A DNA stretch of 64,000 nucleotides, taken from assembly GCF_001194135.2 (NCBI RefSeq), contig NC_068986.1, forward strand, positions 47,989,538 through 48,053,537, read 5' to 3'. Positions 1 through 64,000 of this stretch are shown here, piece after piece (position 1 is the stretch's first letter; each line of letters begins with the position of its first letter). The position numbers were made by a program, and so were the translations under genes. The DNA is from Octopus bimaculoides. Lineage: Eukaryota. The notes beneath the pieces were generated by a model. That model did no database searches. It saw nothing but the letters and a program-made list of their open reading frames with translations, and was not told the origin of the DNA.

Positions 1-11766: not shown

Positions 11767-14700
11767 CTGAAATAGAACAAATATTTAAGAATCTTGAATA
11801 ATGTCAAACAAAAAAATGCAAATCCTTCATAATTTCAACTATCTTACATTCTTTTATTCTTTTACTTGTTTCAGCCATTTGACTGCGGCCATGCTGGAGC
11901 ACCACCTTTAGTCGAGTAAATTGACCCCTAGACTTATTCTTTGTAAGCTTAGTACTTATTCTATCAGTCTCTTTTACCAAACTGCTAAGCTACGGGGATG
12001 TAATCACACCAGCATCAGTTGTCAGGATGTTNNNNNNNNNNAGATACACACACACACACACACATACATATATATACATACAATGGGCTTCTTTCAGTTT
12101 CCGTCTACCAAATCCACTCAATACTTTGGTTGGCCCATGGCTATAGTAGAAGACACTTGCTCAAGGTGCCATGCAGTGGGACTAAACTTGGAACCATGTG
12201 ATTGGTAAGCCAGCCACTTACCACACAGATGAATCTGTATGTTGTTCAATCCTTTTGTTACCATATTTCTGTCAAAATATGCTACCTCAGTTTCAGCTAA
12301 GTTTGAAAATAATGAAGAATTTAGTGAAATAACTTTGTCATTGTTAAGCTAGTGTTTGGAGCATAAATTACCATATTTTAATGTGTATAAGGAACCCTTT
12401 TTCGTCAAAAACTAGGTCAAAAAACTATGGGAGTTTCTTATAACATGGATAGCATTATAATCCCTTACAAAACATACTTTCTAAATTTTAAGCCCCCAAA
12501 ATTAGGGGGTTATTTGAAATTTTGGCACATGGCCAGCAAGTTCAGGGAGGGTTTACATCAATTACATCGACCCCAGTGTTCAACTAGTACTTATTTTATT
12601 GACCCCAAAAGGATGAAAGGCAAAGTTGACCTCATCAGTATTTGAACTCAGACCTTAAAGACAAATGAAAAGGCAATAAGCATTTTGCCCAGTGTGCTAA
12701 TGATTCTGCCAGCTCGCTGCCTTTTTGGAGGGTGGAGTTCATCCGGGAATTTGGAGCATAAATTAACATGAAATTATAATAATCAAGATTACTTTAAAAT
12801 AAGACATTTGTATCACATAACCAAGGTTTGTATTATAGAACTAAGGCTGGCTGTTATCAAAAGGGTTAAGATCAGTCTATGACTTCTTTTTGTCACAAAT
12901 TTGTTTATAGAGAATCACTTATGATACATAAATACACTAAAATATAATATATATTTTAAAGATAGAAATAATCTATACACACACCATACATATTTATTTA
13001 TTTATTTCAGTCATTGATCTGTGGCCATGCTGTGGACACTGCCTTGAAAGAATTAGTCAATCAAACTACATCCAGAACTTATTTTATATCTATTATTCTA
13101 TTCATCTCTTTTATGTTAAACTGCTATGTTTTGGGAATGTAATCAAATCAACACTGGTTGTAAGGCAGTGAGACTCACACACACTATGTATGCATGCATG
13201 CATACATACATACATACTGGGCCTCCATGCAGTTTCCATCAATCAAATTCACTAACAAGTCAATGGTTGGCCCTGATGCCTTGTGTTGTGTAACAAAGAG
13301 CTGAACCACATAGAGTAGTGCCTTTTATTTGTTTTTGTTTTACATTACTTAGTAATGGCATGGCTGTATGGTTCAGAATTTCACATCTCAACCACATTGG
13401 TTCTGGGTTCAATCCCACAGTGTAGAACCTTGACCATCACCACATAGCCCTTGGGTGTGTTTTGCAGAGTAGCTTCTGTAGTAAACATGTGGGCTAGTTG
13501 CTCCATCAGAGGATAATTTCCTTCTTTCCCCCCAATCAATCTTTGAGGCCCCAAAATGTATGAAGGAGCTTATTACAATTCTGCCACTTATTAAATTTGT
13601 TTATTTGCTTCATGTCCATTTTTCCCATGCTTGCAAGAGTTAGAAGAGAATGTTGTTTAAAGCATTGTTTTTCAGCCATTGTTTTACTGATGCGAATCTT
13701 CATTTGCTTTTTGAGTAACAGTTTTGCTTATTCCACACAGCATCAATGCACAGTGTCCAGATGGTTTGATGCCAGCTGCACTTTGCAGATGCAAACAAAC
13801 ACACATATACATGCGCAAACTCACACACACACACACACACATGCACAAATACACACACAATGATTATCTATTTAGTGTCTGTCTACTAAATCCACTCACA
13901 AGGCATTGGTTGGATCTATATGGTCACCTAATCTGTTAGAAATAACAGCCAAATTTCTTTAACCCTTTTGATATCAACCTGCCTCAAAAAAACACTAGTC
14001 TAAAGTGCTGCACAATGGGACTGAAACTGAATGATATGGTAAGGAAGCAAGCTTCTTAACTCTACAGAAGTTTCACCAGGGGCATTAGAAGACATTTTAC
14101 CCAATGTACAGCAATTAGACTGGACACAAAAATATGTGATAGCAAAGTGAACTTGTTCACAACATAATACTATGCCCGAACCTATTTCAAAATCAATACT
14201 TCACACACACACACAAACGCAGATAAGGATACACACCATAGAAAGACAGAATGGATTTAACAGGACAAGAAGAGACACTTGAGATAGAGTGTCACTGAGG
14301 AGGACACTGAATGTGTGATGAAAGGTTTCAGACGAAGGACAGTAAAATAAGAATAATAAAGCTGAAGTGAAAACCATGTATAGAGTGCATGTTGTTGATT
14401 GGTAAAAAACATGACCATCTCCAAGTATAGCAATATCTGTTTCAACATGTGATTTCATATCAGGAATCTTACAAATCAAATACATAAATGTAAGTACAAA
14501 GCACAGGGAGAAAAACCCAATTATAGATTGACGGATGTAGTTAATAGTTATCAGTGTGGTTACAGCAGAACCAATAATTTTACAGACGTAAAAGTACTAA
14601 AAGAGATAAAGAATTAGATCAGTTGTGGGCACAGTTGTCAGCAAATGACACAACGTCAAATAGACAAGTTTTTATGAAGATAACCAAATATGTTACTGAC

Positions 14701-14979
14701 TAACAATTTTCTAAATATAAGAATAATGTATTACATTCCAATAAGGCACCATGGAGTCTATATATATTCTTTTATTTGTTTCAGTCATTTGACTGCAGCC
14801 ATGCTGGAGCACTACCTTTAGTCGAATAAATTTACCCCAAGACTTACTCTTTGTAAGCCTAGTACTCAATCTATTGGTCTCTTTTGCCGAACCGCTAAGT
14901 TACAGGCACGTAAAGATACCAACATCGGTTGTTAAGTGATGGTAGTGGGACAAACACAGACATACAAACATATACATAG

Positions 14980-15041
<62 letters not shown>

Positions 15042-16991
15042 CAGGCTTCTTTCAGTTTCCATTTACCAAATCCACTCAAGGCTTTGGTCAGCCCAAGGCT
15101 ATAATAGGAAACACTTGCCCAAGGTGCTATGCAGTGGGACTGAACCCAGAACTACGTGGTTGGTAAGCAAGTTACATACCACACAGCCACTCCTGCACTT
15201 ACATATATATATATATCATCAGTAGATCGTATATCCAAAAAAGAAGCATACTCTAAACATTAAAACAGTAATGTATTTATAGGAAGTTAATTATATGGTT
15301 AATCAGTGCTGCATTAACCCATTAAGCAAAATAAGGACATGCTTAGGGCATCTAGGGACAGGGGCACCACAGAAATGAAAATGGTTTATGGCACAAAAGA
15401 AATCACTTTAAACTTACTAAAATGATATTTGTAATGCCTTATCTCTAATAAGTATAGAAGCAGAAGTTTTATGTAAAATTAATTTTAACAATATCATCAA
15501 ACACTTTGCAATTAGATTAAAAAAAAAAAACGAAGGAAGGAACTTTTCAAATATAAATTAAATGGAAGCATACAAAAATAAACATTATTTTCCATCCTAC
15601 TGTGAATTTTCATTTTCAAAGATAAAAATTTATTTTATGGCTTATTATCATTTACATTTTGAACTATTTTCGTTTACATTTTGAACCATTTACATATACT
15701 TGAGGGCATCAAAACCTTTTAAGTGCTTAGGGCCTCTATGGGTCTTAATCTGGCTCAGTGGCCAGTCATAGGGTGACCAATGGTTTTGCATCCACAAAGC
15801 ACTTAACCTTACAGATGGCTCACCAGATCCTAATGGCCATGGAATTATAACCTCTATCTCTATTTTAAAAAGTGGTAATATGCCTGCAGCCGTTAGGGTC
15901 CAAGGAGCCGCCTATAAGGCTAAGCGCTTTATGGATGCAAGACCATTGGTAATATAATTAACTTCCAATACATATATATATATATATATATATANNNNNN
16001 NNNNNNNNNNNNNNNNNNNNNNNNNNNNNNNNNNNNNNNNNNNNNNNNNNNNNNNNNNNNNNNNNNNNNNNNNNNNNNNNNNNNNNNNNNNNNNNNNNNN
16101 NNNNNNNNGCTTTCCATGTTAGCAAGGGTTGGACGATTTGACTGAGGACTGGTGAAACCGGATGGCAACACCAGGCTCCAATCTGATTTGACAGAGTTTC
16201 TACAGCTGGATGCCCTTCCTAACACCAACCACTCAGAGAGTGAAGTGGGTGCTTTTACGTGTCACCCGCACGAAGGTCAGTCAGGCGATACTGGCAACGG
16301 CCATGCTCAAAATGGTGTATTTTATGTGCCACCCGCACAAGAGCCAGTCCAGGGGCACTGGCAACGATCTTGCTCGAGAATCCTACGAAGGCCAGTCAGG
16401 CGGTACTGGCAACGGCCACGCTCAAAATGGTATCATCATCATCTTATACTCTCCCAACCAGCACTGTGGTGAGAGAGTCAAAACACATACTATGCTTTGA
16501 TGTGAAAACTCCTAAATGTTAAATCTTGGATTTTAATTTTAATTCGCTTGAAAAAACAGAAAAAAGATTTTTTTAACAGGATGTAATTGATTTGAAAATA
16601 AAAAAAAAAAACCCCACAACTAAAACAGCTATAGTGAACTTCAGCTCATTTCTGTTATATATATGTGTATATATGGTGGAGTGCAGTGTCTTGAAACATT
16701 AAAATATAACAATACATTTAAAGCAGTGAATCTTGAAATTTTAAAATTAGACAGGTATAATATAGTAGTATGGAAAGTAATGTTCATTGTGTTGTGGTGG
16801 TGGTGATACAAATACAACAACAATAGTAAGAATTATTCAAAGGAATAGATAAGAGTTGAAGCAGAGAGAAACAAGATAAAGTTAGTAAATAAAGTTGACC
16901 TCTTAACATTTAAAAATATAATAAGAACACTTAGATAAAATATAATAATGTTGATGAGAATTTGGGTAATTATAACAATGATTACTACAGT

Positions 16992-17325
16992 GAAGGTGTA
17001 TGGCTCAGTGGTTAGAGCGTCGGGCTCACAAACATGAGGTAGTGAGTTTGATTCCTGGATTGGGTTGTTTGTTGTGCTCTTGAGCTGACACTTTATTTCA
17101 TGTTGCTCCAGTTCACTGATCTGTAGAAATGAGTTGCGCCATCACTGGTGCCAAGCTGTATCGGCTTTCGCCTTTCCCTTCGACAACATTGGTAGCAGGG
17201 AGAGGGGATGTTGGTATGCATAGGTGACTGGTCTTCCATAAACAACCTTGCCCAGACTTGTGCCTTGGAGGATAAATTTTTAGGTGCAATCCCAAGGTCA
17301 TTTATGACCAAAGGAAGTCCTTTCT
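16992..17325 (+). mobile_element. tRNA-derived SINE family D; second full copy at 38811-39152 (minus), partial copy at ~33732-33900
   Basis: Head GAAGG(C/T)GTATGGCTCAGTGGTTAGAG and shared body (CCAGTTCACT…CTGTAGAAATGAGT…GGTGCCAAGCTGTATCGG). Confidence 0.88.
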
Positions 17326-17649
17326 ACCATAGTGATGGGAATAAAGATGTATCATCATCATCATCACCACCACCATATTATCATCATCATCATCGTTTAA
17401 CTTGTGTGTGTCGGATAGAATTTGTTAAGGCAGATTTTCTAAGACTGGATGCCCTTCTTGCAACCGTTCCTCCCGTTTCCAAGCAAGGTGCTATTTCCTT
17501 GTACCAGACATGTTTTTCTATGAAAGACTGGACAGGAACATCACATGCATGTTCATGATGATGTTGATTGTTTAGAGTCATCACATAAGACAAGGTTATA
17601 TGCAAACACATTGTCGTCATCGGCATTAACTTGTATCCGAGTAGTTAAT

Positions 17650-18140
17650 CTGTAGAGAGTGATTGAGTTTCTTCATCCTGATGGGTGTGAAGGTTGCTAG
17701 TGCCTGAGGTTGTTATTTAGGCCAAGGGTGGTATAGAAGAGCCAAGTGGGCAAGTTGCTCTTTGTGTCTTTGACGTCTGATCTCTGCCTTGTGACATCTG
17801 TTATTTTCCATCTGGCCTATTCCCTTGACGATGACATGGTGCCACTTTGGGTGGTCCTTGGCAATTGTCTCCCAGGTATTTGGGTCAATGGAGCAGCAGA
17901 GGACAGTGGTCTTGAACTGGTCTCAGAAATGAAATTTGGGGGTGACATGTGGTCTGGTGTCCGAGACCAACTCCACACAGAGGAACTGATGGAGGGAGGT
18001 GTATTTAAGGTATGTATATGATGTGTTCCAACCAGCGAAGGTGGTGTCATGCTATGGTAGCTTCAATGCTAAGCAGTCTGGCCTCCAGCAGAACCTTTTC
18101 ATTGGTAATGTAATCATTCCATCAAATCCTCATTGTGCAA
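17650..18140 (-). mobile_element. RTE-clade LINE 3' coding fragment
   Basis: Degenerate C-terminus: WNDYITNEKVLLEARLLSIEA…HLRW…FKTTV…IDPNTWETIAKDHPKW, typical of RTE ORFs. Confidence 0.7.
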
Positions 18141-21124
18141 AGTTTGTGCTGCTAGAAACGTTCAATGTTCTTCAAACACATACACACAAGCATACATACT
18201 CACATACACACAAACCCGATGGGCTTCTTTTAGTTTCTGTCTATCAAATTTACTCTTCACAAGACTTTGGTCACACTATGAGGCTATAGTAGAAGACACT
18301 TGTCCAAGGTTTCACACAGTTGGACTGAACTCATAACCACATGGTTGGGAAGTAAGTTTTTCAACCACACAGTCAATATGTATATTTCTAACAAAATCAG
18401 TTGATACGGTACAGAACATTGCTTGATTTTTGGCATCAAATTATGTATAGTGAACCATTAACTAACCCCTTAAACTCTTTCAGATCAAATGCTCAATAAA
18501 GCTATTGTCCATGAAGAAATACATACACCTGCCTTCACACATACACACACATGTATGCATGCAGACATACACTCACAAACACATAATTTCATTTGGATAA
18601 AAGGAAAATGGAAGTATACTCCAAGATTTCAAACAATAAACAAGAATTGCCACTCAATATATACAAACAACAAATAACAAATAATACCAGAGCAGTGAAA
18701 TATACCTGTCTCTCAACCCTTTTGTTACCATATTTTGGTTGAAGTACACTGCCGTTGTTTCAATTAATTATCAAAATTACGAGGAATTTAGCAAAACAAC
18801 ATCGTTATCATTAAGCTGATGCTTGGTACATAAATGAACATGAAATTTCGATGGAAGTTTTAGTTCAGATCATTTTAAAACAGGAAGACTATTCCTCAGA
18901 ATTGGGGCAGTCTTGGGATGAGTGGTATCAAAAGGGCTAGAGTTCTTTACAAATGCAGAACAAAAATTGCCAGTTAATTACAATGTATACTGCTTAAAGT
19001 TTGTTTTATCGTAATCCTCAATAAAAGATAAAGCTAACTTCCATTGTTTAGGATTTCAAAAAAAAGCAATTAAAAGAACAAGCTTGATGGATTTTTTCTT
19101 TTTGTTTTTTTGCATTCATTATTAGAAATATTATTACTATTTGTATTTCTATTAATAGTCTAATAAAAGTAAGTATGAGTACACTCATTAACTTTCTATA
19201 AGAATAGTTGTAAATACATTGAATGAATCATGAGGTTCATCATGAGCGTTTTACACACACACACACACATGTTGAGTCAAGGATTAACAATGTAAGATAC
19301 CATTTGTTTAAGAATGGCATATTTTTCATAAACAAAATATTATTTTCTCTTATATTTCAATTGTTGTAAAATTAAATGGGGTATTTCCTTTTTGGCTTCT
19401 CTTAGGAGAATTTTTTAGATGTAAGTAATCATTGAGGACTGTACATCATATCCAGCATATATCTCTTAAATAGGTGCAAGCAAGTCTGCTTCCCAACCAC
19501 CATGGTTTTGGGTTCAATACCACAGCAAGGCAACCTGGGCAAGTGTCTTCTACTATAAAACCATCCCAACCTAAGTCTTGTGAGTGGACATGGCAGATGC
19601 AAACTGAAGACGCCCGTCAGGTGTGTGTGTGTGTGTGTTACAGTCTCCTTGCTTTGAAATTATGTGATGGTTGTAAACAATTGTCACCTTCATTCCTAAT
19701 CTTCCATGAAAACATTTCTGGTTATAGGAAAATATTACCTTATTTGGAAATAGGTGAAAGTTAGTGACGGGAAGAGCATCCAGCTGTAGAAAATCCACCT
19801 AAAAAACAATTCCACCCAACCTATGCAAGCATAGAAAAGTATGTTAAAACAGTGACCATTATACATTGCGTTATTTCACCTTTATCATTGTTGCTTCGAG
19901 TCCTAAACTTGGAAAGCAGATCTGGTAATTCATTTTCAGATTATTCATTTTAGAATATTAATTACTTAATGTTCAGTTTTTATAAAAAATAAAAAATGAA
20001 ATAAGCAAGTATCTGTTTTAGAAAAGATTTTGGACAAACGTCTTTTGTCTTTTACCATAGACTCAAACTAACCAATGTCTTGTGAGTAAAACTGGTTAGA
20101 TAGAAACTGTATTGGAGCCTGTCACATGGATTATACTTTTAATTCAAAGACCCAGTAGCATTACATCATAATCTAATGTGTAAATGGATGTAAAACATTA
20201 AAACAGTAATGTATTTATAGGAAGTTAATTATATGGCCAGTCAGTGCTGGATTAATCCATTAAGCAAAATAAGGACATGCTTAGGGCATCTAGGGACAGA
20301 GGCACCACAGAAATGAAAATGGTTTACGGCACGAAAGAAATCACTTTAAACTTGCTAAAATGATATTCGTAATGCTTTGTCTCTAATAAGTATAGAAGCA
20401 GAAGTTTTATGTAAAATTAATTTTTACAATATCATCAAACACTTTGCAAAAAGTGATCAAACAACTTAATTGAAACCTATGGAGGATCCACAACTTCAAG
20501 ACTTAGTATATTTCCCACAGTAATTTTATTAGTATATCTTCCTTCTGTAACATTGACAACTTCTCACTGTCACCTATAACATCATGAAATTCTACGTCAA
20601 CATATAGCACCCTAACTTCTTAACTTCTAAACACAAGTGTCATCTACAAGCAATCTAAACATTCCTGTTAGAGTGCACCGCTTTCTGAAGATCTTAAAAA
20701 CATTCTCCAATATAGGCATACCAACCAAGTTTATTTTGACAGCTACACAAACACAAACAGTATACATATTACAGAAGCAACTTCACATTATCTCTTTCTC
20801 TGCATGAACATGTCTAAAACTTTCAAATTCACAAGTTCTGGGCTTTATAATTCCTGATGATCTATCGTGGTGAACATGCACCTATAATATGGGAATTTAA
20901 AATTACACTGCAATGACTAAAATTCCAATTCAAAACCAAAAAAGTTATCCAAATCCTGATTTTTTGCTTTAACTCTTTATAATGTTCAAGTGTGATCCAG
21001 CTTGGAGTATTGCTCACATATTTAAATATCATACTACTACTACTGCACACAATAACATCTGAATCTTTAGCCAAAAGAAAACCATTCAGTTGTTGTCATT
21101 TAGTACAAGATTAGTCCTAAGTGA

Positions 21125-21180
21125 GTGGAGGCGCAATGGTCCAGTGGTTAGGGCAGCGGACTCGCGGTCATAGGATCACA
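21125..21180 (+). mobile_element. SINE family A head, cut by an assembly gap
   Basis: Same head sequence as the other copies. Confidence 0.85.
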
Positions 21181-21549
21181 NNNNNNNNNNNNNNNNNNNN
21201 NNNNNNNNNNNNNNNNNNNNNNNNNNNNNNNNNNNNNNNNNNNNNNNNNNNNNNNNNNNNNNNNNNNNNNNNNNNNNNNNNNNNNNNNNNNNNNNNNNNN
21301 NNNNNNNNNNNNNNNNNNNNNNNNNNNNNNNNNNNNNNNNNNNNNNNNNNNNNNNNNNNNNNNNNNNNNNNNNNNNNNNNNNNNNNNNNNNNNNNNNNNN
21401 NNNNNNNNNNNNNNNNNNNNNNNNNNNNNNNNNNNNNNNNNNNNNNNNNNNNNNNNNNNNNNNNNNNNNNNNNNNNNNNNNNNNNNNNNNNNNNNNNNNN
21501 NNNNNNNNNNNNNNNNNNNNNNNNNNNNTTATCTAAGAGTGTGATTTAA

Positions 21550-21771
21550 CCCATTCATTACCAGATTTCTAAAGAAATATGCAACTTTTGTTCCAATTAA
21601 ATTTGAAAAGAAGGAAGAATTTTTTAAAACAATTTTGTCATTATTAAGCTGGAGTTTGGAACATAAATTAAAAAGGAATTTTGAAGGAAAGTTTTAATTT
21701 AAATCACTTTGAAACAGTAAATTTTTATCATAAAAACAAGAGAAGTTTGAGGCAGGTTGATAACAAAAGGG
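21550..21771. mobile_element. piggyBac-like MITE (TTAA target); related copies at ~12247-12860 and ~18715-18940
   Basis: TTAA|CCCA…AAAGGG|TTAA termini, with shared internal sequence among the copies. Confidence 0.7.
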
Positions 21772-23924
21772 TTAAAGAAATTTGGCTGTTATTTCTAACA
21801 GATTAGGTGACCATATAGAGGTTCTTCTGGTGAATCATGACTACATTTGGCACTTGTACTATAATACACTCTATACAAGATTATGTCTGGAAAAGTATGA
21901 ACAACACGATTTCTTGTTTCTCCTCAACTCAACTCTCTATAATTCTAAAGCTCTCAACAATCATAGTGGACAACCCAATCAAGTCCGGACTCTGACACCA
22001 ATTGTTTCATCATTTGACAGGCAATGCACTGTGCTCATCAACAAGACATTTCACTATCTGTCTGTGGATTCACACTATGTTTTACATGAGACTAAATACT
22101 CTCTTCTAGGTTATTGTCTTTTCTAAGAGAAACCTGACTGAAAAAAAAAAAACCTATAATCAAATACAATCCAGTGATGACCATCATGAAAATAATTGTG
22201 GCATTTAGTTTTGACCAGTAAGTTCTCTCTGTGATGTTTGAGATAATTTATATATGTCCATAACAATGAGTAACTTCAAGTCTCCAGATCATCATTGTCA
22301 TCATTTTACATTCTTTTTTCCATGCTGGCACAGGTTGGACGGTTCTACAGGAACCAATGAACTAGAGGATTGCACTGTACTCCATTGTTTATGCTGGTAT
22401 GGTTTCTTCAGCTGGATCATCACCATTACCATCATCCTTTAACGTCTTTTTTCCATGCTGGCATGGGTTGGCTGATTTGACCAGAGCTGGCAAACAGGAA
22501 GGACAGCTGCACCAAATTTCAATCTGATTTGGCTTGGTTTTTGTTCAGCTGGATGCCCTTCCTAATGCCAATAACTTTACTCAGTGTGCTGGATGCTTTT
22601 TACTTGGCACCAGCACGAGCAACTTTACATGGCACCAGCATGGGTGCTCTTATGTAGCACCATCACAGGGATTTTGCAGGCCAATCCTCAGAGAAGTCTT
22701 CCCTTAGGGAAGTATATGATGTGGTGCAGCAAAGTCCAAAAGAGTAGAAAGGGAGGAATCCAACGAGAGAGGAACAAAAAAAAAAACAGCACAAAGTCAA
22801 GAACAACAGAAAAATGTTGTTGATGGCCTCTGCTCAATGAGGAGCAAGGGGTCCTTCTGGTGAATCATGACTGCATTTGGTAATCATTCAATAGTTATAT
22901 TCTATACAAGATTATGTCAGGAAAAGGATGAACAACAATTTGTTTCCTCTCTTGTTTCAAAACCTTTCAACAATCAGTGGACAACTTAATGAAGTCTAAT
23001 GCTGTTAAGATGGTCTTATGTATAAGCTGTGTATAACTGAATAAATGCGTGTACCTCTTAATTATATTCATTTACTAATTTCTTTCTTTTTTTTTTTACT
23101 CTTCATTTTTAATAAGTTTGAAAGAAAAATTATTTTATAATAGAATATGGAACAAAACAAGCAACTATGTAGATTAATGCTGTAATTATGAATTCAAATC
23201 TCACTGTGATAGACTTTGCCTTTCACTCTAAAGAGGATAAAATGAAGTAGCCATCAAGCACCCAGGGGGTCAATTCACACTCATGCAATGCATCATGACC
23301 TAGCACATCTAGGTCAACATTGTCTAATGTGTCTTCATTCAAATAAGGGTGCACGTTGAGGGAGATTTTGCAACTATTTCTAGCCAGCCGAATGACTATA
23401 TGGAAATCCTTTATTGGTATCTGTTTTAATAATACTTGAATGTGCATATGTGAGAGAGACAGACAGACAGACAGAAAGAGAGAGTAATGAAGGGATTAAG
23501 CTACTTATAATACAATTAGCGCAGCATTTTACCTTGGCCTTCAGCTCAGGTAAATCTGCTGAATCACTAGATTAAGAACTCAGGTGTAGACAGTATCAAC
23601 AACAGACACAGCAGGTGACAACATGGGAGCTTCTACAATGTAGTTGTTCAATCTTCTGGAAATAGCAGCCAAATCAATTTTTCATTACACCCTGCATCCG
23701 TGTAAAATGAATGGAAACATTGGTAATGTATGTAACGCTACATACTCTTAATGAAGTGGATTGTCTCAGCAGGACAGCATATTAACTAAGGTCTGTTGAA
23801 TTAGGAATGACTGGCCTGGCCTAGCTTGGGGTTAAACAACAACAACAACAAAAATGAAATAATATTAACAGTATCGGCAGCAACAACAGTATAAGGGGCA
23901 AAAACACATTAGTATCAACAACAT

Positions 23925-24700
23925 AAATAATAATGGCTTCAAATTTTGCCAAAGGGTTAGCAATTTTGGTGGGAGGGGATGAGTCGATTACATTGACCCC
24001 AGTGTTCAACTGCTATTTATGTTATCGACCCCGAAAGGATGAACGGCAAAGTCGACCCCGGCGGAATTTGAACTCAGAACGTAGCGACGGGCGAAATACA
24101 GCTAAGCATTTCGTCCAGCGTGCTAAAGATTCTGCCAGCTCACCGCCTTAATAATAATAATTATTATTGTTTCAAATTTTTTGCCACAAGGGTAGCTTGG
24201 AGGCGGGGATGAGTCGATCACATCGACCCCATTGTTCAACTGGTACTTATTTTATCGACCCTGAAAGGGCGAAAGGCAAAGTCGACCTCGGCGGAATTTG
24301 AACTCAGAACGTAGCGACGAGCGAAACACCACTAAATAATAATGGTTTCAAATTTTGCCACAAGAGCAGCAACTTGAGGGGTGAGAATGAGTCGATTATA
24401 TCGACCCCAATGTTCAACTGGTACTTATTTTATCGAAAGAATGAAAGGTAGAGTCGACCTCGGTGGAAAAATAGTAATACCCAAAACAAACTAGGTGCGG
24501 GTCATTAATGTCATGGGAGGTAATTCGATGCTTAAGGTTCATAATATTACTAGTATAGCTATAGGCACAAGGCCTGAAATTTTAGGGGAGAAAGGGCCGG
24601 TCGATTACATCGACTCCAGTGCTCAACTGGTATTTATATTATCGACTTCGAAAATACGAAAAGTTAAGTCAACCGCGGAGGAATTCGAACCCAGAACGTA
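23925..24700 (-). mobile_element. Tandem cluster of four SINE family C copies. Family also at ~7060-7180, 10540-10715, 12500-12725, 30490-30670, 30690-30805+33417-33480, 33495-33705, 41035-41240, 41965-42180, 42850-43070, 47510-47710
   Basis: Shared core GTTCTGAGTTCAAATTCCGCCGAGGTCGACTTTGCC…TAAGTACCAGTTGA…GGGGTCGATGTAATCGAC. Confidence 0.88.
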
Positions 24701-25459
24701 AAGGTAACAGAAAATAAAGTGGACAGCGGTAGGATTTGAACACGTAATTAGTGATTGAATGAACTAGATAGCAGAATGTATTTACAATCAGTATAACAGG
24801 AAACTTGCCAGAACTATTCGTAGTAATTTGTTGGAGCAAAAAGAGTTGTTGTTGTTGTTGTTTAACCACAGGTTAGCTTCAATTGAGGAGAACGAAAATC
24901 CATATAACACACATTTAGAGAAAGTAAACTTAAAACAATGTCTAAAGAAATTTAAATCGTCTGTTAAAACATGTATGCTCTTGATACAGACCTGTGTCTC
25001 ATGCGCCGGTTATGAGACTTCCTAGAGGTCCCAGGACTATGTAAAGATGTCCAAGTAGTCATAATTGAAGCGAAAGAGGAAATAGATTCTGTTTACATTT
25101 TCAGGTACGTTAAAGTTTTACTAGCTTCAGCGAGACGTAATGTTGATTAAAAGTAACAAGTCGGTGCGGTGTTAGTCATTAACAAAAACAAAAAAGAAGC
25201 AGCAGCATCATTTGGCTTAATTAGTTGAACTAACTAGATCTGAAATAATGCTTTTAAGTTTACATACACTATGTAATTCAAGTAAATAGGTTTTGCCACT
25301 GTCTTTCGTTTATTATAGTAGGCAGATAACAACAAATAGACGCAGACACACAGACATTTATATATCACACATACAAGGAGAATAATTGACAGGTATAGAA
25401 TTAAAACAAACGGAAATAAAATAACATTGATAACCTCGAAATAATTACAAGTAACTCAC

Positions 25460-25470
25460 CCACTTAACAT
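25460..25470 (-). CDS. HPS4: HPS4-like gene, putative first coding exon (MLSG; 11 nt, phase-2 end)
   Basis: Minus strand reads gaaacaATG TTA AGT GG|GTGAGT. A at -3, strong donor, and the 2 leftover nt match the single leading G of the 11667-11766 exon. Lies just beyond the transition from CpG-depleted to CpG-retaining sequence. Too short to support by homology alone. Confidence 0.6.
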
Positions 25471-25931
25471 TGTTTCGCTGACAGTGGAGCACTGGATTCG
25501 TGCAAAGTGTAATTAACGGGAATAGAAGCGTGTAATATGCACATGACAACTAGCTTGCGGGCAAATAGTGTCTGTATTATGTTGTTCTTTTCTCTAGACA
25601 CATACACACACAAAGTTATATACGGGAATATATTCATTAACGTTGGAGTGGGTGGAGTACAGTGGTAGAAAAAGTAACTAAATGTGCTAAAAACTATTTA
25701 TTTAACAACGGGAAATAATCCAGACGTTTTGCTCATGTCCATTTCGCCTGCTGTATAACACATTGGTTACAATAATTTTTTTTTTTAACTGCAGCTTGGT
25801 AACAATAAAGGAACTGATTTTCAAGGGATAAGTGGCAACAAGAGGTATTTTAACAATTTAACCTAGCCCGTACTAGTATTACAGTTTTACAAATTCGTAT
25901 TTTGAAGGCAAATTGATTTATTGATGTATTC

Positions 25932-26158
25932 CAGTGGTCCTCAACTGGGGTCTATATAATATTTTGTTCTAATTTATATGCAATAAATTGATTATATTTC
26001 TACAATATACAGTATTTAAACTTTTTTTTTTTTTTTACAATTCCTAATAAAATTTCATTATAAAAATGTAAGAGTTTTTAGACAACGAGGATCCCACCCG
26101 TTGAGTAAAATACGAATTAAAAGTGGTCCATAGGCAAAAAAGTAGTCGAGAACTACTG
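25932..26158. mobile_element. hAT MITE
   Basis: TIRs CAGTGGTCCTCAAC / GTCGAGAACTACTG; TSD ATGTATTC/ATGTAGTC. A related copy lies at ~8000-8235. Confidence 0.8.
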
Positions 26159-26277
26159 ATGTAGTCAGTTGTGCGAGCACCAGCAATGCAACAGATTCGT
26201 GGTTCGAATCCAGTTGGAGGACCTATTCTCTTAAAAGCGGTAGGATGGTTGGAGCGTTAGCGTATCAGTCGTTAGTG

Positions 26278-26610
26278 CAGTGGTTCTCAACCAGAGTCCA
26301 TATAAAATTTTTGGGAGTCTACGCAGCAAAGCAGTATGTTGGAGATTCGCAATAGTATTTTAAAGGCCCCTGAAAAAAAAAATTCGCTTTAGGTATATGT
26401 ATTAGTATGTATTGCAAGAGACATTTCGGTTTCTTTCTCTAACGTTTTACGTAGTTCAACCTACACTTGTTAATGTGTGGAAAACAAAATAGGAATTTTG
26501 GAAGAAGTTTCTGTAAAACTAGTTTATAAACATCAAACGGCTATGGGTGTCCATCAGAATAAAATAGTAACCAAAGGGATTCAGAGATGAAAAAATGGTA
26601 GAGAACCCGT
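26278..26610. mobile_element. hAT MITE
   Basis: Left TIR CAGTGGTTCTCAAC; degenerate right TIR GGTAGAGAACCCGT; TSD matches 6/8. Confidence 0.65.
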
Positions 26611-27289
26611 CATTAGAGCATTGTGGTATTTACTCGCAGCCTTTCATGTTCAGAGTTAAAATTCTACTGGGGTCATATTTGTCTTTNNNNNNNNNNNNNN
26701 NNNNNNNNNNNNNNNNNNNNNNNNNNNNNNNNNNNNNNNNNNNNNNNNNNNNNNNNNNNNNNNNNNNNNNNNNNNNNNNNNNNNNNNNNNNNNNNNNNNN
26801 NNNNNNNNNNNNNNNNNNNNNNNNNNNNNNNNNNNNNNNNNNNNNNNNNNNNNNNNNNNNNNNNNNNNNNNNNNNNNNNNNNNNNNNNNNNNNNNNNNNN
26901 NNNNNNNNNNNNNNNNNNNNNNNNNNNNNNNNNNNNNNNNNNNNNNNNNNNNNNNNNNNNNNNNNNNNNNNNNNNNNNNNNNNNNNNNNNNNNNNNNNNN
27001 NNNNNNNNNNNNNNNNNNNNNNNNNNNNNNNNNNNNNNNNNNNNNNNNNNNNNNNNNNNNNNNNNNNNNNNNNNNNNNNNNNNNNNNNNNNNNNNNNNNN
27101 NNNNNNNNNNNNNNNNNNNNNNNNNNNNNNNNNNNNNNNNNNNNNNNNNNNNNNNNNNNNNNNNNNNNNNNNNNNNNNNNNNNNNNNNNNNNNNNNNNNN
27201 NNNNNNNNNNNNNNNNNNNNNNNNNNNNNNNNNNNNNNNNNNNNNNAAGGTCACGTGATAGAGTATTTTTCTGATGTCTTGTGAGCCTA

Positions 27290-27750
27290 CCATCAACTAT
27301 AAAATGCTTTAATTCAGCGGCAAAATTCGTCTCGGCTCAGTTTCTCTTAGAGACTGTTCCGTGTACCACACGACAGCAGCAATTCCAGCGACAACATCAA
27401 CAGCTTCGCCATCAGCAACACGAGTCTACGACTACTACCAAGCTTCGTCTTCGCCACCATAGTCAACACGACTTTAACTACGAACGACAATATTCGCCAA
27501 TATCATCAACATGATTTCTATGTACACCAATCCAAACCACCGCGGCACATCTCTCTCTCTTCGATTCTGTTTGGTGACTCAGCTTCACCACGATAAATAA
27601 ACAGACAAGAGTTTCAGCCAGCGACGAACATCTGTATAACAAGAGTCCGGCCCGGCATCGAAGCCACAACATCACAACTAGTGATCGCACTGGCACACAT
27701 ACGCCTCAACTTCTTTCACATACAGACTCTTCCTATTGTGTACTCAAGAA
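27290..27750 (+). promoter_or_regulatory. CpG-rich unique segment with an Inr-like TCAGTT (~27337): candidate TSS/first exon divergent from HPS4
   Basis: CpG-dense, not a recognised repeat, and no convincing ATG-initiated ORF. Confidence 0.3.
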
Positions 27751-28315
27751 CTGGTATAAATGCTCACGTGTTACTAACTCTTTCTATCTGCTGTAATATC
27801 TCACATACACTCTTTTCTTTATACGACGGCCTGTCTTTTATGTTTTTATATGTCGCATTCACACACAGGCATACATCTTTAACGCCACAATAAATATCTC
27901 TTATTCATCTTATACGGTTGTATTCAATATCGTCTTCATTACTGGTATTTACGAAATCACTAATGTTATCGAAGTATAACATTATTTGTATATCATATTT
28001 GATATATATTTTTGTGTTCGACCGTGTGACGCGATTAAAATAAAAGGAGTCCTGTTTTTTTTTCATTCGTCACCATTTCTCCTTTTTGAGTTCGCACGGT
28101 CGTTCTTACACCTTGCTGAATTTAGTTTCGGCTCTTACCTTCTAAGGTTGAATTCAATCGAAGTGACCTTTACTTTTCATCCATCCGTGTAGGGAAGGGG
28201 TGTAATGTAAAATAAAGTTTCAAACTAATACTGGGTTTGATTTAATCTACTATACCTTCCCACAAAATGTATAGTTATGTGACTATGTTAGAAGTCAATA
28301 TTCTAATATATATTA

Positions 28316-30479
28316 TTCTGGGCAAACAATACTTTCTTACAGAAAATTAAGTAGCTGTTCCTAGCTGACGTTGGCATACCGATTTCAAATCTGTAATTAA
28401 TTTTTTTCTATCGCGTCTAGATTTTTGTGTAAAATGCAAATTACTTGGTAAAATTTCTTACCACGTCCAGCTATTGGTTTTAATCGGTTTAATACCAGTA
28501 ATATGAATCTTGCGTTCCATGGTTAAAGCAATTTTTGTTTGCCAACTATATATAAATTCTAACGATTTTGATCAATCAAATTTTGAGTTGACAACATTGA
28601 GTAAAGAGCATAGTAACGGCCCAACGGTCACTCGCTTGTGTGAGTCTAGTAGAGCGGCTGTTAAAACTCTCTCTTGTGGTAAGCAAGTAACAGGCTGTGG
28701 TAACTTATGTATTTCTATAGCATTTGTTTTGTACTACGGTGTGTATTTCTTTTTATTTTGTACATCGTAATTATTACTTTCTAGGTTTCTTTTTTTTTTT
28801 CTTTCAGATATTGTATGGTAATTAAAATGCAATCAAATAGCCGAGCTTGTGCAAATCACAGACAACTTCTGCTATATCTGTGGACATTATGCACCTAAGA
28901 GACAACGTAGAAACATAACAGCAAAGATTAAACTTGCCTACAAGTATTATTTTGACTAAGTTAAGCAAGCAAGAGAGGGACTGGACACCACATACTTGAG
29001 GTGCACAGTGCAATGCAATGTTAATAGCTTGGATGAATGGTAAAAGAAAAGCTTCGCCATTCTCAGTCCCCATAGTTTAGATGAACCGGGAAAAAAATCA
29101 CTTCAATGTTTGTTATTTTTGTTTGACAAAGATTGCTGGTTTTACATAGAAAAACAAATTTAAAAAATCATGTACCTAAACTACGAGGCGGCAATAAAAC
29201 TAGTACCACACGATGAAACAAGTCTCCGACTGTACGAAGGTGAGATGGAGAGAATATTTAGAGTGGAGGAAGAAAAGAGAGAACAAAGAGTCCAAGATAA
29301 AGGAAAGAAAATACGAGGAGGAAATGGAGTATGGTATGTGACGTACCCCAAAAACATAGAAACAAAAGATAATTAAGTTTCATTCAATAGTAAGAGGGAA
29401 GGTGCCATCATACATATATGTAGAGGATATGAAACCAATAGTGATTGAAAAGGATAACGACAGGAAGTTGAAGGAGATAGTGTTCACCCACCAGGAGTGA
29501 GGGTAGAATTCAAAGAGCTGCCACCAGTAGTGGATCTAAGAGACATTGAACCATTGATGAGGTATTATTAAAAAGAAAAATAAGTATGTTAAATTGTAGG
29601 AAAAATGAGTAAAATTGTTTTATGCTAGGAAAAATAACGGTGAATGTATATAACGGTTCAAATGGCACTGCATGGGAGTGGAGACCATGCGACATTTTCA
29701 TTTTTATATAATTTCATCTCATCTCATTTACATTCGTTTTATGGTTTTTGTCCCCACTGTGGTCTTGCCTGTCCTTGTGATGTCCCTGGCTGTATTTAGG
29801 GCTTTATGTCTAATAAAGAAATGACGATGAAACAAGTCCTCCACTAGCAACAACAGACAGCAGTTGATCTGAAAATTTTGCAAATGATATAGAAATAGGG
29901 CAAGATGGTGTATATGTTACAGATAAAACTAGTTCCCCACATTTGTTTAGTAAAGCAGAGTTAAATTACTTATTGCGCGATTCGGAATTACCGAAAGAAA
30001 AGACAGAGTTGCTTGGTTCCAGACTTCAAAAATGGAATTTTCTCCAGCCTTCCCATTTCTGCCATCGCCATTTGTAATTTTCATCATTTTATTTTCATCG
30101 GGAAAATGTTTTGTTTCTGCTATGATATCAGTAGCCTGTTGGAAAGAATTGGCTTTCACTATGACCCAGAAGAATGGAGACTGTTCATTGACTCTAGTAA
30201 AGCTAGCCTTAAAGCTGTATTACTGCGCAACAGCAATGAAAAACCTTCATCTCTGTTCACTAGTTATGCAAGTACGATTAACATAAAACATGACAGAGTA
30301 AAGTAATAGAGGCAGGTGCGGGGGAAAATGAAAAATAGACATTTTCAGTTAACAAAATCTGGACGTGATAGAGAAATTTAGATATCAGATCTGAAAATAG
30401 CATTAGAAATTTGGTAGGAATCGGTAGTTTACGCGTCTATAACAACAACATAAAAAATATTGAAATTTGCTACCTAGTG
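28316..30479 (+). mobile_element. Decayed Chapaev3-like (CMC) DNA transposon with internal deletion
   Basis: TTA on both flanks; 3' terminus ...CCTAGTG. Transposase remnants DNFCYICGHY (~28860), WTPH, NHFNVCYFCLT, AIKLVPHD and EEWRLFIDSSKASLKAVLL (~30170). Subterminal inverted motifs at ~28380-28425 and ~30355-30410. The superfamily name comes from recalled motifs. Confidence 0.72.
29228..29823 (+). mobile_element. 5'-truncated copy of the same ORF1-only retroelement family, inserted into a Chapaev3-like transposase
   Basis: 15-bp TSD ACGATGAAACAAGTC (29210-29224 and 29824-29838). C-terminal peptide (…KVPSYIYVEDMKPIVIE…PPGVRVEFKELPPVVDLRDIEPLMRYY*) and 3' UTR are homologous to 30806-31440 on the minus strand. 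Confidence 0.88.
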
Positions 30480-31062
30480 TTATTTTTCAGCTTTTGGTAC
30501 AGGGCTAGTCGATTACACCGACTCCAGTGATCAACTGGTACCTATGTTATCGACCCCGAATGGATGAAAGACAAAGTCGACCCCGACAGAGTTTGAACAC
30601 AGAACATGAACACGAATAAAATGGTGCTAAGCATTTTGTCCGGCGTGCTTACTCTCCTGCCAGCTCGCCGCCTAAATATTCTTTTCCTCTCTAGGCACAA
30701 GGCCCGGAATTTTGGGGGAGGGAGCCAGTCGATTAGATTGATCATGGTACTTAATTTGGCCTCGGCGGAATTTGAACTCAGAACGTAAAGACAGACGGAA
30801 TACCGATTTTTTTATTAGACATAAAGCCCTAAATACAGATGCGGACACCACAAGGACAGACAAGACCACAGAGGGGACAAAAACATACCACGAATGTAAA
30901 TGGGATGAAATTATATAATAATGAAAAAAAAAAAAGGAAAATGGCCGCACGGGCCCCACTCCCATGCGGTACCATTTGAACAAATATATGTACTATCTAC
31001 AATTGTTCTTTTTCCTACTATATCACCATTATAACATCATTTAACATACTTTTTTTTCTCTT

Positions 31063-32087
31063 TTAGTATAACTTCGTCAATGGTTCAATATCTCTCAGAT
31101 TCACTACTGGTTGCAACTCCTTGAACTCCACCTCCACTCCTGGTGGGTCAACACTATCTCTACACATCTCTTTCAACTTTCTGTAGTTCTCTTCTTCAAT
31201 CAGTATTGCCTTCACATCCACTGCGTAGACGTATGAAGGCACCTTCACTCTTACTATTGAATTAAACTTAATAATCTTTTTTTCTGTTTCTACATTCTTT
31301 CAGTATGTCACATAATACCACACTCCATCTCCTCCTCGTATATTCTTTTCTTTATCTTGTACTTTTTGTTCTCTTTTTCCTTCCTCTATCCCAAATAATC
31401 TCTTCAACTCTCCTTCCTGCAGTTGTATTTCCGAATCCTTCTCCATTGGAACAACCGGTATCTTTACTGGTAACTCCACTTTCTTTTTACTTTCCCTTTT
31501 TTCTTCCTTCCTACTAACCTCCATCACAGTTTCTTTTCTCACCTCTTCTCTCTTCTTTTTCTGCTTCTCTGACAGAGAACTCATTCCTCCGCTTCTCCTT
31601 CTTTTCTTTTTAACCATAGTGAATCCATTCTCCGTTTCTTTTTCTGTTGCCTTGTTCTGTACTACCTGGTCCACACTCTCTTGTCTCTCCTCCCGTTCTC
31701 TTTGTGGCTTTCTTTGGGTACACCATGCTTTCATGTGAAACACACTGGCGGCCTACCCTCCACAGAAACTCTCAGTCTCACATCTTCTAGCAGCACAATC
31801 TCATCCACCACACTATTCAAGTCCTCCGTTGTTGCCTGAATCGTCAATTTGATACCATATCCCCAGTAGTTCACCTTCTGGGTCCTTGTAGCCTTCACAA
31901 TCTTCCCGTCTTTCATATTGTATGTTATGGCTGTCATCAGCCATTCTTCTTTCAGTTCGGGTGACACCTTACCCACTCGCACCTTGGCCACACGTTTGCC
32001 GCAGTACGGAAGCAAGAGCACCCATTCCTCTGTTCTTATTGCCACTGTGGAGTGCTTTATTGCTTCCTCCTCCGTTGTGAAACGCAC
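31063..32087 (-). pseudogene. ORF1/gag-like module 2 (paralog of module 1; broken knuckle; K/E-rich linker; C-terminal domain)
   Basis: Shares RVG..P....EW, RTQ..N(Y/W)WGYG and EGRPPxC with module 1. A frameshifting deletion leaves CF...HMKAWC. Contains KKKRRR and an in-frame stop at ~31300 before the C-terminal domain ending IEPLTKLY*. Confidence 0.78.
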
Positions 32088-32151
32088 CTCTTTTAATTTT
32101 CTATACTTTTCTTTTTCTATTAAAATCCATCTCGCCTCCTTATCGCAACGG

Positions 32152-33350
32152 TCAGAGAGGTTCAGTTTGACAATGTCTTTTATTTTGGATATCTTCTCTA
32201 TTTTTTGTGTATCGATATGACATCAAATATATGCCGTTCCTATGTACCTCTTGCGTCTGTATGTCTGTTCTTTTTTGTTTTTGTGATTCTGTACTACCTT
32301 GCGTCTGTTCTATATTTCTTTGTGACTGTATATCTGTCTGTAGTTCATGTTTGTGTGACTGTAAGTCTGCATGTTGTGTTTGTGTGTCTGTGTTTTCAGG
32401 TTCTGTGCTTTTTGGTTTCTGCAACTCTGTGTTATCTTCTTCCCTTCTGAGTGTGTGTATGTCTGTGTGTTTAAGCATCTGTGTATCTGTCTGTCTGTGC
32501 GATTGTGAGACTGTATGGTTCTGTGGTAATGTTCTGCTGCTATTATCTTCTTTCCTCAGTGATCCCACNNNNNNNNNNNNNTTGTTTTCCATTATTTCTG
32601 GACACCTTCTTTTAATGTGACCTCTTTTGCCACATTCGTAGCACTTTGGAGGTCTCCCCTCCAACATTATGTCCAGTTTGTCCTCGTTAGGCAGCTCCAG
32701 TGTCTCCGGTATGTCACTGTAAACTTTCTGACTTGCTATAAAAAGCACATTCAATCCATACCCCCACCAATTTATTTGTTGGGTTCTGCTTATCATAATT
32801 ATCCTTGCATCTTCTCCTTCTCTTTCAGGAAAAACTGCTGCTATTACCCATTCCAACTCTATTTTCGGTGGGATCCTACCCACTCTATTCCACGTTGGAC
32901 GTCTACCCAACTTATTGGGAAAGAGCATCCAATTTCCATTGGCTAGTGTTTTATTGGCGCATTTCTTTGCTGCCTCCTCCGATACAAATGTTATTTCTAC
33001 AGACGCGTATGTCTTGCCTCTTGTAAAAAAAACGACACATCTTCTTGCAATTCCTTCAAACACTCCTCCACCTCCTCCTTCGTTGCGCTCTCTATTCTTT
33101 TATTTTTCCTTGAAAAGGATTTATATTCCACGACTCCAATTTCCATCTTCATCCTTTCCTCCTCTGATGGGGTCAACTTTACGTTTGGCCCCTCCTTCTT
33201 TATCATTTCTTTATATTTTTCAATTTTCTCAGCCATGTCTTCATTCCAATGTATTTCATGTTGCTTCAGCAGGCCTGGGACGACGGAGGCTCGACTCCCC
33301 GTCGCTGCTGCATACGTCTTCATTTTCTCCATCTCAGCAACGCCCACCAA
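32152..33350 (-). pseudogene. ORF1/gag-like module 1 (charged N-terminus, RRM-like segments, CX2CX4HX4C knuckle), frameshifted
   Basis: ORFs 32997-33350 and 32152-33063 overlap in different frames. EGRPPKCYECGKRGHIKRRCP is a canonical zinc knuckle preceded by a GxP motif, as in L1/Tx1-clade ORF1 proteins. Confidence 0.8.
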
Positions 33351-34834
33351 AAAATAGTGGCGTTATACTAAAAAATTCGCAGCGAGTAATGACACGTCCG
33401 ACCAGTAAACTCACGGCAGACGAAATACCGCTAAGCATTTTATCCGGCGTGCACGTTTTTGATTGCTCGCCGCCTAAATATTGTGAGATATGTTGGTTTC
33501 AAACTTTGGCAAAAGACCAGCAATTTTGGGTAGGACTAGTCAATTACATCAACTCCAGAGCCCCAACTGGTGCTTGATTTACAGAATCCGAAAGTATGAA
33601 AGGCAAAGTCGACCTCGGCGGAATTTGAAACCAGTACGTAAAGACGGACGAAATGCTGTTAAGCATATTGCCTGGCATGCTAACGATTTTGCCAGTTCGC
33701 TGCTAAATATTGTGAGACATTAAAATGTAGTGAAGGCGCGTGGCCGAGTGGTCAGGGCGTTGTTCTTGCGATCGCTAGATCGTGGGTTCGGTTCCCAGAC
33801 AGAGCAGCGCTTTGTATTCTTGAGCAAAACACTTCATTTAACGTTGCTCTAGTTTTCCTTTCGATCAGCGCGGAATATTGGCTTGATCGCATAGCCAGCG
33901 GAGTAGCGTCTTCAAAGGTAAAACCGATGCAAGGTGCATTGTGTAACAACATTTTATAATCTGGTCGGTCACGTGAATATTAAAATGTAATAATTATGCT
34001 TTAATTAGTAAAGGTGGCGAGCTGACAGAATTATTAGAAAGTTAGAAAAAAAAAAAATATGTGAAAATTCCTTCCGACTCTTTACGCACTGAGTTCAAAT
34101 TCTTTACGGAACAACTTTGCTTTTCATTCATCCTGGGTTGATGAAATAGAGTATCAGTAAAATACTTTAGTCATGATATCGCCTAATCCCTTCCTTGCGA
34201 AAATACTGGCCTTAGGTCCAATTCAGAAACAATTATTTGAAGACAGTGGATTGACAGAATCATTAGCCCATCGGTAGGACTGCTTTGCAGGATTTGTTGT
34301 GACTTTTAACTTTCGGAGTTCAAATTTGCCTTTCAGCCCTCCAGAGCCGATTAAATGAAATACCAGTCAAATACTGAAGACGACAGTATTGAATACCACC
34401 CTCCCCTCAGAATTGCTAGTGTTATGATATACTGTTAGATATAATTGTGTTTTAACAAGTCATTCAGGTTTTACAAGAAAATAGAGTTCATTTCTTTGTT
34501 TAAGAATATGTAGAGGACCTGGAAATTTGACCAAAATAAACAAAGGAAAAAAACAAAAAAAACAATACGGACTAATTATGATAACAATTAAAATGATTTT
34601 GTTCACATTCTCTACTTGTCGATAAATCAGTTTAGCTGTTGTTACAAGGTATGATTAACCGTAATAAAATGTGCATAGGATATAAGCTTCATTTTCATTG
34701 TCGAAGATAACTAGAAAACAGAAATGCTGAAGATATTCTTAGAAAGAGTGACTGATACTGGATCCTATCTTGTAGCGTAGTTGAAAGGGGACAGGCGAAG
34801 AAGCGTGCACCTCAGGCGACTCTTTTATGCGACA

Positions 34835-35572
34835 TACAGAGAAAGGCTTTAACCCCCAAGGACATCCATGCTGACATAATTGCTACATGAGGGGATGACA
34901 CTCCAGCTTTATCAACAGTGCAAAAGTGGGCGGCTGAATTTTTTGGTGGGGAAGGGAGAGTCTTGAAGATGACCCAAGGTTTGGACCCAAGGCCTGCAAC
35001 TACCACTACCGATGATAGCATTGATTGTGTTCACCACATGGTGATGGATGACAGGAAATTAACTACGAATCAAATAGCCAATACTGTTGACATATCCCTG
35101 AGAGTGTTAGAATATTCTGCACAATGAACTTGGCATACCGAAAGTTTCTGCTCGTGGGTGCAACGTCTTCTGACATTTGATCAAAAGTGCACCAAGCTGA
35201 TCACATCATGGGAAAATCGAACATTGTTTTAAGCAGATCGAGTTGGTTTTCTTGAATGTCTCCTGACCCAGTATGAGTGTTGGGCTTATCACTTTGATCC
35301 AGAGACAATCCATGCAATGGAAACACCCCAACTCACCTGCTCCAAAAAGGCCAAGGAAGTTTCATCTGCAGGGAAGGTGACCATCTAAGTTCTGGGAGAT
35401 AGAAAAAGCATTGTGTCTATTGAGTATCTTCAAAAGGGCCACACCATCAATGGAGAGTACTATACTAATTTGCTAAGGCAGTTACAAAAGGCCATCAAGA
35501 CCAAACTCGCAGGAAAATTGACGAAGTGGGTATTGTTTCATCAGGACAGTAGTCCAGCACACAAATCCTTGA
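34835..35572 (+). mobile_element. Mariner (Tc1/mariner) transposase pseudogene, truncated
   Basis: VQKWAAEF, HHMVMDDRKLT, WVQRLL (WVPRxL motif), TQYECW (first catalytic D mutated), GHTINGEYY and LFHQDSSPAHK, with multiple frameshifts. Confidence 0.9.
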
Positions 35573-36229
35573 ACAATTTATGAAGGTACATCCATGATTA
35601 ACAAATATTTTTACTAACAGCGTGGCGACAGATGACGACCTAATTTGTTTTGAAAAATGTCAAGCAACGAGATGGAATGGCTAAAATTCATTTCGCCACA
35701 AACAACTAAGTCATCTCGCTATTAAACGACCAAGCAAAATCAACAGCGTTTTAACTCAGCAGATAATTAAGATTGTTGAGATATATCCTTACAATGAACA
35801 GTTATGTACCTGTCCCCTCATTACGCTCCATCTCACTGTTACTGGAGGTTGCTAAAAAGAATCCAGAACCAAAAAAGTCATAGAAATTTTACCCAATGCG
35901 AAGTTATAAGAACGCCTTCATAACTTGAGTTGTTGCACGATAGAACCAAAAGACAGGCATATTTTCTTCGCGATGTTGGCTGGAATATGCTTCTTGGTCC
36001 TCATTGTTAAAAATACTAATTACACATGTAATGTCACGATGCTATGTAAAGTGATTCCAATCCGTATGTATTACGTTGTGTTCTGGGGGTCAATCTAATC
36101 GACTGGCCCCCTCCCCCAAAATTTCAGGCCTTGTGCTTAGAGTAGAAAAGAATAAATGACTGATTTAATTTTTGTTTCCTTATCTTAAGAAATTCAACAA
36201 AAGTTACTTTTTTCTTCACATTGTGTAAT

Positions 36230-36590
36230 ACTATCATATGTAAATTGTGTACAAGTCATGCATTGTTATTTAATAATTGATTCATAATATTTTTGATTCA
36301 TAACTTTGATTGCTTCCAATATTTAAATAAAATGTGACTTTTCTCGCCTCACTAAAATTGTGATTCCCCACCACACCGTTTGTAAATGCTGGGAGAGATA
36401 AAAATGAATATTGATAAAGGTGCCAAACAAACACCCAATTTTCCAAATCATAACGCAAGTTATTCCTAGTGAATTCAATGAATGAAATTCTCGTGACTCT
36501 CACAGCATGCACTACTTAATATCCTCACATTCATATCACTGAAACAACATACCAAATTCACTTGACATCGTTCTGATTTCCCAAACCAAC
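36230..36590 (-). mobile_element. Possible very degenerate C-terminal Chapaev3-like transposase fragment
   Basis: Weak frameshifted similarity to the SxEQGERFHQDIKVMExRY region (NFSEARK…KVMNQKYYE). Confidence 0.3.
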
Positions 36591-37468
36591 TAATATCATC
36601 ATTTTTTGTAACAACTTCACACTCCCTATGGAAGGTCCTTTAGTTTTTAAAGGAGCAGATTAGCGGAATCGATAATGCATCGGTCAAAATTCCAGCAGTA
36701 TTTAGTTACAACCCTCTATGTTCTGAGTTCAAATAGTGCCGAGGCAAACTTTGTCTCTCATCTTTCCGGAGTCGATAATAAAGTACTAGCCAAGGAATAG
36801 GTTAGATGTAATCAACTACACTCTTCCTTGTAAATGATGTTTGTGGTTTTGGGTCAAATATAAATAACCATGTAATTCTCGTCCAAAAAATAGAATCATC
36901 GGAGAAATAGTTTGCGCTACTTCAGCTGACACCGAAATTCTGTTTCCGGTGTAAACTGAAATATACATATACGGAACAGAAAACATGACCTGAAATAAAA
37001 TCTGATTTGTATGTTGTAGTTTCCATGATTATTGTTTTCTTAATTATTTTAATTAATTTTATAATAATTCACATACTTATAAACTCTGTAAAAAGATATT
37101 CGGATCAAGTTTTATATTTCTAATCTCTTAAAATAATGCCGATTATCACGTAATTGCAAAGATCATAAAGACACCGGTACTCGTTGTTTATCAATCAGCA
37201 TTGATTGAACAAATCTTTGATCAATTGTAAGTCTAACTGTAGTAAATTATCCTGTCTTAGTTGCCGCTACCAGTATACAACATTATTCCAAAGTGCCCTG
37301 AGGGAGTTTGGTGGCTATTTTGTAGAGCTCTAATTTTTTAAATAAAATATTAGGTTTTATGATGCAAAACTAAAACAAAAATACTAATATCCACCTATCT
37401 TGCATCGCTATGGTCGTCGTCATCGTCATCATCTATATATATGTATATGTGTACCCGGTTATCAGTCC

Positions 37469-37541
37469 GCCCGCATAGCTCAGTCGGTAGAGCATCAGAC
37501 TTTTAATCTGAGGGTCGCGGGTTCAAGTCCCTCTGCGGGCG
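37469..37541 (+). tRNA. trnK-UUU: tRNA-Lys, anticodon TTT
   Basis: GCCCGCATAGCTCAGTCGGTAGAGCATCAGACTTTTAATCTGAGGGTCGCGGGTTCAAGTCCCTCTGCGGGCG; 73 nt, 7-bp acceptor stem GCCCGCA/TGCGGGC, A and B boxes intact, D and anticodon arms as in metazoan tRNA-Lys(UUU). One C-U mismatch in the T stem. Confidence 0.93.
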
Positions 37542-37549
37542 TACATTTG

Positions 37550-37554
37550 TTTTT
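37550..37554 (+). terminator. Pol III terminator (T5) of the tRNA-Lys gene
   Basis: TTTTT begins 9 nt after the discriminator base. Confidence 0.75.
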
Positions 37555-39189
37555 ATGGTCGTTTGCCAGAATGAGTGCCTCTGTATAGGTGAAACAAAAT
37601 AAAGAGTATATATAAATGTTGGATAATTGTATACACTTGAATCATCTATTTTTTTTTTTTTTTGCTGTAGTTACAGCTCAAAGCTGCAGCCATGCTGATG
37701 CTCCGCCGTTGAATAAATAATCATTTGATTGCGGCCATGTGGGAGCACCACCTTAAGGGATTTTAGTCGAACAAATTGACTGCAGGACTTTGTCTTTCTA
37801 TGCCAAGTACTTATTCTATCGGTCTCAGAAATATTTGCCTGTGAATTTGGAGAATTTGGATGAAATATGCTTGCAGGTGAAGCCGCCTCTAATCATTTGG
37901 CTCTCGGTATTCATTCATTTGCGGTTTTACAGTTGTAATGAGTCTTATAAAATACTGAAATCACTGCGATGTCAGCCTAAATTGAGTTTATTTCCTTCTA
38001 AATTAATGAATCACTTGTAAATTTTAGTACTGTTTAATACACCGAAATGTGTTTACATGGTAATGCTAACAATAATAATTTTAAAAAATCCCGAATTACA
38101 AGTGTTTCAGAATGTGAAATACAATAAAATGACGAAAAATTACAGTCAAGAAAAATTATTTTAGTGGTGGCTGTTGTTTCGAAGGCACAATGGGAGGTGT
38201 GAGAGGTGGATGACAGAAGTTTGAAAGACATAGATTATTTATTTACTCATTTATTTGTTTATTTATTTATTTTATTGACTCACCCTACTCATTGTTTTGA
38301 AATGTATGATATTAAATTATTTAGAAAACTCCCGAAAAAGACCCAACAAAAACGGAGAAGTTCCGACTTCTGTGGAACAGCTACTTTGACAGTCCACCCA
38401 AACGAGTACTGATTAGAGTTTTCTAAGGCTGAATACTTACAAGTCTGATCACGTCAAGTCAAAACACTTTATAAAGCAAAATCATAATTACCGCTTCCTA
38501 CGGCTTAAAAAGAAATCCAAGGGAAATAACACTATATTAGTTCTTATCTAAGGGAGAGAACCCTTACTGTCTGTTAAGGCAATTAGTACGAGAAGGAAAG
38601 CAAAAACAATAAGAAAAACGTTACGAAATCGTATAGTCGTTATCGTAGGTGGTAGAATACCATGGCAACTGAATATAGTACCTAAGACCAGACGGATACG
38701 TCATCTATTCCGATCTCACCATTAGTGTTTCTTTAGTTTAAGCTAAAGAGACACTAATGAAACGTATACTACATACTACAAGCTTAACAAAAGAGGGAAA
38801 AATAGAGAGAAAAGGACCCCCTTTAGTCATGAATGACCATGGGATTGAGCCTAAAAGGTTCCCCTCCGAGGCACAAGTCCGGGCAAAGTTGTTTATGGAA
38901 GACCAGCAATCACCCATGCATACTAGCCTTCCCCTATTCACGATACCGATGTTATCCAAAGGAAAAGCAAGGACCGATACAGCTTGGCACCAGTGATGTC
39001 GCCACTCATTTCTACAGCTGAGTGAACTGGAGCAATGTGAAATAAAGTGTCTTGTTCAAGAGCGCAACACTCAGCCCGGCCCGGCCCGGTAATCGAGTTC
39101 ACTACTTCAAGATTGTGAACCCGACACTCTAACCACTGAGCCACGCACCTTCACAAACTTAACAAACCTATTTTTATTTCCCCTACTCT

Positions 39190-40090
39190 ACACTAATCTC
39201 ACCATAGAGTCAGAAGTGCAATGGCTTCTTCACTCACTCCAAACTAAGTAGACTACATTATTGCTTCCACCATCTTCAATTAGAGCTCTTATAAGACATT
39301 TTCTTTTCCAAGAAAACACTTCAATCTATTTCTCTTACAGAGAAACGTGCCATTGTATCTAGTCCTCTTATTGCTATGTATTGTTCTCACTGATATCTGA
39401 AAGCACCCATTCTCTTCACCACTTTGAATCTCTTTCACTCCTCAATGGCATTTAGTACAGTTTCTGTAGGATCAGATTAAGAACAAATCTGATATCATAC
39501 GCCAAGTGGTGTCTCGCCTTTGAGATTATTGGCGAAATTAATGCTGTTGCGTTGCAATTGACAGTAAAGATTTTGATCGTATCTAACAAGACAATACTTT
39601 AGTGAATTTAGACGCATTTATGCTCATCACAATTCTTGAAGTTTGCTATGAGATCGTAACTAGAACAACTCGTCCCACATTCTATAACAACACTGATATG
39701 TCTTGTAGTTCAGTTACATATACTACAGTCTTCTCTCCGTACATTAATAACATTCCCACTGTCATTTCTAAGCACACAAGCTCTAATGCAGATGATAACA
39801 TCATTAATTTCACCTTAATCTTTCGCACACTGACATCAGCCAGTGTTTCAATTAGTTATTAGATACAAACTACATATATAAAGAAAATAGTGTTGTACTA
39901 TATCTACATTTCTCACCAACAGCTAAATACCCCGAATTCACAACAAATGCCCCGATGCTGATTGCTACTCATAGTAACTTCACGTGAATAACAGATTCAA
40001 ATTTAAATCTCCACGAAAATTTTAAGATTTCATTAACTGATAACTCATTCTGGTATTCTATTTCGCTTCACTTGTGTACCTTATGTCTCT
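39190..40090 (+). mobile_element. Highly decayed LINE RT fragment (same broad group)
   Basis: Degenerate ALDxSKAFDR (~39550) and YINNI...NADDN (~39740-39800) motifs. Confidence 0.55.
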
Positions 40091-40430
40091 GAAAAAAGAT
40101 CTTAAGATCGCAATACTTTAAATAATTTTACATTCGTAAGAGATCTTCGTAAATATTTCAAGGTTACAATTACCCGCTTTTTTTTTGCTTTTTTAGGAAT
40201 ACAATTAATTTTGGTTAATTAAGAAATCAATTTTAAAAGCTTGTGTTTGCGAGTCATTTTGTATTTGTAAACCTAATTTCTTTTACTGCAGTTTCCAAAA
40301 AAAGCATAACACCTTGCAACCGCTCTTTCTTTCCTTTATATCACCGAATCTCGTGCCTCTTTTCGATCAAGGAAAACAGGAAAGTAAATCTAAGATTACT
40401 AGCTTTATATCATGGGCAATATTTTATGGA

Positions 40431-40813
40431 GTGGAGGCGCAATGGCCTAGTGGTTAGGGCAGTGGACTCGTGGTCATAGGATCGTGGTTTCGATTCCCAG
40501 ACCGGGCGTTGTGAGTGTTTATTGAGGGAAAGCACCTAAAGCTCCACGAGGCTCCGGCAGGGGATGGTGGCGAACCCTGCTGTACTCTATCACCACAACT
40601 TTCTCTCAATTTTACTTCCTGTTTCTGTTGTACCTGTAATTCAAAGGGTCAACCTTGTCACACTGTGTCACGCTGAATATCCCCGAGAACTACGTTAAGG
40701 GTACACGTGTCTGTGGAGTGCTCAGCCACTTGTACGTTAATTTCACGAGCAGGCTGTTCCGTTGATCGGATCAACTGGAACCCTCGACGTCGTAAGCGAC
40801 GGAGTGCCAACAA
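40431..40813 (+). mobile_element. SINE family A
   Basis: Full-length copy. Confidence 0.9.
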
Positions 40814-41627
40814 ATCTTTCGTCTGCGCGGAAAGAGAAGTTTAGTCTCTGTAGTATTATATTGTAGACTACGCTATATATTTATTCTATACTGTTTTTGG
40901 ATTGTTATGTTGACTTCGAAGTCAACACTGTGAATTGAGTGTACTGAAGCACACAACACTTGAGCAGAAACTAGAAAGGTAGCATTTGGTCGCATGGAAG
41001 ATATTACTTTTATAGTATTAGTTAGACCAGAAATTTAAGTTGGCGAGCTGGTAGAATCGTTAGCATGCAGAGCAAAATGCTTAGCGACATTTCGTCCGTC
41101 TTTACGTTCTGAGTTTAAGCTCCATAGGGGTCGGCTTTACCTTTAATTGCTTTCGGGCTCAATAAAATAAGTGCCTGTTGAACACCGAGGTCGATCCTCT
41201 ACTCCAAAATTACTAACTTTGTGCCAAAATTTGAAATCATTAATTACACCAGAAATTTATTTTGAACAGCATGCGTAAGTTATGGAAACATTCAGTATCT
41301 TTGCTCTGTATCAGCTCCATGAGCGAATCCATGCCTGACGGAAGCTGGTTAAAGGTCAGGATATATCTGTTTTGTATTTTCATTCACCCAGATCAACATG
41401 TGAATAGAAAATGTGGTGAGGTGACAAATAGGAGAAATCTTACACATTGAGAAAGCTGTATCCAAAAGATCGAGTTGACCTGCCGACTATATTCATCTTT
41501 CCGGTGTTCAAAATATTACATAGCGTTCGTATTTTGTTCTTGTCAATATCTAACTATGCAGAAATACTTAATCTTAAGTCTTTTTATGGAAATACAAGGT
41601 TGTCTTGGTTAGAAGGTCTATCTGCCG

Positions 41628-41640
41628 CAGCCGCAGCCGC

Positions 41641-41688
<48 letters not shown>

Positions 41689-41760
41689 CTCCTCCTCCTC
41701 CTCCTCCTCCTCCTCTGCCGCCTCCGCCGCCTCCGCCGTCGCTGCCTTCGCCGCCGCTAC
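41628..41760. repeat. GCC/GTC/TCC trinucleotide tract
   Basis: Seen directly in the sequence. Confidence 0.95.
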
Positions 41761-42354
41761 TGTTTCTACAAGTCATTTAAGAGTTTCTAGATTTAACTTT
41801 GCACAAATTTTTAATGGGCTGTTGACATCGAGAGATCATACATGCTTAAGAGTATTGTCAATTAAACACTCAAGAGATGCAAATAGAAATTAAACAATTC
41901 CCTACACATTTACTCAAATACGAACGGATCACCTATCAAATCGCAATGTTTTATTGTCGAAGAAGGTAGCGAGCTGGCAGAATAGTTAGCACGCCGGACA
42001 AAATGCATAGCGGTATTTCGTACGTCTTTACATTCTGAGTTCAAATCCTACCTTGGTCCACTTTGCTTTTCATCCTTCCAGGATCGATAAAATAAATACC
42101 AGTGAAATACTAGTGTCGATGTAATCAACTTATTCTTCCCCACAAATTGTTGGTCTCCTATCAAAATTTAAAACCAATATTTTATGGCCGAATAGCTAAA
42201 GGGAAGTAATTCAAATAAAAGTACTTAAAAGTTACTTCCCTTTAAAAGGAACGTGTGTGTGCTTGTCTGTGTAGATATATTTATAAATTCCGTTTTGTAT
42301 GTATATATTTTGTTTTTGCATTTGGTTTGCAAGATTCTTCATGTTGAAGCATAT

Positions 42355-42483
42355 TTTATTGTCTCTGGGAAGAATCGTTCTCTCTTAGTGCCTTATTAAT
42401 TCAACACACTCACCGGTCCGGTTTCCAAAAGACGTTGAAAAGTTTGCAAGACGCAACGAAAATTATATTTAAAAATGAATGAA

Positions 42484-42514
<31 letters not shown>

Positions 42515-42596
42515 AGAAATAAATGGAAACCAGATCGGTGAATGTGTTAAATTAATAAGGCACTAAGAGAGAATGACTCTCCCCAGACACAATAAA
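42355..42596. mobile_element. Foldback MITE with ~73-bp inverted arms around an (AATA)n core
   Basis: 42355-42427 is the near reverse complement of 42524-42596. Confidence 0.8.
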
Positions 42597-44271
42597 GTAG
42601 TTATATATTTTTTCCTATTTCGAGGAATTTGTGTTCGTTTTTTGGCCGTTTTGATTGTAATTAATTCGGTCACGTTTTGATTTAAAATAAATTTTGTCGA
42701 AATTATAGTAGTTTTTCGCTATTTTTAGGTCAATGTAATTAATACCAGCAATTTCTGAGTTCATTGAGGCGATCAAACCAATCTTTTACGGTCATTATCA
42801 GGATGTATTAGGACTTGCAAAACCAACGGGATCACTTAACTAAATAAAGTTGTTCTAATTTTGGCACAATGCCAGCAATTTTGAGAGGAGGGTGCAAAAT
42901 CGATTACATCGGTTCTAGTACTTGACTGGTACTTATTTTATCGTACCGGAAAGGGTAAAACGCAATGTTGGCCTCATAGTATGTCAAATCCGTACGTAAA
43001 GGGACGGAAGAAATGTTATCTAACATTTTGTCCGGCACGGTGACGATTCAACCAGCTCGCCTCCTTAATAAAGTTTGAAATATTAAGTATTAAATTTCTG
43101 CCTTATAAATGCGGTTTACATAGGAGTCATCTTTGCTATCGATGTTTTATCTTTTATCTCTTACCTGTTTAGTCAGTCATTGGACTGCGGCCCTAGTACT
43201 TATCGTTTTTTAAACCTTCTACTTATTCCATCGGCCTCTATTGCCGAGCCGACGATCCTCTTTTTCTTCTGACTAACTAATAACGCCTCACTCAACGTCT
43301 TGAGTGCAGCTTGCCTCCCCCCCCCCAGTATTAGTTAGCGCATGTTTAGATTGTCAGAGATGAGGCAATTAAAATCATTAGCTTTACAGATATATACGCA
43401 GGTGTGGCTGTGTGGTAAGTAGTCTGCTTCCCAACCACATGGTTCTGGGTTCAGTCCCATTGCGTGGCACCTTGTGCAAGTTTCTCCTACTAAAGCCTCG
43501 GGCCAAACAAAACTTTGTGAGTGGTTTTGATAGACGAAAATTGAAAGAAACCCATCGTATANNNNNNNNNNNNNNNNNNNNNNNNNNNNNNNNNNNNNNN
43601 NNNNNNNNNNNNNNNNNNNNNNNNNNNNNNNNNNNNNNNNNNNNNNNNNNNNNNNNNNNNNNNNNNNNNNNNNNNNNNNNNNNNNNNNNNNNNNNNNNNN
43701 NNNNNNNNNNNNNNNNNNNNNNNNNNNNNNNNNNNNNNNNNNNNNNNNNNNNNNNNNNNNNNNNNNNNNNNNNNNNNNNNNNNNNNNNNNNNNNNNNNNN
43801 NNNNNNNNNNNNNNNNNNNNNNNNNNNNNNNNNNNNNNNNNNNNNNNNNNNNNNNNNNNNNNNNNNNNNNNNNNNNNNNNNNNNNNNNNNNNNNNNNNNN
43901 NNNNNNNNNNNNNNNNNNNNNNNNNNNNNNNNNNNNNNNNNNNNNNNNNNNNNNNNNNNNNNNNNNNNNNNNNNNNNNNNNNNNNNNNNNNNNNNNNNNN
44001 NNNNNNNNNNNNNNNNNNNNNNNNNNNNNNNNNNNNNNNNNNNNNNNNNNNNNNNNNNNNNNNNNNNNNNNNNNNNNNNNNNNNNNNNNNNNNNNNNNNN
44101 NNNNNNNNNNNNNNNNNNNNNNNNNNNNNNNNNNNNNNNNNNNNNNNNNNNNNNNNNNNNNNNNNNNNNNNNNNNNNNNNNNNNNNNNNNNNNNNNNNNN
44201 NNNNNNNNNNNNNNNNNNNNNNNNNNNNNNNNNNNNNNNNNNNNNNNNNNNNNNNNNNNNNNNNNNNNNNN

Positions 44272-44316
<45 letters not shown>

Positions 44317-44737
44317 GTGTATTTTGGTGTCTATGCTTGTCCTCCCATCATCTCTTGAAACCGATGTTGGTGTGTTTAGGTCCCCGTAACTTAGCAGTTC
44401 GGCCAAATGGACCGATAGAATAAGTACTAGGCTTACAAAGAATAAGTCCTGAGGTCGATTTGTTTGACTAAAGGCAGTATCCACCATGGCCGCAGTCAAA
44501 ATGACTGAAACAAGTAAAAGAATAAACGAATAAACGAATACACGTGGTACATGCAAAGTATTAAAAGACGGTGTGGGAAAGAAAGGTTGCTTAACGTTTC
44601 GAGCAAAGCTCTTCTTCAGAAGCAGGAGACAATATATATATATACATATAGATACATACATGCATACATACGTACATACATACATACATACATACATACA
44701 TACATACATACATACATACATACATGCATGCATGCAT

Positions 44738-44768
<31 letters not shown>

Positions 44769-44841
44769 NNNNNNNNNNNNNNNNNNNNNNNNNNNNNNNN
44801 NNNNNNNNNNNNNNNNNNNNNNNNNNNNNNNNNNNNNNNNN

Positions 44842-45108
44842 AGGTTAGTTGAAATATGTCTGTCATGTATTTCAACTGCTAAAAGCAAATACACACCAGT
44901 TACCGTGGAGAAAAATTCTCTCTTATGGTAAAAAGATGTAAAATCACCCCGTTCGTTCAGTGTCGCCCTTTCTCAGGAATCTTAGACATCGGCGTTTCGA
45001 GTTTATTGACTCTTGATGAGATGTGCCCTAGAGAGGCAATCCTCTCTAAGGTACAGTGTATTTGCCGTTAGCAGTTGAAATATGTGACAAACATATTTCA
45101 ACTAACCT
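44842..45108. mobile_element. MITE with ~53-bp TIRs that are themselves hairpins
   Basis: Left arm AGGTTAGTTGAAATATG…ATTTCAACTGCTAA…GCAAATACAC is mirrored at 45056-45108. The left end abuts an N gap. Confidence 0.75.
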
Positions 45109-45171
45109 AAATTGTAATTATACGTAAACACTGCTTAGCGCAATTTCTCTGATATATATATATATATCGTA

Positions 45172-45542
45172 GTGGACGCGCAATGGCCAGTGGTTAGGGC
45201 AGCGGAATCGCGGTCATAGGATCGCGGTTTCAATCCCCAGACCGGGCGTTGTGAGTGTTTATTGAGCGAAAACACCTAAAACTCCACGAGGCTCCGGCAG
45301 GAGATGGTGGCGAATCCTGCTGTACTCTTTCACCACAACTCTCTCACTCTTACTTCCTGTTTTTGTTGTGCCTGTATTTCAAAGGGTCAGCCTTGTCACA
45401 CTGTGTCACGCTGAATATCCCGAGAACTACTTTCAGGGTACACGTGTCTGTGGAGTGCTCAGCCACTTGCACGTTAATTTCACGAGCAGGCTGTTCCGTT
45501 GATCCCTCGACGTCGTAAGCGACGGAGTGCCAACAACAACAA
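45172..45542 (+). mobile_element. SINE family A
   Basis: Full-length copy with a small internal deletion near the 3' end. Confidence 0.9.
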
Positions 45543-47824
45543 TATATCGTAGATACAGTATGGCCACCAAATAGTTTAGAAGTTACATTCGCAGCCATGA
45601 GATGCTGGTTTCGATCGCACTACGAAGTATCTTGGAATGATACAGTGATATACTCCTTTCGATTTTATTGATAACTTGCTTAAAAGCCGCACTCCGTGCG
45701 AACTTTTAAGCTAGCTCCCACGGAGGGCTAATTGGGCTAGCGACCCTAAACTGAAGAGATCTAAATAGCATGATTATAATACATCTATAATTACTTTGTA
45801 CCTCGGTGGTGATTGATCAGAGGTTAAGGACGGATGAGAATTAATTCTGTAAAGTAATCATTCTATTGTTCCAATACCAAGTTGAATTCCAACTGTTGGC
45901 CAATTTATCCCAAAGTTCTTATCTTGACGTAAAATTAACAAAGCAATTGTCATTTATCTCCCCGTGATCTTGACGTCGTCTGAAAACGCCAAGCAAGATG
46001 GCGTGAAGCAGCCAAGCTTTAGCTGCTAGAAATAGCAACCCAAATGCTTTTTGATCATATCCCAATGCTGGATGTTCAAGAACCTGATGAAGGGCAGATT
46101 TTTCAATCCCGGGTTCATCTTGATTCCAAAAAGTATAATATGTCTATGCAGAGCAAATGTAGACTACGATACAGGGATCCAGGACAGACAGAGTTTCGCG
46201 TTTATTATTTTAGATATCAAGATCTCTGCTCACAAAGTCTCTCTGTTTAAATCTCTCTGGTATCCCTTCCTTTCCTCATTCTCATTGTGTCAAACTTCTC
46301 AAATTGCACAAAACACTTGTTTCGTTCTCCCACTTTGAAAATTATCCCTTACATCTCGCTGGGCTCTCCCACCAACACTTTTATTGAAGATATTGAGCTA
46401 TATGCGCTGGGATGGCTGTGTATTTAAGCTGCTTGCTTTGCAACCACGTGGTTTTGGGTTCAGTCTCACTGCGTGGCATCTCGAATAAACTACGATAGCT
46501 CGTGGCCAACCAATACTTTTGGGGTGAAATTGGTTGGCGGAAACTGTGTAAAGACCCGTCATATATATATGTATGTGTATGTGCGTGTATGTGTGCGAGT
46601 GTGCAGCGTGCGTGTGCGTATGTGTGTGCGAGTGTGCGGCGTGCGTGCGTGTGCGTTTGCGCGCGTGTGTGTGCGTGTGTGTTCGGCGTGTGTGCGTGTG
46701 CCTGTGTTTCTCTCTGTGTGTGTGTGTGTGTGAGTGTCTTCATGTTGTTGACTTGTTTACGGTCCCGTAGCATGACGGTTCGGCAAATGACATCACTAGA
46801 ATAAGCCTCAGACTTAAAAATACGTACGCTGTCGATGTGTTCGACTATACCTTTTAACGTGGTGGCCTAGCATGGCCACAGTCCAGTGTAATGCGAAAGA
46901 TATGAAATAAAATATATAAATGTTCGAACCAAACACTAACCACATCAATCTCACCAGCCTGAAAAGATCAGCAAATGTCCAAATCTCAAGCAAATACCTT
47001 TATATTTCAGATTAAGCAGAGCAGACACTTTGGGTAATGTAGTCCGATGTATATATGATGTCTGAACCATGTAATCAAGAGACACAATGTTCAAGATTAG
47101 AACGGCCATTGGTTATAAGTTTACGCAATTAAGGAGACCCGCAAAGTTTGCATCGTTGAATCATTGCTATAAAGAACGCATAGGCAACCCTTATTCTTTC
47201 TTTTCCTGAGAAGTCGGTCACATGAGGCATGGCTCAACATCAGATGGGATACACTAGTGAGAAAAAATGTAATTTTTCGTTAAGAGTGCGATACAGAAAG
47301 CTCTGCTGGCTGAATTTCGGCCCTGGTTGATGCAAAATATTCAGAAAAAAAAAAAAAACAAAAAAAAACGGGGCCGTGCCCACGACCTTGGCTGACCTTC
47401 ACTACTGGTGAGACTTGGAACTAAAACAACAGCAACAACAACACCAACAACGACGATAAAACTAACAACAACTTTATGACAAATATACTTAATAATGGTT
47501 TTTGAGTTGAGAACAAGGCCAGCAGTTTCTTAGAAGAATTGGGTGTGTTAGTTGATAATTTTGAACCAAATATCTAACTGGTATTTATTTATTTTATCAA
47601 CCCCAGAAGGAAGAAAAGCGCAGGAACTGAAATCAGAACATAGAGTCGGAAGAATTAACTCGGAGACATTGTTTTTCTAACTCTCTAACAATTCTACCCG
47701 CTCGTCGCCTTTACAGTGTTAAATAATATTGTACAAAATTACAACTGCACAAAACCTTACAACCTTGTTATGAATAGCACTAATATAAAGCTGGTTGCAT
47801 AGCTCGGCCTGCTAGAAATAGCAT

Positions 47825-49185
47825 TGCATTCTACCCTACTATGTGGAATTGTAGTGACCTTTATGGTATTGCTTTGTATAGTATTGTGTTGTATCATAAC
47901 GCACTGTACTATATTGTACAGAAATGTATTTTATTTTGTTGCATTGTTTTGCACCGTACTGTCTTGTACTCTATTCTATAATATCATAGTATGTATGTGC
48001 CTTACTTAACGTGAATATACAGTAGAAAGCCTCCCATCTGCGATATTCATCTCGAGAAAGCATCTATAGAACATATAACATTAAAACGCATAGAGGAATA
48101 TCAGTGGCAAACTGTCCAGCAGCGGAGGTGGAAATGCTAAATATGTATTTCTACATCTTTGAGCATCATCAGGAGCAAGCACCCAGGGCAACCGCATGCC
48201 AAGACAAATTTCGTCACTACTAATATAGAAAAACAGTGATTAACAAATCACTAATGTCACAATTAGCCGGCAGGTTGCATAAAAGTTTGATATTAGCAAC
48301 GGAGCAGGATTAGTTCAAAAGAACATTCCGTATGTCATACTTAACGCATATATACTGTTGAAAGCCTGGAAAATACATTAATTGATCTACCTCGAGGAAG
48401 TATATTCCTGTGTTTCTTTTTTAACATTATATATTTATAGATGTTGTCTCGAGACAAATAGTGCAGCTTCCGAGCTTCCAACAGTATATTTGCACTAAGT
48501 GTGATAAACGCAATGCTATTTTGAACTAATACTGTCTCCTTCGCTAATAACGAAGTACTGTAATGTACTTCATTGTACTAAAGTCTATTGTAGTCTTATA
48601 TGTATTGTACAATCTTATATGTATGTATGGTACAGTCTTGTAATGCTTCATTGTAATCTGCTGTACTGTTCAGTATTATACAGTATTGTTTTACACTGTA
48701 TTCCATTGCATTATGTTTCGTCTCTTCTATTGAATATGTTGTAATACCTTATGTGGTATTACCTTGTAAAATTTTATCCTGTACTGTTTATCTTGTATGG
48801 TTTTGATTTTTACTATAATGTATTATAATGAAATCTACTCTACTGTAGTTTATTGCACTGTACTTTATTATATGATAGCGTAGTGTACTATAAAATAATG
48901 CACTGTACTATACTCTATTTTATTATCCTATATTATACTGTATTATTTTGTATCGTACTCTACTGTAGTACTGTATTGACTCGTGCTACACAGCACAGTA
49001 CTATTTTGAATTATATTGTAGAGGGATTGTACTCTTTTTCTTTGTATTGCAATGTGCAGTACAGCTTTGATTGTCTTATATTCTATTATACTACTTTCTA
49101 TTGTACTGTGTCATCGTACTGTATTGTATTGAGTGGTATTGTACCACATTTCACTGTATTGTATTGTATTCTAGGATTAGTTCTG
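47825..49185. repeat. Degenerate pentanucleotide satellite (TGTAT/TACTG-like)
   Basis: Visible 5-nt periodicity; it accounts for the Y/C/I/L-rich ORFs here. Confidence 0.8.
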
Positions 49186-49199
49186 TGATATGCTAACTC

Positions 49200-49900
49200 T
49201 TAATCAATTACAGTGTCCTAGGGTTGTTTTGCCTCCACCATATTTCATGCTACACATCAATGACCTACTTGCTGTCATTTCTAACAACGTCCTCTCTTAT
49301 CCAGATAATACGATTCCTATTCTTCATTTCTTTCTAATCTTCCCCGGCTGCGCATCATCCATATACAATCTAAATACAACACACGAAACTTGCACTGATT
49401 CTATGATTAGACACCTCGAGAGCATCCTCCACTGGAGCTATGACAATCATATATTCTTTAACAGAAAAAGAAAAGGAAGGAAACCGAAAAGTCTCAAGCA
49501 CCTAGTAATATCAAGAAAAAAGAAAAAAACAACCATTGATCTCACCCTAAACACGAGTTCTCGTGGTCGTTTCAAACGCTATGCTTCATAAGCATCGAAA
49601 ATCTCTCCTGGCGAAGCGCTTCCTTAGCAGAGCTACGACTGCATTTCAAAGACCGGTCTTACTCTTTAGGGCCAGAAAATATTTCAGTCCCTTAAAATTT
49701 CTGACTTACAAAGAAAGCTCAAGTGAGGTCCCCGTTCCCAATAAAGTATTGCTCCTATATCTGGGGTAGTGGTGCTGCTACGGACACAGATATCTTTTGG
49801 TCACATCAAGAAAAGAATCACTTAACTAACTGACATTAAATCACTAACTGACACGTTGCACCCACTGGCTCTCCGGTATGTTGTCTCTTGTCTCCATCTA
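49200..49900 (+). mobile_element. Decayed LINE reverse transcriptase fragment (CR1/L2/Jockey group)
   Basis: FMLHINDLL...LSYPDNT matches the RT YADD region, preceded by a degenerate GVPQGSVL. Further LINE-like 3' sequence resumes at 50868-51040, after the MITE. Confidence 0.75.
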
Positions 49901-49968
49901 CCTTTTCTACTACAACAGTAGTATTGTATATTAATACAATACTATGCAATACTATAACAGCCTCTGTT

Positions 49969-64000: not shown

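What the first reader, a model, noticed from the sequence alone, without database searches (positions are those of the whole stretch)
30792..33430. Full-length RT-less retroelement encoding only gag/ORF1-like protein (HAL1-like system in a mollusc)
Seen: a 2611-bp insert bounded by a 14-bp TSD that splits a SINE. It has a short 5' leader, then ORF1-like coding sequence (charged N-terminus, RRM-like segments, EGRPPxC-CCHC knuckle, basic linker, extra C-terminal domain), a ~250-nt 3' UTR and an A-rich tail. No RT, APE or RLE motif is present, and the only gap is 13 N. Known: L1/Tx1 ORF1 proteins are RNA-binding chaperones, ORF1-only 'half-L1' (HAL1) elements exist, and mammalian ZCCHC3 has a similar knuckle context. 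Inference: a non-autonomous family that packages its own RNA and borrows RT in trans; I do not know it to be described in cephalopods. This copy is decayed (frameshifts, stop).
Basis: partly seen in the sequence, partly recalled or inferred. Interest (0 to 1): 0.85.

Follow-up and report, generated by a model that had tools for sequence, protein, structure and literature searches.

The report
ORF1-only LINE derivative in octopus
This is a decayed 2.6-kb insertion of an octopus retrotransposon family that keeps a LINE's first gene (an RNA-binding ORF1 protein) and its 3' end but has no reverse transcriptase, so it must borrow one, as mammalian HAL1 and fly HeT-A do.

Summary
Window 30806-33416 (minus strand) is a 2611-bp insertion flanked by a 14-bp target-site duplication (13/14). 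The joined flanks restore an intact SINE.

Its coding sequence belongs to a large cephalopod protein family. In Octopus sinensis, O. vulgaris, Argonauta hians and a marine metagenome contig, members of that family sit directly upstream of an APE+RT+zf-RVT ORF2 that is most similar to human L1 ORF2p. The protein is therefore a LINE ORF1 of the L1/Tx1 superfamily.

The window element has no ORF2. Neither do a second, 5'-truncated copy in the window (29225-29823, with its own 15-bp duplication) and six loci in three Octopus species plus one Logan read-assembly contig of unknown species. The ORF1 stop is followed by a ~260-nt 3' UTR. Its terminal motif (…CCTTGTGG…AATAAAnAAAT(G)) is shared with the autonomous LINEs. 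Divergence between RT-less copies is mostly synonymous (omega about 0.2-0.46).

One correction: this copy is not a canonical unit. It is an in-frame chimera of two diverged family members joined at 32090/32091.

The 13-N gap lies in a linker. Its flanks are collinear with a paralogue, but the frame across it cannot be verified.

Verdict: a real new member of a known kind (HAL1/HeT-A-like). Trans-mobilisation is inferred, not shown.

The parts
30792..30805 (.). Target-site duplication, left copy (CAGACGGAATACCG)
   Evidence: only two matches in the window, 13/14 identical; expected 0.02
33417..33430 (.). Target-site duplication, right copy (CAGACGAAATACCG)
30690..30805 (+). 5' half of the SINE copy that was split by the insertion (the 3' half is 33431-33490)
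   Evidence: the joined flanks align across the junction with intact SINE copies
30806..33416 (-). The whole 2611-bp RT-less insert: a chimera of two ORF1-only units
33333..33416 (-). 5' leader (84 nt). It is homologous to the 85-nt leader of the independent TSD-flanked element in L002 and starts within about 10 nt of it.
33041..33332 (-). Unit 1 N-terminal charged region, starting at ATG 33332 (MEKMKTYAAATG...)
   Evidence: 93% identical to P0001 residues 1-102
33025..33032 (-). 8-base homopolymer carrying a +1 frameshift (expected reading ...VSFF|TRGKTYASV...)
   Evidence: compared with P0001
32584..33024 (-). Unit 1 module A (predicted tandem RRM-like fold) plus an intact CCHC knuckle at 32596-32646
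   Evidence: zf-CCHC, E 2.3e-5; pLDDT 89; best fold match is tandem RRM, not significant; 88% identical to P0001
32569..32581 (.). Assembly gap (13 N) just after the knuckle, inside the linker
   Evidence: The flanks are collinear with P0001. The frame across it cannot be verified.
32223..32568 (-). Unit 1 T/Q/H-rich low-complexity linker, built of degenerate short repeats. A frameshift lies near 32228.
   Evidence: 80% identical to P0001 residues 259-337
32091..32222 (-). Start of the unit 1 C-terminal domain (...RWILIEKEKYRKLKE), cut off at the chimera junction 32090/32091
   Evidence: P0001 continues ...KLKEAFPTDINPLG...
31734..32090 (-). Unit 2 module B. It is 5'-truncated, starts at VRFTTEEEA and ends at EGRPPVCF. 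Its knuckle is destroyed by a deletion or stop near 31735.
   Evidence: 30% identical to module A, E 1e-22; 70-84% identical to P0003, P0024, P0026; DNA homology to L006 and L007 starts at 32090
31303..31733 (-). Unit 2 basic (K/R/E-rich) linker. An in-frame TGA stop lies at 31300-31302.
   Evidence: 67-68% identical to P0024 and P0029
31066..31299 (-). Unit 2 C-terminal domain (...ILIEEENYRKLKEMCRDSVDPPGVEVEF...). The stop codon is at 31063-31065.
   Evidence: 79% identical to P0029 residues 309-386. The same domain type ends autonomous ORF1s (FPxDVG motif).
30806..31062 (-). 257-nt 3' UTR ending ...CCTTGTGG...GGGCTTTATGTCTAATAAAAAAAT. There is no poly(A) tail.
   Evidence: homologous to window copy 2 and L006; terminal motif shared with the autonomous LINEs L001, L004, L009
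29225..29823 (+). Second, 5'-truncated copy of the same family (last ~130 codons plus 3' UTR, 77.6% identical). It has its own 15-bp TSD, ACGATGAAACAAGTC, at 29210-29224 and 29824-29838.

Best explanation
What it is. The insert is a dead copy of a non-autonomous non-LTR retrotransposon family of octopods. The family descends from L1/Tx1-superfamily LINEs by loss of ORF2. A canonical unit is about 1.7-1.9 kb and consists of:
- a leader of roughly 85-190 nt;
- one ORF1 (charged N-terminus, a module predicted to fold as two RRM-like domains, an EGRPPxCxxCGxxGHxxxxC knuckle, a disordered linker, and a small C-terminal domain);
- a 3' UTR of a few hundred nt (257 nt in the window copy) that ends in the same motif as the autonomous elements.

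How it most likely works (inferred). The element is transcribed and its ORF1 protein coats its own RNA. The endonuclease/reverse transcriptase of a co-resident autonomous L1/Tx1 element then copies that RNA into a nicked target, probably through the shared 3' end. This produces target-site duplications and 5' truncations.

This particular copy. It is a chimera. A P0001-like unit lacks the last ~40 codons of its ORF and its 3' UTR. It is joined in frame at 32090/32091 to a 5'-truncated unit of a different subfamily. The join arose either by template switching of the RT between two RNAs or by read-out transcription of a nested insertion. The chimera then inserted as one piece into a SINE.
For: Shown:
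- Insertion with a TSD that restores a SINE.
- Homologous ORF1s are directly followed by Exo_endo_phos, RVT_1 and zf-RVT ORF2s in O. sinensis (L001), Argonauta (L004), a metagenome contig (L005) and O. vulgaris (L009).
- That ORF2 matches human L1 ORF2p over its full length (E 4e-42), against 8.5e-20 or weaker for R2.
- There is no ORF2 in the window, nor next to the ORF1 in L002, L003, L006 (two units), L007, L008 and L010.
- The second window copy and L002 have their own TSDs.
- The same post-stop 3' UTR occurs in window copies 1 and 2 and in L006, L007 and L008.
- The terminal motif is shared with the autonomous LINEs.
- pN 0.25 against pS 0.65 over 302 codons between window unit 2 and L007. 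Omega is about 0.46 between the two window copies.
- The family is large: 620 cluster representatives at E<=1e-3. The 21 hits that carry a source name are all from octopods.
- Chimera: unit 1 is 88-93% identical to P0001 and unit 2 is 67-84% identical to P0003, P0024, P0026 and P0029. DNA homology to unit-2-type elements begins exactly at 32090.

Inferred: RNA packaging by ORF1p, use of ORF2p in trans, and the route by which the chimera formed.
Against: - No experiment or transcript evidence shows mobilisation in trans or RNA binding.
- Only a dozen loci could be inspected, so the genome-wide ratio of RT-less to autonomous copies is unknown.
- L006 and L007 have assembly gaps downstream of ORF1, and the window copy has a 13-N gap.
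- Part of the synonymous-biased divergence could have built up while the ancestors still carried ORF2.
- The NJ tree is unbootstrapped and places autonomous ORF1s in two positions. It is unresolved whether ORF2 was lost once or several times.
- The RRM assignment rests on a non-significant Foldseek match (E 0.03, TM 0.36).
Confidence: 0.85

Rival explanations
1. The insert is a processed pseudogene, that is, a retrocopy of the mRNA of a host gene (a domesticated ORF1- or ZCCHC3-like RNA-binding protein). It would then not be a transposable-element family of its own.
For: The insert looks like an mRNA copy: leader, ORF, 3' UTR with AATAAA, TSD. Annotators call many family members 'uncharacterized protein' genes. 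The O. sinensis model P0006 is drawn with an intron.
Against: Hundreds of diverged intronless copies exist. Several have their own TSDs and 5' truncation. P0006 is encoded by a single exon for 601 of its 623 residues and is followed by ORF2, so it is a LINE. The 3' terminus is shared with autonomous LINEs and lacks a poly(A) tail. Head-to-tail tandem units occur.
Confidence: 0.06
2. The insert is a one-off, internally deleted copy of an autonomous LINE. ORF2 would have been lost in this copy only, during or after insertion, and no RT-less family would exist.
For: Internal deletions and rearrangements are common in dead LINE copies. This copy is visibly rearranged, being a chimera.
Against: The same ORF1-stop-to-3'-UTR arrangement recurs in independent copies. 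These are window copy 2 (77.6% identical, own TSD) and L006, L007 and L008, with analogous arrangements in L002 and L010. They come from three Octopus species plus one contig of unknown species.
Confidence: 0.05
3. The structure is an assembly artefact. The scaffold would join two unrelated repeat copies at the 13-N gap, so the two-module, RT-less structure would not exist in the genome.
For: The window is a gap-rich draft with 15 N runs, and the gap lies inside the element.
Against: The chimera junction (32090/32091) is about 480 bp from the gap, in uninterrupted sequence. Both gap flanks belong to the same P0001-like unit in the right order. The two outer ends carry matching TSD copies and the two halves of one SINE.
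Confidence: 0.03

Closest known systems
HAL1 ('half-L1') of mammals
   Same: HAL1 is a non-autonomous derivative of a LINE of the L1 superfamily. It keeps only ORF1 and depends on the partner's ORF2p. It arose repeatedly during mammalian evolution (PMC5753468, citing Smit 1999 and Bao & Jurka 2010). Like HAL1, the octopus elements show TSDs, 5' truncation and a multi-copy family.
   Different: The ORF1 here is not the mammalian Transposase_22 (type II) protein. It is an RRM-like module plus a CCHC knuckle plus a C-terminal domain (type I-like), with no Pfam Transposase_22 match. The host is a cephalopod. There is no poly(A) tail: elements end in AATAAAnAAAT(G). The family looks highly diversified and includes chimeric and tandem forms.
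HeT-A and other ORF1-only telomeric Jockey-clade elements of Drosophila
   Same: These also encode only a Gag/ORF1 protein with CCHC knuckles and rely on the RT of related elements. ORF2 was lost many times, and ORF1-only lineages give rise to new ORF1-only lineages (bioRxiv 10.1101/2025.06.09.658640). They also form head-to-tail arrays.
   Different: They belong to a different LINE clade (Jockey, not L1/Tx1) and are telomere-specific with a host function. The octopus copies are dispersed (inside a SINE, inside another decayed sequence) and flanked by TSDs.
Type I ORF1p of L1/Tx1 and plant L1 elements (Khazina & Weichenrieder classification, as summarised in PMC5203782)
   Same: The architecture is an RRM-type domain or domains followed by a CCHC zinc knuckle. 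It is encoded upstream of an APE-RT ORF2 that carries a C-terminal zinc-binding domain.
   Different: The RRM fold here is only predicted, and no Pfam RRM or DUF4283 match was found. The extra conserved C-terminal domain (…KLKExFPxDVG…) is not, to my knowledge, part of the published definition.
Autonomous L1-Tx1 LINEs of Octopus (13 recently active families reported in O. vulgaris, PMC13282606)
   Same: They have a homologous ORF1 (29-39% identity to the window pieces) and share the 3'-terminal motif. They are the likely source of RT.
   Different: They carry a ~3.4-kb ORF2 (APE, RT, zf-RVT), which the window element lacks entirely.

Membership tests
Non-LTR retrotransposon insertion (TPRT product) | Target-site duplication flanking the insert, with the empty site reconstructible | tested here: met
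   14-bp TSD (13/14), unique in the window. The joined flanks restore a SINE.
Non-LTR retrotransposon insertion (TPRT product) | Family members share a defined 3' end and show 5' truncation | tested here: met
   Window copy 2 is a 599-bp 5'-truncated copy with the same 3' UTR and its own TSD. The L002, L006 and L010 3' ends are alike.
LINE ORF1 protein (L1/Tx1 superfamily) | Homologues are encoded immediately upstream of an APE+RT ORF2 in the same element | tested here: met
   L001, L004, L005 and L009 show ORF1 followed by Exo_endo_phos, RVT_1 and zf-RVT. ORF2 matches human L1 ORF2p at E 4e-42 over its full length. L1 versus Tx1 subclade was not resolved.
Type I ORF1p (RRM + CCHC) | CCHC zinc knuckle | tested here: met
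   Pfam zf-CCHC at E 2.3e-5, above the gathering score, at 32596-32646. The second knuckle is broken.
Type I ORF1p (RRM + CCHC) | RRM-fold RNA-binding domain | tested here: inconclusive
   The AF2 model has pLDDT 89 and a secondary-structure order consistent with two consecutive RRM-like (beta-alpha-beta) units. The best PDB match is IMP3 RRM12 with probability 0.97, but E 0.03 and TM 0.36. There is no Pfam RRM hit.
ORF1-only non-autonomous LINE derivative (HAL1-like in function) | Encodes ORF1 but no endonuclease or RT, as a property of the family rather than of one copy | tested here: met
   No ORF2 similarity in the window. The RT-less arrangement occurs in six loci of three Octopus species and one contig of unknown species. 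The census is small.
ORF1-only non-autonomous LINE derivative (HAL1-like in function) | ORF1 kept under purifying selection after loss of ORF2 | tested here: inconclusive
   Omega is about 0.2 (302 codons) and 0.46 (119 codons) between RT-less copies that share the RT-less 3' UTR junction. dS is saturated, and the timing relative to ORF2 loss is not established.
ORF1-only non-autonomous LINE derivative (HAL1-like in function) | Mobilised in trans by the ORF2p of an autonomous partner | not testable with these tools
   Only indirect evidence: a shared 3'-terminal motif with autonomous LINEs.
Mammalian HAL1 family proper | ORF1 homologous to mammalian L1 ORF1p (Transposase_22: coiled coil, RRM, CTD) | tested here: not met
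   No Transposase_22 hit at E<=1 for the window pieces or at E<=0.01 for ten family members. The architecture differs. It works like HAL1 but is not a member.
ZCCHC3-like host proteins | Sequence homology beyond the zinc knuckle | tested here: inconclusive
   hmmscan against Pfam returned only zf-CCHC families. No ZCCHC3 sequence was compared directly.

The most novel reading that the evidence does not exclude
Octopods may harbour an old, highly diversified radiation of ORF1-only L1/Tx1 derivatives. These would keep their ORF1 under selection, outnumber and out-diversify their autonomous partners, and reshuffle by RT template switching into chimeric multi-module ORF1 genes and head-to-tail arrays. 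That would be a parasite-of-a-parasite system on the scale of Drosophila HeT-A-like elements, but dispersed through the genome.
Probability: 0.45. Interest if true: 0.6.

Novelty: new member of a known kind. Interest (0 to 1): 0.5.

Why it matters
ORF1-only LINE derivatives are well documented only in mammals (HAL1) and in Drosophila telomeres (HeT-A-like).

A third, independent case would differ from both. It sits in a lophotrochozoan, uses a different ORF1 type, and its copies are dispersed through the genome. It would show that loss of RT with retention of a selected ORF1 is a recurrent strategy of LINE parasites.

It would also offer a natural system for asking what ORF1p contributes in cis.

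On the practical side, it explains hundreds of 'uncharacterized CCHC-type' gene models in octopus annotations. It also bears on how LINE expression in octopus tissues is interpreted.

Tried and rejected
- Word-indexed protein searches found almost nothing: 0 hits with module A and 2 hits with a 24-sequence profile. The full HMMER scan was needed.
- Pfam gave only zf-CCHC for every piece and relative. There was no RRM, Transposase_22, DUF4283 or ZCCHC3-type match.
- PDB sequence search hit only retroviral and cellular zinc knuckles.
- The first AlphaFold run, on a 2-sequence alignment, was useless (pLDDT 39). The second, with 56 sequences, was good. Foldseek against the PDB still gave no significant match.
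- P0001 and P0029, the closest O. bimaculoides proteins, are not on record with coordinates. The unit 1 DNA beyond the junction, and the sequence hidden by the gap, therefore could not be compared.
- The L003 3' end was too decayed to define a TSD.
- The L007 3' UTR runs into a 2.1-kb gap.
- I considered whether the gap could hide ORF2 and rejected it as unlikely. In autonomous relatives ORF2 follows the C-terminal domain, not the knuckle, and unit 1 continues collinearly after the gap.
- The NJ tree of modules was not used for firm conclusions because it has no support values.
Full report
1. The observation.

The sequence at 30792-33430 is as described. The two 14-mers CAGACGGAATACCG (30792-30805) and CAGACGAAATACCG (33417-33430) are the only matches to that pattern in 64 kb (expected 0.02). 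They enclose 2611 bp. I joined the left flank to the right flank and searched the window. Several intact copies of the same SINE align straight through the junction: 33613-33717, 24056-24123, 42046-41989 and 41115-41074 (alignment). The 14-mers are therefore a true target-site duplication, and the insert split a SINE.

The element lies on the minus strand. In order it has:
- an 84-nt leader;
- an ATG at 33332;
- a charged N-terminal region;
- a conserved module ending in EGRPPKCYECGKRGHIKRRC (Pfam zf-CCHC, E 2.3e-5);
- the 13-N gap;
- a T/Q/H-rich repetitive linker;
- a second conserved module ending in EGRPPVCF with a destroyed knuckle;
- a basic linker;
- a small C-terminal domain, with the stop at 31063-31065;
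- a 257-nt 3' UTR.

The element ends in AATAAAAAAAT, not in a poly(A) tail.

It is decayed in at least four places:
- a +1 base in an 8-base homopolymer (33025-33032);
- a frameshift near 32228;
- a deletion or stop in the second knuckle near 31735;
- an in-frame TGA at 31300-31302.

2. The assembly gap.

The gap (32569-32581) falls three codons after the complete knuckle, in the variable linker. Both sides belong to the same unit. The knuckle side is 88% identical to residues 99-241 of an O. bimaculoides paralogue (P0001), and the linker side is 80% identical to its residues 259-337, in the right order. The outer ends carry the two TSD copies and the two halves of one SINE. Continuity of the locus across the gap is therefore supported.

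With 13 N as written, the knuckle frame and the linker frame coincide and stay open for 139 codons. The N count is only an estimate, however, and P0001's gene model skips exactly this stretch. The frame cannot be verified with the data at hand.

The gap is unlikely to hide an RT. In autonomous relatives ORF2 follows the C-terminal domain, not the knuckle.

3. What the protein is.

Pfam and PDB sequence searches recognise only the zinc knuckle, and the word-indexed protein search found nothing. A full HMMER scan with a profile of the two modules found 620 cluster representatives at E<=1e-3 and 149 at E<=1e-10. The 21 of the 30 looked-up hits that carry a source name are all from Octopus bimaculoides, O. 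sinensis, O. vulgaris or Argonauta hians.

The decisive evidence is genomic context. In each of the following loci the homologous ORF is followed within about 40-530 bp by reading frames that match Exo_endo_phos, RVT_1 and zf-RVT:
- O. sinensis (L001);
- Argonauta (L004);
- a marine metagenome contig (L005);
- O. vulgaris (L009).

The Argonauta ORF2 aligns over its whole length with human LINE-1 ORF2p (E 4e-42). R2 proteins score 8.5e-20 or weaker, and only over the RT core.

The family is therefore the ORF1 of L1/Tx1-superfamily LINEs. The subclade was not resolved. L1-Tx1 families are reported as recently active in O. vulgaris (PMC13282606).

An AlphaFold model of module A built on 56 homologues is confident (pLDDT 89, pTM 0.74). 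Its secondary-structure order is consistent with two consecutive RRM-like (beta-alpha-beta) units. The best PDB match is a tandem RRM (IMP3 RRM12, probability 0.97), but the score is not significant (E 0.03, TM 0.36). 'RRM-like' is plausible and not proven.

Full-length members, autonomous or not, end in a conserved small domain (…KLKExFPxDVG… or …KLKEMxxxxVDPxGVEVEF…).

4. Is the RT-less state a property of a family?

Yes, as far as it could be sampled.
- tblastn with the ORF2 of L001 and L004 finds nothing in the whole window (best E 0.05).
- About 1 kb from the insert lies a second copy in the opposite orientation (29225-29823). It is 5'-truncated to the last ~130 codons plus the 3' UTR and is 77.6% identical. 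It has its own 15-bp TSD, ACGATGAAACAAGTC. It also runs from the ORF1 stop directly into the same 3' UTR.
- In O. vulgaris, L002 holds a 1.74-kb element. It has its own TSD, an 85-nt leader homologous to the window's, an ORF1 and a 3' end AATAAAGAGAAATG, with no ORF2 within 8 kb. L003 is similar but more decayed.
- In O. bimaculoides (L006 with two units head to tail, L007) and O. sinensis (L008), elements of the unit-2 subfamily again go from the stop codon into a homologous 3' UTR with no ORF2 within 7 kb. L006 and L007 have assembly gaps.
- A 1.9-kb Logan contig (L010) shows the same arrangement in yet another subclade.

The 3' termini of RT-less and autonomous elements share a motif:
- window copy 1: …TTGTCCCCTCTGTGG…CCTTGTGG…TAATAAAAAAAT;
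- L009: …TTGTCCCCTCTTTGTTGGCCCCTTGTGGGTAATAATAAAAAA;
- L001: …GCCCTTGTGGCCAATAAAAAGAAT;
- L004: …GCCCTTGTGGCGAATAAAGAAATG
.

Divergence between RT-less copies is biased towards synonymous change. Between window unit 2 and L007, pN is 0.25 and pS is 0.65 over 302 codons (omega about 0.2, with dS saturated). Between the two window copies omega is about 0.46 over 119 codons. The ORF was therefore evolving as a protein while these lineages diverged. Whether all of that divergence came after the loss of ORF2 is not established.

5. A correction: this copy is a chimera.

The two modules are only 30% identical (E 1e-22) and belong to different subfamilies.
- Unit 1 (33416 down to 32091) is 88-93% identical to P0001. 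It follows P0001 into the start of its C-terminal domain (…RWILIEKEKYRKLKE). P0001 then continues …AFPTDINPLG… to its stop.
- The window instead continues in frame with VRFTTEEEAIKHS…. This is the interior of a module of the P0026/P0003/P0024 subfamily (70-84% identical).
- DNA homology to full-length unit-2-type elements (L006, L007) begins exactly at 32090, at GAGGTGCGTTTC.

The join is about 480 bp from the gap, in uninterrupted sequence, so it is not a scaffolding artefact. One TSD brackets the whole, so the chimera existed before or during integration. Two routes fit:
- The RT switched templates from a unit-2 RNA to a unit-1 RNA. A GAGG microhomology is likely but could not be checked, because no unit 1 DNA was available.
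- A 5'-truncated unit 2 inserted into a unit-1 master copy. Transcription then started at the unit-1 promoter and ended at the unit-2 3' end.

None of the 150 best database proteins has two modules. There is therefore no evidence that the two-module form is a propagating subfamily.

6. Mechanism.
- Shown: insertion by a TSD-generating, 5'-truncating process; ORF1 homology to LINE ORF1; absence of RT; a shared 3' terminus; a coding constraint.
- Inferred from established knowledge of LINEs, HAL1 and HeT-A: the element's ORF1p binds its own transcript, and the ORF2p of a co-resident autonomous L1/Tx1 element carries out target-primed reverse transcription, probably recognising the shared 3' end.

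7. Comparison with known systems, and novelty.

Functionally this matches mammalian HAL1 (an ORF1-only L1 derivative that arose repeatedly; PMC5753468). It also matches the ORF1-only telomeric Jockey elements of Drosophila, where ORF2 loss is recurrent and ORF1-only lineages spawn new ones (bioRxiv 10.1101/2025.06.09.658640).

It is not a member of HAL1 proper. The ORF1 is of the knuckle-bearing (type I-like) kind, with no Transposase_22 match.

I found no description of ORF1-only L1/Tx1 derivatives in cephalopods in the searchable literature. Repbase and Dfam could not be consulted.

I rate it a new member of a known kind.

Noticed in passing
L009 2722-17026 (O. vulgaris OX597840.1): The autonomous ORF1+ORF2 LINE forms a head-to-tail tandem array. 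At least three units have a period of about 5.28 kb, and their ORF1s are 99.7-100% identical. The 3' end of each unit abuts the 5' leader of the next. The metagenome contig L005 (an ORF2 C-terminus directly upstream of the next ORF1) and the RT-less pair in L006 show the same head-to-tail arrangement.
   Followed up: partly
L001 9700-9780 and 15340-15370: The O. sinensis autonomous LINE sits inside an (ATT)n microsatellite, which is present on both flanks. This could be coincidence or a target preference like that of some Tx1-clade elements. The window copies are not in microsatellites.
   Followed up: no
window 28826-29224 and 29839-30306: The 5'-truncated second copy interrupts a decayed protein-like sequence (…ITDNFCYICGHYAPKRQRRNITAKIKLAYKYYFD… / …SPHLFSKAELNYLLRDSELPKEKTELLGSRLQKWNFL…). 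This sequence has no Pfam match and is probably another old repeat or pseudogene.
   Followed up: partly
P0029 (O. bimaculoides A0A0L8G4Z0): The C-terminal half is 67-79% identical to window unit 2, but the N-terminal module groups with a different subclade in the NJ tree. The protein is either a mosaic element or a mosaic gene model, which hints that recombination between subfamilies is common.
   Followed up: no
P0007 (O. bimaculoides A0A0L8FKL1), residues ~247-450: The linker contains an exact tandem duplication of about 100 residues (TQAEEENIVDHTEEKKERQKYETEK…IAKLEEIM occurs twice).
   Followed up: no
L008 8105-8260: A tRNA-like SINE is inserted in the 3' UTR of the O. sinensis RT-less element, so that copy predates a burst of SINE activity.
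   Followed up: no
window 33725-33810: A tRNA-like sequence (gtggccgagtggtcagggcg…gatcgtgggttcggttccc) lies directly downstream of the SINE cluster. It is probably the head of another SINE. It was not scanned with ARAGORN.
   Followed up: no
window, 15 N runs (e.g. 1095-1634, 43562-44271, 53407-54309): Most assembly gaps are bordered by (TA)n, (CA)n or (ATAC)n-type microsatellites. Gap placement in this draft therefore follows simple repeats. The 13-N gap inside the element also borders the repetitive linker.
   Followed up: no
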